Shown here: positions 1 through 42,011 of the stretch, one piece after another
How positions within the stretch are numbered: the stretch's first letter is position 1
Layout of the letters: every line of letters begins with the position of its first letter
Virus record (IMG/VR): IMGVR_UViG_3300029558_000018
Reading direction: 5' to 3' (one strand)
Source of the DNA: a virus
DNA length: 42,011 bases
Translations under genes and position numbers: made by a program
The notes under the pieces: model-generated
What the model was told of the DNA's origin: nothing
What the model saw: the letters and a program-made list of their open reading frames with translations, nothing else
Databases searched by the model: none

Positions 1-33
1 GGCCACCTTCCCCCAAAGGGGGAAGGTGGCCCG
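1..33. repeat. Terminal direct overlap: nt 1-33 identical to nt 41979-42011 (circularly closed assembly)
   Basis: ggccaccttcccccaaagggggaaggtggcccg is read at both window ends. Confidence 0.9.
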
Positions 34-53
34 CAGGCCGGATGAGGGGCGGC
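1..53 (-). repeat. Right arm of a 75-nt perfect palindrome spanning the circular junction; copy 1 of the composite GC-rich hairpin element
   Basis: nt 18-53 are the exact reverse complement of 41957-41992 (36-bp stem; aaa loop at 15-17 = 41993-41995). Carries the shared motif CCTTCCCC-N3-GGGGAAGG-TGGCC-cgca-GGCC-GGATGAGGG. Confidence 0.85.
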
Positions 54-85
54 TTTGCCTTTGCTGCTTGTCTCTTGGTTATTTC

Positions 86-292
86 TTACTTCTTGGTTCG
101 CCGTTTCCGGGTGGCTTGGCTTCCCCCTTGGGGGAAGCTGTCAGCGGCTCCGACCGCTGACTGATGAGGGGCAGCCTCGCCGTTCTCCACTGCCCGGGAA
201 TAATACGTCCCGTCTCCGTTCACGGACTCCACAACATACAGCCGCTTGCCGTCCTCAAAAGTGTCCCCGGTTTTCAATCCTTTAGGAACCAT
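86..292 (-). CDS. Small hypothetical protein (68 aa) downstream of the capsid gene
   Basis: ATG at 292 is preceded by GAGG overlapping the capsid stop (TGAGG). The N-terminal ~40 aa look protein-like (MVPKGLKTGDTFEDGKRLYVVESVNGDGTYYSRAVENGE). The C-terminal ~25 aa are read-through of repeat element copy 1b. Confidence 0.35.
   Translation of the reverse strand: MVPKGLKTGDTFEDGKRLYVVESVNGDGTYYSRAVENGEAAPHQSAVGAADSFPQGGSQATRKRRTKK
120..195 (-). repeat. Composite three-hairpin element, copy 1b
   Basis: H1 CTTCCCC(120-126)/GGGGAAG(131-137). H2 GTCAGCGG(140-147)/CCGCTGAC(154-161). Conserved TGATGAGGG at 162-170. H3 GGGCAG(169-174)/CTGCCC(190-195). Same architecture as the other copies, but H2 has an unrelated sequence. 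Confidence 0.75.
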
Positions 293-303
293 GCTGCACC
301 GCC

Positions 304-1305
304 TCAGGTCAGGGTCGTGCCGGCGGCAGCGCCGCCAAGGATCACATGGCGCCAATCGCCAAAGCCGCAGCTGAAACGGGCTCGGCAGGACGTGATCAGA
401 TCCTGCGTCAGGGTGTCCACATTCTGGAAGGTCTCCAGCGCGGTGCGGTCATAGAACACATTGCCCAGCAGGTCCTTGTTGGCTTGACTGGACATCAGGA
501 TATAGGGCTCTGTTCCGTCAGTGGCCTGCCAATGGTGGTCAACCACCAGCTTCCACATGCCCTTGTTGACGTTCACATCGTTGTAGTTGCTGCCCACCTG
601 CTGGTCAGAGTTGATGATCTTCTTACCCAGCGTGATCAAGCGGTAGCAGTTGGAGGGCACAATCAGCGTGTCGAACACATAGCCCATGCCGTTGCCGGAT
701 GCGTTCTTGAAGTTGAAACCGATGTTGGCAAGGCGGTTCAACATGGCATCGTCATCGCCGAAAGCGTTAGTGAACACATTCGACTGTGCGGCAACGCCGG
801 TCTTGCCGGTGTGGTCTTTTGCAAACAGCGCTTTGCCGTCAGCGGTGGTGGAATCCAGCCCGGTTTTCTTGCCGTAGGTAAATGTTGCAGCGGCGCTGGT
901 CAGTGCCTTGCTGCCAAACTCTGCACGGCTGCGCTTGTAGGCACGCACATTAGCGGCAGAGCGGGCAGCAGCCATATCGAACTGGTTGTCCTCGATCATC
1001 GTCTTGGTGATGCGGAACGCCTTCTTGAACTCATTGTGCTCAATCAGCTTCGGCTCACTCTCGCCGAAATCGTCCAGCGGGGAGCTTGCGCCCTCATCCA
1101 CAAGCTCAAAGTTGGAGAAGGTAGACATGCCTGCGATCTTCTCGCCGAAACGCTTGGACTTCTTGACATTGAACAGCGCATTGACAAGCTCGTCATCGTT
1201 GTTTTTCTCGTTGTCGGTGTCCTTCATTTTCATGGTGAGCAGGTCAGCCCACTCATTCCAAAAATCATTGGCAAGGCCGCTTGCCTTGCTAAAAATAACT
1301 GCCAT
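304..1305 (-). CDS. Major capsid protein (putative)
   Basis: 333-aa ORF directly after the scaffold-like gene; strong RBS (AAAGGAGACTGACTATG); size and position typical of an HK97-fold capsid protein. No motif-level proof. Confidence 0.7.
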   Translation of the reverse strand: MAVIFSKASGLANDFWNEWADLLTMKMKDTDNEKNNDDELVNALFNVKKSKRFGEKIAGMSTFSNFELVDEGASSPLDDFGESEPKLIEHNEFKKAFRITKTMIEDNQFDMAAARSAANVRAYKRSRAEFGSKALTSAAATFTYGKKTGLDSTTADGKALFAKDHTGKTGVAAQSNVFTNAFGDDDAMLNRLANIGFNFKNASGNGMGYVFDTLIVPSNCYRLITLGKKIINSDQQVGSNYNDVNVNKGMWKLVVDHHWQATDGTEPYILMSSQANKDLLGNVFYDRTALETFQNVDTLTQDLITSCRARFSCGFGDWRHVILGGAAAGTTLT

Positions 1306-1328
1306 AGTCAGTCTCCTTTACGCAAAAA

Positions 1329-2165
1329 TCAAATTGAGTTGTAGAGCTTCTGCAGCTCCTCATCGCTCTTGTCCGGGAAATACTCATGCGCTTTCGCAAG
1401 CATACCGCTGCTCATGGTCTTTTCCTTGCCCGGCATATTGGCACCACCGTGCGCGGCCAAGTGCCCCTTGCCGCGTGCCGCGTTGATAGCTGCCTGTTTA
1501 CCGGCCTCCGTACCGCTCTGCACGGCCTTGCCATAGTTCAGCGCCTTATAGGCAGTCACCATGTCCAGCCCGTTTTTCTGCACAAGCTCGACCATCTTGT
1601 CAAAATTTTCAAGCTTGGCAAGATCTGCGGTGGTTTTCAGGCTCGGCTCAATTTTTTGCAGCGCGGCAAAGTCAGCATTGAACGCTGCCTGCGCCTCGTC
1701 GTTGACTCTGGCGGCTTTCAGCTCCTCCATCTCGGCTTTCAGCTGTGCCTTCTCCGGGTCGTTGTCGATAAGGCGCTGCAACGCGGCTCTCTGTTCCGCT
1801 GTCTGGTTCGCCGTGGCCTGCTCGATTGCACGCTGACGGTCAAGCTTGTTCTGGGCGTCCAGTGCGGCGAAATAGTCCTGCATCGACTTGACAGGCGCGC
1901 CGGTCTCTGGGTTTTTGTACCCGGCAAATCTCTGTGCAAATTGTCTGTCCACACGCTGCTGCGCCTCTCGCTCGCTGCGCTGGCGGGCAATGGCCCAGAC
2001 ATTGTTGGGGATTTCCGGTTCTGCGGCAGTTTCCGTGTTTTGGTCGGAACTTTCCACTTCACTTTCCACAGTTTCCACATTTTCTGTCGGGTTGTCGTCA
2101 ATCTGGTCGGCTACGCCAGCGGTCACGCCGTTTTCAAACTCGTCCATAGGTTCCTCCGCGTACAA
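1329..2165 (-). CDS. Capsid scaffolding protein (putative)
   Basis: 278 aa with an acidic N-terminus and long A/Q/E/K-rich helical (coiled-coil-like) sequence, immediately upstream of the capsid gene. Confidence 0.65.
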   Translation of the reverse strand: MYAEEPMDEFENGVTAGVADQIDDNPTENVETVESEVESSDQNTETAAEPEIPNNVWAIARQRSEREAQQRVDRQFAQRFAGYKNPETGAPVKSMQDYFAALDAQNKLDRQRAIEQATANQTAEQRAALQRLIDNDPEKAQLKAEMEELKAARVNDEAQAAFNADFAALQKIEPSLKTTADLAKLENFDKMVELVQKNGLDMVTAYKALNYGKAVQSGTEAGKQAAINAARGKGHLAAHGGANMPGKEKTMSSGMLAKAHEYFPDKSDEELQKLYNSI

Positions 2166-2187
2166 CGCCCGCCGGCTAAATTTGCAT

Positions 2188-2219
2188 AAAAAAAGCGCCT
2201 ACCATCTTTGGTAAGCGCT
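2188..2219 (-). terminator. Intrinsic terminator between the terL/Zn-ribbon genes and the scaffold gene
   Basis: Stem AGCGCCTACC(2194-2203)/GGTAAGCGCT(2210-2219). The plus-strand A-run 2188-2194 gives TTTTTTT after the stem on the minus strand. Confidence 0.7.
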
Positions 2220-2240
2220 TCTTTTATCGTAGTTTTCCTG

Positions 2241-2306
2241 CCTTCCCCCTCGGGGGAAGGTGGCCCCGCAGGGCCGGATGAGGGCAAAGCAAATCTTATT
2301 GCCCTC
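2241..2306 (-). repeat. Composite three-hairpin element, copy 2
   Basis: H1 CCTTCCCC/GGGGAAGG (2241-2260). H2 GGCCC-cgca-GGGCC (2262-2275). GGATGAGGG at 2276-2284. H3 GAGGGCAA(2280-2287)/TTGCCCTC(2299-2306). Confidence 0.8.
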
Positions 2307-2466
2307 CGTCATTCACCGGGTAACTCACCCTCTGCACCGCTTTTCCCGGTGCCAGCTCCCCCACAACCTGCCCAAATCGCGGGCATTGCTTGCTTCGGCA
2401 GATAAATTTCAGCACCTCCGTGCTGGAATCCACACGGCACTCCACGCCGCAAGTCGGGCATCTCAT
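2296..2466 (-). CDS. Small zinc-ribbon protein
   Basis: MRCPTCGVEC...CRSKQCPRFG carries two CxxC pairs. Its ATG overlaps the terL stop as ATGA, suggesting translational coupling. An alternative ATG lies at 2481. Confidence 0.45.
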   Translation of the reverse strand: MRCPTCGVECRVDSSTEVLKFICRSKQCPRFGQVVGELAPGKAVQRVSYPVNDGGQ

Positions 2467-3956
2467 GCAGGGTTCCCCCATTTCTCAATCAGCATTTTGC
2501 GGTCTTTCGGGCTGGCGTTTTTGTAATCCTCGTACATGTCCGCCGTCCACGGCCTTTTTCGTATATTCACAGGCTTTTTCGCCGGGCTTGTCCACCAAAC
2601 GCAAAAATAGCGTAATGCGTCCGGGTAATGCGTCAGGCCGTGCGGGTTCTTCGCATACACATCGGGGTTTTTATCATCCTTCTGTATCTTCGTCAGGCAC
2701 GTCCATAACTCGCCCGGCTTGTAGAACGTCAGATACCCTTTCCCGCTCTTTTCGTCCTTGCGCAGCCATTGTTTCATAGCCGCGCATCCTGCCGGGAAGT
2801 CTCTAGAACTCTGCACCAACGGCAATCCCGCCTCGCCGAACAGCTGTGCCCGGCTCTTGCCGCTCTCCTGGCTTCGGTTCCACAGGTCAGGTGGTGCAAG
2901 ATACATGTCTATCTCTTCCTCGGCAGAATCACGCAAAATCAAGTCTGCCGCTTCACTTATCGTCTTGTTCGGCCCGCCGTCCACCCGGTACACCGTTGCA
3001 TGGCCCTGCGTGTCAACCGCGATCCAAAGCGCCGCCAACATATCAAGGCCGTAGTCAATCGTCACATAGCGTCTTAGCGGCCCAGTGGGCGGTGCATCGA
3101 CCAAGTGGGTATCTTTGTCAAGCTCACTAAAAAAGCGCCCTCCGGGGGCGGAGAGCGCTTCTTCTTCAGTTGCAGGGTACTCCTGCATCGTTTTATCCTC
3201 GCCCAGCGCAGCAACAGTCTGTGCGTACCACTTCTCACTGCGGCGCGGGTCTGTGCTCCACGGCAAAAACAGCTTTGCAAAACCGTTGCCGGGGTTTGTG
3301 TAGATTTCCTCAAACAGCGTGCCAAGTTTGATGGTTGACAACCCGATGACACGTCCGCCGAACGGTCTGTTGATAACCGGGTATGCAGCCTGCCAGATTT
3401 CCTCTGCGTACTGCTGGAACGCCCATTCGTCTATCACGATCAAGTCAGCGGTAAACGAACGGCCTGCCGCAGGGCTTGACGGGAACGCCTTAAACACGCT
3501 CTCCGGGCCGTCCGGCCACATCACAACCACCTGCATTGTGCTTTTGTAGAATACCGGCCCCGTCCAGCCTGCAACGCTGCCGCCCGGCGTGTCCACCTCG
3601 CGGATAAGCCCCGGCATGTATCGCAGTATCACAGCCAAGCGGCGTACAAGCTCTTTGGCCTCGTCCTCTGACCGGCTCAAGCCAATCGCAGTACGGCCTG
3701 TATTCAGCGCCACAAGCCGTGCTACCTCTGCCAGCGCCAACCATGTAAAGCCCAACTGGCGCGCTTTCAGCACGCAAACAAGCCGGTTCTCGGCAAATAC
3801 GACCAGCGCTTTTTTTTGCCCATCCCACAGCGTAAACGGCTGTATCAGCTCGTCTGCGTCCTTGTCCTCAATGTGGCAATATGTTTCGCAAAAATATACC
3901 GGGTCTTTCCTGCACGCCTCGCGCTCAAGTTCCCGCATCTCTTCCAGCGTCAACAC
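2463..3956 (-). CDS. terL: Terminase large subunit
   Basis: 497 aa. Walker-A-like VLKARQLGFTW, Walker-B-like ADLIVIDEWAF and a C-terminal nuclease-sized domain. GTG start at 3956 (ATG alternative at 3938). Confidence 0.9.
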   Translation of the reverse strand: MLTLEEMRELEREACRKDPVYFCETYCHIEDKDADELIQPFTLWDGQKKALVVFAENRLVCVLKARQLGFTWLALAEVARLVALNTGRTAIGLSRSEDEAKELVRRLAVILRYMPGLIREVDTPGGSVAGWTGPVFYKSTMQVVVMWPDGPESVFKAFPSSPAAGRSFTADLIVIDEWAFQQYAEEIWQAAYPVINRPFGGRVIGLSTIKLGTLFEEIYTNPGNGFAKLFLPWSTDPRRSEKWYAQTVAALGEDKTMQEYPATEEEALSAPGGRFFSELDKDTHLVDAPPTGPLRRYVTIDYGLDMLAALWIAVDTQGHATVYRVDGGPNKTISEAADLILRDSAEEEIDMYLAPPDLWNRSQESGKSRAQLFGEAGLPLVQSSRDFPAGCAAMKQWLRKDEKSGKGYLTFYKPGELWTCLTKIQKDDKNPDVYAKNPHGLTHYPDALRYFCVWWTSPAKKPVNIRKRPWTADMYEDYKNASPKDRKMLIEKWGNPA

Positions 3957-4175
3957 ATTACCCCGCCTTTAGCAAAAGTCTTGCGTGGAAAACCAGCCAA
4001 TCAAAACGAATTGCAAAGTTCGGTACCGCATACACCATGTTGTCACGCAAAAACGAAAGCGACGGCAACAGAAAGAATGATTTCCCGTAAATCTCAAAAT
4101 CGAACTTGCAATCCATTTCTCTACCTCAAAATTCCCCAAACCCGCCCTACCGGTCTCTGCTATGCCGGTCTCACC

Positions 4176-4207
4176 CGTTGCGGGGAGCAAATCCGCAACG
4201 CTTTTTT
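4176..4207 (+). terminator. Terminator-like hairpin plus T-run on the plus strand inside the spacer
   Basis: CGTTGCGG(4176-4183)/CCGCAACG(4193-4200) followed by cTTTTTT (4201-4207). No plus-strand gene lies upstream. Confidence 0.45.
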
Positions 4208-4481
4208 GATTCCCTGTATTGTCCGCACAGGGCTGGCGGGCGTCATTTGTATACCGCACAGTCCTGCGGTGTTCGGCAGCATTTATACCCGCGCCCCTAT
4301 CCGCGGTTGAAGTTTGTTTTCGCACTTCACTGTGCGGGCATGTGTTTTCAGGCTCTCGAAGTCCCGTTGCGACCTACCATCGCGCCGCGCTCCTGATCGG
4401 CTTGCCGCTTTGCTTACAGCGTTTAGGTTCACTATCGCGTTTCCTGCGCCGGTCTTTCACCGGTGGGTGCGACCCAGCCTT

Positions 4482-4539
4482 TGCCCTCAGCAGGACTTGA
4501 ACCGGCACACCAAGGCTCTTGCCATTGAGCTACAAGGGC
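4482..4539 (-). ncRNA. tRNA-like element lacking the anticodon arm (58 nt)
   Basis: Minus strand reads GCCCTTG-TA-GCTC-AATGGCAA-GAGC-C-TTGGTGT-GCCGG-TTCAAGT-CCTGC-TGAGGGC-A. It has a 7-bp acceptor stem (two G-U pairs), a canonical D arm and a T arm with TTCAAGT loop (one C-U mismatch). About 17 nt, the size of an anticodon stem-loop, are missing. No CCA is encoded. Confidence 0.6.
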
Positions 4540-4757
4540 ATATAAAAGCCCCGCAGGTTGCGCACTGTTAGTAGGCTCGCGGGGGCTGCCTAACGGGGAA
4601 CACAATTACCGGCGTCCGACCCTGCTACCTTGACCCGTATCATCGGCATTGGTACTGCACATAGGTCTTGCACCTTTGCCACGCCGTTGCTTCGGAACGC
4701 AGCGCCCTTGCCGTATTGACTTGTCAGGCCAAGTTTGCGGCTGGCTATGCAGCATAT

Positions 4758-4786
4758 AAAAAAAGCGCCCTGCCGTAGCAGAACGC
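4758..4786 (-). terminator. Intrinsic terminator inside the terS-terL spacer
   Basis: GCGCCCTGC(4765-4773)/GCAGAACGC(4778-4786) with a 4-nt loop. The plus-strand A-run 4758-4764 gives TTTTTTT after the stem on the minus strand. Confidence 0.7.
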
Positions 4787-5232
4787 TTTGTATTGTGGCC
4801 GCTGGGTCTTGAAGCGGACGGCCCTAGTCCCATAGTCAGAGGAGGTTTTCAAACTGACACCCGCGCCGTGAAACTCAAAATTTCAAAATTTTATTTTTTT
4901 CAGGGAACTTTTGCTATTCAGGGTATAGTCCCCTTATAGGGGGGGATATGTACTCTTGTTTCTTGTTTGTAATACAATCCCGCGTTTCCTTTCATTTTGC
5001 ATGGATATTTGTGGCAGGGGAGAGAATTTATTTTTATGTTCGCTAGGGGAATTGACATATTCGTACCGGGCCGCGCTACCTATGAGCCCCGCCCTCCCCT
5101 TCATAGGGGGTACCCCCTCCCCCCGCTGCCGCCTGCCCTTTTTCGGCAGACCGCCTACAAAAAAATACCCCCGTCCTTCTTCATCTGCAGCCCGTCCCCG
5201 GTTTCCGGCTTCCGCCTGCTGCCGGCCGCTAT

Positions 5233-5256
5233 TTCGCTAAATACTTATTTAGCGAA
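5233..5256. repeat. AT-rich perfect palindrome 9 nt downstream of the terS stop
   Basis: TTCGCTAAAT-actt-ATTTAGCGAA (10-bp arms). No flanking T-run, so it is not a typical terminator. Confidence 0.8.
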
Positions 5257-5264
5257 CCACGAAG

Positions 5265-5819
5265 TCACGTATTATCGTTCTTTTGCAGCCGTCTCTGAAT
5301 ATTCTGCATCAATTCTCTATCTGCATCGGTTACCGCTTCGGCTGTAATCTCCATCTGGTCAGCCGGTTTGTCGCCCGCAGAATCCCGCACAAACACCGCC
5401 GCTTTGACGTCTCCGGCCTTCGCTTTCGCCGCCATCGCAATAGCAATGCTGTCGTACACGGTTATTGGTTTCCCCTGCTGTTGTGCTCGCTGTTGCGCCC
5501 TCTCTGCTAGCTCCTGATCTTCTATCCCTGTAATATCGTCTGGCTGCTGCAGCAAGTCGTTGTAGATGTCCTTAATAGTCCGTCTCTTCGCTTGTAGCTC
5601 GTTGCTTGCTGCTGCTCCTGCCTGTTGAATTGCCCGCTTGCGTTCTGCTGGCTGATCTCCTATGGATTTTGGAGACAACGCCGCAATCTGCGACGGTTTA
5701 ACCACTCGGCCTAAACTGTCCACCAGCTCCCCGCGCTCTGCCTGCTGCCTTGCCCGTTCGACACCCTGCTGCGCCTTGCTCATCTGCTGGACGGCCCGCG
5801 CCGCCTTCTTTTCTGCCAT
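5265..5819 (-). CDS. terS: Terminase small subunit (putative)
   Basis: 184 aa and first gene of the late operon. The C-terminal region (DSIAIAMAAKAKAGDVKAAVFVRDSAGDKPADQMEI) resembles small terminases of Firmicutes phages as I recall them. RBS AAGGTAAGGAGGG. Confidence 0.6.
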   Translation of the reverse strand: MAEKKAARAVQQMSKAQQGVERARQQAERGELVDSLGRVVKPSQIAALSPKSIGDQPAERKRAIQQAGAAASNELQAKRRTIKDIYNDLLQQPDDITGIEDQELAERAQQRAQQQGKPITVYDSIAIAMAAKAKAGDVKAAVFVRDSAGDKPADQMEITAEAVTDADRELMQNIQRRLQKNDNT

Positions 5820-5849
5820 GTTGCCGCCCTCCTTACCTTAAAAAGCAAC

Positions 5850-5880
5850 AAAAAAAGCGCCCAGCGGTAAAGCTGGACGC
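5850..5880 (-). terminator. Intrinsic terminator in the leader immediately upstream of the terS RBS
   Basis: GCGCCCAGC(5857-5865)/GCTGGACGC(5872-5880). The plus-strand A-run 5850-5856 gives TTTTTTT after the stem on the minus strand. Confidence 0.7.
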
Positions 5881-5915
5881 CAGAAACCTAAATTTTCGCG
5901 TTGACACGTTAAAAC

Positions 5916-5976
5916 TGTATAATGAGCGAGCCCCGCCGCGGAAGCTCGCTTCCTCGCGTGGTTTTCTCATTATACA
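5916..5976. promoter_or_regulatory. Inverted repeat TGTATAATGAG/CTCATTATACA carrying a -10 hexamer on each strand; candidate late promoter (minus-strand TATAAT = 5969-5974)
   Basis: Arms at 5916-5926 and 5966-5976. Inner hairpin GAGCGAGC(5924-5931)/GCTCGCTT(5944-5951). Neither TATAAT has a -35 hexamer at 16-18 nt. Confidence 0.4.
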
Positions 5977-6002
5977 CATTTTAGCACGCAAGTGCGATTT
6001 TG

Positions 6003-6203
6003 TCAAGTGTCTTTCGGTTTATCGTGTTTTTCAAGTTTTGCGCGTGATTTTGCCGCGCTGGCTATATAGCCGCTCAGGCTCTCCCCCGCTGCATCCGCTG
6101 CCCGCTGGATAGTTTCCGCGTCCTCCTGATTAAGCCGTACAGAAATTGCCTTGAACTTGGCCAAATACCGCGCATTTGCTGCTCTTTTCGCGTCCGTAGA
6201 CAT
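6003..6203 (-). CDS. Ribbon-helix-helix (CopG/Arc-like) DNA-binding protein
   Basis: 66 aa. ISVRLNQEDAETIQRAADAAGESLSGYIASAA fits the RHH beta-strand plus two-helix pattern. RBS AAAAGGAGG. Confidence 0.75.
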   Translation of the reverse strand: MSTDAKRAANARYLAKFKAISVRLNQEDAETIQRAADAAGESLSGYIASAAKSRAKLEKHDKPKDT

Positions 6204-6233
6204 TTTGCGTGCCTCCTTTTATGTAGTATTTCT

Positions 6234-6262
6234 ATTATAGCACATCCTGCCCAGTCATGCAA
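6234..6262 (-). promoter_or_regulatory. Sigma-70-type promoter for the RHH gene
   Basis: Minus strand reads TTGCAT (6257-6262), 17-nt spacer, TATAAT (6234-6239). Confidence 0.7.
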
Positions 6263-6351
6263 CATGTACAGCTTGCACAATCTGCATGTTTCATGTTTGT
6301 GCATATCTCCGAATGTGCATGAAACATGTTGACAGCATTGCATGAATCATG
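6256..6351. promoter_or_regulatory. Array of four CATG-N3-CATG operator-like sites
   Basis: CATGCAACATG 6256-6266; CATGTTTCATG 6285-6295; CATGAAACATG 6318-6328; CATGAATCATG 6341-6351. The first overlaps the -35 of the leftward promoter. The last two flank or occupy the rightward promoter. Confidence 0.65.
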
Positions 6352-6357
6352 TATAAT
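6329..6357 (+). promoter_or_regulatory. Consensus sigma-70 promoter facing the MTase-like moron
   Basis: TTGACA (6329-6334), 17-nt spacer, TATAAT (6352-6357). Confidence 0.75.
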
Positions 6358-7860
6358 AAAGCCATCGAAACAAAGAGCAGCCGCCCCGGCAATGACTATC
6401 TGCTGGACGCCTTGCAGCTCGACTGCATCGAGCAGTCCGCCGCCCTCCGCGCCACCCTCAAAGAAAACGGTTTCCGCGTCATCCACGACGATTTCCTCAC
6501 CTTCACGCCCCGCGCCCACTATAAGGCGATCATCATGAACCCGCCGTTCTCCGAGGGTGCCCGCCACCTGCTGCACGCCCTGCACATCATGGAGCGGGGC
6601 GGGGAAGTCCGCTGCATCCTCAACGCCGAGACGATCCGCAACCCCTGCACTAACGAGCGCAAGGAGCTTGCCGCCCTGCTTGCCAAGTACAACGCCCGGA
6701 TCACCTACAAGCAAGGCGCCTTCACCCACGCCGCCCGCAAAACCGCGGTAGAGGTTGCGCTCGTTTTCGTCACGATCCCGCCTGCTCCTCCTGTCTCCCG
6801 CATCCGCTTAGAACTCAACGCCGAGACGACACAGCGCTACCAGGCCGCGCCCGAGCTTGCCGCCCTCGTCAACAATGACCCCCTCACGGCAGCAGTCGAG
6901 CGCTACAACGCCGCCGCGGACGGTCTCGCCCGCCTGTATGAAGAATACGACGGTATTTCCTCGCTGTTCACCCTACCCAAAAAGCAGGGCGACAGCAGCG
7001 CCCCCGCGCCCTGCGTCTCCCTCACCAAGAGCTACAACAACGCCCTGTGCGATCTCCGCGCCATCTATTGGGAGCAGCTTTTCGACCTTCCGCAAATCCG
7101 CGACGCCATGACGCAGACGATGCAGAACGACTACCACAAGCGCCTCAACGACCTTCGCCACTACGATTTTACCCCCTACAACATCCTGACCGTGCGCGAG
7201 GAAATCTCCCGCAACATCGTCTCCAACATTGAATCCGAGATCATCCGCCTGTTTGACGACTGGACCAGCACCCACTACGCCGACTACAGTAAGAACATTC
7301 ACTACTACAACGGCTGGTGCACAAACTCCGCCTACAAGGTCAACAAGCGCGTGATCTTCCGCTGCAACGCCTACAGCGTTTACTCCGACGATTTCTGCCC
7401 GACTTTCACCGAAGATGAGATCGCCAACATCGAGAAAACGCTTCACTTCCTCGACACCAACGGCACCGCCTACAACGGCGATGACCTCCGCGCCACGCTC
7501 AAAGCTGCCGAGGCCAGCGGCCAGACCACCAAGATCAAGCTGCACTACTTCACCGCCACGTTCTACAAAAAAGGCACCTGTCACATCGAGTTTACCAACG
7601 CCGATGTGCTGAAATCCTTCAACATCTTCGCATCCCAGAAAAAAGGCTGGCTGCCTCCGTCCTACGGCAAAAAGACCTATCACGACATGAGCACGGCAGA
7701 TCGCGCCGTCGTGGACAGCTTCGAGGGCGAGACCTCCTACAACGACACGATGGCACGGCATCTGGTCCCCACCACCGCAACACTTATGCAGCTTGCCGCC
7801 CACAACCCCGCCTGCCAACCGTCACAAGATTCTGGCCGAGATCATCGGCCGGGCAAATAA
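6349..7860 (+). CDS. N6-adenine-MTase-like protein with degenerate motif I and a large uncharacterised C-terminal domain
   Basis: NPPF at aa 64-67 (IIMNPPFSEG). Motif I reads AIETKSSRPGNDYLL where hhEPxxGxG is expected. About 350 aa of unknown function follow. The only in-frame ATG (6349) lies inside the promoter at 6329-6357. Confidence 0.6.
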   Translation: MYNKAIETKSSRPGNDYLLDALQLDCIEQSAALRATLKENGFRVIHDDFLTFTPRAHYKAIIMNPPFSEGARHLLHALHIMERGGEVRCILNAETIRNPCTNERKELAALLAKYNARITYKQGAFTHAARKTAVEVALVFVTIPPAPPVSRIRLELNAETTQRYQAAPELAALVNNDPLTAAVERYNAAADGLARLYEEYDGISSLFTLPKKQGDSSAPAPCVSLTKSYNNALCDLRAIYWEQLFDLPQIRDAMTQTMQNDYHKRLNDLRHYDFTPYNILTVREEISRNIVSNIESEIIRLFDDWTSTHYADYSKNIHYYNGWCTNSAYKVNKRVIFRCNAYSVYSDDFCPTFTEDEIANIEKTLHFLDTNGTAYNGDDLRATLKAAEASGQTTKIKLHYFTATFYKKGTCHIEFTNADVLKSFNIFASQKKGWLPPSYGKKTYHDMSTADRAVVDSFEGETSYNDTMARHLVPTTATLMQLAAHNPACQPSQDSGRDHRPGK

Positions 7861-7872
7861 GGAGTAACTACC

Positions 7873-8055
7873 ATGAAGAAGTTTATTCTATCCGCCATCA
7901 TCACCGCCGCGCTGGCGGCGTCCTTCGCTGCCGGATGCCGTGCCACCATGTTGAGCGCTCGCCTGGTTTCCGCCTCCGACAGCGCCCGCCTTCATCCGTC
8001 TTACGTGATTTCCTACCGCTTCGGCCCTCTCTGGTTTAATGAAATCTACGATTGA
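7873..8055 (+). CDS. Small putative lipoprotein
   Basis: MKKFILSAIITAALAASFAAGC is a signal peptide with a lipobox-like AAGC. RBS AAGGAG. Confidence 0.55.
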   Translation: MKKFILSAIITAALAASFAAGCRATMLSARLVSASDSARLHPSYVISYRFGPLWFNEIYD

Positions 8056-8111
8056 ATATCGGCCCGCACCGTGCTACAATAAAAATATATGAAAAATAGG
8101 AGGTTTAAAAC

Positions 8112-8411
8112 ATGACTTTCTACGCCTATCTCAACGACTGCAACGATTTTGCCCGCTGTTCTGCCGACTGGTCAGAGCTTGACCCCCGCAAGCCCTACAT
8201 CACCACAAACGGCCACGGCTGGCAGGAATCCTGCGACAATGCCAACGGCGGTATTGATGTTTCGTGGGCCTTCCATCAAGACCCGGCAGACATTTTCGAC
8301 TACGCCGCCCAGCACTTCGCCGACAGCTTTACGCAGCTTTTACAGCTCGCCATCGACAACGATGACCGTGACCCCGACCAGCTGCAAGCCATCGTTGATT
8401 TATTCGTTTGA
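8112..8411 (+). CDS. Small acidic hypothetical protein (moron, next to attP)
   Basis: 99 aa, D/E-rich, RBS AGGAGG. No recognisable motif. Confidence 0.6.
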   Translation: MTFYAYLNDCNDFARCSADWSELDPRKPYITTNGHGWQESCDNANGGIDVSWAFHQDPADIFDYAAQHFADSFTQLLQLAIDNDDRDPDQLQAIVDLFV

Positions 8412-8414
8412 AGC

Positions 8415-8431
8415 GTCGTATTTGTGTCGTA
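8415..8431 (+). repeat. Arm-type integrase-binding site candidates (2 x GTCGTAT)
   Basis: GTCGTA at 8415-8420 and 8426-8431, left of the attP core. Confidence 0.5.
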
Positions 8432-8467
8432 TAAAACCGCATTATCAACGATGCATCGAACATATAA

Positions 8468-8495
8468 ACAGGTTCAAGTCCTGTTAGCCGCACCA
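8468..8495 (+). other. attP core: 3' fragment of a tRNA gene (T arm + acceptor 3' strand + CCA)
   Basis: ACAGG-TTCAAGT-CCTGT-TAGCCGC-A-CCA. No matching 5' acceptor strand (GCGGCTA) lies upstream, so this is a fragment. It sits 190 nt from the integrase gene end and is flanked by GTCGTA repeats. Confidence 0.7.
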
Positions 8496-8505
8496 TTACA
8501 AAAAG

Positions 8506-8545
8506 AGCGTATCTACGAGCGATGAACGTAGATGCGCTTTTTTTC
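8506..8545 (+). terminator. Intrinsic terminator after the moron operon and attP core
   Basis: AGCGTATCTACG(8506-8517)/CGTAGATGCGCT(8527-8538) followed by TTTTTTT (8539-8545). Confidence 0.75.
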
Positions 8546-8590
8546 TACGTTTTGCAATGTCTCTACATGTTCAAGTATGTTATTTTTCAC

Positions 8591-8650
8591 GTCGTAAAAC
8601 CGTCGTAAATGCTTTTATTTTTTCAAGATGTCGTAAAACTGTCGTAAAAA
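8591..8650 (+). repeat. Arm-type integrase-binding site candidates (4 x GTCGTAAA in two pairs)
   Basis: GTCGTAAAA 8591-8599, GTCGTAAA 8602-8609, GTCGTAAAA 8630-8638, GTCGTAAAAA 8641-8650. Confidence 0.55.
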
Positions 8651-8680
8651 AGCAGCCCGATTGCACCATGCAACCGGGCT
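8645..8680 (-). terminator. Probable terminator of the integrase gene
   Basis: AGCCCG(8654-8659)/CGGGCT(8675-8680) with a 15-nt loop. A T-run follows the stem on the minus strand (plus-strand A-run 8645-8651). Confidence 0.45.
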
Positions 8681-8684
8681 TCAA

Positions 8685-9800
8685 TTATATCGTTTTATCG
8701 CTTATAAATTTTTCAAGTGCCGCTCCTGCTGTATCTAGCTGGCGTTCCCGTATATGTGTATATACTCGCCGTGTTGTCGTAATGTCGGCATGCCCCATAA
8801 GGCGTTGCGCTTCCAGCTCTGCAATGCCCGCCGCATATAACATGCTGGCGTATTCGTGCCGGAACTGGTGCGCCGTTACGTCGGCAATCCAGTCCTTAAT
8901 CGTCGTTGTGTACTCTTTGCCTCTGTGCTTATTTCTTCGTGTGTGCAGCACATAGTGCGCCATGCCCACATCCTTGCAGTAATATGCCCATCTGCGCTTG
9001 TATGCGCAGCCTGTCAGCGGCCTTTCCCCTCCGAGTATATACTCACTATCTGCCCCGCGCAGCGGTTCCAGCACGCCCCGTAGCGGCGACAGCAGCGGCA
9101 CAGTGCGCACACCGTTTGCAGTTTTCGGCGCTTGTACAATCGGCTGGTTGTTTATCCACGCCACTTCTTTGGAAATGCTAATTCTGTTTTTCTCAAAATC
9201 CACATCATGCCATTGCAGCGCCAGCACCTCACCCAGTCGGCATCCCGTATACATGAACAGCCAGGCACACAGCCCGAACCCCTCCGGGTGTGCCTTGACG
9301 ATTTGTAGCTGTTCCTCTGTCGGCGGCTCACGCTCTGCTTTTTTCATTCCTCTAGGCAAATCCGTAACTGTCACCGGGTTGTATGTTTCGTCATCCCGGA
9401 CGCACCAAAACTTGAACACACAAGACAACACACTCCGGGCATTGCTTGCCGTCTTCCCTGCATAGCCTGCGGCCTTGAATTTCTCGCCCCACAGCGACAC
9501 CAGCGCGGGCGTTATCTCCTTCATGCGGTACCCGCTGAACTCTTCCAGCGCGGCCTTGTAGCTGCCCTTGTAGGCTCTTTCCGCGCCGGTCTTGATATTT
9601 TTTGAATGGCTCTCCCACCATTCACCGGCCACATCCTCAAACAGCGGGCCGTTCTCTTTCACCGCTTCCCGTTGGCGTTCGTACTCGTCAATTTTTGCGG
9701 CGACCTCTTTCGCGGTCTTGCCGTAAAAGTGTACCCGCTTGCCGTCATAGGTTTTTGTCCGTTCAATCAGCCCATCGGCCCGCGCTTTTGCTCTCGCCAT
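8685..9800 (-). CDS. int: Tyrosine integrase
   Basis: 371 aa. C-terminal HQFRHEYASMLYAAGI...LMGHADITTTRRVYTH supplies the R..HxxR..H..Y catalytic signature. An N-terminal SAM-like/arm-binding region is present. Confidence 0.95.
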   Translation of the reverse strand: MARAKARADGLIERTKTYDGKRVHFYGKTAKEVAAKIDEYERQREAVKENGPLFEDVAGEWWESHSKNIKTGAERAYKGSYKAALEEFSGYRMKEITPALVSLWGEKFKAAGYAGKTASNARSVLSCVFKFWCVRDDETYNPVTVTDLPRGMKKAEREPPTEEQLQIVKAHPEGFGLCAWLFMYTGCRLGEVLALQWHDVDFEKNRISISKEVAWINNQPIVQAPKTANGVRTVPLLSPLRGVLEPLRGADSEYILGGERPLTGCAYKRRWAYYCKDVGMAHYVLHTRRNKHRGKEYTTTIKDWIADVTAHQFRHEYASMLYAAGIAELEAQRLMGHADITTTRRVYTHIRERQLDTAGAALEKFISDKTI

Positions 9801-9861
9801 GTTGACACCCTCCTAAAATCGCTATATACTAAAAGATGCCAGCCAAAAGCTGACACCCTTT

Positions 9862-9900
9862 GCCCTTGTCGGTGCTCGACTCACCGGCAGGGGCTTTTTT
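9862..9900 (+). terminator. Plus-oriented hairpin plus T-run between int and the membrane-protein gene
   Basis: GCCCTTGTCGGTG(9862-9874)/CACCGGCAGGGGC(9882-9894) followed by TTTTTT (9895-9900). The orientation is antisense to both neighbouring genes. Confidence 0.5.
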
Positions 9901-10672
9901 ATTGTGGCTCAAAATCCCATGTTACTTCAAACTTTGCTTCATTCCCTGAATATCTGCCGCTTGTTTCATACACATAAACATCTTCTGTTACGGTAAATCC
10001 GTCCTCAAAATCTCCATCTTCAATTGTAACATATCCGTCCAAGCTTCCGACGTCCGGCACACTGTCATCTTCTGTTATTTCTGCATACAGTGATACATCA
10101 TCGCCAACACTGCAATTTACCGTTGCTGGTAATTGTTTGTCACCTGCTTCAAAATAATACCACCAATCGTTGCCAACATGATTATTATAAACCATAGTGG
10201 CTGATGCAGTAACTTTAAATGTGCCGGAGGTCTTTTTTGTTGTTGGCTTCGGCGTTGCGGTTGGCCGTGCTGTTGGTCTCGGCGTGGCTGTCGTTCTGGT
10301 TTCTGTGCTATACTCGCTCACCGCAGCAGTCGCTGTTGTGTCATAGCTTCTGCTATGTTGTGTATTGTTCCACCACCACACAAAGCAGCAAAGCAATGCA
10401 AGCACCGCGACCGCTGCACTTAAATACTTGTTCGCATCGTCTTTTGTCTCCGCCGGTTTCGGCGGCTGGCTTTTTGCCGTTAGCTGTAGCCGTTCACATG
10501 TCGCGCCTTTTTCGTAGCATTTCGGACACGCCCGCACATGGCCCGTGTGCTGTGCCTGTTCAATCGTGCCGCACTGCACCGTTTTTGCATTTTCGATTTC
10601 CGGGCAGTGCTGATTTGTGTGTACATAGTCGTCATTTCGGTCTGTGCGCCAAAATACAAGTTGTTTGGGCAT
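9899..10672 (-). CDS. Lysogeny-module membrane protein (Ada-like Zn-binding N-terminus, TM helix, T/P-rich linker, beta-rich ectodomain)
   Basis: HTNQHCPE...ACPKCY metal-binding pattern; TM segment LSAAVAVLALLCCFVWWW; TATPRPTARPTATPKPTT linker. Confidence 0.6.
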   Translation of the reverse strand: MPKQLVFWRTDRNDDYVHTNQHCPEIENAKTVQCGTIEQAQHTGHVRACPKCYEKGATCERLQLTAKSQPPKPAETKDDANKYLSAAVAVLALLCCFVWWWNNTQHSRSYDTTATAAVSEYSTETRTTATPRPTARPTATPKPTTKKTSGTFKVTASATMVYNNHVGNDWWYYFEAGDKQLPATVNCSVGDDVSLYAEITEDDSVPDVGSLDGYVTIEDGDFEDGFTVTEDVYVYETSGRYSGNEAKFEVTWDFEPQ

Positions 10673-10782
10673 ACAGCGCCCCCTTGTTCAATCTGCTAAA
10701 TTTCCGCGCCGTTTCGCGTTTTTTCGCTCTAGCTCTCCCTTATACTGTAAATACAAACTACATTTTAAGGGAGGCTTCCACA

Positions 10783-10905
10783 ATGTCCGTTATCATTCGC
10801 CCGCAGCTACCGCCTAAACATGGTCGCCGGAAGCGTCCCAAAAACCGGATTGTAAAACACTCCCGCACGTTTTTGTGCAATTTACTACTTGCATTACAAC
10901 CGTAA
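10783..10905 (+). CDS. Small basic ORF (40 aa), hypothetical
   Basis: RBS AAGGGAGG lies 9 nt before the ATG. Sequence is MSVIIRPQLPPKHGRRKRPKNRIVKHSRTFLCNLLLALQP. It is the tail of a longer spurious ORF. Confidence 0.3.
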   Translation: MSVIIRPQLPPKHGRRKRPKNRIVKHSRTFLCNLLLALQP

Positions 10906-10958
10906 GTAGTATATAGTTGTTTCTATAAACAACGGCTACATAAAAAAGGAGAACGACC

Positions 10959-11063
10959 ATGACCCAGCTCGAAAAAATCAGGATTGCAGCAGACGATCTA
11001 ACCGACGAAGAACTTCGCGAGGTCCTTCTATATATTCAATCGATCAAGCAGAGTCCCGCTTAG
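10959..11063 (+). CDS. 34-aa ORF resembling the C-terminus of the adjacent repressor
   Basis: RBS AAAAAGGAGA. Sequence is MTQLEKIRIAADDLTDEELREVLLYIQSIKQSPA. It overlaps the repressor 3' end convergently by 20 nt. Confidence 0.4.
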   Translation: MTQLEKIRIAADDLTDEELREVLLYIQSIKQSPA

Positions 11064-11367
11064 ACTTTACATAAGCTATATACTTTAGAATGTCTTCCCG
11101 CTCTGCATCAGTAAGGTCTACGCACTCTCTGGCTACGATTTCCCCATTGCTTTCTGCAATGGGGTTTTCTTTTTTGTCCATAGATAGCAAATAGTCCGCA
11201 GACACACCAAAGTATTCCGCTATTTTTTGCAGCTGTGCCGCCTGTGGACTAGTACCTTTTTTCTTCCACACCGAAACAGTACCTTTATTTATACCCATAT
11301 CCAGCGCCGCCCGGCTACAAGTCACATTGTGTTCTTCACATAGTTTCTTGTAAACGTCAAAAAACAT
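11044..11367 (-). CDS. XRE-family (CI-like) repressor
   Basis: 107 aa. HTH CSRAALDMGINKGTVSVWKKKGTSPQAAQLQKIAEYFGVSADYLL. Divergent from a Cro-like gene. Confidence 0.9.
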   Translation of the reverse strand: MFFDVYKKLCEEHNVTCSRAALDMGINKGTVSVWKKKGTSPQAAQLQKIAEYFGVSADYLLSMDKKENPIAESNGEIVARECVDLTDAEREDILKYIAYVKSKRDSA

Positions 11368-11391
11368 AGTTTTATCCCTCTCCCTTTGTGC

Positions 11392-11420
11392 ATATTGCCA
11401 AAGTCTAAAAAGATAGACAA
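11392..11420 (-). promoter_or_regulatory. Candidate repressor (leftward) promoter
   Basis: Minus strand reads TTGTCT (11415-11420), 17-nt spacer, CAATAT (11392-11397). Confidence 0.5.
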
Positions 11421-11481
11421 AACCACTTTACAAGTTTAACTAAATAGACTATAATGAAACTGTTGGTTGACAAAGTTAGAC
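11403..11481. promoter_or_regulatory. Three operators GTYTA-N6-TAGAC spaced 31-32 bp apart
   Basis: O1 GTCTAaaaagaTAGAC 11403-11418; O2 GTTTAactaaaTAGAC 11434-11449; O3 GTTGAcaaagtTAGAC 11466-11481. Confidence 0.6.
11427..11455 (+). promoter_or_regulatory. Early rightward promoter
   Basis: TTTACA (11427-11432), 17-nt spacer, TATAAT (11450-11455). Operator O2 fills the spacer. Confidence 0.7.
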
Positions 11482-11571
11482 CCTTGTATCGGTGGTTTGA
11501 TTCTAGCAACTTCATTCTATCACAAGAGTTTAAGAAAATCAACAAATTCTGTTGAAAGGAGATAAGTTTGT

Positions 11572-11766
11572 ATGGCTGAACAATGGATTGCGGAAATTGT
11601 CGGCAAAATGCACATCCACCGCATCCGCCAACAGGATGTTGCGAAAGCCCTTTCGGTCACGCCGGAGTATGTCAGCGCCATTCTTAACGGTCACCGTTCC
11701 CCTGCTGGCGCACAGCAGCGCTTTGAAAAGGCTGTCGCAGACATCATCGCAGAAAGAAAAGAGTAA
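11572..11766 (+). CDS. Cro-like HTH regulator
   Basis: 64 aa. IRQQDVAKALSVTPEYVSAILNG helix-turn-helix. First gene of the early operon. RBS AAAGGAGA. Confidence 0.8.
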   Translation: MAEQWIAEIVGKMHIHRIRQQDVAKALSVTPEYVSAILNGHRSPAGAQQRFEKAVADIIAERKE

Positions 11767-11769
11767 CCG

Positions 11770-12099
11770 ATGTCTACTATCGCAACCGTTTTTACGGTGA
11801 CCTTCGCGCTTACCGGCCTATCAAGCCTGCTTGCCGCAGTGGTAGCAAAGTCCGCTTTGAAGCGATTGAACAATTCAGATCGCGCCGAATCTCCTGATTC
11901 CTTTTCATTGTGTGATTTTTACGAGCTGAACCCAAATCTTCAAAATAATTTGGCAACGGAATGCCAACGAAGCCAAACAGATTTGGAATACAACTACAAC
12001 TGGGCAAAATCCACTTTGGGCATTGCCGGGCCGTTCAATCGCTACACGGTCAACGACCTCAAAAACGCCTATGACAGCAACTACCGCAGAAAGGAGTAA
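11770..12099 (+). CDS. Early membrane-anchored protein carrying a portal-like peptide segment
   Basis: N-terminal TM IATVFTVTFALTGLSSLLAAVVA. The segment LEYNYNWAKSTLGIAGPFNRY parallels portal LEMNYTWAKSTLGITDAFQGKY. Confidence 0.6.
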   Translation: MSTIATVFTVTFALTGLSSLLAAVVAKSALKRLNNSDRAESPDSFSLCDFYELNPNLQNNLATECQRSQTDLEYNYNWAKSTLGIAGPFNRYTVNDLKNAYDSNYRRKE

Positions 12100-12105
12100 C
12101 CCGCC

Positions 12106-12303
12106 ATGCCCCGCGAAAAGCCCTTCTACCGTGACACCCTTGTCACCGTCCGTGCCCGCGCTGCCGAGCTTTACCCCGGCGAGATTCTTTTCGGCCCTGG
12201 AAAGGTCGCAAAGATTCTTGGTCGCTCCCGCGGCTGGGTCTGGATGCACTATGGCAGCATCCGCAACATGACCTGCGAACAAATCGCAAGCCTTTTATGC
12301 TGA
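12106..12303 (+). CDS. Small putative DNA-binding protein (HTH-like)
   Basis: 65 aa, RBS AAGGAG. GPGKVAKILGRSRGWVW resembles an HTH recognition segment. Confidence 0.5.
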   Translation: MPREKPFYRDTLVTVRARAAELYPGEILFGPGKVAKILGRSRGWVWMHYGSIRNMTCEQIASLLC

Positions 12304-12368
12304 AACAAAAAAAGCGCCGCATCGGTGTTGGCGCACCGACGCGGCAAGAACAGAAAGGAAAGTATTAC

Positions 12369-12545
12369 ATGAACATTGTATCACTGAAACGCGCCGCCGT
12401 CAAGCTGGCAATCACCGCAGATTTGGTGCTGCTCTTGGCTGCGCTCGGTTCTCTCAACATCCCCACCACTCTCTCCGCCCTGCTGGCGTTGAATCTGCTG
12501 TGCGGACTGTATCCAAAGGAGGAATCCAGCTATGAAGAAATTTGA
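12369..12545 (+). CDS. Small membrane protein
   Basis: 58 aa from the ATG at 12369, with two hydrophobic segments (AITADLVLLLAALGSL, LSALLALNLLCGL). The longer ORF from 12297 has no RBS. Confidence 0.45.
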   Translation: MNIVSLKRAAVKLAITADLVLLLAALGSLNIPTTLSALLALNLLCGLYPKEESSYEEI

Positions 12546-13374
12546 ACTGACCGCCGAATTTGTAACGAACGTTTTCGGGAAGAAGCTGTTCCGTATTAAG
12601 GCTCTCGTCGCTTTTGGCGACGTCGCGAAGGGAGAACTCGGCGGATTTATTGAGAAGGAAGGCAACCTCTCCAACGACGGTAATGCGTGGGTCTCCGGCG
12701 ATGCGTGGGTCTACGGAGATGCGCAGGTCTACGGCAATGCGTGGGTCTCCGGCAATGCGCAGGTCTCCGGCAATGCGTGGGTCTACGGAGATGCGCAGGT
12801 CTACGGCAATGCGTGGGTCTCCGGCAATGCGCAGGTCTCCGGCAATGTGCGGGTCTCCGGCGATGCGTGGGTCTACGGCAATGCGCGGGTCTTCGACAAT
12901 GCGTGGGTCTACGGCAATGCGCAGGTCTACGGCAATGCGTGGGTCTACGGAGATGCGCAGGTCTACGGCAATGCGTGGGTCTACGGAGATGCGCAGGTCT
13001 ACGGCAATGCGTGGGTCTCCGGCAATGCGCAGGTCTCCGGCAATGTGCGGGTCTACGGCAATGCGCAGGTCTCCGGCAATGCGCGGGTCTACGGCAATGC
13101 GCGGGTCTCCGGCGATGCGCAGGTCTCCGGCAATGCGGACTACGCCGTCGTTACAGGCTTTGGACGCTACTTCCGCGCGACTACATTTTTTCGCTGCAAG
13201 GATAAAATTCTCCGCGTGCAGTGCGGTTGCTTTTATGGTGATTTAGCGCAGTTCCGCAAAATCGTCAAGAAAACCCACGGCGACAGCAAATACGCCAAAG
13301 AGTACCTCGCAATCGCCGACTTGATGGAGTTTCATTTTTATGATGAGGAAGAAAATCAGGAGGCCGACGAATGA
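12532..13374 (+). CDS. Hexapeptide-repeat (left-handed beta-helix-like) protein of unknown function
   Basis: 280 aa, RBS GGAGG. It has 25 consecutive G-[ND]-A-x-V-[SY] hexads. The conserved-looking N-terminus is MKKFELT...FGDVAKGELGGFIEKEGNLS. The C-terminus is TTFFRCKD...VQCGCFYGDL..F...V.KTHG. Confidence 0.85.
   Translation: MKKFELTAEFVTNVFGKKLFRIKALVAFGDVAKGELGGFIEKEGNLSNDGNAWVSGDAWVYGDAQVYGNAWVSGNAQVSGNAWVYGDAQVYGNAWVSGNAQVSGNVRVSGDAWVYGNARVFDNAWVYGNAQVYGNAWVYGDAQVYGNAWVYGDAQVYGNAWVSGNAQVSGNVRVYGNAQVSGNARVYGNARVSGDAQVSGNADYAVVTGFGRYFRATTFFRCKDKILRVQCGCFYGDLAQFRKIVKKTHGDSKYAKEYLAIADLMEFHFYDEEENQEADE
12679..13128 (+). repeat. Tandem array of 25 x 18-nt units (GGCAATGCGTGGGTCTCC and variants)
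   Basis: Units were read directly. The 54-nt block 12715-12768 recurs exactly at 12787-12840. All three forward frames stay open across the array. Confidence 0.95.
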
Positions 13375-13586
13375 CTAGCTTTTGGGGTCATCAAGACAAC
13401 CCCTTTCCTCCTGCCGAACCCCGCCGCCCCCGCTGCCCGGTATGTGGCGAGGAATGCGAAGCAATTTACCTGATCGAAACGGAAATCATCGGCTGTGATA
13501 TGTGTTATAACCCCGACGACTTCCCCGGTGAGGATGTCCAAGAGGACGACCCATGGGAAGATTGCCGCTGTATGGAGGACTATTAA
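13371..13586 (+). CDS. Small zinc-ribbon protein with an acidic C-terminus
   Basis: CPVCGEEC...GCDMC. ATGA overlap with the upstream gene. Confidence 0.6.
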   Translation: MTSFWGHQDNPFPPAEPRRPRCPVCGEECEAIYLIETEIIGCDMCYNPDDFPGEDVQEDDPWEDCRCMEDY

Positions 13587-13919
13587 ATGACCATTGACGA
13601 CATCAGCGCCCTGAAACAGGCGCACGCGCTTTTGAAGGGGCGGCATCTTGCCGAGTTCATCCCCACTGGAAAGGGCATCAGCGCTTGCTATTTCAACGCC
13701 GTGCAGGCTGCCCGCCGCATCTATTCCGAGAGCATCGGCGCATTTGTACCGCTTTTCACAAAACATGAATACGGCCTGAACAGCACCTATTTTCTGGCAG
13801 ACAGCATTCCGGTCTACTACTATGACCTAAAAACCCGCAAGCCGGACACGGCCCTGCCGCCCGCCAGCTGCTACCGCATCCACCTCACCACCCCTGACCC
13901 GGAAGGAGAAGCAATCTAA
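13587..13919 (+). CDS. Hypothetical protein
   Basis: 110 aa, tightly packed in the early operon (stop/start TAATG overlap with the next gene). No motif recognised. Confidence 0.6.
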   Translation: MTIDDISALKQAHALLKGRHLAEFIPTGKGISACYFNAVQAARRIYSESIGAFVPLFTKHEYGLNSTYFLADSIPVYYYDLKTRKPDTALPPASCYRIHLTTPDPEGEAI

Positions 13920-14653
13920 TGGATAAAGAAATCAAGCGCCCCCGCGCTCTTACGGCGTCCGATGTAGAGTGCCGCGTTGCCACCTGTAAAGCTAGTGGCG
14001 TGTCTCTTCTGCTTTATAAAACCGCCCGCTGCGATATGCAGATTCTGGATGAAACCTATGGCCCTATGAACTGGCAGCGCCGCCATTCCCGCGACAATGC
14101 GAACTGCACCATTGCTGTCTGGGACGATGACAAAAAGCAGTGGGTGGAAAAAGAGGACACTGGCACAGAATCTAACACCGAAGCCGAAAAGGGCCTTGCG
14201 TCTGACAGCTTCAAACGAGCCGGGTTTAACTGGGGAATTGGGAGAGAACTGTATACAGCTCCCTTTATCTGGATTTCTGCCGCCAACGCCGATGTGGTCG
14301 ATTCTGGCCGTAAAGATAAATGGGGCAAACCGATTTATCAATGCAACACCCGCTTTTCCGTCACAGCTATGGATGTTAAGGGTGGCCGCATTACGGCGCT
14401 TACCATCGCCGCAAACGGAAAGACCGTATACAAAATGGGTAACGCCGAGCCCCAGCGCGACACCAACGCAGCCGCCGCCCGCCTTGCCGCCCGCGCCGAG
14501 TGCCAGCGTGCTGTCAAAGCCTACTGCCAGAAGAACAACGCCAATGAAGCTGATGCGTGGAAGCTCATCGCGGAAACCATCGGCAAACCCTCTAAGGATT
14601 TCACGGCAGAGGACTGGAAGCAGGGCCAGCAGATTGCAGAGGCGTGGAAATGA
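13919..14653 (+). CDS. Rad52-like single-strand annealing protein
   Basis: EKGLASDSFKRAGFNWGIGRELY matches the Rad52/Sak-type signature (ASDAxKRA...GIGRxLY) as I recall it. Confidence 0.75.
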   Translation: MDKEIKRPRALTASDVECRVATCKASGVSLLLYKTARCDMQILDETYGPMNWQRRHSRDNANCTIAVWDDDKKQWVEKEDTGTESNTEAEKGLASDSFKRAGFNWGIGRELYTAPFIWISAANADVVDSGRKDKWGKPIYQCNTRFSVTAMDVKGGRITALTIAANGKTVYKMGNAEPQRDTNAAAARLAARAECQRAVKAYCQKNNANEADAWKLIAETIGKPSKDFTAEDWKQGQQIAEAWK

Positions 14654-15201
14654 AGCAACAAATCTCCATCAAGACGGCCGTTGTTATCGGCAACACAATC
14701 ACGCTGGAATGTTCCCCCACAGACTGCGATAAAGCCCGCGCCGTTATTGATGAGGGCAAGCCCCTTGCCGCCGTAATCGGCACGGCCTCACAAAAGCGCA
14801 GTCTCTCGGCCAACGCTTACGCCTGGGCGCTCATGAACCAGCTTGCCGCTAAAATCAACCGCCCTGTGCTGGACATCTACCGCGATTTGATACGCGACAT
14901 TGGCGGCAGTTCCGCCCTTGTCACCCTCCGCGCCGATGCTGCAAGGGCATTCAAAAACGGTTGGGAGAGCAAGGGCGATGGCTGGCAGGTCCATAAGCTC
15001 GATGAAATGACTACCCCGCAGGGAACCTTCTACAATTTGCAATGCTGGTACGGTTCTTCCCAGTTCGACCCCTCACAGATGCACCGCCTCATTGAACTGA
15101 TTGTGCAGGAATGCCAGCAACAGGGTATCCCCACCATGACCCCGGAAGAAATCGCAAAACTGAAAGGACTGACAGAAGATGCGCCGACCGACACGCAATG
15201 A
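14650..15201 (+). CDS. NinB/Orf-like recombination mediator (putative)
   Basis: KRSLSANAYAWALMNQL resembles the lambda NinB segment RSLDQNRKLWACL. Sits between the annealase and SSB. ATGA overlap with the upstream gene. Confidence 0.5.
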   Translation: MKQQISIKTAVVIGNTITLECSPTDCDKARAVIDEGKPLAAVIGTASQKRSLSANAYAWALMNQLAAKINRPVLDIYRDLIRDIGGSSALVTLRADAARAFKNGWESKGDGWQVHKLDEMTTPQGTFYNLQCWYGSSQFDPSQMHRLIELIVQECQQQGIPTMTPEEIAKLKGLTEDAPTDTQ

Positions 15202-15550
15202 ATACGGCGTTCAGCTTGACCGAAACGGTTATGCGCCATCTATTATGCCCATTGATGGTTTTAAATGCTACAAATGCCAGCAATGGAAACCGACCGAGCG
15301 CCATGAAATCTTTTTTGGTAGCGGAAGTAAATACAATGGCAGCCGCGATAAAAGCAAGCAATACGGGCTTTGGGTTCCTCTATGTGCAGATTGCCATAGA
15401 AACGCGCCTGACGCTGTACATAACTGTGCTGCTACGCGGCTGCGACTTGAACAAGATGGCCAGCGCCATGCAATGGCCTACTACCACTGGACGATATCTG
15501 ACTTCCGCCGCCGCTTCTATAAAAACTATCTCGATATTACGGAGGACTAG
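15179..15550 (+). CDS. HNH/zinc-finger nuclease-like protein
   Basis: CYKC...ERHEIFFGSG...YGLWVPLCADCHRN is a beta-beta-alpha-metal-like pattern. Confidence 0.5.
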   Translation: MRRPTRNEYGVQLDRNGYAPSIMPIDGFKCYKCQQWKPTERHEIFFGSGSKYNGSRDKSKQYGLWVPLCADCHRNAPDAVHNCAATRLRLEQDGQRHAMAYYHWTISDFRRRFYKNYLDITED

Positions 15551-15553
15551 CCT

Positions 15554-15991
15554 ATGTTGAATGTTGTTGCTATTATTGGCCGCATGGTCAAAGACCCGGA
15601 ACTCAAAACCACGAACAGCGGCAAGTCCGTCTGCTCTTTCCGCATCGCCAACGATTCCGGCCATAAGGATGCCAGCGGCCAGAGCCAAACGAACTGGCTC
15701 GATGTCACCGCCTGGGGCAAGACTGCCGAATTCATCTGCAAATATTTCCCCAAAGGTGCGCTGATCGCCATTGATGGCCGCTTGCAGACGCGCCAGTATC
15801 AGGACAAGAACGGCCAGAACCGCACAGCCGTTGAAATCGTGGCCCAGAACGCGAGTTTCTGCGGCAGTAAAAGTACCAGCCCTGCCCCGCAGAACGCCGC
15901 ACAGCGCCCCGCAGCCCCATCACAGCGCACGCAGGGCGAACCAGATGCAGACTATGCCCTTATTGAGGACGAGGGCGATTTGCCGGTCTGA
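15554..15991 (+). CDS. ssb: Single-stranded DNA-binding protein
   Basis: The OB-fold N-terminus MLNVVAIIGRMVKDPELKTT...WLDVTAWGKTAE...GRLQTRQYQDKNGQNRTAVEIVA is followed by a P/Q/A-rich linker and the acidic tip EDEGDLPV. Confidence 0.93.
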   Translation: MLNVVAIIGRMVKDPELKTTNSGKSVCSFRIANDSGHKDASGQSQTNWLDVTAWGKTAEFICKYFPKGALIAIDGRLQTRQYQDKNGQNRTAVEIVAQNASFCGSKSTSPAPQNAAQRPAAPSQRTQGEPDADYALIEDEGDLPV

Positions 15992-16000
15992 GGTGTTGCC

Positions 16001-16243
16001 ATGAATGACGAGAAAGAAAAGAAAGAACGCATCCCCTCCCAGATAGACCGGATTTTAGCCGTGCTGGAATCCGGCGGCACACTTACCTCCCTGGACGCGC
16101 TGGAAGATTTCGGGTGCAGCCGCCTTGCGTCCCGCATCACCGACCTCAAACGGAAAGGCTACCCGGTAGCCTCCCGCATGGTCACCCGCCGCAATCGCTA
16201 TGGTCGGCTTTGCCGTGTCGCGGAGTATTACATGGAGTGTTGA
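16001..16243 (+). CDS. Small winged-helix DNA-binding protein
   Basis: 80 aa. LASRITDLKRKGYPVASRMVTRRNRYGRLCRVAEY is typical of a wHTH. Confidence 0.55.
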   Translation: MNDEKEKKERIPSQIDRILAVLESGGTLTSLDALEDFGCSRLASRITDLKRKGYPVASRMVTRRNRYGRLCRVAEYYMEC

Positions 16244-16246
16244 AAA

Positions 16247-16903
16247 ATGGCAAACGAGGGTTACATAAAACTGTACCGCCGCATGATGAAGTGGGGCTGG
16301 TATACCGATACCCCCACAAAATGCGTGTTTCTGCACTTGCTGTTTCTTTCTTGCTATGAGCCGTGCTACTACAAAGGCGTCCAACTAGAACCCGGTCAGG
16401 CCGTTTCCTCTATCCGTCAAATTTCAACAGATACTGGTATAAGTGTTCAATCCGTTCGTACTGCCTTAAACCATCTAAAATCAACACAAGAAATAACACA
16501 GTGCGAGCATGGGAAATTTAGCGTATTTACGGTAACTAATTACAGCGATTACCAATGCGCTAACACAGAAGCTAACAAACAGGTAACACAGAACCAACAC
16601 AGTGCTAACACAGACCCTTATATAAAGAAGAATAAAGAAGTTAAGAATACCCCCTATAATCCCCCACAGGGGGACGAGGGTGTGCCCGTTTCAAAGCGGT
16701 TTGTTCCCCCTACGCCTGAAGAAGTCAACTCTTATTGCCGGGAACGAAACAACGGCATTGACGGCAGCGAATTCTGCGACTTCTACACAAGCAAGGGTTG
16801 GAAGGTAGGCAAGAACCAAATGAAAGACTGGAAAGCCGCAGTGCGCACATGGGAGCGCAGCCGCAAACAGACGGCCCAGCCGGAAAGGAAGTGGATCGAT
16901 TGA
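16247..16903 (+). CDS. Replisome organizer / replication initiator
   Basis: N-terminal wHTH-like domain. The C-terminal segment FCDFYTSKGWKVGKNQMKDWKAAVRTWE is typical of phage replisome-organizer C-termini. Internal iterons are present. Confidence 0.75.
   Translation: MANEGYIKLYRRMMKWGWYTDTPTKCVFLHLLFLSCYEPCYYKGVQLEPGQAVSSIRQISTDTGISVQSVRTALNHLKSTQEITQCEHGKFSVFTVTNYSDYQCANTEANKQVTQNQHSANTDPYIKKNKEVKNTPYNPPQGDEGVPVSKRFVPPTPEEVNSYCRERNNGIDGSEFCDFYTSKGWKVGKNQMKDWKAAVRTWERSRKQTAQPERKWID
16495..16613 (+). repeat. Iterons (AACACAG x5 plus variants), candidate replication origin inside the organizer gene
   Basis: AACACAG at 16495, 16562, 16585, 16596 and 16607, plus AACAAACAG at 16573. The last five sites recur every 11-12 bp in a locally AT-richer stretch. 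Confidence 0.6.
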
Positions 16904-18078
16904 ACCCCACACCGGAACAATGCGTTATCGGCGCAATGGTCTACGCGCCGGACAGCATCCTCTACTGCATCGACCACCTAAGTGAAAGCGATTTCGCGGA
17001 CGGTGCCTGCGCCGCCACATTCTCCGAGATAAAATCCATGTACACCACACGCGGGTACTTCGCACAGGATGACTATGTGCTTATGAAGAACCGCGAGACT
17101 GCCGCAGTATGCGCTGCATTGCTCCCCTCTATCAGCGGTTACCGCAAATTCGTTGCCGCTGTCAAGGATGCCTCTCAGCGCCGCAGAGCCGCCAGAATTG
17201 GCCTTCAAATTGCAGAAGCCGGAAAGAGTGTCGATGACATGCGCGGCCTGTCTGCGGCCCTCTCTGACGTTCTCACAGAGGACAGCGTCGATAACCGCTG
17301 CATGACCGTTGCAGAGGTCGCAGGTAAGTGGCTCATAGAGCAAAACGACAAGACAGACCGCAGCATCAAGACCGGACTCAGCGCGCTGGATAGGCGCTGC
17401 TCTATCCGCCCCGGGCAGATGGTCGTTGTCGGCGGCAGGCCGAGTGCAGGCAAGACTGCACTCGGTTTGCAGATGGCATTGCAATTTGCCAAGGACGGCA
17501 AAAAGGTCTGCTTCTTCTCCTATGAGACAGACCAGGTCGGCTTGTTTGATAAGCTTATTTCCTGCTTTGCCCTTATCCCGATGGAGGAGATCGTCTTTAA
17601 GCGACGCGCCCCACAGGATGAAGAATACGCCAAGGCGTGCGCAACTATCAGCAGCCTGCCGCTATGGCTCATCAATGCAGGCGGTCAAAATGTCGCATGG
17701 GTATCTGCTACCGCAGCCGCCAAGCAGGCGGATGTCATCATCGTGGATTATCTACAGCTGATTCCCGGCAGGGGCAACAGCCGGTATGAGGTGGTCACAA
17801 ACATTTCAATGCAGCTGCACACCCTGGCCCAGACAACAGGCCGACTTGTAGTGGCGCTTGCTCAGATAAACCGCGGCGGCGTGGACGCACCGAAGGTGCA
17901 AGACCTAAAAGAATCCGGCCAGATAGAGCAGGACGCAGATGCAATCATCCTTTTGGGCAAAGGCGAAACTGAATACTATTTCTCCCTTGCCAAGAATAAG
18001 CGCGGCATTACAGGCGATTTGCACATTGCCTTTGACGGAAACTATCAACGATTTATGGAGATGACGGACTATGACTGA
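16900..18078 (+). CDS. dnaB: Replicative DNA helicase (DnaB family)
   Basis: Walker A GGRPSAGKTALGLQMA, Walker B IIVDYLQLI, and LAQINRG. The likely TTG start at 16900 follows GGAAAGGAAG. The ORF track extends it to 16798. Confidence 0.92.
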   Translation: MNPTPEQCVIGAMVYAPDSILYCIDHLSESDFADGACAATFSEIKSMYTTRGYFAQDDYVLMKNRETAAVCAALLPSISGYRKFVAAVKDASQRRRAARIGLQIAEAGKSVDDMRGLSAALSDVLTEDSVDNRCMTVAEVAGKWLIEQNDKTDRSIKTGLSALDRRCSIRPGQMVVVGGRPSAGKTALGLQMALQFAKDGKKVCFFSYETDQVGLFDKLISCFALIPMEEIVFKRRAPQDEEYAKACATISSLPLWLINAGGQNVAWVSATAAAKQADVIIVDYLQLIPGRGNSRYEVVTNISMQLHTLAQTTGRLVVALAQINRGGVDAPKVQDLKESGQIEQDADAIILLGKGETEYYFSLAKNKRGITGDLHIAFDGNYQRFMEMTDYD

Positions 18079-18229
18079 TAAAGATTTTCTGCTCAAGCTT
18101 GCGTTTGCCGAGCTTGCCTATGCAGCCAACCTGCACAGCGCAGCTAAAGAGAAACTTGAAAAGGCCACTGTTATTATGGACAGCGCGCAAAAGCACCTGC
18201 AAGAGGCCCTGCACGCCGATGAAGTATGA
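18071..18229 (+). CDS. Small helical hypothetical protein (52 aa)
   Basis: The ATG overlaps the dnaB stop. It is below the ORF-track cutoff and was read by hand. Confidence 0.4.
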   Translation: MTDKDFLLKLAFAELAYAANLHSAAKEKLEKATVIMDSAQKHLQEALHADEV

Positions 18230-18404
18230 AATCATCACCTATTCCCGCTCTACCGGCGACATCACCCACTCCAAGCGCCTGTATTCCACACGTTGGAACG
18301 CCGAAGCCGCCCTGCGCACCGCAGGTTACACCCAAAATCTCCGCCTGCCGGACATCTGGTACAGCGAGAAGTACTACGCGAAAGTAAAGGAGATTGTACC
18401 GTGA
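18219..18404 (+). CDS. Small hypothetical protein (61 aa)
   Basis: Internal ATG of ORF 18099-18404; overlaps both neighbours (coupled). Confidence 0.45.
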   Translation: MKYEIITYSRSTGDITHSKRLYSTRWNAEAALRTAGYTQNLRLPDIWYSEKYYAKVKEIVP

Positions 18405-19081
18405 AAGTATTAGTTGCCTGTGAAGAATCGCAGACAGTCTGCAAGGCGTTCCGAGAACGCGGACATGAAGCGTACAGCTGCGATATTCAGGAACCATCGG
18501 GAGGACACCCGGAATGGCATATTTTAGGCGATGCCATGAAAGCAATCGAGGGGGGGCAAATCGTAACGATGGACGGCAAGGCTCATGATGTAGGCAAGTG
18601 GGATTTGCTGATTGCACACCCGCCTTGCACGTATCTTAGTAATGTTGCCACGCGCAGTTTTTCCCTACGATGTACACCTTCAGAAAAAGTGGTTGCACGT
18701 TGGGCTGAAAGAGCCAAGGGCGCTGTGTTTTTTATGCAATTCTTAACAGCAAACGCAGAACGAATTGCAATAGAAAACCCTGTCGGGTTTATGAATACAG
18801 CATATCGCAAGCCAGACCAAACGATTTCTCCGTATATGTTCGCAAAATCTACAGATGACACGGAAAATTACGTCACAAAAGCAACGTCATTATGGCTTGT
18901 CAATCTTCCGCTGCTGCGCGGGACCGGTTTGCCAAAGCCAGACAACGCCGCAATGTTTGGTGTGACGCCGAGCGGAAAAGCAAGAACATGGGAAGACACT
19001 TTCAGCCGCTCGGCAAAAGTGAGGAGCAAAACATTCCCCGGCATCGCCGCCGCAATGGCAGAACAGTGGGGCAGTTTATGA
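18401..19081 (+). CDS. C5-cytosine-MTase-like protein
   Basis: GTG start after AAAGGAG. IAHPPCTYLS (PC motif IV) and IENP (ENV-like motif VI). The N-terminus VLVACEESQ replaces the FxGxG motif. Confidence 0.55.
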   Translation: MKVLVACEESQTVCKAFRERGHEAYSCDIQEPSGGHPEWHILGDAMKAIEGGQIVTMDGKAHDVGKWDLLIAHPPCTYLSNVATRSFSLRCTPSEKVVARWAERAKGAVFFMQFLTANAERIAIENPVGFMNTAYRKPDQTISPYMFAKSTDDTENYVTKATSLWLVNLPLLRGTGLPKPDNAAMFGVTPSGKARTWEDTFSRSAKVRSKTFPGIAAAMAEQWGSL

Positions 19082-19491
19082 TCCAAAAATACATTATCTC
19101 CCTGCCCCCCATCACCAAAAAGAACTCCCAGCAGATATTTACCAACCACCGCACCGGAAAGCCGTTCATCGCCCCCAGCAGGCAGTACAAGAAGTACGAA
19201 CAGGCCGCTATGTGGTATCTTACCCCCAAGCCGAAAGCCCCGCTGTCAGGCCGCTACCGCGTCGCCACGGTATTCTATATGCCGACCCGCCGCAAAGTAG
19301 ACCTCACGAACTTGATGGAGGCTGCCCATGACACCCTTGTCGCCGCCAAAATCCTTGCAGACGACAACAACACCATCATCGCCAGCGTAGACGGTTCCCG
19401 CGTGCTGTACGACAAATCCAACCCCCGCACCGAAATTTTCATTGAAGAATTGGAGGATGAAGCAGATGCCCATCTGCGAACTTTACCATGA
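19078..19491 (+). CDS. rusA: RusA-family Holliday junction resolvase
   Basis: LPPITKKNS...VDLTNLMEAAHDTLVAAKILADDNNTII...PRTEIFIEEL. ATGA overlap with the upstream gene. Confidence 0.85.
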   Translation: MIQKYIISLPPITKKNSQQIFTNHRTGKPFIAPSRQYKKYEQAAMWYLTPKPKAPLSGRYRVATVFYMPTRRKVDLTNLMEAAHDTLVAAKILADDNNTIIASVDGSRVLYDKSNPRTEIFIEELEDEADAHLRTLP

Positions 19492-20242
19492 TAATTTTCA
19501 AAACTACAAGTGCTACGGCATTCCACACGCCCAGCTTGTAATTGCTGATATTCCCTATAACATCGGGGCCGATGCCTACGCCAGCAATCCGGTGTGGTAC
19601 AACGGCGGTGACAACAAAAACGGCGAGAGCAAACTTGCCAAAAAGAACTTTTTCAACACAGATGGCCGTTTCAAAATTGCAGAGTATATGCACTTTTGCT
19701 CCAAACTGCTTGTCAAAGAGCCGAAGGAACGCGGCAAGGCCCCGGCCATGATTGTGTTCTGCGCGTTTGAGCAAATGCAGGAAATCGCTGAATGGGGAAA
19801 AAAGTACGGATTCATGAAATCCTACCCGCTGTTTTTCGTAAAAAACTACTCTGCCCAAGTGCTCAAAGCCAATATGCGTATCGTCGGTGCGACTGAGTTC
19901 GCCGTCGTGCTCTACCGCGACAAGCTACCCAAATTCAACGGCGGCGGCCACATGGTTTATAACTGGTTCGAGTGGCGGCGCGATTCCGGCAAGGAATACC
20001 CCAAAATTCATCCCGCCCAAAAGCCAGTAAACCTGCTGAAACGCCTAATTGAAATTTTCACAGACCCCGGCGATGTTGTGATTGACCCCTGCGCCGGTTC
20101 CGGTTCTACGCTCCGCGCAGCCTATGAATGCGGGCGCGACAGCTACGGTTTTGAGGTTGACCGCAATTTTTACGCCCTCGCCAAAGAAAAAATGCTCGAC
20201 TTTTCCCAAGAGCAAATGACGTTGGAGCAAATCGCAACATGA
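19466..20242 (+). CDS. N4/N6 DNA methyltransferase (beta class)
   Basis: ADIPYNIG (DPPY-type motif IV) lies N-terminal to VIDPCAGSGSTLRAA (motif I). The ATG at 19466 follows TGGAGGA. Confidence 0.85.
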   Translation: MPICELYHDNFQNYKCYGIPHAQLVIADIPYNIGADAYASNPVWYNGGDNKNGESKLAKKNFFNTDGRFKIAEYMHFCSKLLVKEPKERGKAPAMIVFCAFEQMQEIAEWGKKYGFMKSYPLFFVKNYSAQVLKANMRIVGATEFAVVLYRDKLPKFNGGGHMVYNWFEWRRDSGKEYPKIHPAQKPVNLLKRLIEIFTDPGDVVIDPCAGSGSTLRAAYECGRDSYGFEVDRNFYALAKEKMLDFSQEQMTLEQIAT

Positions 20243-20264
20243 AAAAACAGAGGAAGCGTAACCC

Positions 20265-20594
20265 ATGAAAGCCAGACTTCATCCCACCCCGGCCATGCAG
20301 AAGGCCATAGACGCCTATGCAGAAGCTAAAATTCAGGGCATTCAGAGCCGTGCGCAGGAAGCTGTCATGAAGGAGCGCAACGACATTGCAACTCGCGCCA
20401 CTTATCTGTGTCTGCTGGCGTGCTATCAGGTCGGTCTTTCTCCCCGCACCCTGAAACGGATTCAGGATGCGATGACCGGCCCCGTTGCTGATAAATACAA
20501 CGAGTACCGCAATGACCAGCTTGCCGACCTCTGGGCGCAGGTAACGCTGCAAAGCATTGGCATTGAAGCACCCAAAACAAAGGAGTCGCTATGA
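20265..20594 (+). CDS. Hypothetical protein
   Basis: 109 aa, RBS AGAGGAAG. Confidence 0.6.
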   Translation: MKARLHPTPAMQKAIDAYAEAKIQGIQSRAQEAVMKERNDIATRATYLCLLACYQVGLSPRTLKRIQDAMTGPVADKYNEYRNDQLADLWAQVTLQSIGIEAPKTKESL

Positions 20595-20872
20595 CCACAA
20601 CAAAATTCTGCAAGACCTGCGGGAAAATCATGTGGGATGTTCAGCCCACAAAGCGCTATTGCGATGCCTGCATCCGCAAGCGCAATATCAAAAGCGCGCA
20701 GGTATCCTACCAGCGCCGCAAGGATGCCGGTGCTTTGAAAAAATGCAAGAAACCCGCCGCGCATCCCGCCCTGAAGAAAACCATAAAATCCATTGAACAA
20801 TGTACTCGCGAAGCCGACGCCCATGGCCTGACCTATGGGCAGTATGTAGCCCGCGGGCTGGATAAGGAGTGA
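20591..20872 (+). CDS. Zinc-ribbon protein with a basic tail
   Basis: FCKTCGKIM...YCDACIRKRN. Confidence 0.6.
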   Translation: MTTTKFCKTCGKIMWDVQPTKRYCDACIRKRNIKSAQVSYQRRKDAGALKKCKKPAAHPALKKTIKSIEQCTREADAHGLTYGQYVARGLDKE

Positions 20873-20876
20873 GACT

Positions 20877-21221
20877 ATGGACGCAGTTGAATATGTAAAA
20901 ACTCTACATAGATTGTGCAAAAGCCAAAACGGCTGTTTTGAATGTGTATTGGAAAGCGAATGTGGTTGTATTGCAGCTGCAAGCAGATATGATAAAAACG
21001 CTGTGCCGATTGTTGAGGAATGGGCAAAAGAACATCCCACAAAGACGCGCCAGAACGAGTTTTTGAAAATGTTCCCGAATGCACTGAAAAGTGGACGTGT
21101 GCTCGATATTTGTCCGCGAACTGTTAATACAGAATACATGCCACCGAAAAGATGCGAAAATATTTCTTGTAGTGTTTGCAAAACAGACTACTGGAACGAG
21201 GAGGTAACAGACAATGACTAA
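20877..21221 (+). CDS. Cys-rich hypothetical protein
   Basis: 114 aa, RBS AAGGAG, multiple Cys residues. Confidence 0.55.
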   Translation: MDAVEYVKTLHRLCKSQNGCFECVLESECGCIAAASRYDKNAVPIVEEWAKEHPTKTRQNEFLKMFPNALKSGRVLDICPRTVNTEYMPPKRCENISCSVCKTDYWNEEVTDND

Positions 21222-21801
21222 CATCACAACCATGCGTCCCGGCGAACACTTCATGTTCAAGAATTTCGAGTGGGTCTGTCTTGACCCGAACCACCCTGAC
21301 GGCGGCGTGCTGGCTATTATGGCTGAACCGTTGGCAAAAAATGTAAAGTTCTGCCCAAGTGATAAGTTTGCCGATGAGAAAGGCAACTGGAATAACTACC
21401 GCACCAGCAATGTGCGGGGGATTCTAAACGATATGGCGAACAGTGTTTTCGAGAAAAAAAGTCTGCTGTCACATACCGTTGACCTTGTTGCCGACAACGG
21501 CGACAGAGCTTATGGCACTGTACAGGACTTTGTTTTTATCCTCACTTGTGACGAGTACCGCAAGTACCGTGACTACATCCCGCACTACGACAGATGGATT
21601 TGGACTGCAACGCCTTGGTTGTGCGATGATATAGATTCCGAAACGGGCCACGTTTACAGCGTTCGCAGTGTGGGCACTGTGGGACAGTTGGACAGCAGCC
21701 ATGTGTTCTACGAATCTTTTGTTGCCCCGGCTTGTATTCTCAATCCGAAATCGCTCAATCTGCGCCAGAGCATGTCCTATGTAGAGGAGGTATCAGAATG
21801 A
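21214..21801 (+). CDS. Hypothetical protein
   Basis: 195 aa, RBS GAGGAGG. Confidence 0.6.
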   Translation: MTNITTMRPGEHFMFKNFEWVCLDPNHPDGGVLAIMAEPLAKNVKFCPSDKFADEKGNWNNYRTSNVRGILNDMANSVFEKKSLLSHTVDLVADNGDRAYGTVQDFVFILTCDEYRKYRDYIPHYDRWIWTATPWLCDDIDSETGHVYSVRSVGTVGQLDSSHVFYESFVAPACILNPKSLNLRQSMSYVEEVSE

Positions 21802-22397
21802 GTACAACAATAGGATGCCCGATTCCTGGCGCAAGCCAGCCGAAAGAACCAATGCGGCTGATTGATGCTAATGAGCTTTTGAAATATTTAAACACAAACG
21901 ACTGCGCATACGACGGCGGCGAATTTCAAGCATACGAGAGTTGTATGATGTATGTACGCGATCTGGTCAACGATTTACCAACCATCGCCCCAGAATCCCT
22001 GCGACCTACGGCACATTGGGCTAAAGACAGACTGCCAGCCAAACACGAATGCGTACTTATCTACGATTCTGTTTGTCACAACATTTATATGGCATGGAGA
22101 GACGATGATTTAGACGTATGGTTCAGCAAGGAACATTTACCAGATTGTTTATGTCACCCACTGGATGCCGCTCCCAGAACCCCCGGAGGTGACCCCATGA
22201 CCATTATCCTTGTTATCGCCGCCGTCTGTGTTTACTACCTGTGCGGCCTGCTCGCCGTCCTGTACATCAACCACACAGACAGAATGGACACCGTAGACGG
22301 CGCAGACAACGTTATTGTCCTTATTTTCTGGCCGCTGCTGGTCGTAACCCGCATTGGCATTGCATGTTATAGAATCATAAGGAGGCTTCTAAAATGA
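21798..22397 (+). CDS. Hypothetical protein with a C-terminal two-TM segment (possible nested 67-aa product)
   Basis: ATGA overlap with the upstream gene. An in-frame internal ATG at 22196 is preceded by GGAGGTG. The tail sequence is MTIILVIAAVCVYYLCGLLAVLY...VIVLIFWPLLVV. Confidence 0.55.
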   Translation: MSTTIGCPIPGASQPKEPMRLIDANELLKYLNTNDCAYDGGEFQAYESCMMYVRDLVNDLPTIAPESLRPTAHWAKDRLPAKHECVLIYDSVCHNIYMAWRDDDLDVWFSKEHLPDCLCHPLDAAPRTPGGDPMTIILVIAAVCVYYLCGLLAVLYINHTDRMDTVDGADNVIVLIFWPLLVVTRIGIACYRIIRRLLK

Positions 22398-22837
22398 CTT
22401 CTACCCCAGCAGGCAACACCCAGCGTCAAAAATGGATGGAAAAATACGCCGCCTATCAGAAAGACTTCATCGAGGCCCGCGATAAATTCTATGAATCCAA
22501 CGTCGCCATGGCGGCGCACCCCGCTGATGGTATGCCCAAAGGCAACACCCGCTATGACCCGGTAGCCCGCCTGGCAGAGCGGTACGATAAAGCCTATGCC
22601 CGGTACTGCCGTGCCCGCGCCGAGATGAACACAGCCTATTTCAAGCGGCACGAAGCTATGAAACCCCTCAACTCCGACCAGCAATCTGTCCTGATCTCCA
22701 TTTACTTTGAGGGCAAATCACGCCGCGATACAGCAAAAGAACTGAATCGTTCTGATTTCTGGGTACGTGCGCAGGAACGCACCGGCCTGTTTCTTCTGGA
22801 ACTCCCCTCCGGCTGGGAACTTGATATTCTCCCCTGA
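22394..22837 (+). CDS. Sigma-70 region-4-like late transcription regulator (ArpU/RinA-like position)
   Basis: LNSDQQSVLISIYFEGKSRRDTAKELNRSDFWVRAQ. Last gene of the early operon. Confidence 0.6.
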   Translation: MTSTPAGNTQRQKWMEKYAAYQKDFIEARDKFYESNVAMAAHPADGMPKGNTRYDPVARLAERYDKAYARYCRARAEMNTAYFKRHEAMKPLNSDQQSVLISIYFEGKSRRDTAKELNRSDFWVRAQERTGLFLLELPSGWELDILP

Positions 22838-22846
22838 CACAGCAAA

Positions 22847-22890
22847 GCCCGCAGCTGTTCGGAATTTCCGAACAGCTGCGGGCTGATTTT
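22847..22890. terminator. Convergent (bidirectional) terminator between the early and late operons
   Basis: 16-bp stem GCCCGCAGCTGTTCGG(22847-22862)/CCGAACAGCTGCGGGC(22868-22883). It is followed by TGATTTTTT on the plus strand and TTTGCTG on the minus strand. Confidence 0.8.
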
Positions 22891-23328
22891 TTATTCCTGC
22901 ACTGCCGCAATGTTGTGGTAATACCGCCCGGCCTTATCCTCCGGCGCGTCCTTGTCATCCAAAAACGCCGCCGCAAGGTCTGCGTAAAACTCCGGTCTGT
23001 CCACGCTGTTCTTGCGTGCGGCCTTGCAGTAGTCGCTGTACATCATGTTCATCACAGCGGCCCAGACATACGGCTCACAGTGTACGCCGCGCGCTTCCCG
23101 GTAAATCTTCGTCTGCTCCACAGGCCAGTGCGCGCCGAATGTGCCGTCCTCGTTCTCCATGTTGTCCATCCATGCTTCCGCATCGGCACGGGTCAGCTCT
23201 GCATCCTGCGAACAGTGCAGGCATTCCTTCGTCTTTTCAATCTCGCGGATCATCTCCATGCTGCCCAGCGTAACGGGCAAATCCATGTAGCTCAGCTTTT
23301 CCGCTTCCAGCTTTTCAAGATAATTCAT
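22891..23328 (-). CDS. Hypothetical protein (145 aa)
   Basis: Last gene of the minus-strand block. No motif assigned. Confidence 0.6.
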   Translation of the reverse strand: MNYLEKLEAEKLSYMDLPVTLGSMEMIREIEKTKECLHCSQDAELTRADAEAWMDNMENEDGTFGAHWPVEQTKIYREARGVHCEPYVWAAVMNMMYSDYCKAARKNSVDRPEFYADLAAAFLDDKDAPEDKAGRYYHNIAAVQE

Positions 23329-23337
23329 GTTGGCTCC

Positions 23338-23688
23338 TTATGCACTCACGATCATGTGTTTCAGCGTATCCACATCAGCAGGATAAAAAGTAAGGCTGCC
23401 AAGCACAGGGACCGTAACCGTAAGCCCGCTGTCCCCGATGGCTTCTTTCGCCGCATCGCACGCAATGTCAACATCCAGCTCCCCGGTGTCGGCAAGCCCA
23501 AAAGCCTTTGCAACCGGGTTTTCAGCAAGGCTTTCCAACGCCTGCTTGCTCCGTGCCAAAAATACGAACTTCGCACCCTTTGCGGCGGCTTTCCCAAGGC
23601 TTGCGTCCGGCAATCGGGCAATGATTTCCTGCTCCATGTAGGCGGCAATGCCGCGCTGTACTTTCTCGATACTGACCATGTGATACAC
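23338..23688 (-). CDS. Hypothetical protein (116 aa)
   Basis: Compact spacing with its neighbours. No motif assigned. Confidence 0.6.
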   Translation of the reverse strand: MYHMVSIEKVQRGIAAYMEQEIIARLPDASLGKAAAKGAKFVFLARSKQALESLAENPVAKAFGLADTGELDVDIACDAAKEAIGDSGLTVTVPVLGSLTFYPADVDTLKHMIVSA

Positions 23689-23733
23689 CTCGCATCATAA
23701 GATAAAGGGGCGGCTGTTGCCGCCCCCTCGCAT

Positions 23734-24297
23734 TTAGCTGTTGCAATCGCAGCCGCATTTGGGCAGCGGATTGTACAGCGTCTGCGCAGTCGTGGCGGTG
23801 CCAACCGTAACGTCCGCGACCATCTTCGGGTAGAAGGTAGCATTTGCGTAAGTCACGATGGAGTTATCACCGCAGCAACGGCGCTCGGCTTCCAGCTTGA
23901 TCTTCTGGTCAAGCTCACTGCGCACCGATGCAATGTCCTGCCGCGCCAGCGTAAAGCTGTCCTCCGTGCGCTGGTTGTGCACAGCCTGCTCGCAGAACTT
24001 CGTGTCAATGGCACTCAGCTTGCCATCAATGTACTTGTACATCTCCAACATTTTCTGGTCGCCGTAGGTGTTGGCATCGCGCAGTGCGATCTGGCTCTGC
24101 AGCTCGGCAATTTTCTGCCCCTGCGCCAGCTCGTAACGGCTGACAGTGTGGTCTTCGCTGCAAGTGCCGCGCGGGCCGACAAGCCCGGCAAGCGCACCCA
24201 TGCCGCCCAGTGCATTCAGCGCACCAAGGCTGGTGCCGACAATGCCGGTAGCAAGGCCCGCATTTGCAACGCCTTTGGAAGCATAATTCATTTCCAT
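23734..24297 (-). CDS. Hypothetical protein with a Gly-zipper-like hydrophobic N-terminus, coiled coil and Cys-rich C-terminus
   Basis: GVANAGLATGIVGTSLGALNALGGMGALAGLVG; central heptad-like region; ends in PKCGCDCNS. Confidence 0.6.
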   Translation of the reverse strand: MEMNYASKGVANAGLATGIVGTSLGALNALGGMGALAGLVGPRGTCSEDHTVSRYELAQGQKIAELQSQIALRDANTYGDQKMLEMYKYIDGKLSAIDTKFCEQAVHNQRTEDSFTLARQDIASVRSELDQKIKLEAERRCCGDNSIVTYANATFYPKMVADVTVGTATTAQTLYNPLPKCGCDCNS

Positions 24298-24410
24298 AGT
24301 TCAGGTTCCTTTCACAGTAATTTCCACAGCGCTTATGGTACTTTCAGTATACCGCACATGCTGTGTTTCTGTAGGACACCCCCGCGCCGCATTTGCGCCA
24401 TCTTCACGCC

Positions 24411-24452
24411 AAAACAAAAAAGCGGGCAGCCACCCAAAAAGTGACTGCCCGC
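24411..24452 (-). terminator. Intrinsic terminator after the LuxR-like regulator gene
   Basis: GCGGGCAG(24422-24429)/CTGCCCGC(24445-24452). The minus strand then reads TTTTTTGTTTT. Confidence 0.65.
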
Positions 24453-24473
24453 CTTCCCCTAAGCCTTCCCCTC

Positions 24474-24662
24474 TCACCGCATCTTATTCTTAATGCTTCT
24501 CACATGCCGGTTTACCGTCCTCTCACAGCAGTTCATCTCGGCTGCAATCTCGGCATTGCGCCGCCCGCGCCGCCGCATATCCAACACTTCCCGCTCATCG
24601 TCCGTCAGGCTGAACACAAGCTCGTCATACTCCGCCCGGTTCATGCAAAAATCAAACTTCAT
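24474..24662 (-). CDS. LuxR-type / sigma region-4-like HTH regulator
   Basis: LTDDEREVLDMRRRGRRNAEIAAEMNCCERTVNRHVRSIKNKM. The ATG at 24662 follows a GAGGTG that overlaps the giant-gene stop. Confidence 0.7.
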   Translation of the reverse strand: MKFDFCMNRAEYDELVFSLTDDEREVLDMRRRGRRNAEIAAEMNCCERTVNRHVRSIKNKMR

Positions 24663-24670
24663 ACAGCACC

Positions 24671-27600
24671 TCAAAACGGGTTTTTCTTGCCCCACTGCTT
24701 GTTGGTTTTCGCCAGATACGCGCGCCGCATCTCGTTCGTCAAGTCCATCTCGTTCAAACGCGCAACAGCCTCGCCCTTATCGACTTTGCCATTGCCGTTC
24801 GTGTCGGGAATAGTAGCGCGGTAGTTTACCCAGTCGCGCAGCGCATCTGCGCCGTAGCTCTGGTAAATCTCTGCACCGGCCTTGTCGGCATACGTGCCGC
24901 CCTTTTCCGGGTACTTACCGTTCTTGTCCTTCTTGTAGTACGCTGCCAGATACGCCCTTGCAAAGTCGTCTCCGCCCAGGCCATATTTCTGCATACCGTA
25001 ACCGACTGTAAACTTGTCCGGGGTCTGCCCATCGTCCAGTGTCTTTGCCACAGCACTGTAAGCCTGCATGTAGGCGGTGACCGCCTTGTCTCCGGCAAGG
25101 TCTCTGATGTTGTGTACAGTGCTGCCATCGTCGGTGCTGTCTACAAAGTTGCTTACTGCATCATCACCGAACTGCGAATAGAGCGTGTTCCACTTCTCCA
25201 CGGTGTTCAGCGTCGCATCGTCATTGCTGCTCGTCTCCCGCTTTTCATCGCGCACAAGGTCAGTGGCGTTCTTCATCAGCACATACTGGCTGAATCCTTC
25301 CGCGCCGCCGTCCCGGTATGCCTCGTACTCCTTCGCGTTCACACCGCTCACACCGTCACCCACAGCGGCCACGCCGCCAGCGGTTTTGGCTACCTTGTAG
25401 GCATTCTGCACAAGCGCACTCTGCTGGTCTTCCGGTAGCTGCAAAAACATACTGTTCTGCCGCAGCTCGTCAATCAGGTCATAGGCCGTCTGCCCGCTCG
25501 TCTTGGCGTACTCGGTCTTTTCCTCCGGGGTCATGTAGTATTTTTCACTGTCAACCGTGATTTGGCTGCTTGCCTTCTCCGGCAAGACGTGGCTGTCGTT
25601 CGTGCCGTTGTACAGTCCTTGCAGATACTCGTCAACCGGGGTAATGTTCTCGGCGCTCACATAACCGGGGCTAAGCATGTTGTACGCACCGCGCAGGAAC
25701 ATGCCCTTCGCTGAATTGTCCGTGCCGTCAAGACTCGCCTCTTCGCGGCCCCACTGGTCAATGTACGGCTCGTTGTTCATGCTCAGCCCGGGGATTTTGT
25801 TCTCCATCTTGCGGATATTGTACCCAATATCCCGTTCGGTCTTTGTGTCGCCGCCGCCGTAGCTGCTGCGCCGGGTATCGTCCACCGTCCGCGCCACCTG
25901 GCCTAAAGCCGTAGGCACAAACTGGTTGGCAAAGCTGCCAAGTGCACTTGTCGCAAGCGTTGCCAACTTGTCATTGGAATCTGCATAGCTTACACTGTCC
26001 AGCGTATCATTCAAGCCTTGCAGCATCGTGGTTTCCAGTACGGGCTGCGTAATCTGGCGCATCCTGTCCAGCGTCTGCGTCAGGTTAAACTCTCCGCCGT
26101 CTTCCTGGTCTTTAGCGATCTGCGCACCAATCAGCAGCGGCACGCTCGACGGGCTAGCCCAGTCTAGCGTGTAAGTCCCTTTCCCGGGTATTTTTACGGC
26201 ATAATTCTGGTCGCCCAGCATTTCATTGTAGTTATCGGCGCGGTCATCTCCGCTCGCACCGCCGGTCAGCATACCATTCTTGGCAAGCAAATAACCGACG
26301 CCCAAAATTGCTGTGCCTGTTACGCCCTTTGCTGCAGCGTCCATGACCCGCGTTGCACCCTGACCGGTTGCCCCACGGTAGATCGCTTCAACAGCACCGC
26401 CGACGGGATTGTACTCCAATGCGTTCTTTGCAATGTTGATGGGCGTTTTCTTAAACGGCAAAATGCCTTCCGTCACCGCATAGGCAATCTGCCCGGCAGG
26501 CCCATGCCTCCGCGTATCGTTTGAGAAATTGCGGAACGCCGTGCTCAAAAAGTTGTCCTCGTGGAATGTAGCTTCCCGCGCATCTTCAAGCGCTTGCGCC
26601 GCAGCCTGCCGCAGTACAGACCGGCTGTGTTCATCCGTAGCGTCAAAAATGCTGCTGTCATACCCGCGTGCTTTTAAAAAGCTCGCCATGCTGTTGCCGA
26701 ACGCGCTGCGCAAAAAGAAATTATCCTCTGCTTCCAGCGCGCCGCCGTTTATGTCGCTTAAGCGCCCGATTGCTCGCCCAACAGGCGTGGTGTAGGTGTT
26801 TCGTGCGGCCTGCAGCCCGGTATCAATGTTCCAGCGGCCATCCTGATACAGCATGCTGTACATCTGGTTATCCGCGTAGTCTCTGGCACGGTTTACCATT
26901 CGCCGTCCATCCGCAGTCAGCATTGTGCCGACAGCTTTCGTACGTTCGTTCTGCGGCAAGGCAAGCTGCATCACGCCTGCAATATTGTCCTTTGCGCGCG
27001 TTACCGTGCCCATCATGACATTGCCCATCATGTTACGGATATGCGTGCGGCTGTTGCCAAGCATGCACAGGTAACGGATGTTATTCAGTCTGTCTGCAAA
27101 CCCGCGCGCAGGCATATAGTTTGCCATGCGGCCGTAAACGCTCATCTCAAGGTCGTAGCGCTCCCGGCTGTCCGGCATGTCCGAAATCCGGCGGAAAGTG
27201 TCAACGGCATAGTCTAAATCTTCCTGACTTAAATCGCCGATGCCAAGGGCCTGCCGTGCAAACGCACCGTAAATGTCTTCGACAGTGCCGCCTGCTTGCA
27301 GTCTGGCTGCGGCAGCTCTGGCCTGTTCCTCGTTGATGTTTACGTTGCGCGCGCGGCCCATGCGTTGAATTTGCTCGGCCATATACTCAAGCTGGTCGCG
27401 TACATCATCACCGGTGTCAACGCCCTGACTATGCACAAAGGCCGTGAACTCATCATCCATCGGCCCATTCATCGTGTCGGCAACTTCCTGCGCTATATCG
27501 TGCAGCTGTTGTCCCTGCCGCGTATTGGCAAAGCGGTCAACACTGTTCTGTGTGTACTGCTCAAACCGCCGGATTCCGCTGTATTCGTCAGGCTGCGCAT

Positions 27601-30600
27601 ATCGCCCGGAAACAAGCGCCTGTCCGGCTTTGCTCTGCCCGGCGCTTATGGCACGGTTGATATTCGCAATTTGGGCTTTCACTACATCGGCTTCCGCGCT
27701 GCCTTCCGGCAGTTCTGCCAAACGCTGGCGTAGCTGTTCTGCCGCATGACTGCCCGCGTACACGTCGGAAGCATCCCATTGCCCATGTTGGATTTTCCTG
27801 TTCAGCTCATCTGCCACTGTGCGCCCGGCTTCGGTCACGCTGCCGGTCTGCTGCACAAGTACATCAAAATCCTGCGATGCCGTGTCCCTGCCCTCTGCCC
27901 GGCTGTAAACAGTGTGCGTCTGCTCGCCAATGCCAATCCCTGCAGCGGTTTGCTCGTCCATATCTCCGCGCATAACACGCTGGTTCGCGTAGTCCTGGTT
28001 CAGCACTTCGCGGCGGTTATACTGTGTACTTTCCGCACCAACCGCATTTGCGGGCACACTCTCGCTACCGTTCAGCGGGCGGGCCGCAACGCTCTGTGCC
28101 ATACTGTCCTGCAAGGAAGCGGCGGCATCCGCCGTGTCAGTGCCGCCAAACATCCTGTCGTAAACGCGGCGGGTGTAGTCCGGCATATTGCTGTCAAAGC
28201 CCTGCACCTCAAGCCAGTCCGCAAAGTCCTCCGTGCCAGCCTGTCGCCCGGTGGGGCCGTCCAGAATCATGTCACGGTAATAGTCTGCCGTCGCAGCCGC
28301 CTGGTCGGTATCCACCAAAGCCCCGCGGTTGCTGGCCGCTACAGCGGAAAGCAGGTCATCCACGCCGGAACCGTTCACACCGGTCCCCATGTCGGCAAGC
28401 TCCATCAGGGCAGTGTCATACGGTAAACCACTCGTGGTAGAAAAATTTGTCCCGTTCTGGAAGTTGTACTGCTGGATGTTCTTCAAGCCGCTGGTATACA
28501 AAATATCCCCCGCCGCCTGCTCGTCCAGACGGATGGGGGTGCTTTTAAAGTAATCCCGCAGCGTAGCCGTCGCCTCGTCCACAGGCTCCGCAAAGCCGCT
28601 TTCCTTCACAATGCCGGTAGCAATGTCCTTTGCCTCGTCAGCCATGCTCTCCCGCGTCGCGCCGCTCTGTAGCTTGCCGTACAGGTCTTCAATGCGCCGG
28701 GTGTAAACGCTGCGTCTGTCCTTGCCGGTTATTGATTTTGCCCATTCAGCCACCGCTCCAGCGTCCGGCGCATCAGGGCCTTGTACTCCTCGTCCGTTGC
28801 CATCCGCGGTGCTACCAAGCCCTGCTGTACCAGTCTGTCCAGCAAGCCCGCTTCCAACTCCTCCGGGTTGCGGTTCATAGCCTGCGCCAGTGTCAGCGTT
28901 GAGGGGAACGTCTGCTCGAACGCCTGCTCCCAGGTTGTCATTCTGAACACCTCCATTTACTTCATTGTAGCCCGCGGCGCGCTGCGCGTCAATCGGCAAA
29001 CTGTCCGTATTTTGCAGCGCAAGTTTAGCTTCATCGTCAATCTCCTGCTGGCGCTGCAACACGGCGCGGCGAAGCTGTTCAGCCTCTTTTTCCTGCGCGC
29101 CGTTCAAGTTGACCTGCCCGCGCAGTTCATCCAGCGTATTCAATGCGCTGCGGTTGGCTGCGTCTGGCGTATTCATCTGCTGTATCTGCGCGGCAAGCCC
29201 GGTTGTGCCGTTGGCTTCCGGCTGCACAATGTTTCTTGCCGGTGCAGCACTCTGCACATCCTGCACGGCATTGTCAGCTTGTTTCAAGGCATCCTGCGCG
29301 GCATCCCCTGCCGTGCCTTTCAGTCTGTTGAACAACGCCCCGCCGATTTCCGGCAGCGCGTTCATCGCCACATTGCCCGCAATGTTCTTTGCAGTGTTGC
29401 CTGCGATCTCTCCGGCACTCTTGCCCTCGCTCACATCGTTCACAAGGCTCGGCAGGGTGTCCAGTGCAAGGTCTGCTGTCGTGTCGGTCAAAATGCGCCC
29501 CAGTGCATCACCGGCACCCGCACCCAGTACATCCCCCAACACAGGGATTTTCTGCGCCTGCCCCACAACGACATTGCCGGCCTTGCCCATCGCTTGCGCA
29601 AGCGGTGTTCCTTCCATAGCGGTGTTGAACAGTTTGTACTGCATTCCCTTGCCGACAAGCGTGCCTGCCGCCGCCGCCAGCGGGTCATAGCTCTTTGCGC
29701 CCTCGATCGCATTGCTAAGCTGCGGCAGCTCGGCGCCGGTCGCATTTGCAATTTCCGCCAGCTTATCCACACTCTTCGTCAAAAACGGCACACTGTCATA
29801 CAGCCCGGCTGTAAACGCCTGCGCAGTCTGCCCGGCTCCGTTCATCTGCGCTTTTCCGCGCAAAGCGCTGTTCTGGTTCAGCGCGGCATTCATGGCAGCC
29901 GTCTTTTTTGCGTAGTCCTCTTGGCTCAGACCATCTTTGTTTGCGGCAGTCTCAAACACCCGCTTCAAGCCGCTAAAGCCGGTATTCTTCGTGCTTTTTT
30001 CGTACTGGTTCACCGCCGCCACTTCGGCGCTCGTCAGCTTGCGTCCCGGGGCAGCCAGTTCGGCGCGGTAATTAGCATCGCTTTGCAGCTTTTTCAGCGC
30101 AACGGCAATGTCCTCCTGTCGGCTCTTGTAGTCGTTGCGCTTGTCCTTTGCAGCCTGTGCCTCTGACGCGCTGGGGGCGCTCCCTGCGGCGGCGTAACTG
30201 CTGCCGATAACTTTCCCGCCCCGCGTCACAGCGCGGCTCTGTGCGGGCTGTGCGGCGCTCTGGCGCTCTGCGTAGCTGTTCCCGATGGGCTTGTCTTTAT
30301 TGGCTCCGGCATTTGCGGAAGTTTGCTTGTCTTTAAGCAGCTGCGCAGTTCGCTCTGCTTTCTGCTGGGCGCGGTATTTGATGTCGGATTTTTCCTGTTT
30401 GCTGTCGTTATACCGGGCGCGGGCACTGGCGTTGCGCTCTGCATTTGTGCGCTTGGGGTCGTAGTTGCCGCCTTTATTTCTCTCCGTGTCGGCGGTACTT
30501 GCCGCACTGTCTTCTCCAAACAGCGCATCCAGCGATGCCGCACTTTCCGTGTCGCCGCCCGTGCCGGTGGTACTGCCGCCCTTGCCGGAAGATTTCCTGC

Positions 30601-30958
30601 TGGATTTTGCAGCCTTCGCCGCTTTCTTCGCCGCATACTGCTGCGCCTTTTGCTGCTGCTGGTACAAATCGTTTGCCGCGTCAAACTTTGCCTGCGCCAG
30701 TTTCATCTGCCGGTTCAAAATATCGTTGTTCAAACTGTTTTCAAGGTTTGCACCCTGCACAATGTTGTTCAGCGTCTCGGTGTAGCTGTTATGCAGCACA
30801 GGCAGCGTCTTGTCAGTGGCGTTCATGATGGCACTGCCCTGCTGCTGTGCTTTCCTCGTTGTGCTGCGGCCAGTGCTAACATTGCTGGCCTGCGCCGTCT
30901 GGTATCGGTTCAAATACGCATTCAGCAGCGCATCTTCACGACCATTCACTTTCGCCAT
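24671..30958 (-). CDS. Giant (2,095 aa) virion-associated protein, possibly an internal/ejected polyvalent protein
   Basis: Single uninterrupted ORF. The N-terminal ~350 aa are Q/A/K/S-rich and low complexity. Large globular regions follow. An EF-hand-like loop DTNGNGKVDKGE lies near the C-terminus (24770-24805). Confidence 0.8.
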   Translation of the reverse strand: MAKVNGREDALLNAYLNRYQTAQASNVSTGRSTTRKAQQQGSAIMNATDKTLPVLHNSYTETLNNIVQGANLENSLNNDILNRQMKLAQAKFDAANDLYQQQQKAQQYAAKKAAKAAKSSRKSSGKGGSTTGTGGDTESAASLDALFGEDSAASTADTERNKGGNYDPKRTNAERNASARARYNDSKQEKSDIKYRAQQKAERTAQLLKDKQTSANAGANKDKPIGNSYAERQSAAQPAQSRAVTRGGKVIGSSYAAAGSAPSASEAQAAKDKRNDYKSRQEDIAVALKKLQSDANYRAELAAPGRKLTSAEVAAVNQYEKSTKNTGFSGLKRVFETAANKDGLSQEDYAKKTAAMNAALNQNSALRGKAQMNGAGQTAQAFTAGLYDSVPFLTKSVDKLAEIANATGAELPQLSNAIEGAKSYDPLAAAAGTLVGKGMQYKLFNTAMEGTPLAQAMGKAGNVVVGQAQKIPVLGDVLGAGAGDALGRILTDTTADLALDTLPSLVNDVSEGKSAGEIAGNTAKNIAGNVAMNALPEIGGALFNRLKGTAGDAAQDALKQADNAVQDVQSAAPARNIVQPEANGTTGLAAQIQQMNTPDAANRSALNTLDELRGQVNLNGAQEKEAEQLRRAVLQRQQEIDDEAKLALQNTDSLPIDAQRAAGYNEVNGGVQNDNLGAGVRADVPLNADTGAGYEPQPGGVGSGLAGQTGTAGLGSTADGNGRGVQGPDAPDAGAVAEWAKSITGKDRRSVYTRRIEDLYGKLQSGATRESMADEAKDIATGIVKESGFAEPVDEATATLRDYFKSTPIRLDEQAAGDILYTSGLKNIQQYNFQNGTNFSTTSGLPYDTALMELADMGTGVNGSGVDDLLSAVAASNRGALVDTDQAAATADYYRDMILDGPTGRQAGTEDFADWLEVQGFDSNMPDYTRRVYDRMFGGTDTADAAASLQDSMAQSVAARPLNGSESVPANAVGAESTQYNRREVLNQDYANQRVMRGDMDEQTAAGIGIGEQTHTVYSRAEGRDTASQDFDVLVQQTGSVTEAGRTVADELNRKIQHGQWDASDVYAGSHAAEQLRQRLAELPEGSAEADVVKAQIANINRAISAGQSKAGQALVSGRYAQPDEYSGIRRFEQYTQNSVDRFANTRQGQQLHDIAQEVADTMNGPMDDEFTAFVHSQGVDTGDDVRDQLEYMAEQIQRMGRARNVNINEEQARAAAARLQAGGTVEDIYGAFARQALGIGDLSQEDLDYAVDTFRRISDMPDSRERYDLEMSVYGRMANYMPARGFADRLNNIRYLCMLGNSRTHIRNMMGNVMMGTVTRAKDNIAGVMQLALPQNERTKAVGTMLTADGRRMVNRARDYADNQMYSMLYQDGRWNIDTGLQAARNTYTTPVGRAIGRLSDINGGALEAEDNFFLRSAFGNSMASFLKARGYDSSIFDATDEHSRSVLRQAAAQALEDAREATFHEDNFLSTAFRNFSNDTRRHGPAGQIAYAVTEGILPFKKTPINIAKNALEYNPVGGAVEAIYRGATGQGATRVMDAAAKGVTGTAILGVGYLLAKNGMLTGGASGDDRADNYNEMLGDQNYAVKIPGKGTYTLDWASPSSVPLLIGAQIAKDQEDGGEFNLTQTLDRMRQITQPVLETTMLQGLNDTLDSVSYADSNDKLATLATSALGSFANQFVPTALGQVARTVDDTRRSSYGGGDTKTERDIGYNIRKMENKIPGLSMNNEPYIDQWGREEASLDGTDNSAKGMFLRGAYNMLSPGYVSAENITPVDEYLQGLYNGTNDSHVLPEKASSQITVDSEKYYMTPEEKTEYAKTSGQTAYDLIDELRQNSMFLQLPEDQQSALVQNAYKVAKTAGGVAAVGDGVSGVNAKEYEAYRDGGAEGFSQYVLMKNATDLVRDEKRETSSNDDATLNTVEKWNTLYSQFGDDAVSNFVDSTDDGSTVHNIRDLAGDKAVTAYMQAYSAVAKTLDDGQTPDKFTVGYGMQKYGLGGDDFARAYLAAYYKKDKNGKYPEKGGTYADKAGAEIYQSYGADALRDWVNYRATIPDTNGNGKVDKGEAVARLNEMDLTNEMRRAYLAKTNKQWGKKNPF

Positions 30959-30985
30959 AGCTCAAGACCTCCAAATTCCCTAAAA

Positions 30986-31062
30986 CCTTCCCCATCGGGG
31001 AAAGGTGGCCCCGCAAGGCCGGATGAGGGCAAACTTGATCCAGCTGCTCACTCACCCTGCAT
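30986..31062 (-). repeat. Composite three-hairpin element, copy 3
   Basis: H1 CCTTCCCC-atc-GGGGAAAGG (30986-31005, one bulged A). H2 GGCC-ccgcaa-GGCC (31007-31020). GGATGAGGG at 31021-31029. Weak H3 ATGAGGG/CCCTgCAT. Confidence 0.7.
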
Positions 31063-31065
31063 ACA

Positions 31066-31998
31066 TTACTCGTAACTGTACTCCCACTGCCCGGTAGTCG
31101 CGTTGAATCTCTGGCGAAGCTGCGGCATGCTGGCTGCCATGTTTGCGTAACCCTGCATCAGGCTGACAATATTGTTTGTGTTGTTTGCTGTAAGGTTCGC
31201 AAGGTTCGTCTGATACTGGCTCAAATCCGCTGCATCGCCGCTGGCACGCTGGTTTTCCAGCTGTGCCATGTTGTTTTGGTAGGTGTTTTCAAGGCTTGCC
31301 AGCTGGTTCTGTCGCTCGGTTTCCAGTGCGTTGCGGCTGTTGTTGTAGTTGTTCAGCATACCGGCTGTCGTGGTCTCGCTTGCACCGCCGTTAAGGCCCT
31401 GCGCCGCAAGCTGTTGGGCAAGGTTGCGCTCGCTCATCATCTTGTTGATGTACGCCTGCTGTAGGGCATTGTCTGTGGCGCGGTTCAGCTCGCCCTGCCC
31501 GTACTCGTAGTTGGCTTTCTGCTGTGCAGCACTGCGCTGGTAGGCTTCCTCACGCGCTCTGCGCTGCGCCTCCTGCGCGGCGCGCATCTGCTCTTCTGCC
31601 CTGCGCTGTGCATCTGCCGCCGCCTGCTGTGCGGCCTGCATCGCGCTCTGCATCTGGCTAATATAGCTGTTCATGTAGTCGTTGCTCTGTGCCGGCGCGC
31701 TGTAACCTGCCGCAGCGCTCCCGCCGCCAGAACTGCCGCCAGAACTGCCGACGGAGCCGCCGCCAGTGTAGCCGCCGCCAGTGTAGCCACCGCCAGCGCC
31801 GGGTTTCGGTGCTGTCTTAGCTTTCTGCCGGTTCAGTTCTGCGGCCTTCGCAGCGTTGACCATCGGATTAAAATTCGGATTTGTGTTCAACCGATGTATC
31901 GTTGTGCTTCCGTTCCCTCGGTTGGACAAAGCCGTGTAACTGGTCGTGCCGGGTTTCTGGTATATATCAGTCCTCTTTCCAAAAATCGGTTTCGGCAT
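31066..31998 (-). CDS. Low-complexity Q/N/A/G-rich virion protein (310 aa)
   Basis: GGGYTGGGYTGGGS tract and long Q/A/N-rich helical region. RBS GGAAGGGGTG. Confidence 0.65.
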   Translation of the reverse strand: MPKPIFGKRTDIYQKPGTTSYTALSNRGNGSTTIHRLNTNPNFNPMVNAAKAAELNRQKAKTAPKPGAGGGYTGGGYTGGGSVGSSGGSSGGGSAAAGYSAPAQSNDYMNSYISQMQSAMQAAQQAAADAQRRAEEQMRAAQEAQRRAREEAYQRSAAQQKANYEYGQGELNRATDNALQQAYINKMMSERNLAQQLAAQGLNGGASETTTAGMLNNYNNSRNALETERQNQLASLENTYQNNMAQLENQRASGDAADLSQYQTNLANLTANNTNNIVSLMQGYANMAASMPQLRQRFNATTGQWEYSYE

Positions 31999-32004
31999 AC
32001 TAAA

Positions 32005-32187
32005 TCACCCCTTCCGCTCGCTCTGTGTTCCAAAATAAAAGGCCACGACCATTGTAACAATGGTCATGACCGTGTCAGGCTGTAACTTGCTCTGCAATGC
32101 CATTACGGCAAAAACCGCAACAACCACAAGTGTCACAATGGTTTTTACCTTGAAAAGCGCGGCAATGTTTTTCAAAAAATCGCCCAT
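32005..32187 (-). CDS. Holin (small two-TM protein)
   Basis: MGDFLKNIAALFKVKTIVTLVVVAVFAVMAL...VMTIVTMVVAFYFG. RBS GAAGGTG. Adjacent to the endolysin. Confidence 0.65.
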   Translation of the reverse strand: MGDFLKNIAALFKVKTIVTLVVVAVFAVMALQSKLQPDTVMTIVTMVVAFYFGTQSERKG

Positions 32188-32203
32188 AGATATGCACCTT
32201 CTT

Positions 32204-32551
32204 TCAGCCAATCAAATGATTCTGCAAGGCTTCCTTTGCTTTCTGCATCTGGTCAATGTTGTTTCCATCCAGATTGTGGTCAAGAAGGGCAAGCAATGCC
32301 TGCATGGTCACATGCTGCCCCTCGTCCATGCGGTCAAGCCGCTGCTTGTCGTTTTTCAAGAATCCCTCCATGGCGTTCACCCGCTCTTCAAGCTTGGTAA
32401 TGCGTTTGTCCTGGTCGGTCTTCGGCTTTTTTACTGCGGTGATGACTTTGCTGATGGCCACTCCCCCAGCATACAGCCCGGCAGCAGCGCCCGCCGCGTA
32501 AATCAAAAACGCCCAGGCCTCCGCAAGTGTAAATGAGAATACATGCTGCAA
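32204..32551 (-). CDS. Holin-like / lysis accessory protein (N-terminal TM + coiled coil)
   Basis: TTG start after GGAGGTG. TM segment AWAFLIYAAGAAAGLYAGGVAI followed by a helical region. Confidence 0.55.
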   Translation of the reverse strand: MQHVFSFTLAEAWAFLIYAAGAAAGLYAGGVAISKVITAVKKPKTDQDKRITKLEERVNAMEGFLKNDKQRLDRMDEGQHVTMQALLALLDHNLDGNNIDQMQKAKEALQNHLIG

Positions 32552-32555
32552 CGGC

Positions 32556-33818
32556 TCACACCTCCGCCCATTCAGATTTGTACAGTCCAGCGTTTGTCAG
32601 GCCGCGTTCCTTGCACAGCAAGTAGATTGCATCTGCGTCTCCCTGCGTCACCGGCCCAATGGTAATCACTTGTAGCTTGTTTGCAGGCTTGTCCACCGTA
32701 GGCAGGGCCTTGACCAGATGGTTCAAATCAACCACGTCAGTGATGCCCGGCACGCTTCCCTTCGCGGCCTGGCCGTACTGGTGGATGTAGCGCGGCAGCG
32801 TCTTGTCGTAGTTCGTGCGCGTGTCGGCAAGCCAGCCGATGTAGTCTTCACACAGGTAGGTGTAGTCGATGTTCGCGGTTGCGAATGACGTGAAGGTATA
32901 GATGCCTGCCGTGAATCCGTGCGCTTTGGCCTTTTCGCAAAATGCCATTGCGATTGCCGTGCGCTGGTCTTTCGTCAGGTTGTCCGCACGGCCATCGTGG
33001 ACGCCGGTCTTGGTTGTGTGTCCCCATTCGCTGTCGAAGAACAAGGGATAGCCTGTCGGCGCAAGGCTTGCGCAGAAGTCTGCCTCCTCCCGGGCCTCAT
33101 CCACCGTGATGGCCTGCGAGAAGAAGTAAAAGCCGAACAGCTTTCCGCTTGCTTTAGCCCCGGCAAGGTTGGCATCGTACTGCTCGTCCTTCATCAGCTT
33201 TCCGCTGCCGTAGCCGCGATAACCGATGCGAACAATGGCACGGTATTGAACCTTTGCCCAGTCAATAGCACCCTGATGGTGGGACACATCAATCAGCACT
33301 TCTTCGCCACTTGTCTGCGCAGGCTGGTCGCCGTATGTGCCCGCCTTGTTGGGTATGCCTGCATACGCAGTCGAGTCAAGGCCCTTGCTCGTGGCAGTGG
33401 CTCGCACTTCAAAGTGGCAGTGCGTCCATGTGCCTGCGGCGTTGCCAGTCTGTCCGACAACCGCCAGCACATCGCCGGTCTTTACTTTCTGCCCTACGCT
33501 CGCAAGCAACTTGGAGCAGTGGCAAAAATACAGGTAATTCACTGCATCCGGGGTCTGGTTTGCGTCCAGCTTCACGCAGATATAATAGCCCCATTCCCAT
33601 GTCTTATTGCTCTTGTTCGTCACGATGCGGGCTGTAACAACGGTTCCTGCAATGCTCTTGCCGTTGTAGCCGGGCATGCGGATTTTGTCGTCATCCAACC
33701 CGCAAACGTCAATGCCGCCGTGCCAAGTCTTGCCACCGCCGCGCGTGTAACCGTAGCAGCTGTACGGGTACTTCACGAGATTTCTCCCGTTAAAAATCAT
33801 GGTATCACTTCCTATCAT
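32556..33818 (-). CDS. Bifunctional endolysin: M23 peptidase + GH25 muramidase
   Basis: M23 motifs WHGGIDV (HxxxD) and THCHFEV (HxH). GH25 motif IDVSHHQGAIDWAKV. About 60 aa of C-terminal extension follow. Confidence 0.88.
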   Translation of the reverse strand: MIGSDTMIFNGRNLVKYPYSCYGYTRGGGKTWHGGIDVCGLDDDKIRMPGYNGKSIAGTVVTARIVTNKSNKTWEWGYYICVKLDANQTPDAVNYLYFCHCSKLLASVGQKVKTGDVLAVVGQTGNAAGTWTHCHFEVRATATSKGLDSTAYAGIPNKAGTYGDQPAQTSGEEVLIDVSHHQGAIDWAKVQYRAIVRIGYRGYGSGKLMKDEQYDANLAGAKASGKLFGFYFFSQAITVDEAREEADFCASLAPTGYPLFFDSEWGHTTKTGVHDGRADNLTKDQRTAIAMAFCEKAKAHGFTAGIYTFTSFATANIDYTYLCEDYIGWLADTRTNYDKTLPRYIHQYGQAAKGSVPGITDVVDLNHLVKALPTVDKPANKLQVITIGPVTQGDADAIYLLCKERGLTNAGLYKSEWAEV

Positions 33819-34081
33819 TCGTCGGTGGTATTTTCAGCGCCGTCAACCTCCGGCACATCCGGCGTCTCCGTAACCTCGTCTGCGCTCTCTCTCGCATCCA
33901 CCGCATCGTAGTATTCTTGCGCCAGCGTCTCTACCTCGGCAATGTCATCTTCGGTCAGCAGGCCGTTGTCGTAGTGCGTGTACGCCTTGTCCAGCCAAAA
34001 GGCAACATCGCGTCCTGCTGCAATCTCTCGCTTGATACTGCGCAGGGTCAAATCGTGCCGTGCTTTACTCTTAATAGCCAT
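33815..34081 (-). CDS. Small acidic hypothetical protein
   Basis: The ATG at 34081 follows AAAGGAG. ATGA overlap with the endolysin start. Confidence 0.5.
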   Translation of the reverse strand: MAIKSKARHDLTLRSIKREIAAGRDVAFWLDKAYTHYDNGLLTEDDIAEVETLAQEYYDAVDARESADEVTETPDVPEVDGAENTTDE

Positions 34082-34095
34082 TGTGATTTCTCCTT

Positions 34096-36576
34096 TCATG
34101 TTTGAGATGCAACAGCATCTTCCAAATCGGTAATGCGTTTAATGGGGTCTGCGCGTCCCGTCACAGTCGCGCTGTCGGCATCGGTCAGCACGGTGTTAGT
34201 GCCGCTTAACGCTGGCAACGGCTGTGCGCCTGTCGCAGTGAACGGCACAGGCTTTGCCAGCTCGTACACAAGTTTTGCATTTATTGATGCAAGGTATTCC
34301 TTGGCCGCTTCTTCATTGTTCGCGTCGGTTTCTTTTAATCTTATGTAAAATGTAGACGCATTTGCCTTCATAATTCCGATTTTTGTCGCATTATTAAACG
34401 TAGCAGTGTCTTGAGGCAACGAACTTGTGAAATAACCAGCACGTCCTGGCGTTGTATAAATATTATTAAGATTTGCAACCAAAGAAAAATTGGCAATACC
34501 ATGCTGGTTTATTCCGTACAACGAAATGTTTGCGTTAGCTAAATCAATAATTTTCCACGTTTCTTGCCCTTCACCACTCGCCGCGTCCACCTCACCGCCA
34601 TACACGGTTTCGGGCAGGGTCAGGGTGTTGGTCTGCCCGGTGTATGGTGTGTAGGTGGTGGGGGCGGTGGTGCCAAGCGTGATTGTTACGTTGGATATCT
34701 TGCCCTCTCCTAGAGTACCATTTGGTGCGCCATCTATTGCATCGCCCCTTCCGCAAGCGTAAAAATATGCCGTTGCTACGCGTCCTTTGTGCTGTGGAGT
34801 TATAACAAATGTTTCTGTAATTTTTCTTACCGACGGCAACTTTTCGGCTTTTGTTATCGTCTCACCCTCGGTTACAATACACGGCGTACCGTCATCAAAT
34901 TTGGAGTTAATCCTAAAAGCGTTACTTTCCGCTGTATCAGATGTGTAGTGATCATAAAATTTTTCCAAGGTGAATGTAAAGTCTAAAACGTATGTGCCAA
35001 CAGGTAATTTATTCAATACATCTAATAGGTCTTCATAAGTTGATGCCCAGCCCACACCATCGAGACCTTCCGTTGTGCTTAGGTTCTCCCCGCACCTTGT
35101 CACCGTCACTCTGTCACGTCCCTTGATGGGACGAATGTTTTCGGGGCTTGGTGTTCCGCTCCCTTCCTGCATTGGTTCCCACTTCGCTTTCACGCCCAGC
35201 GGGTATCCCGCCACAGGGTAGCACACAACAGGGTTGCCGCTTTCTTCCAGCGGTGGGCAGAGCATATCAATGATGTGCTTGCTGCTCCACGGCTTGTCGC
35301 CAATGGCGCTGTTATCGGGCGTGATATTTGCCACCTGCTGTTTCAGCGTAGCAATATCATTCACTGCTGTCGTGTAATCTTCTGGCAAGCTATCGGCAAC
35401 GTCCTGTGCCTTTTTCGCACTTGCGGCAGCGTTTACCTCGCTGGTTGCCGCAGCTGTTTTACTTTCCAGTGCTGCCTGTGCGGATTTTGCCGCGGCCTGT
35501 TCACTCGCCTTTGCAGCACGTTCACTTTCAGCTGCTTTCATTTCCGATGCCCCTGCTGCCTGTTCACTTCCCGCCGCAGCGCTTGCAGAATTTCCCGCCG
35601 CAGCTTTTGACCCCGCCGCGTTTTCCGCGCTTGCATTAGCAGCCGTTGCCGCGCCGCTTGCTGTTTGCATGTAACCCTGTGCATCACTGGCGGACTTTGC
35701 CGCCGCCGTTTTCTGCGCTTCCGCCTGTGCGGCACTGCCTGCAGCGGCAACAGCGCTCGCCGCAGCGGCCTTCTCACTGGCGGCAGCAGCGGCCTGCTTA
35801 TTTGCAACATCAGTCTGCATCTTCTCGATAGTAGCGATGTTTGCAGCTACACTCTCGTCCGCCGCTTTCTTCGCCGCACTGGCGGCATTCTTAGCACTTT
35901 CTGCGGCGTTGCCCTCACTTGTTGCAGCTGCCGCCGCACTGCTCGCTGCCGCTCTCTCGCTGGCGTTGGCGTTGCCCTCGCTTACCGCTGCCGCATCCGC
36001 ACTGGTTTTTGCCTTGTCCTCACTGTTTTTTGCTGCAATTTTGCTGGCCGCAGCTGCGTCTTCACTGGCCTTCGCGGCACGCATGGCGGCCTGCGCATCT
36101 TCGCTGGCCGCCTCTGCGTCCTCTGCCCGCGCTTCAGCTTTTGTGGCTGCTTCATACGCACCGTCCCGGTATTCCTTGTTCTCGGTCACAAACTGGTTCC
36201 AGCGGTCATCTGTCGGCACAGGGTCGCTGTCCGTGATCTCGCTGTGGTTCGTGACCTTGTAGTTCAGGTTTGCGGAAATGCGGCGCTGGTTGTTCATGCT
36301 GCCTTCAAAGACAATGCGCCCGGCAAACGTGTTTTCCTTCGTTGCTTCCCACGGCACATCCGCATAGCCGTTTTTGCCAACCAGTGCCTTGCCAACGACT
36401 TCGCCCTTCACGTTGAAGAACGCCGTAATGGTCAAATCCTGCCATGCTGCGTCCAGTGTAAGGTGCAGCTTTTCAATGCCGTAGCTGCCCCATGTGCCCA
36501 AATCCAGCATGCCGCCGGTGGAAGTAGCTTTGTACCCGGCAAGGCTGATTTCATGAATAATTGTGTTCTCCGCCAT
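34096..36576 (-). CDS. Tail fibre protein with an Ala-rich repeat shaft and a mosaic C-terminal domain
   Basis: The ATG at 36576 follows AAGAGGTG. About 300 aa are A/S/E/K-rich repeats (AAxSExxAxxSA...). The C-terminal third has two low-GC patches. Confidence 0.75.
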   Translation of the reverse strand: MAENTIIHEISLAGYKATSTGGMLDLGTWGSYGIEKLHLTLDAAWQDLTITAFFNVKGEVVGKALVGKNGYADVPWEATKENTFAGRIVFEGSMNNQRRISANLNYKVTNHSEITDSDPVPTDDRWNQFVTENKEYRDGAYEAATKAEARAEDAEAASEDAQAAMRAAKASEDAAAASKIAAKNSEDKAKTSADAAAVSEGNANASERAAASSAAAAATSEGNAAESAKNAASAAKKAADESVAANIATIEKMQTDVANKQAAAAASEKAAAASAVAAAGSAAQAEAQKTAAAKSASDAQGYMQTASGAATAANASAENAAGSKAAAGNSASAAAGSEQAAGASEMKAAESERAAKASEQAAAKSAQAALESKTAAATSEVNAAASAKKAQDVADSLPEDYTTAVNDIATLKQQVANITPDNSAIGDKPWSSKHIIDMLCPPLEESGNPVVCYPVAGYPLGVKAKWEPMQEGSGTPSPENIRPIKGRDRVTVTRCGENLSTTEGLDGVGWASTYEDLLDVLNKLPVGTYVLDFTFTLEKFYDHYTSDTAESNAFRINSKFDDGTPCIVTEGETITKAEKLPSVRKITETFVITPQHKGRVATAYFYACGRGDAIDGAPNGTLGEGKISNVTITLGTTAPTTYTPYTGQTNTLTLPETVYGGEVDAASGEGQETWKIIDLANANISLYGINQHGIANFSLVANLNNIYTTPGRAGYFTSSLPQDTATFNNATKIGIMKANASTFYIRLKETDANNEEAAKEYLASINAKLVYELAKPVPFTATGAQPLPALSGTNTVLTDADSATVTGRADPIKRITDLEDAVASQT

Positions 36577-36590
36577 GATTTCACCTCTTA

Positions 36591-37616
36591 TCAATAATAA
36601 GCAAGAACAAAGCGAACGCTCGTACTCGTATTGGCTGCACATTGCGCCCAATACTGGCTCCCGCTGTTTATGCCCACGCCCTGTAAAATGTTGTCAGGAC
36701 TAGACGGATTCGATGCATATTGAATGCCAACCAGTGTACCGCCACTGAAATTGAAGAGGTTTTGCCCTCCACCGCAGCTTTGCCATACCTCTGTGGTTTT
36801 AATACCTCTCGCAACGACAATCCCGCTCCCATTATGGTAGCCGGAAGGGACGGTTGCCACGCCTCCGGGGGATAGCGTTGCCCCCCAGCTGCCCCGGTTT
36901 GGCATGCTACCCGCCACGATGCTGTGTGCGTCATTGGCATAGCCACTGCTCCCCGCCAGCATCTTGTCTGCGGTTACATTGCCTGTCAGCGTGAGCGTGC
37001 CCTCTTTGATAGTCTTGCTGCCCGCGTAGAACCTATTCCCTGCCAGCACATTGTCCTCGGTGGCGGTGGCCTGTGCCAGCTTGGACGCGCTTAAACCACC
37101 GCCGCCGTTAAAATCCAGTCGGTTCCCGTCATAGGTAAACAGCACCCATCGCCCGGCAACGATCGTATCTCCGTCCACAGTATCGGCGCCGCAGTAGGCA
37201 GGAACCGCATTCCCATTTACGGAGAATGTGTCTCCGCTCACCCAGTCCGCAGGTATCTTGCATCTGCCAACAGATCCAACGCCTGTCATGGTATAAACCG
37301 TGCCCGCTTTTGTACAGCTCCACGGCTGCACGGTAACGCTTACCCCATTGCTACCCGGGTCGTACACCGATTTTGCCATGTCACCGGCACCGATTTCAAA
37401 CACCTTTTCGTTCAGCTTTCTGTCGGCTTCCTCTTTGGTGTATCGGTCATTTACGGCAGTCTCCACCTGCCCGGAAAGCTCGTTAAAGGCAGGCACAATG
37501 ACCTCGCGGGAAAGCTCGTCTAAAATGCGCTGCATCTCTGCTGTCGATACGCCCGGTATATCAGGCCTGCCAATGTTCCCTTTTCCGGCAAGGTCGGTCT
37601 CTGTGATTTTTCTCAT
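36591..37616 (-). CDS. Tail fibre/spike-like protein (341 aa)
   Basis: The N-terminus MRKITETDLAGKGNIGRPDIPGVSTAEMQRILDEL resembles N-termini of Firmicutes phage fibre proteins as I recall them. Gly-rich beta region. Confidence 0.55.
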   Translation of the reverse strand: MRKITETDLAGKGNIGRPDIPGVSTAEMQRILDELSREVIVPAFNELSGQVETAVNDRYTKEEADRKLNEKVFEIGAGDMAKSVYDPGSNGVSVTVQPWSCTKAGTVYTMTGVGSVGRCKIPADWVSGDTFSVNGNAVPAYCGADTVDGDTIVAGRWVLFTYDGNRLDFNGGGGLSASKLAQATATEDNVLAGNRFYAGSKTIKEGTLTLTGNVTADKMLAGSSGYANDAHSIVAGSMPNRGSWGATLSPGGVATVPSGYHNGSGIVVARGIKTTEVWQSCGGGQNLFNFSGGTLVGIQYASNPSSPDNILQGVGINSGSQYWAQCAANTSTSVRFVLAYY

Positions 37617-37620
37617 GGTA

Positions 37621-39471
37621 TCACCCCTTATAGTTGCCGCCCTCTACATACTCGATACTGGCCTGCACAATGCCAAAGGATTCATGCAGCATGTCATTCT
37701 CAAATCGGAAACTGCATTTGTCCACTCGCTTGATGCGCAGCTTTGTGTGGAATGTCTTCGGGCTTGTATCGTTGGAATAGCACAAATGTGAGTACGAAAG
37801 GCGTGAATAGCTAAAGTAGCTCACACCGTTCAGAAATTCCTTGATGGTTTTCCACTCGCCCTTTACAATGGCAGAAATCCGCACGCCCGCCGATGCAGAG
37901 TTTACCAACTGCACTGCCAGATGCTTGAATGTCTTGGTCTTGTAAAAGTTACTGCCACTTACATACGGCGTCTGCCAGCTTGCCGCAATGGCATTTCCAT
38001 CGTCACTGTAGCTAAGATAGTGCGTCTCGTCTGTGAAAAATCGGCACACTCTGCCGTCATTCGTGCCAAACCACAGCGTTCCATCTTTTACAAACAGCAT
38101 CCGCGCCGGAATGTTTGTGCAGTAAAATCCAACATACTGCCGGTTTGAATACGGCTCACTCTTTGTCAAGCCAAGGTTTTGCAGTCCGTCCAGCACATAG
38201 GCATGCCCGTTCACGCACAGCCAATACATGTCGTTGTACACGCAGGCGCAAGCGTCGCTCAAATTGCTTTCGTCCAAAAGCCTGCCGTTCAGGTAGTAGC
38301 TTCTGTCCTGGCTGTAACGCTCCGCGTTGATGTCGCTGGCAGCAATGGCATAGATACCGGCGCTCGTCAAAAACACCGGTTCATTTTGCAGGTAGGCAAA
38401 ACTGTCTCTCGCAATCGCGCCTGGGCCTTTCATCGTGTTGTAAATCGGGAAAGCCGCTTCGCCGTCCACTAAGTTTCCGCTGCGCAGGATAATATTTCTG
38501 TCCGGCTCGTAGTCGTCCTTGTGGGCAGCCAATCGGTTTTCAATGATGGTATACCCCACAACCGCGCTCTTGTTCGTGCCAAGCACGCTATACCCCGTAT
38601 CAGGGAAGTAAGTCGGGTCGTCCTTCTGGCTGTACCAGTCGTAGTTGATATAATCCGGGTTCCCGCTCAAAAACAAACGGTCTACATCGCCGTTTACGCC
38701 AAACCGCGCGCCGATGCAGCACTTGTTGATTCTGTCTCTGTATCCCTTTACAGTGCGCCGTGCTTCGATTTCAATGTTGTCCTCACCAGTAACAGGGCTT
38801 TTCCCAGGCGCTGTCGTAAAGCTCACAATGCCTTTTTCCGCGTTGCAGGTAAAGCCGCTGATTTCCTTCCATGTGCCGTCCCCCTGCAGCTGGCGCACCG
38901 TCACATTGGCATCGTCCAGCCCAGAAAAACTTAAATGATATTCTTTGCTCGTTCCGTCCGCAAGGAACTTCTCTTTGAATTTCGGCTGCAATAGGTTCAG
39001 TGCATCATACTGCTTGCCGCCGCCGTTCGGGGCTTTCGCAATCGTCACTGTTGGGATATAAGCGGCATCCTCCACCGGCTTCGCGGTAGTGCCGTCATAG
39101 ACAAGAAACTTTTTGCCGTCCGCAATGTAAAGGTTGTCGCCAAACTGCCACGCATAGCTTTTCGCATCGTTCATTTCGCTGTACAAAAGCTGTGGTGTGT
39201 CCTTCATGACATACAGCCCGGTCCCGGCGTGTATCAGGTCATATTTGTCTTTCTTTCTCGCATAGTGCCCGTTGATTCTCCCGGTAAATTTGTACATGGT
39301 CTCATAGCCCATGCGTTTGCGCACCTTGCCGGGTTCACTGCGTATCATGTTCTCCGCATAGGGGCTTTGCGTTACACTTACATTGAACGGGTTTGAGGTA
39401 AAATCCACGCCGTAAAACTGCGTCAGCTTAATAACGCTCCGGCTCGGGATTTCAGGTATCGCAAAAGCCAT
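37621..39471 (-). CDS. Large tail structural protein (616 aa)
   Basis: Assigned by position between the adaptor-like and fibre genes. No motif assigned. Confidence 0.55.
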   Translation of the reverse strand: MAFAIPEIPSRSVIKLTQFYGVDFTSNPFNVSVTQSPYAENMIRSEPGKVRKRMGYETMYKFTGRINGHYARKKDKYDLIHAGTGLYVMKDTPQLLYSEMNDAKSYAWQFGDNLYIADGKKFLVYDGTTAKPVEDAAYIPTVTIAKAPNGGGKQYDALNLLQPKFKEKFLADGTSKEYHLSFSGLDDANVTVRQLQGDGTWKEISGFTCNAEKGIVSFTTAPGKSPVTGEDNIEIEARRTVKGYRDRINKCCIGARFGVNGDVDRLFLSGNPDYINYDWYSQKDDPTYFPDTGYSVLGTNKSAVVGYTIIENRLAAHKDDYEPDRNIILRSGNLVDGEAAFPIYNTMKGPGAIARDSFAYLQNEPVFLTSAGIYAIAASDINAERYSQDRSYYLNGRLLDESNLSDACACVYNDMYWLCVNGHAYVLDGLQNLGLTKSEPYSNRQYVGFYCTNIPARMLFVKDGTLWFGTNDGRVCRFFTDETHYLSYSDDGNAIAASWQTPYVSGSNFYKTKTFKHLAVQLVNSASAGVRISAIVKGEWKTIKEFLNGVSYFSYSRLSYSHLCYSNDTSPKTFHTKLRIKRVDKCSFRFENDMLHESFGIVQASIEYVEGGNYKG

Positions 39472-39474
39472 CTC

Positions 39475-40080
39475 TTACCACCACCCTGTATTGTTGCCCC
39501 AGCTCTCCTGTGTCGGCATTCTGTCTGGGTTTTTCAGCCGCTCAAAAGCAACCTCAAACTCGTTGCGGTAATAGGTGCTCACCGCAATATCGTCGTCCTT
39601 GTACAGCTGGCTTGCCATATACAGGGGCAGCAACACAACGGCATCGTCCGGCAGGTTGATTTTTGTATCGTCCGGCGTGTTTAGCGTGATTGTTGTCGGC
39701 TTTGCATCATAAAAAATCTCAAAAATGCCCTCGGCATCTTCGGGGAATTTCATGTACTTCCCGGCCATAAACGCAGCGCCGTTGTACTTTGTCGGCACAC
39801 CGTTATCGTCAAGGCTGTAAACTTCCAACGTGCCGATCCGGTAAAAGTCCTTTAGCTCGCTGGTCATATCCAGTGCAAAGGTTTCGCCCTTGCTCTTTTC
39901 AATGGTCGTGCTTTTGCGGATATACCGCCCTGCTGTCGCAAGCATCTGTAGCGCTTCGTTGGCCGCCTGCGGCATCGCGTTCAAATACTCGCTTATGGCA
40001 TCATCGTTCGCATCAATCGTGGTCCCGTCAGAGCTGAACATCTTCTGCAAGGATGCCAGCTTGATCTGTTCCCATGTCAT
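39475..40080 (-). CDS. Head-tail adaptor-like protein (putative)
   Basis: The ATG at 40080 follows GGGGGTG. Located directly after the portal gene. The ORF track uses a TTG at 40086. Confidence 0.45.
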   Translation of the reverse strand: MTWEQIKLASLQKMFSSDGTTIDANDDAISEYLNAMPQAANEALQMLATAGRYIRKSTTIEKSKGETFALDMTSELKDFYRIGTLEVYSLDDNGVPTKYNGAAFMAGKYMKFPEDAEGIFEIFYDAKPTTITLNTPDDTKINLPDDAVVLLPLYMASQLYKDDDIAVSTYYRNEFEVAFERLKNPDRMPTQESWGNNTGWW

Positions 40081-41911
40081 TTGCAATCACCCCCTGCTGC
40101 ATAGCTTCCTGTTTGTCCATCTCCTCTTTGATGGATTTCTGCATTGTGGCTGCATACGGGAATCCGGTCTCTTTCAGGAAAGTCCACAACCGGTACTGGC
40201 TTGCAGGCTCGGTAATGTTGCCAAAACCACCCGCTTGATACTTCACATCGACCATATCCCACAGCCGCTCACGGTTGCTTGCAAGGTTCGATGCAGGGTC
40301 TACCTCAATGATAAATTCATCGTTCCAGTACAATTCCCCGGCTGCGTCCCGCTTCAAAAACTCCATCCTGTCAAAATGCCCGAACTGCTGTTCACCGTCC
40401 GTGTCGGTCTCGGTCATCGGGTACGGCTCATCGGCATACGCCAGCAAAAACTCAAACATCATGCGGTACAGCTTCGCATAGGCGTTGTTCTTCATCTCGC
40501 GCTTGCTCTGCAAACGGCCTGCGCTCTGGTTCGCGCTGAACTGCTTTGCACTGCCGGATGTAGCAGAAGAATCGTACTTGCCCTGGAATGCGTCCGTAAT
40601 GCCCAAAGTGGATTTCGCCCAAGTGTAGTTCATTTCCAGCATGTTCTGGTCGTTCTGCACATTGGGCTGCACATTGATAACATCGATCATGGCTTTCTGG
40701 CTCGGGTTGTCCACGCGCAAAATTTTCAGCTCGTTATCGTTCAGCTCCGCGTTTACGCCCTCCGGCAGCACTACCCAACTGCCGCCTTTCAGCAGCTTTT
40801 CCTGAATTTTCGTGCCGTATTTGTTGATGGCCTGCTGCTGGTCAGCGATTATATCTACATCCGACACGCCCAAAAACTTGTCCGATGCCGCAATGTTTAT
40901 CCGCTCCACAATCGGGAACCCGTGCGGTTTGTAGGCCGGTATCTCGTTGGCCTGCATCTCGCCCGGCATCATAATGACCTCGCCGCTCTCGTTGTCACGC
41001 TGCACACTGCCGTCCGGGTTCACAATGGGCACATCCTCGCCCGGTACCTGTGCAGGCAACACCTCGCCGCTGCTAAGGAGTACATCTTGCGTCAGCGTAA
41101 GGGTCTGCACTGGCTGTTCTTTGAACTTCTTGTTCCCGCAAACACAGACATCCCCCACGCGACGCCGTCCGCATTTCGTGCAGACCTCTGCCGTGCGCGC
41201 ATAATAATCGGGGAAATCTTCAAGCACCTGGCACCCTACCCAGCTAAACATGCCTACTGTGCCCTTGTCGTGCTTGTAATAGACAATGTTCTGCGTCACA
41301 ACGCCTGTGTGGGTGCTGTCATCGCCACCGCGTGCGTCCGGCGCGTCCTCTGTGTCGGTCTCAATGGTAATGCCGTACCGCGCTTCCAGCGATTCCTTGC
41401 TCTTTGATACCTGCACAAAGATATAATCCATATCCTCAATACGGTACACGCCCGGCTGCGGAATGACCTGCCGTGGGTGACGCATCTCTACTTCAACATC
41501 GCCCAGCGTGCAGTGATACCCTGCAACCGGGTTCCACTCCACATGGAAAAAGTCTGCGCCCTGCACCGGCACTGTGCGTTCGCTTCTGTCGTTCAGTTCA
41601 ATAAACCGCATCCGCCGCGCCTGATTGCGCAGCATGTTTTCTGTCTTTCGCGCCAAGTCCCGGTCTTCTGCATGGATGGCTGTGACCTTCGGCATCGGGT
41701 AGCTGGAATCCACCTGACTTTCAATCAGCTCATAGATGATATTGCGCACATTCGTGGCGTTCTTTTTGGCACCCTGTATCTCGTGGCTGCCGTAGTACAT
41801 GGCCTCACGCTTGCGCATCTTTTCCAGGGTGTCACTGTATGCAGCTTTTGCGTTGGATAGCTTACCCTGCCATTTTTCAAGGTCTTTTGTCTGCTTATCG
41901 TCTTTCTTCAT
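40028..41911 (-). CDS. Portal protein
   Basis: 627 aa. The N-terminal segment NVRNIIYELIESQVDSSYPMPKV resembles portal families as I recall them. Size is typical. RBS ACAGGAG. Confidence 0.8.
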   Translation of the reverse strand: MKKDDKQTKDLEKWQGKLSNAKAAYSDTLEKMRKREAMYYGSHEIQGAKKNATNVRNIIYELIESQVDSSYPMPKVTAIHAEDRDLARKTENMLRNQARRMRFIELNDRSERTVPVQGADFFHVEWNPVAGYHCTLGDVEVEMRHPRQVIPQPGVYRIEDMDYIFVQVSKSKESLEARYGITIETDTEDAPDARGGDDSTHTGVVTQNIVYYKHDKGTVGMFSWVGCQVLEDFPDYYARTAEVCTKCGRRRVGDVCVCGNKKFKEQPVQTLTLTQDVLLSSGEVLPAQVPGEDVPIVNPDGSVQRDNESGEVIMMPGEMQANEIPAYKPHGFPIVERINIAASDKFLGVSDVDIIADQQQAINKYGTKIQEKLLKGGSWVVLPEGVNAELNDNELKILRVDNPSQKAMIDVINVQPNVQNDQNMLEMNYTWAKSTLGITDAFQGKYDSSATSGSAKQFSANQSAGRLQSKREMKNNAYAKLYRMMFEFLLAYADEPYPMTETDTDGEQQFGHFDRMEFLKRDAAGELYWNDEFIIEVDPASNLASNRERLWDMVDVKYQAGGFGNITEPASQYRLWTFLKETGFPYAATMQKSIKEEMDKQEAMQQGVIANDMGTDQAGILAEDVQL

Positions 41912-41950
41912 ATCGTCACTCCTGTGTGGTCATGCCCACGCAAATGTGAT

Positions 41951-42011
41951 AAAAAAGCCGCCCCTCATCCGGCCTGCGGGCCACCTTCCCCCAAAGGGGG
42001 AAGGTGGCCCG
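41951..42011 (-). terminator. Left arm and loop of the junction palindrome with its minus-strand T-run: very strong intrinsic terminator between the capsid and portal genes
   Basis: 41957-41992 pairs perfectly with 18-53 across the junction (36 bp). The plus-strand A-run 41951-41956 gives TTTTTT after the stem on the minus strand. Confidence 0.75.

Follow-up and report, generated by a model that had tools for sequence, protein, structure and literature searches.

Hairpin elements of a temperate phage genome as probable solo arms of a REP/RIME-type bacterial repeat

As hairpins between cistrons, REP sequences of Escherichia coli have been shown to stop 3'-5' exonucleases, set processing sites or adjust relative expression, and Rickettsia palindromic elements (RPE) are palindromic repeats that are tolerated in frame inside protein genes. 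The REP-BIME and REPIN-RAYT systems of enterobacteria and pseudomonads consist of non-autonomous inverted hairpin doublets with a spacer and distinct arm types; they prefer 3' ends and convergent genes and are known to stabilise mRNAs or terminate transcription as a side effect, and REPINs are lineage-specific. In phage HK022, the put RNAs are two adjacent stem-loops in the phage transcript, encoded at promoter-proximal, phage-specific sites that are essential for read-through. In rhizobia, CCTTCCCCCGCGCGGGGGAAGG is the REP palindrome of Sinorhizobium meliloti and every ISRm22 copy inserts there, as given in a table of PMC7771070 after Tobes and Pareja 2006 (PMC1525189), whose text on S. meliloti credits these repeats to Osteras 1995 (RIME). 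As regards viruses, the host links given in a survey of MITEs common to viruses and prokaryotes connect 33 viral sequences to Gemmiger, the top genus there for new virus-host links (PMC11602168).

Here we analysed a window of 42,011 nt (IMG/VR record IMGVR_UViG_3300029558_000018), a phage genome which was read as circular because its last 33 nt (41979-42011) repeat the first 33 (1-33), and which is temperate considering that it encodes a tyrosine integrase (Table 1). The original prediction had proposed four direct copies of a GC-rich hairpin element in this genome and a fifth, inverted copy at the junction of the circle. A covariance model built from 28 gap-free arms and run on the window with filters off recovered exactly five full-length arms with E-values from 1e-15 to 1e-23, everything else being at noise level. 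Pattern counts agreed with this result: the pattern of the first hairpin (H1) gave 7 overlapping matches at the five copies versus 0.11 expected (each of the two junction copies matches in two registers), KGATGAGGG gave 7 versus 0.6 expected, and in both cases none of 100 shuffles scored as high. Thus, all five copies exist at or near the predicted positions.

Table 1. Positions of the repeat arms, neighbouring genes and other features in the window (CM, covariance model)
Feature	Position	Strand	Remarks
Copy 1, A arm	4-50	+	CM 50.3 bits, E 4e-15; H1 6-26, H2 ~27-39, tag GGATGAGGG 40-48; right half of junction palindrome
Copy 2, B arm	117-172	+	CM 51.0 bits; GCTTCCCCC-TT-GGGGGAAGC, linker TGTC, H2 GTCAGCGG..CCGCTGAC, tag CTGATGAGGG
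Copy 3, A arm + H3	2239-2306 (arm 2239-2286)	+	CM 74.6 bits; fold; H3 pairs GAGGGCAA (2279-2286) with TTGCCCTC (2299-2306)
Copy 4, A arm + H3, slightly decayed	30984-31057 (arm 30984-31031)	+	CM 55.3 bits, 2 broken pairs; fold; H3 pairs GGATGAG (31021-31027) with CTCACCC (31051-31057)
Inverted A arm, left half of junction palindrome	41954-42009; CM match 41960-42006	-	CM 51.8 bits
Intrinsic terminator, 19-bp stem + U7	2219->2188	-	just downstream of copy 3 in transcript sense; independent of copy 3
terL	3956->2463	-	
Zn-ribbon small gene, 56 aa	2466->2296	-	stop codon in loop + stem of copy 3 H3
Scaffold-like gene	2165->1329	-	
Major capsid gene	1305->304	-	
Small post-capsid gene, 68 aa (MVPKGLK...KRRTKK)	292->86	-	conserved, downstream of capsid gene
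Portal gene	41911->40028	-	across junction from small post-capsid gene
310-aa and 2,095-aa genes	beyond portal gene	-	
Tyrosine integrase	8685-9800	-	
D12-methyl RNA motif (RF02950)	4137-4200	-	84 bits versus gathering score 57; strong match
Rfam tRNA match	4482-4539	-	34.5 bits, 58 nt, barely over threshold
DNA methylase genes	6349-7860, 19442-20242		
YdcK beta-solenoid / bactofilin-like protein	12532-13374	+	early/middle region
Tandem repeat	12677-13137		25.6 copies of an 18-nt unit, coding for the YdcK beta-solenoid / bactofilin-like protein
Small protein before late block	22394-22837	+	weak sigma-70 region-4 match

The three-hairpin architecture that had been proposed for every copy stood only in part. 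H1, a second hairpin (H2) and a conserved tag are present in all arms, and a third, local hairpin (H3) follows two of them; predicted folds of both strands place H3, H2 and H1 in a row at copies 3 and 4, but copy 2, a B arm with the linker TGTC, folds into H2 and H1 only. The region 2182-2330 has a very stable predicted fold (z = -7). Similarly, the copies had been described as lying between genes, which is true of copy 4, with the stop of the 310-aa gene on one side and the ribosome-binding site for the 2,095-aa gene on the other; however, the stop codon of the Zn-ribbon gene is inside H3 of copy 3, and copy 2 lies in frame within the conserved 68-aa gene, where it encodes the linker GEAAPHQSAVGAADSFPQGGSQ. 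Such an in-frame insertion is reminiscent of RPE, although the sequence is unrelated and most copies here are extragenic. The terminator reported beside copy 3 is real, with its stem followed by U7. In transcript sense, the U-run directly after the element hairpin is T6 at the junction palindrome, weak (UUUU) at copy 4 and missing at copy 3. The spurious plus-strand ORFs sharing GEGGPAGPDEGK-type peptides are explained by the elements, as had been suggested. The arms are open in several frames merely through being GC-rich.

Several other features of the phage genome were observed. The D12-methyl motif lies upstream of terL in transcript sense and adjoins neither DNA methylase gene, and the weak tRNA match, for which ARAGORN calls no tRNA, could represent a fragment resembling a tRNA or what remains of an attachment site. 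The small protein whose gene directly precedes the late block is a possible activator of late genes. When 20 early/middle-region phage ORFs were scanned with Pfam, no transposase was found; the 10 late-block proteins were scanned with PHROGs only.

On the basis of ~300 arm instances, the arm can be described as a sequence-conserved H1, a linker of 1-4 nt, H2 and the tag GATGAGGG. Three arm types are set apart by compensatory changes at the base of H1, namely A arms (H1 CCTTCCCC..GGGGAAGG; copies 1, 3 and 4), B arms (H1 GCTTCCCC..GGGGAAGC, linker TGTC, tag CTGATGAGGG; copy 2) and C arms (H1 GTCTTCCCC..GGGGAAGAC). The sequence of H2 is free but its pairing is constant (GGCCC/GGGCC, GCCGC/GCGGC, GTCAGC/GCTGAC, GACCGC/GCGGTC, GCATTTGC/GCAAATG and others). 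Base pairing holds for 97.9% of the cells in an alignment of 109 distinct arms taken from viral loci, and H2 pairs switch between GC, CG and UA, two of them with 34 double changes each. The observed score was reached by none of 500 shuffles, and slid controls, like shuffles, fall far below it. This 109-arm alignment was fitted to the model, but covariation of H2 is plain in the raw arm list too. Mismatches in the stems are rare and symmetric (11 A.C versus 8 G.T), and this lack of wobble asymmetry gives no sign of selection on one RNA strand. The observations that had been named beforehand as refuting the original prediction came out mixed: some arms lie within genes and bacterial copies face both ways, yet compensatory base changes are present.

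We also considered whether the arms belong to some other class of structured element. No Rfam family was assigned to them, either by a gathering scan of the window or by an E-value scan over eight loci that carry full elements. B arms contain CUGAUGAG, a feature of the hammerhead ribozyme, but have no GAAA, no stem III and no Rfam match; HDV-like, twister and pistol ribozymes show no likeness on inspection and no Rfam match either. A DGR target hairpin was rejected because no reverse transcriptase is present among the window proteins scanned, and an integron attC because R/L boxes were not seen. The arms have GGAAGGTG in common with the IS5 terminal repeat, which was judged coincidental because H1 would fall outside the element. 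A conserved encoded peptide was dismissed as well, considering that the core is not conserved and the reading frame is not unique.

In contrast to these candidates, the S. meliloti repeats match closely. H1 is the S. meliloti REP palindrome, CCTTC(C/T)CCC-loop-GGG(G/A)GAAGG, and the likeness extends to the whole arm (CCCCTCATCC-H2-H1): in 200 kb of pSymB from S. meliloti 1021 the covariance model recovered two arms, one of which reads CCCCTCATCCGGCCTGCCGGCCACCTTCTCCCCGCAAGCGGGG, and pSymB carries CCCCTCATCCGGCCTGCCGGCCACCTTCTCCCC..., the whole arm. The 47-nt phage arm matched 98 plasmid or chromid records with 87-94% identity over ~46 nt, and nearly all of these list no gene at the matched position; among them are 71 replicons from Rhizobium, 16 from Shinella and others from Planctomyces and Xanthomonas. 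These direct tests indicate that the arms are a known kind of bacterial interspersed repeat whose host range is much wider than its name, and their equation with RIME1/RIME2 would rest on the REP palindrome and the pSymB sequence. As with the S. meliloti REP/RIME repeats, the elements are multi-copy, extragenic mosaics of hairpin modules, as seen here in bacterial loci, and H1 receives small insertions, namely ISRm22 in the rhizobia and an insert of 60 nt in the loci studied here. Unlike RIME, they occur in Clostridia, in their temperate phages and in Planctomycetes, and so are not 'Rhizobium-specific', and the phage copies are solo arms. They share with REP-BIME and REPIN systems the inverted doublets, distinct arm types, non-autonomy and preference for gene ends described above, but differ in having two hairpins per arm, a conserved single-stranded tag (G/T)GATGAGGG instead of GTAG/CGTC, no RAYT gene among the phage and bacterial ORFs scanned, and arms that are sequence-conserved across phyla. 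The MITEs surveyed in PMC11602168 are likewise short host repeats in viral genomes, but the account given there defines them by TIR/TSD software.

A scan of public collections with the pattern GGAAGGTGGCC-N3-9-GGCCGGATGAGGG yielded 60 loci in viruses and at least 120 in bacteria. In these searches the window shared with other genomes the elements alone: BLAST of the whole window against 120 bacterial loci matched only at the elements, and megablast of window 1-6000 against 50,697 phage records gave only 45-nt element matches, in three otherwise unmatched faecal phage contigs. Arms are carried by Clostridia (three strains of Gemmiger formicilis, Faecalibacterium, Intestinimonas, Pseudoflavonifractor and Pseudobutyrivibrio), Planctomycetes (Paludisphaera and Isosphaeraceae), Rhizobiales (Shinella, Roseiarcus and Devosia) and also Myxococcales, Betaproteobacteria, Rhodanobacter, Verrucomicrobia, Elusimicrobia and Anaerolineae. 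In bacteria, a variable hairpin core usually separates an A arm from an inverted B (or C) arm, so that imperfect inverted arms of ~45 nt bound the full elements as terminal inverted repeats, whereas the window has only single arms and the pair at the junction. Spacing within the 75 convergent arm pairs that we found peaks at 48-51 nt in Clostridia and phages and at 81-99 nt in Planctomycetes; in Clostridia the pairs are mostly A+B, with conserved arms and highly variable cores, and the core hairpin is closed by GATGAGGGG and CCCCTCATC. Using a crude home-made gene caller, we counted 20 bacterial arm pairs between convergent genes and 4 between divergent genes. Genes flanked or enclosed by bacterial arms are housekeeping ones (aminotransferase, asparagine synthase, ribosomal protein L31, DHPS, LptE and a LytR-family protein), and a search for an autonomous element among 10 arm-flanked bacterial ORFs between distant arm pairs found no transposase. 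The element flanks are complementary A and T runs, not direct repeats, and no clean target-site duplication was seen at the phage sites compared. An A-run lies just outside H1 in 24 of 70 Clostridia arms versus 4 of 53 viral arms, which means that the opposite strand has H1 followed by a T-run and is terminator-like.

Some loci contain further small elements. A 60-nt two-hairpin insert (AGTCTACGCGCTAAGAGCCGCC..GGCGGTTGCGCTACGACACGCGCCTGCGGGCGCAG) is present inside H1 in phages L033, L045, L048, L215 and L228 and in locus L128 of Gemmiger formicilis ATCC 27749; it always lies between CACCTTC and CCCC of H1, in arms with different H2 and with no obvious target duplication, and looks like a site-specific mini-element targeting the repeat. 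A second small GC-rich hairpin repeat, GGGGCGTCGAGGACGCCGCCCC, is found together with arms at 16 loci (e.g., L192 5147-5168, L194 3041-3062 and, in three copies, L096), and the small post-capsid gene of L192 contains it in frame. In Planctomycete loci (e.g., L142, L144 and L158), conservation extends further, to additional flanking sequence (..GGGCATCATGACGG before H1) and to a longer core (GACGAGCG..GGCCGTCGG), which suggests a larger lineage-specific unit.

Comparison with related phages provides evidence of insertion polymorphism, because presence, absence and decay of arms are seen at all three sites among 30-odd relatives. For the capsid-portal site (site A) and the site between the Zn-ribbon gene and its terminator (site B), 36 loci were fetched via the capsid protein and 32 compared; for the site between the 310-aa and 2,095-aa genes (site C), 26 were fetched via the 310-aa protein and 24 compared. 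At site A, only the window, L184 and L195 have an intact copy 2; in relatives of the L188 and L194 types it has decayed, and others lack it or have it replaced. Translations from 32 relatives show that the small post-capsid gene keeps its MVPKGLK.. N-terminal domain and basic C-terminus, whereas its middle follows the state of the element. At the terminator position of site A, an A arm is present only in the window and L204; in L204 it is enclosed by GCCGCCCCTCATCC and GGATAGGGAGCGGC followed by T6. The other relatives have a plain terminator, mostly AGCGGCTCTGCTACGGCAGGGCCGC+T6. At site B, 23 of 31 relatives have an arm, whole or decayed, and nine have none (L185-187, L190, L191, L199, L200, L210 and L211), whereas the 2188-2219 terminator is kept in all of them, with or without the arm, and gene order is the same. 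H2 differs between relatives at this single site (GGCCC/GGGCC, GCCGC/GCGGC and GGCC/GGCC), implying repeated insertion or gene conversion.

Site C offers a comparison of an empty with a filled allele. The empty allele is a hairpin with a T-run terminator (GGGGCGGC-loop-GCCGCCCC-ACCA-CTTTTTG), and in the filled allele the same hairpin (GGGGCGG..GCCGCCCC) runs directly into TCATCC-H2-H1-CTTG, with the T-run reduced. To judge from these L222-type and L229-type sequences, H3 at site C appears to be the local terminator hairpin. A general model in which the arm inserts between the stem and the T-run of a terminator fits this site but fails in the L053/L044/L057 phage cluster, where H3 itself is conserved among copies (GGCAG..GTCTGCC) with no T-run after it, so the picture of insertion at terminators is not general. 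In that cluster, arms are often located 5-25 nt upstream of the next ribosome-binding site.

The palindrome predicted at the junction was confirmed as assembled, with some reservation. After circularisation it is a perfect palindrome of ~110 nt, as assembled on the contig ends, with A6 and T-rich runs as flanks, and it also appears as an inverted repeat (I1) with 56-nt arms that are 95% complementary when the 3-nt loop is counted inside the arms. Because it spans the contig ends, the lack of an IMG/VR match to the exact junction palindrome tells nothing about this contig; a break at this place is what one would expect from a real long inverted repeat. L204, the only relative with an arm at the junction site, has an imperfect palindrome. 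Situated between the small post-capsid and portal genes, the junction palindrome with its flanks resembles a bidirectional intrinsic terminator. The loop of H1 at the junction (41948-42011 plus 1-62) is AAA in the window versus TTT in the homologous arm of L204 and L039, which could be a palindrome flip or an assembly ambiguity.

We also examined the orientation of solo arms relative to their flanking genes. After removal of duplicate insertion sites, viral solo arms are antisense at 31 sites and sense at 7 (10 versus 2 by contig cluster), so that phage mRNA usually carries CCCUCAUC-H2-H1, whereas bacterial solo arms have no orientation bias. Strand-specific insertion, selection against the sense orientation and an RNA-level function are all possible causes of the bias. 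In the sense orientation, an SD-like GGGGGAAGGUGG and an AUG are placed into the message, so selection against it is possible.

Taken together, we consider it probable (about 0.75) that the elements are solo arms of a non-autonomous host repeat of the REP/BIME/RIME type carried by a temperate phage, mostly as passengers. The first suggestion of the original prediction, REP/MITE-like palindromes, is thereby upheld, considering that the arms are multi-copy beside ordinary genes in several phyla, are present, absent or decayed in relatives, occur in frame in a gene and have a published REP as H1. The likely phage hosts are Gemmiger, Faecalibacterium and other Oscillospiraceae, whose chromosomes carry the repeat family. 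As the phage is temperate, it is plausible that solo arms were acquired during lysogeny, while it resided in arm-bearing hosts, either through a putative trans-acting host enzyme recognising the folded arm or by recombination or gene conversion with host copies, after which they would persist, be exchanged or decay. Because no mobilising enzyme was found among the ORFs scanned and no target-site duplication is evident, we only infer transposition. In the phage, arms would mostly be passengers in the form of very stable intercistronic hairpins, and at the capsid-portal junction an arm-derived palindrome would take the place of an ordinary terminator. Against this reading, the fact that H1 and the tag keep their sequence in different phyla could instead be due to a conserved host factor or function, and the strong antisense bias of phage solo arms, together with their nearness to ribosome-binding sites, is not predicted by a purely neutral passenger model. 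The bias and this position lend some weight to an action of the arms at the RNA level in the late transcript, which the original prediction had considered too and where, like REPs of E. coli, they might block 3'-5' exonucleases, set processing sites or tune relative expression. The position of arms between a stop codon and the next ribosome-binding site, the very stable predicted fold around copy 3, the terminator-like opposite strand of many Clostridia arms and the arm-derived hairpin plus T6 at the junction are all consistent with such a role, but every site is dispensable in close relatives, one copy lies inside a coding sequence and others are decaying, the stem mismatches lack wobble asymmetry, and strand-specific insertion could equally give the orientation bias. 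We therefore regard a function in RNA as possible but doubtful; it could coexist with a mobile origin through exaptation.

The original prediction had also offered, as speculation, that the arms are cis-acting, put-like RNAs which make RNA polymerase read through downstream terminators. Two adjacent hairpins do lie upstream of terminators at two sites, with one shared orientation in this phage, and in this they resemble put RNAs. However, the nine relatives without copy 3 keep the terminator and the gene order, the arm at site C replaces the T-run position of the relatives' terminator and is not upstream of one, Rfam gives no family, and the same module stands beside housekeeping genes in many phyla, often between convergent genes and in both orientations. 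Dispensable, widespread in bacteria and located at gene ends, the arms thus differ from put sites in each respect, and this explanation seems to us hardly credible. A different question is whether the pair or the arm is the mobile unit. It is conceivable, though in our view unlikely, that existing GC-rich (terminator) hairpins which end in CCCC gain single arms at their 3' foot in a strand-specific way, in which case the bacterial full elements would be bidirectional terminators decorated on both strands. One clean comparison, the shared hairpin of the empty and filled alleles at site C, favours this view, as do the variable cores beside conserved arms and the A/T runs flanking many Clostridia elements, and the operon orientation bias would follow automatically; yet H3 is conserved among copies in another phage cluster with no T-run after it, and pairs are mostly A+B, not random combinations. 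With similarly little confidence, we may go further and speculate that the arm is a self-contained ~45-nt module, sequence-conserved in at least six phyla, that is either added strand-specifically to hairpin 3' feet by a single-strand DNA mechanism (HUH-type or other) without TIRs or target duplications, or kept as a compound 3'-end signal read by conserved cellular machinery. If true, this would explain the phage antisense bias, the variable cores and the sequence identity across phyla, and full elements would be decorated bidirectional terminators, not classical MITEs.

Returning to the reading of the arms as host repeats in a temperate phage, the kind of repeat is known, and what is new is its membership in Clostridia, Planctomycetes and gut phages, the modular view of the arm, the orientation bias in phages and the 60-nt insert nested in H1. 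GC-rich arm blocks of this kind should not be annotated as phage regulatory RNAs, and they explain odd C-termini of small phage proteins. The shared repeat is also a practical clue to hosts such as Gemmiger and other Oscillospiraceae. A repeat described as 'Rhizobium-specific' spans, with near-identical arms, Clostridia, Planctomycetes, several proteobacterial classes and temperate gut phages, and this wide span raises the question of which enzyme or host factor keeps the family in place. Testable leads to the mechanism come from the bias of arm orientation in phages and from the 60-nt insert that is site-specific within H1.

Follow-up and report, generated by a model that had tools for sequence, protein, structure and literature searches.

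The window analysed here is a stretch of 42,011 nt of viral DNA, taken as a whole (IMG/VR record IMGVR_UViG_3300029558_000018). On its minus strand terL, whose product matches phrog_2 at E=2e-25 and Terminase_6N weakly, starts at position 3956, and a gene for a 184-aa protein (5265-5819) ends at 5265 and bounds the gap upstream of terL. The gap of 1.3 kb between the two genes, pointed out in the initial annotation, is real and is also retained in relatives, with a length of 1.07-2.36 kb at TerL identities of 85% or more and of 0.35-1.1 kb at identities of 51-66%. The name terS, which the 184-aa gene had been given from its position only, could not be upheld, as profile and structure searches gave no TerS match. 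The protein has no match in Pfam, NCBIfam or a PDB sequence search and none to a PHROG of assigned function, its sole PHROG match being phrog_2412, a family without an assigned function (E=0.0015). All 98 homologues obtained from a search of 5.8 billion proteins are without a name, the AF2 model is poor (pLDDT 65) with uninformative Foldseek matches, and neither a family profile nor a fold places the protein in TerS. A sigma-70-like site (TTCAGA-17-GATAAT) is found on the minus strand at 5299-5271.

The long ORFs in the gap had been dismissed as non-coding, and this is borne out. Coding by any ORF of more than 40 aa other than ORF52 was rejected because none has a match in Pfam or PHROGs and because the ORFs keep neither place, reading frame nor strand across 49 relatives. 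The description of the spacer as free of ORFs therefore holds for the long ORFs and fails for 3958-4116, where ORF52 is probably a small protein gene. Its reading frame is free of stops and indels in all 12 distinct variants, that of a Gemmiger MAG included, the differences are distributed as 348/255/401 over the codon positions, and its stop codon adjoins the GTG start of terL. ORF52 is optional, being absent from seven loci among others, and no family match to it was found. With ORF52 intact, the non-coding part of the gap is about 4117-5264.

An Rfam search of 3800-5400 on both strands (E<=10, permissive filters) gave no ROOL, GOLLD, tmRNA, RNase P, 6S or intron, with the sole exception of a match to group-II-D1D4-4 in module C (22.3 bits, under the gathering score of 49, with a 40-nt deletion), which was judged to be due to chance. 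ARAGORN called neither tRNA nor tmRNA in the whole window. The whole gap had no match in 50,697 GenBank phage records (blastn, 'distant' setting), so no cultured phage is informative. The characterization of the spacer as structure-rich does not hold by folding energy: the z-scores of the modules are -0.3 to -1.7, with +2.1 for B2, and -4.0 is reached only by the first 125 nt of the gap (5140-5264). These scores do not separate the modules from shuffled sequence; structural support is taken from covariation. The locus behaves like a chain of modules that are present or absent independently of each other and not like one fixed large fold (Table 1).

Table 1. Features of the gap, listed in the direction of the terL gene; positions are those of the window.
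Feature	Position	Strand	Basis or description
Inverted repeat of 11 bp, TTCGCTAAATA-AG-TATTTAGCGAA	5233-5256	undefined	immediately follows the stop of the 184-aa gene
Block A, lineage-specific 5' part of the gap	4881-5264	minus	alignment of the TerL lineage
Block A4T	4762-4880	minus	hairpin with CCUCC loop, invariant stretch of about 60 nt, terminator-like hairpin, U7-AUAU
B1, tRNA-like four-way junction, about 105 nt	4650-4753	minus	covariation, minimum-energy fold
B2, optional spacer module	4540-4649	minus	terminal hairpin or H-type pseudoknot, then UUUUAUAU
tL, tRNA-like element of 58 nt	4482-4539	minus	Rfam tRNA (RF00005), 34.5 bits against a gathering score of 29
Module C, multi-hairpin RNA, about 145 nt	4333-4481	minus	covariation
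Linker X (form C3)	4201-4332	minus	one of several alternative linkers from C to D12-methyl, 63-202 nt
D12-methyl RNA (RF02950)	4137-4200	minus	84.2 bits (gathering score 57), E=1.9e-15, model positions 1-64 of 64
ORF52, probable 52-aa gene, 159 nt	3958-4116	minus	RBS GAGG at 4127-4124, 7 nt upstream

The last RNA module before ORF52 is a full-length match to the covariance model of the D12-methyl RNA motif (Weinberg et al. 2017, PMC5737381). It is composed of two hairpins and the conserved single strands GGGUGAG and AGGGCGGG, and 8-20 nt separate it from the RBS of the gene downstream. The terminator-like hairpin previously seen on the opposite strand (4176-4200) is a real hairpin, but merely hairpin 1 of D12-methyl read backwards. 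The element was found in every close relative tested and, ahead of non-homologous genes, in 111 IMG/VR stretches. A scan of 185,579 species genomes with a 24-nt core of D12-methyl gave only a Gemmiger MAG, where the match is a true prophage of the window lineage, and a Thiobacillus MAG with the core pattern only. In most other backbones a strong intrinsic terminator is predicted 38 nt past D12-methyl, ahead of the first gene; the window lineage has no terminator there and the unit runs straight into the RBS.

D12-methyl was reportedly first described upstream of a gene for a D12-class N6-adenine DNA methyltransferase, hence the name. This association is not seen in the window, where the genes downstream are ORF52 and terL and the only methylase (DUF4942/MTS, 6349-7860) is located 2 kb off on the opposite strand. 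It holds in a minority of copies, with a D12-class methylase in one locus (L087) and a ParB-N6/N4 methylase in another (L095), and such a neighbourhood is an association and not a structural criterion. The gene downstream of the copies studied here is mostly terL, terS, portal or a small ORF and not a methylase. The 64-nt motif is here the last module of a conserved array of 0.5-1.3 kb in which C is always upstream, neither of which the RF02950 entry includes. No paper on the function of D12-methyl was found in the literature searched.

The tRNA-like element tL, already recognized in the initial annotation, scores above the gathering threshold of the Rfam tRNA model. It has an acceptor stem of 7 bp, a D arm (with GG) and a T arm (UUCAAGU), but no encoded CCA, and about 8 nt stand in place of the anticodon arm; in the alignment to the model, 4 nt replace the 18 positions of this arm. 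It is consequently not a complete cloverleaf and cannot decode. The 58-nt form of tL immediately precedes module C in 70 of 137 instances, which come from unrelated backbones, and elsewhere the slot holds real tRNAs or other aberrant tRNA-like forms. In over 90% of the 137 instances a tRNA-shaped element precedes C at a distance of 3-6 nt. Only 8 of these are canonical tRNAs; the others retain the acceptor, D and T arms together with a degenerate anticodon region, which fits selection for shape (processing) and not for decoding. One to four real tRNA genes are present in the gap of relatives, on the gene strand and in varied combinations, and working tRNA genes for Ser, Thr, Trp, Asp, Met, Gln and Gly occupy their tRNA-shaped slots. 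The window copy contains only the non-decoding look-alikes B1, with its encoded CCA, and tL. A leader of the type UUUAUAU, placed after a hairpin, precedes B1 and most tRNAs.

The acceptor-like stem of B1 has 9 bp with a UG bulge, and its G1 comes directly after the UAUAU leader. Of the three arms of the junction, arm 1 is hypervariable and arm 3 is short, with a GNRA-like loop. The 3' end consists of a discriminator base and the encoded CCA; the minimum-energy fold gives the same four-way junction. Directly before B1, UUUUAU(A/U)U is found in 95 of 98 copies. B1 had no Rfam match, either in the window copy or in the array of another locus (L089), and is not recognised as a tRNA. In alignments made up of close relatives, mostly from one metagenome (3300045988), with few independent events and several invariant helices, 94.3% of the cells of B1 were paired with 8 pairs changed on both sides (40 distinct sequences), and 96.9% of the cells of module C with 7 pairs changed on both sides (27 sequences). 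The covariation score of B1 was 0.207 against 0.144 in shuffles, and none of 500 shuffles reached 0.207; for C, too, none of 500 shuffles came up to the observed result. Controls in which the pairing was slid gave 23-41% paired cells for B1 and 25-46% for C. Read on the gene strand there were 98 G·U against 25 A·C cells in B1 and 58 against 9 in C. The compensatory changes and the excess of G·U in both modules point to RNA on the gene strand.

The B2 module ends in two helices, UAGGC/GCCUA (4592-4588 with 4576-4572) and CCCCGC/GCGGGG (4584-4579 with 4554-4549), possibly forming an H-type pseudoknot rather than a plain hairpin. Two compensatory changes were found in the CCCCGC/GCGGGG stem (CCGCCAC/GUGGCGG in three loci), and the UUUUAUAU that follows the hairpin leads into tL. 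B2 is present or absent independently of the neighbouring modules, and its slot holds an alternative, non-homologous module in five loci.

Module C begins 3-6 nt past the 3' end of the tRNA or tRNA-like element. The three short GC hairpins listed earlier were located in C and in the linker, the CCGGTgaaagACCGG hairpin being within C. The order C, linker, D12-methyl is fixed and C and D12-methyl are obligately linked: a search by module C alone retrieved 48 further loci, and in 47 of them a D12-like element follows at 110-160 nt. The linkers consist of small hairpins with a GGNAUAUAAAU-like motif after each, and they close with an A-run. The 85 distinct linkers represent a few mosaic forms, and in a presence/absence matrix C3 is optional; the folding z-score of linker X is -1.4. 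A non-systematic look for long-range helices between modules found none, and the modules close locally and vary independently. Three pairings were considered and rejected. The partner of the D12-methyl tail (AGGGCGGG) in a pairing with the linker (CCCGCC/GGCGGG) exists only in the C3 form, so this is not a general feature; the pairing of a CU-rich leader (CCUCC) with the G-run after D12-methyl has a shared core of only 5 bp and is unconvincing; and an antiterminator in which the D12-methyl tail pairs with the terminator's 5' half is not supported, since the variation that seemed to indicate it is that of hairpin 2 of D12-methyl. An alternative pairing that would make D12-methyl a classical attenuator was not found.

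The comparison of about 240 IMG/VR loci shows that 4753-4137 (minus strand, about 620 nt) is a conserved cassette with the order B1, B2, tL, C, linker, D12-methyl. At least 150 gut-phage contigs of IMG/VR, not otherwise related, carry it ahead of packaging genes, and gap blocks 504-1128 are 80-98% identical upstream of non-homologous genes. The genes downstream are GP3_package terS with Terminase_3, SPP1 portal, the ParB-N6/N4 methylase, the D12 methylase or the TerL of the window, and the cassette is located at the ltr/terS, 'terS'/terL and terL/portal junctions. In other backbones the array starts behind a -10-like box about 120 nt after a gene for DUF1492, the LtrB late activator (PMC3753634), or a similar small gene, and in two loci it stands behind a near-consensus TTGAAA-16-TGnTATAAT. 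In TerL relatives at 66% identity or less, nhmmer with the B1 and C profiles found nothing and Rfam gave only tRNAs and one sub-threshold D12-like match. The B1, tL, C and linker units, found in at least 150 IMG/VR contigs and in the Gemmiger MAG, are new candidate RNA modules without a counterpart among the 4,227 families of Rfam 15 searched.

Block A4T precedes the cassette in the window. The hairpin at 4858-4835 presents CCUCC, an anti-Shine-Dalgarno sequence, in its loop, and its stem occurs in four pairing versions (GUCAG/CUGAC, CAGUA/UACUG, AGUAAG/CUUACU and AUAGUA/UAUUGU). The terminator scan and the alignment gave a second hairpin on the minus strand at 4789-4762, with 12 pairs followed by TTTTTTT and a stem that covaries; it has the G+C-rich hairpin and direct U-run of an intrinsic terminator and is predicted to terminate. 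A terminator ending a discrete transcript had been proposed at 4758-4786. The hairpin and U-tract are thus confirmed, but their reading as a transcript end is weakened by the finding that a spacer of hairpin, U-run and AUAU recurs before each tRNA-like module. A promoter-like AT-rich block (about 4860-4915) lies just upstream. A4T would be a small-RNA-like or 5'-leader element; other backbones have a counterpart that contains AAAACCUCC and a hairpin with UUUUAUAU after it.

Block A is restricted to the TerL lineage and absent from other cassette-bearing backbones. Purine-rich repeats of the GCGGAAA type, G/C tracts (about 5085-5124) and GGGGGTACCCCC lie in it, and a sub-block (about 4905-5014) is optional; the G/C-tract cluster and the AT-rich block of the initial annotation are both present. 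The alignment consists of length-variable repeats and invariant islands without covariation, it supports no structure, and the folding z-scores are 0.15 and -1.6. The inverted repeat at 5233-5256 is identical in nearly all close relatives while its flanks vary, and it dominates the z-score of -4.0 of 5140-5264. It may serve to bind a protein or may form a hairpin in RNA.

On balance we consider it probable that in this gap a temperate phage of Gemmiger-like gut Clostridia has a mosaic RNA locus, non-coding for the most part, with a mobile cassette that serves as a tRNA-punctuated, processed leader. The best reading of the cassette is that it would be a processed non-coding leader, or an RNA 'moron', of the packaging operon, with D12-methyl acting in cis. 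This explanation covers the cassette; block A (4881-5264) is outside it.

From the anatomy of the array we infer the following course of transcription and processing. Transcription of the array, together with the packaging/late genes or shortly before them, would start from a promoter upstream of B1, which may be LtrB-dependent or sigma-A-like in other backbones and perhaps is the AT-rich block at 4860-4915 in the window. RNase P would cut at the 5' side of the tRNA-shaped elements and RNase Z or exonucleases at the 3' side, and these cuts would free tRNAs and stable small RNAs. C-linker-D12 would remain as the structured, processed 5' leader of the ORF52-terL message. D12-methyl may then act in cis on termination or antitermination where a terminator follows, as in most other backbones; leaders that control termination usually have a conserved RNA immediately ahead of a terminator, which fits this role. 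In the window lineage the lack of a terminator past D12-methyl means that an antitermination role is not evident, and the element might there control translation or stability of the terL message. The hairpin and U-run spacers of the array could also terminate before terL, in which case the array would be separate small genes and not a leader. More tentatively, D12-methyl may be the tail of an undescribed mobile RNA cassette of gut Clostridia phages, in which tRNA mimics would serve as RNase P/Z punctuation and the freed C-linker-D12 (about 350-420 nt) would control entry into the late operon, for example as a processive antiterminator, or act in trans as a new large RNA.

The proposed processed leader has parallels in several known systems. 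Phage tRNA gene clusters are similar in that the gap of relatives holds genuine tRNA genes, on the strand of the other genes, but the window copy has no functional tRNA, the slot adjacent to C holds mostly look-alikes, and non-tRNA modules stand between the tRNAs according to a fixed grammar. The mascRNA at the 3' end of MALAT1 and the tRNA punctuation of mitochondria are tRNA-like processing signals, eukaryotic and organellar, that have been shown experimentally. By functional analogy they share with this locus a non-decoding tRNA shape exactly at the junction with another RNA, where a cut by RNase P or RNase Z would set the end of that RNA; here, processing is predicted from the anatomy. Among leaders that control termination are attenuators of the riboswitch and T-box type and the put RNA of HK022, a two-hairpin antiterminator. 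D12-methyl is a functional analogue in being a conserved two-hairpin 5'-leader RNA with a terminator 38 nt on and the late operon next; it differs in having no sequence relation to these and no identified antiterminator pairing, and the window lineage is without the terminator. Phage 'morons' are autonomous promoter-to-terminator units between late genes. The cassette is similar to them in its occurrence at different junctions, with a promoter-like site upstream and a terminator downstream in several backbones, but its cargo is RNA modules and not a protein gene.

One large 'ornate' RNA acting in trans, like GOLLD or ROOL, is an unlikely alternative to the processed leader. It would comprise C-linker-D12 (about 340 nt in the window and, terminator included, about 420 nt in other phages) and perhaps also B1 and the tRNA-like element, which would bring it to about 620 nt. 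The obligate linkage and fixed order of C and D12-methyl agree with such an RNA, as does the fact that in other backbones the unit extends from the 3' end of a tRNA to an intrinsic terminator. GOLLD is said to have been described by Weinberg in 2009 with variable regions and an embedded tRNA, of which the locus is reminiscent. GOLLD and ROOL are found in (pro)phages next to tRNAs (PMC5737381), and the setting here is the same. The initial annotation, which had suggested a locus of this type, was correct in so far as several hundred nt of conserved non-coding RNA sequence lie in a (pro)phage beside tRNA-like neighbours. However, neither ROOL (RF03087) nor GOLLD (RF01998) was matched at E=10 with lax filters, in the window or in the L089 array. 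The locus is moreover modular: every module is self-closed, the non-systematic look at inter-module helices gave no support for a long-range fold, B1, B2 and the linker forms appear and disappear independently, and in the window lineage the unit meets an RBS without a terminator.

It appears quite unlikely that the tRNA-shaped elements are primarily decoys acting in trans, against tRNA-targeting host defences or by titrating tRNA-handling enzymes, with C and D12-methyl as unrelated neighbours. That phage tRNAs counter anticodon nucleases is established biology, the real-tRNA cargo varies at the same locus, and the acceptor/T/D 'elbow' (and the CCA end of B1) is conserved in elements that are unable to decode. 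A decoy function is compatible with the processing model, but by itself leaves unexplained both the tRNA shape that precedes C by 3-6 nt in over 90% of instances and the constant place of the array before packaging genes, and no linked defence or anti-defence gene was found.

A signal at the DNA level, pac/cos, operator or origin, with the inverted repeats as protein-binding sites, is very unlikely as the explanation of the gap. It would fit the adjacent terminase genes, and 17 of 111 contigs end less than 500 nt from D12-methyl where about 3 are expected, though these ends are equally explained by assembly breaks at sequence common to co-occurring phages. At 4753-4137 pairing is kept while the sequence changes and the G·U pairs are strongly strand-biased, which indicates gene-strand RNA and makes a pac site, raised earlier as the main alternative, unlikely there. 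The cassette is also found beside unrelated terminase families and between terL and portal, a poor fit to a terminase-specific recognition site. For 4881-5264 only, pac can be kept: the invariant 11-bp inverted repeat, the G/C tracts and the purine repeats without covariation make a promoter/operator or pac region possible in block A.

Decayed coding sequence or neutral recombination junk is highly improbable and already contradicted: the region is a recombination mosaic with many indels and has the long spurious ORFs expected at 55% G+C, but none of the ORFs matches a family or keeps its frame, conservation of the modules is 80-98% between backbones whose neighbouring proteins are unrelated, two of the modules match curated RNA families, and covariation supports RNA structure.

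For annotation, the locus shows that a long gap between terminase genes need not mean an error or gene loss. D12-methyl, an orphan motif since 2017, gains a setting at the end of what would be a tRNA-punctuated leader heading packaging/late genes, and this setting, often after an LtrB-type activator and before a terminator, leads to testable hypotheses of termination control and of RNase P/Z processing. Elements of tRNA shape that do not decode but keep the acceptor/T/D elbow are apparently under selection in these phages, which is relevant to RNA processing in Firmicutes phages and possibly to conflicts between phage and host over tRNAs.

The gap between the 184-aa ORF and the TerL gene holds an RNA locus that is modular, conserved and shared horizontally, and that includes a known motif. 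Rfam 15 was searched with the whole window at gathering thresholds and with positions 3800-5400 at E values up to 10. Two real matches were found in the window, D12-methyl RNA and the tRNA model. The latter, here called tL, bears out the tRNA-like element of the initial annotation; its alignment has the acceptor, D and T arms, and the 18 positions of the anticodon arm are cut to 4 nt. ARAGORN found neither tRNA nor tmRNA in the whole window. The hairpin with a U-run on the minus strand, the AT-rich block and the G/C tracts noted earlier are all present. The terminator on the other strand does have a hairpin followed by a T-run, but it is hairpin 1 of D12-methyl read in reverse.

The proposal of a non-coding RNA locus holds, with a known motif, a tRNA island and conserved modules, but not the class: neither ROOL nor GOLLD matches 3800-5400 at E up to 10. 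The same search gave nothing for tmRNA, RNase P, 6S and introns except group-II-D1D4-4, which at 22 bits against a gathering score of 49, and with a 40-nt deletion, was treated as chance. Nor does folding energy alone distinguish the region as structure-rich; z-scores of the modules range from +2.1 to -1.7 and -4.0 is reached only by the first 125 nt.

Features of the gap and its borders, and ribozyme matches in related loci (L numbers)
Feature	Position	Strand	Description
Sigma-70-like site	5271-5299	minus	TTCAGA-17-GATAAT, within the end of the 184-aa gene
Block A	4881-5264		11-bp inverted repeat, purine repeats, G/C tracts; no covariation
Inverted repeat	5256-5233		invariant, after the stop of the 184-aa gene
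A4T	4880-4762	minus	CCUCC-loop hairpin, ~60 invariant nt, hairpin + U-run
Hairpin + U-run	4789-4762	minus	terminator-like
B1	4753-4650	minus	four-way junction, covariation on 40 distinct sequences
tL	4539-4482	minus	58-nt armless tRNA; tRNA model 34.5 bits, gathering score 29
Module C	4481-4333	minus	hairpin run, covariation
D12-methyl RNA (RF02950)	4137-4200	minus	84.2 bits, gathering score 57, full model
Hairpin + T-run	4176-4200	plus	reversed D12-methyl hairpin 1
ORF52	3958-4116	minus	last 159 nt of gap, 52 codons, GAGG ribosome-binding site, directly before terL
Ribozyme matches	L035 1846-1925; L036 1383-1462, 633-699; L041 1033-1117; L033 1424-1490; L001 175-227; L008 225-277	opposite to terL	above gathering scores

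The 184-aa ORF ends at 5265 and TerL starts at 3956, both on the minus strand, which confirms the long separation (1,308 bases). TerL matches PHROG phrog_2 ('terminase large subunit', E=2e-25) and, weakly, Pfam Terminase_6N, but the label 'terS' for the 184-aa ORF found no support in family, homologue or fold searches. The gap had been called free of ORFs. This is true of the mechanical ORFs, which have no Pfam or PHROGs match; the longest gap ORFs in 49 related loci vary in position, frame and strand, as expected of a non-coding region of 55% G+C. It is not true of ORF52, an optional module among relatives, which is free of stops and indels in 12 distinct variants while the neighbouring non-coding modules are rich in indels. 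ORF52 has no protein family match and is probably a real small gene. An optional block (window 4905-5014) is replaced in six of the compared loci (L002, L004, L020, L021, L028 and L046) by a putative small protein gene with an AAGAGG ribosome-binding site and the start MERQKYNADNNGPVGERGPAWYDDYTIEELLERI... Further out, a DUF4942/MTS DNA methyltransferase (6349-7860) lies on the plus strand, opposite to the packaging genes, and a tyrosine integrase and a Cro/CI-type HTH gene (8685-9800 and 11044-11367, both minus) lie 0.5-5 kb upstream of the 184-aa gene; an integration module beside packaging genes is an unusual gene order.

No GenBank phage resembling the gap was found. Among IMG/VR relatives by TerL, of which the best 80 of 100 were used, the gap with both flanking genes present measures 1.07-2.36 kb at TerL identities of at least 85% and 0.35-1.1 kb at 51-66%. 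It is a mosaic: nearly every member of the close group has certain blocks of the window, and other blocks are optional. Real tRNA genes (Ser-GCU, Thr-UGU, Trp-CCA, Asp-GUC, Gln-UUG) occur in the relatives' gap on the gene strand, and D12-methyl adjoins terL in all close relatives tested. In L036 (TerL 66% identical) a sub-threshold D12-methyl match (3838-3911, 51.7 bits against 57), 90 nt before terL, overlaps the 3' end of a tRNA-Gln and perhaps represents the motif in diverged or fused form. The sole host clue is a Gemmiger sp. MAG with a prophage of the window's lineage, its TerL 83% identical and its gap conserved. Relatives also have ribozyme matches (twister-sister, pistol, RAGATH-5) at 2-3.8 kb upstream of terL; none of these kinds was found in the window.

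The locus is shared far beyond this lineage. A scan of IMG/VR with a 24-nt pattern of the D12-methyl core gave 111 stretches (L081-L191). Genes of several non-homologous families begin a short way past the motif: the window-type TerL, a GP3_package small terminase with a Terminase_3 large terminase behind it, an SPP1-type portal, ParB_N + N6_N4 methylases, a D12-class methylase and others. Blocks of the gap between its positions 504 and 1128 (window 4761-4137) recur upstream of D12 in unrelated backbones with 75-98% blastn identity; the first 500 nt have no such match there. On 104 distinct units the order is B1, any number of tRNAs and spacers, a tRNA or tRNA-like element, C, linker, D12-methyl and gene, with 3-6 nt between the end of the tRNA(-like) element and C. 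A separate scan with a 19-nt pattern of module C gave 102 stretches, including 48 new loci; 47 of these have a D12-like element 110-160 nt downstream of C and the remaining one is cut by the contig end, so C and D12 are obligately linked. In L087 the D12-class methyltransferase, whose ORF starts 99 nt past the D12 core, contains a long run of LQRLQSLES-like repeats between the N- and C-terminal catalytic parts. An exact match to the 24-nt core in a Thiobacillus sp. MAG (L192, 4682-4705), without other modules or a TerL relative, may be a chance hit, come from a misbinned contig or represent a distant D12-methyl copy.

In 95 of 98 copies the first base of B1 is a G that adjoins a UUUUAU(A/U)U leader. 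Its closing stem of 9 bp with a UG bulge encloses a variable first arm (nothing to 60 nt), a second arm and a short third arm with a GNRA-like loop, and the 3' end has one or two unpaired bases and an almost invariant CCA. In the 40 distinct sequences 94.3% of cells are paired (23-41% in slid controls) and the covariation score is 0.207 against 0.144 in shuffles, none of 500 reaching it; eight pairs are altered on both sides, a count which, like the seven of module C, reflects few independent events since the sequences are nearly all from gut metagenomes, many from one project. Several helices are invariant. Energy minimisation folds the window's copy into the same four-way junction. B1 is not called a tRNA by Rfam or ARAGORN; it looks like an oversized mimic of a tRNA acceptor and elbow. 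In module C 96.9% of cells are paired (25-46% in slid controls; no match in 500 shuffles), and in L012 and L025 a variant 5' half rebuilds the same hairpins from another sequence. The linker between C and D12 has several mosaic forms of 63-202 nt, made up of small hairpins that each have a GGNAUAUAAAU-like motif after them. One spacer type, a hairpin, U-run and AUAU immediately 5' of the next tRNA-shaped element, is represented in the window by B2 and by the terminator-like hairpin.

The slot before C was occupied in 70 of 137 instances, across backbones, by the 58-nt form, which excludes tL as a private decay product of the window genome. An 85-nt form (18 instances, for example L032 3361-3446, L081 and L090) has normal acceptor, D and T arms and an aberrant anticodon region, CUCAUGA plus a CAGC-AUA-GCUG hairpin; ARAGORN wrongly labels it 'His(atg)', an anticodon not known to be used in nature. 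A 63-nt form with a miniature arm (13), other non-canonical forms (18), canonical tRNAs (8) and others (10, five with an extra hairpin between tRNA-Trp and C) make up the rest. What is retained is the acceptor, D and T arms, with compensation for changes in the T stem (L014), and it appears to be the tRNA shape, not decoding, that is selected.

The upstream neighbour in most other backbones is a small gene about 120 nt before B1, encoding a 129-aa family without Pfam match or a protein of the DUF1492 (LtrB) family (Pfam E=1.6e-7), which has been shown to activate the late promoter of terS in phages of Gram-positive bacteria (PMC3753634). The intervening stretch has a conserved -10-like box, a short leader with AAAACCUCC or a CU-rich stretch, and a hairpin GCCGGGAAAGACCGGC with AUUUUAU after it. 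In L111 and L136 a near-consensus TTGAAA-16-TGnTATAAT precedes the array, which is flanked by a TerL-like gene and a portal gene. A4T, whose CCUCC hairpin has a stem with four different sequences, all paired, looks like the counterpart of this short leader, and the AT-rich block just upstream may, as a guess, be a putative promoter. Downstream of D12, most phages of other backbones have a CCUCC-loop hairpin, a G-run and a strong intrinsic terminator (in L089 11 pairs, 38 nt past D12, with the ribosome-binding site of the first gene beyond it); in the window's lineage D12 leads straight into GGGGAAUUUUGAGG and ORF52 or terL.

The order of modules suggests a tRNA-type punctuation of a phage late leader. 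The array would be transcribed from a promoter ahead of B1, and each tRNA-shaped element would be cut by RNase P on the 5' side and by RNase Z or exonucleases on the 3' side, releasing tRNAs where present and small stable RNAs. What is left, C-linker-D12, would form a processed and structured 5' leader on the message of the downstream gene. D12-methyl would act in cis. Termination control classically has a conserved two-hairpin RNA just ahead of a terminator where a long operon begins. With this anatomy C-linker-D12 could also be a separate RNA of 350-420 nt that works in trans, the nearest approach of the locus to the ROOL/GOLLD idea, and the tRNA mimics may be decoys. Block A, which has the invariant inverted repeat (TTCGCTAAATA-AG-TATTTAGCGAA), purine repeats and G/C tracts but no covariation, may have a pac or operator function; the inverted repeat and the sigma-70-like site together look like a candidate promoter with operator. 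Contigs end less than 500 nt from D12 in 17 of the 111 stretches against about 3 expected by chance; for this excess, assembly breaks in a shared or variable sequence of co-occurring phages are as good an explanation as physical ends of the genome. For the cassette (window 4753-4137) a pac or operator function is unlikely; G·U cells far outnumber A·C cells in B1 (98:25) and C (58:9), which places the structure in the gene-strand RNA and not in duplex DNA.

Some of the cassette modules may already be among the 10,006 candidate viral RNAs catalogued from IMG/VR (PMC10690425). The locus combines the known D12-methyl RNA, a tRNA island and several modules without a counterpart in Rfam 15.

Follow-up and report, generated by a model that had tools for sequence, protein, structure and literature searches.

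An optional early gene of a gut phage that carries a captured fragment of the phage's own portal gene

Membrane-anchored superinfection-exclusion proteins encoded by prophages include Sie of the lactococcal P335 phages and Ltp of TP-J34. In the portal of phage P22, two stem helices form most of the DNA channel, and the clip recruits the large terminase and, later, gp4 (PMC5290284). The portal is also bound by host sensors of the STAND type (Avs4 and Avs11), and other defences recognise short structural-protein motifs, such as the capsid motifs sensed by Lit or CapRel (PMC13581612). Fast-evolving accessory genes are considered likely to antagonise host defences or other viruses (bioRxiv 10.1101/2023.04.06.535777).

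The window considered here is a 42,011-nt stretch of viral DNA (IMG/VR record IMGVR_UViG_3300029558_000018), in which an inverted repeat connects a 109-aa ORF, situated directly after a cro-like gene, with the portal gene. The reading preferred here, to which we give a probability of roughly 0.6, is that this repeat is the nucleotide footprint of a partial duplication of the portal gene into the early operon, and that the resulting protein would be an early, membrane-tethered mimic of the portal stem and clip. About 50 codons of a portal gene of this phage lineage were copied, and now make up the C-terminal two thirds of the small protein, in this genome behind an N-terminal transmembrane (TM) anchor.

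The ORF lies in a lysogeny-switch neighbourhood comprising an integrase gene (minus strand), two ORFs, a CI-like HTH gene (minus strand) and a second HTH gene (minus strand), followed by a promoter-like site and cro (plus strand). The features on the cro side are:

11427..11455, plus strand: promoter-like site TTTACA-17-TATAAT, 5' of the cro-like gene (11 of 12 positions match; a consensus match only)
11572..11766, plus strand: cro-like HTH gene, 64 aa (Pfam HTH_3), found in the same arrangement at every related locus
11750..11768, plus strand: left junction repeat cagaaagaaaagagtaacc, containing the 3' end of cro and an RBS (alignment to an ORF-less genome)
11770..12099, plus strand: 109-aa accessory ORF, consisting of a TM anchor and a portal-derived module (ORF calls, database relatives)
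12087..12101, plus strand: right junction repeat cagaaaggagtaacc, bearing the RBS of the next gene (alignment to an ORF-less genome)
12106..12303, plus strand: conserved early gene, 65 aa, with a weak HTH_23 match; right border of the cargo slot

Beginning 4 nt past the cro stop codon, the small ORF is co-oriented with cro and has an RBS. Judging from its sequence, the site at 11427..11455 is the probable early rightward promoter of both cro and the small ORF; it is the sole strong promoter-like site, and no promoter or terminator bracketing the ORF on its own strand was found. Alignment with an ORF-less relative places the cassette between two copies of the RBS-bearing junction AGAAAG(A/G)AGTAACC. 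In related genomes, the slot between cro and the 65-aa gene (11766-12106 in the window) holds from zero to two alternative small ORFs, with or without the 109-aa ORF. These alternatives include ORFs of 50 aa (MTPQERIALLDKQ...) and 92 aa (MQVINLIGLSEDDF...), each flanked by the AAGGAGTAACC junction, and further slot loci are found at L002 10330-10610, at L039 7909-8061, and 5' of the 65-aa gene in L050 and L049. The ORF thus has the discrete boundaries and alternative cargo of an accessory, moron-type cassette, and its presence is polymorphic: among the 14 IMG/VR relatives from which both portal and slot were retrieved, it is carried by two and absent from 12, with portals that are 97-100% identical among the carriers and most of the non-carriers. 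At least four different types of cro adjoin it. Synonymous diversity in the same genomes (pS) is 0.11 for the ORF and 0.30 for the adjacent 65-aa gene; the cassette is therefore younger, or has spread more recently, than its neighbour, since its pS is one third of that of the 65-aa gene.

Further along the plus strand, an array of at least 24 head-to-tail 18-nt units (12587-13227, within 12532-13374) encodes a 280-aa hexapeptide-repeat protein with a match to the YdcK beta-solenoid (E = 7e-42) and also to bactofilin, and in L255 the slot is followed by a related repeat protein (11086-11850). A 503-aa protein encoded between the packaging genes and the integrase (6349-7860, plus strand) matches DUF4942 and DNA-methyltransferase-like PHROGs; in related contigs, its gene adjoins a 66-aa ORF weakly similar to TacA1. 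The minus-strand segments 4137-4200 and 4482-4539 gave a match to the Rfam D12-methyl RNA motif (84 bits, gathering threshold 57) and, close by, a weak tRNA-like match (34.5 bits) that is not called by ARAGORN. The blocks of plus- and minus-strand genes converge at a perfect 19-nt inverted repeat with a 1-nt spacer (22846-22884), which is probably a bidirectional terminator. The late region contains a single ORF of 2095 aa (24671-30958, minus strand). A GC-rich double hairpin of 48 nt (CCTTCCCCC..GGGGGAAGG, then GGCCCCGCAGGGCC) is present in three copies (6-53, 2241-2288 and 30986-31033), the second and third of which are 94% alike; all lie in intergenic gaps of the minus-strand late operon, and they could be terminators, processing sites or regulatory sites. 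The first 33 nt of the window repeat the last 33 nt (1-56 / 41954-42011), indicating a circular or permuted assembly, and the sequence spanning the end junction, with the capsid block on one side and the portal gene on the other, is an almost perfect palindrome whose arms measure about 40 nt. The window encodes TerL at 2463..3956 and the adaptor-like protein at 39475..40086. Other contigs carry the genes in the order TerL, 56 aa, 272 aa, capsid, 68 aa, portal and adaptor-like; given this order around the portal, the window is a circular permutation and the 33-nt end overlap is an assembly artefact.

The two genes that share the repeat are made up as follows:

11788..11844, plus strand: TM helix of the small protein, residues 7-25 (Kyte-Doolittle hydropathy)
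11881..11949, plus strand: clip-derived, diverged flank RAESPDSFSLCDFYELNPNLQNN, residues 38-60 (shuffle test), bearing the family-invariant FYxLNxNLQxNL
11950..11973, plus strand: eight-codon insertion LATECQRS relative to the portal (protein alignment)
11983..12024, plus strand: ORF core LEYNYNWAKSTLGI, the plus arm of the inverted repeat and counterpart of portal stem helix alpha5
12025..12099, plus strand: tail AGPFNRY...RRKE, a shortened version of the long tail seen in the 119- and 152-aa relatives
40028..41911, minus strand: portal gene, 627 aa (PHROG 156, AlphaFold2 model, Foldseek)
40586..40717, minus strand: source region, portal residues 399-442, distal clip and stem helix alpha5 (BLASTP and portal model)
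40598..40639, minus strand: portal core LEMNYTWAKSTLGI, residues 425-438, the minus arm of the inverted repeat

The first-pass annotation of the window, made from the sequence alone, had reported that tgggcaaaatccactttgggcatt (12001-12024, plus strand) agrees with the reverse complement of 40598-40621 in 23 of its 24 positions, 18 of them in one exact run, and this was reproduced exactly. Its hand alignment, of about 80% identity over about 45 nt, was refined by comparison of the window with itself: a repeat finder gives arms at 11984-12024 and 40598-40638, of 41 nt and 85% complementary, and in the window only the terminal palindrome is a longer inverted repeat, so that this pair ranks second. 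Both arms are read in frame, the plus arm in the 109-aa ORF and the minus arm in the portal gene, again as proposed. A pair consisting of the target and template of a diversity-generating retroelement (DGR) was considered and rejected: the mismatches are of all kinds (C/T, ATG/TAC, CT/AC, G/A) rather than adenine-specific, and the flank differs at 54% of its sites.

At the protein level, residues 38-89 of the ORF align with portal residues 399-442 (BLASTP, 40% identity over 52 positions with one 8-aa gap, E = 7e-10), and hydropathy indicates a single anchor, with a Kyte-Doolittle 19-residue maximum of 2.05 at residues 7-25; these two results support the earlier suggestion that an early, TM-anchored small protein bears a portal-derived peptide. 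No K or R residues precede the helix and four follow it, and the C-terminal part is thus predicted, from the positive-inside rule, to be cytoplasmic. The flank is similar to the portal without the core: the score of RAESPDSFSLCDFYELNPNLQNN against portal RVDNPSQKAMIDVINVQPNVQND was reached by none of 2000 shuffles, and its position is collinear. Alignment of the core to the portal by hhalign gave a probability of 88% over 18 columns. Downstream of the core, a shuffle test revealed no significant similarity between the 109-aa tail and the portal, and derivation of this tail from the portal stretch after the tunnel loop (NAY..YR) was rejected for the same reason. Pfam and PHROG searches with all forms of the small ORF returned nothing credible, and no match to the region was found by blastn among 50,697 phage records. 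The small ORF does not match the whole-protein portal profiles (PF16510 / PHROG 156) and lacks the complete portal fold, portal residues ~399-442 alone being represented; its own AlphaFold2 model is weak and consists of three helices (pLDDT 53). At 109 aa against 627 aa, and with most of the portal parts absent, it cannot form a portal.

The 627-aa protein matches the PHROG 156 profile (E = 4.9e-44) and, weakly, Pfam P22_portal. A sequence search of the PDB with this protein gave no match; the fold search gave portals, the best PDB neighbours found by Foldseek for its AlphaFold2 model (128 homologues, pLDDT 89.7, pTM 0.84) being those of N4, Pan3, SU10, Pa223 and P22. Its relatives in the 50,697 phage records are two in number, both unannotated, and a Subdoligranulum genome contains a portal 69% identical to the resident one. 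In the model, residues 351-375 form the first stem helix, 376-418 the clip, 419-436 the second stem helix, 437-452 the tunnel loop and 453-492 a long wing helix. From these segment borders, the captured piece is the distal clip and the second stem helix (alpha5, ending at the tunnel loop); the mapping of the peptide onto a portal structure prediction, which had been proposed as a check, places the 14-residue core inside this helix. The motif [AK][KR]STLGI[TS]D[SA][FY] is kept in portals down to ~30% identity, from which the portal is taken to have been the donor and the small ORF the recipient. Some 11.9 kb separate the small ORF from the start of the portal gene. Two other explanations of the diverged flank were rejected. 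A distant low-GC portal or another foreign donor is contradicted by the best flank matches, which come from close clades in a set of 270 portals reaching down to 27% identity, and the flank carries the wording PNVQND that is specific to these clades. Compensated frameshifts are contradicted by a gapped nucleotide alignment, in which the flank shows no significant similarity.

Searches of 5.8 billion proteins retrieved one small family of 101-152 aa, with variants, including deletion and fusion forms, spanning 89-152 aa. This is a small, optional and previously undescribed family of portal-fragment proteins. The 109-aa forms fall into ten clusters that are 84-95% identical, and all ten distinct nucleotide variants are intact. 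The 119-aa forms (P0011 and P0284) have the TM anchor, the module and a long tail, IPNGWTI[EQ]KDADLNILRV, that matches portal residues 380-407, just upstream of the first captured piece; this score was reached by 3 of 2000 shuffles, and the best local match of the tail lies within portal residues 380-407 in 105 of 120 portals. The 152-aa form (P0283), from a prophage in a MAG labelled Bulleidia sp. (192-kb contig), occupies the slot after cro and has the module and the long tail behind a soluble N-terminus, with no TM helix. P0285 and P0286 have kept the flank motif and the long tail, but the core is missing. In P0012 (L043 1305-1574), an 89-aa fusion, the first 27 residues including the TM anchor are kept and the portal-like module is deleted; the fusion partner is a relative of the next gene, joined at a 9-nt microhomology over VAK codons, GT(A/C)GCAAAG. 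Conservation across the family peaks not in the core but in FYxLNxNLQxNL, a remodelled clip strand and loop. The series documents, with intermediates (TM-anchored, soluble, second-portal-piece, core-less and fusion-deletion forms), how a phage can build a new small gene out of part of an essential structural gene.

The resemblance of the core DNA to the portal gene could reflect the retention of an old sequence or a later renewal. The small ORF core reads LEYNYNW, which is the state of the 85% and 76% portal clades, whereas the resident-clade portals of the three genomes holding both genes read LEMNYTW; a TerL-anchored retrieval covered IMG/VR genomes and one ENA contig. The family core consensus, LEYNYNWAKSTLGIT, reads exactly as the 85%-clade portal does and is one residue away from the wording of the 76% clade. 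On these sequences, the copy preserves an ancestral portal wording and the resident portal later changed two residues (Y427M and N430T, on one face of the mimicked helix). As the copy and the resident portal differ in this way, there is no co-variation between them, and the concerted evolution with the portal envisaged in the first-pass annotation did not hold in the three genomes. Compared with the best portals, the core is identical at 38 of 42 nt, with four synonymous and no nonsynonymous differences; portal clades differ among themselves with a pS of 0.45-0.63, and the synonymous difference between core and portal is no greater. The core is rich in residues with one or two codons (W, E, Y, N, K), so that amino-acid identity alone would give about 85-90% DNA identity. 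Under the duplication reading, the likeness of the core DNA would be explained by the kept amino acids, the low-degeneracy codons and the ancestral wording together, to which a short gene-conversion "refresh" from the portal gene may have added.

The strongest rival goes further, and holds that the near-identity of the core is mainly the product of later short-patch gene conversion into an older, decayed fragment, which would then have two ages, rather than of selection. Several contrasts between flank and core are consistent with it. States common to the 109- and 119-aa forms but absent from every portal number 23 among the 69 flank sites and 0 among the 36 core sites (7 of 23 and 0 of 12, respectively, at third positions); the core of the 109-aa family is 4-5 of 36 nt away from close portals and 9-10 of 36 from the cores of the 119- and 152-aa forms; a 27-nt stretch is identical to a portal variant of its own clade; and there is an abrupt step in GC3, the flank having 0.33 and the core 0.60. 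These numbers are small, however, and the third-position contrast is marginal (P ~0.07, a rough estimate that was not computed). The flanks, at 46% nucleotide identity to the portal (pN 0.46), offer no homology for initiation, the Y/M and N/T codons at which copy and resident portal differ indicate no recent conversion in these genomes, and selection on the helix accounts for the same pattern. Conversion as the main cause is thus a serious possibility, but we would bet against it. The core fits two readings, that the helix sequence was strongly retained or that a short patch was converted after the flank had diverged, and in neither case is its identity the passive, recent scar of the fragment as a whole.

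A second rival is that the module is such a scar in its entirety: portal DNA inserted by illegitimate recombination, in frame by accident, functionless and decaying. Substitutions within the 109-aa family, counted by tree-based parsimony, amount to 32 synonymous and 65 nonsynonymous changes over the whole ORF, corresponding to an omega of ~0.85 when transition bias is allowed for, which is not different from 1 (P = 0.26). In the portal-like part the counts are 21 synonymous and 55 nonsynonymous (omega ~1), and the TM part, with 11 and 10, is the only clearly constrained part within this family. The Nei-Gojobori dN/dS of the family is 0.52, rising to ~0.85 once transition bias and the tree are included; by the Nei-Gojobori method, dN/dS is 0.10 in the neighbouring gene, 0.09 in the portal and just 0.02 in portal codons 399-490. 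This near-neutrality favours a scar, as do the absence of the ORF from 12 of the 14 close relatives, the existence of deletion variants, the low GC3 of the flank with its strong GC-to-AT bias (19 S>W and 6 W>S changes) and the low-confidence fold of the model. Against it, the family has no stop codon, compared with 3.4 expected under neutrality (P = 0.03), and its frame is always intact; the ORF always follows cro directly, with an RBS; the module is common to three architectures; and its motifs are invariant across members that are just 35-65% identical. Between subfamilies, moreover, dN/dS is 0.10-0.25 for the module and 0.12 for the long tail (119- versus 152-aa forms), despite synonymous sites near saturation (pS 0.5-0.86), and from this low ratio the module is taken to be a maintained domain rather than a dead scar. 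The first-pass annotation had proposed that loss of the segment in otherwise identical phages would point to a neutral scar. Such cases exist, as near-identical phages without the ORF and as variants without the segment (P0012, P0285, P0286), but the purifying selection between subfamilies does not agree with that conclusion. A functionless scar is therefore unlikely, though not negligibly so. We read the pattern as that of a maintained module, probably only weakly constrained, in which close relatives differ by many slightly deleterious or neutral changes. Even if the ORF were functionless, the locus would illustrate clearly how an ORFan is born and decays.

It has also been suggested that the repeat is kept for a function at the level of DNA or RNA, either the inversion of the 28.6-kb segment or a shared regulatory RNA or protein site, for which the sole support is the existence of the repeat and its inverted orientation. 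This is very improbable. The portal copies show free synonymous variation in the core, some variants of the small ORF are without the core and most relatives are without the ORF. Every locus that has both copies is collinear with the window, so that both orientations of an invertible segment are not seen among related genomes; recombination within the core would truncate the portal, and no chimeric small-ORF/portal protein was found in two database searches, including that of the 5.8 billion proteins. No Rfam family matches either arm, and the mRNAs of the two genes have the same sense and therefore cannot pair with each other. Neither of the two proposals of this kind in the first-pass annotation, inversion and a shared regulatory target, thus stands. 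Chance similarity, for which only the shortness of the exact run speaks, is rejected with near certainty by the repeat statistics and protein homology, as 60 first-order Markov simulations of the window gave longest exact inverted matches of 14-17 nt (18 nt observed, beyond chance as had been claimed), the repeat extends well past this run, the protein match is collinear with a flank that is significant independently, and relatives carry a second portal-like piece corresponding to portal residues ~381-400.

If the duplication reading is correct, the protein would be made early, from the cro promoter, and would be held at the membrane by its anchor, the portal-like part facing the cytoplasm, the 152-aa form being soluble. 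It could then join or cap nascent portal oligomers by means of its stem-helix mimic, hindering ring assembly; alternatively, it may compete for a partner of the clip or stem, such as the large terminase, the adaptor or a host portal sensor. A role as decoy or competitor is conceivable because portal sensors (Avs4, Avs11) and motif-reading defences exist. Action of the early, membrane-anchored protein through its portal-derived surface is a tentative proposal, and the clip-derived flank may have become too unlike the portal to bind the same partners. A conflict between phages or between phage and defence would be the most likely setting. The more specific proposal, of a tethered early mimic of stem helix and clip acting in such a conflict, either as a poison subunit that blocks ring assembly or the docking of terminase or adaptor in co-infecting related phages, or as a competitor for a host sensor, is rather unlikely. 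If it were true, phages would be turning pieces of their own core structural genes into weapons or shields. The captured piece comes from the parts that form the DNA channel and dock the terminase and adaptor in P22, which makes the family a testable candidate for a self-derived inhibitor or decoy in conflicts among phages, or between phage and host, in the human gut.

Compared with portals of the P22/SU10/N4 type (PF16510, PHROG 156), the small ORF has some 50 residues in common, those of the distal clip and alpha5, including NYxWAKSxLG, but is without the wing, the crown, the first stem helix and the tunnel loop. As in the signals read by Lit, CapRel, Avs4 and Avs11, a short stretch of a structural protein may suffice for recognition; in those cases, however, the motif lies within the structural protein itself, whereas here it is a separate, early-encoded copy. 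We know of no description of a separately encoded, early-expressed copy of a sensed structural motif. Like the superinfection-exclusion proteins of the Sie and Ltp type, the small protein is membrane-anchored through its N-terminus (except in the 152-aa relative, which has no anchor), optional and encoded beside the genetic switch of a temperate phage. It differs from them in being transcribed in the cro (lytic) direction rather than with the repressor, in having no lipobox and no sequence similarity to them, and in that its predicted functional part faces the cytoplasm and not the outside. In genomic habit, the small ORF resembles the moron-like accessory genes of hot spots, which arise or move through illegitimate or junction-sequence recombination: the ORF is likewise polymorphic between near-identical genomes and evolves fast, in a slot with alternative cassettes and conserved boundaries. 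Unlike a classical moron, it sits within the cro operon, with no promoter and terminator of its own found, and its coding material comes from the phage's own portal and not from foreign DNA. The birth of an accessory gene by capture of a gene fragment is known in kind; what is unusual here is the donor, the phage's own portal.
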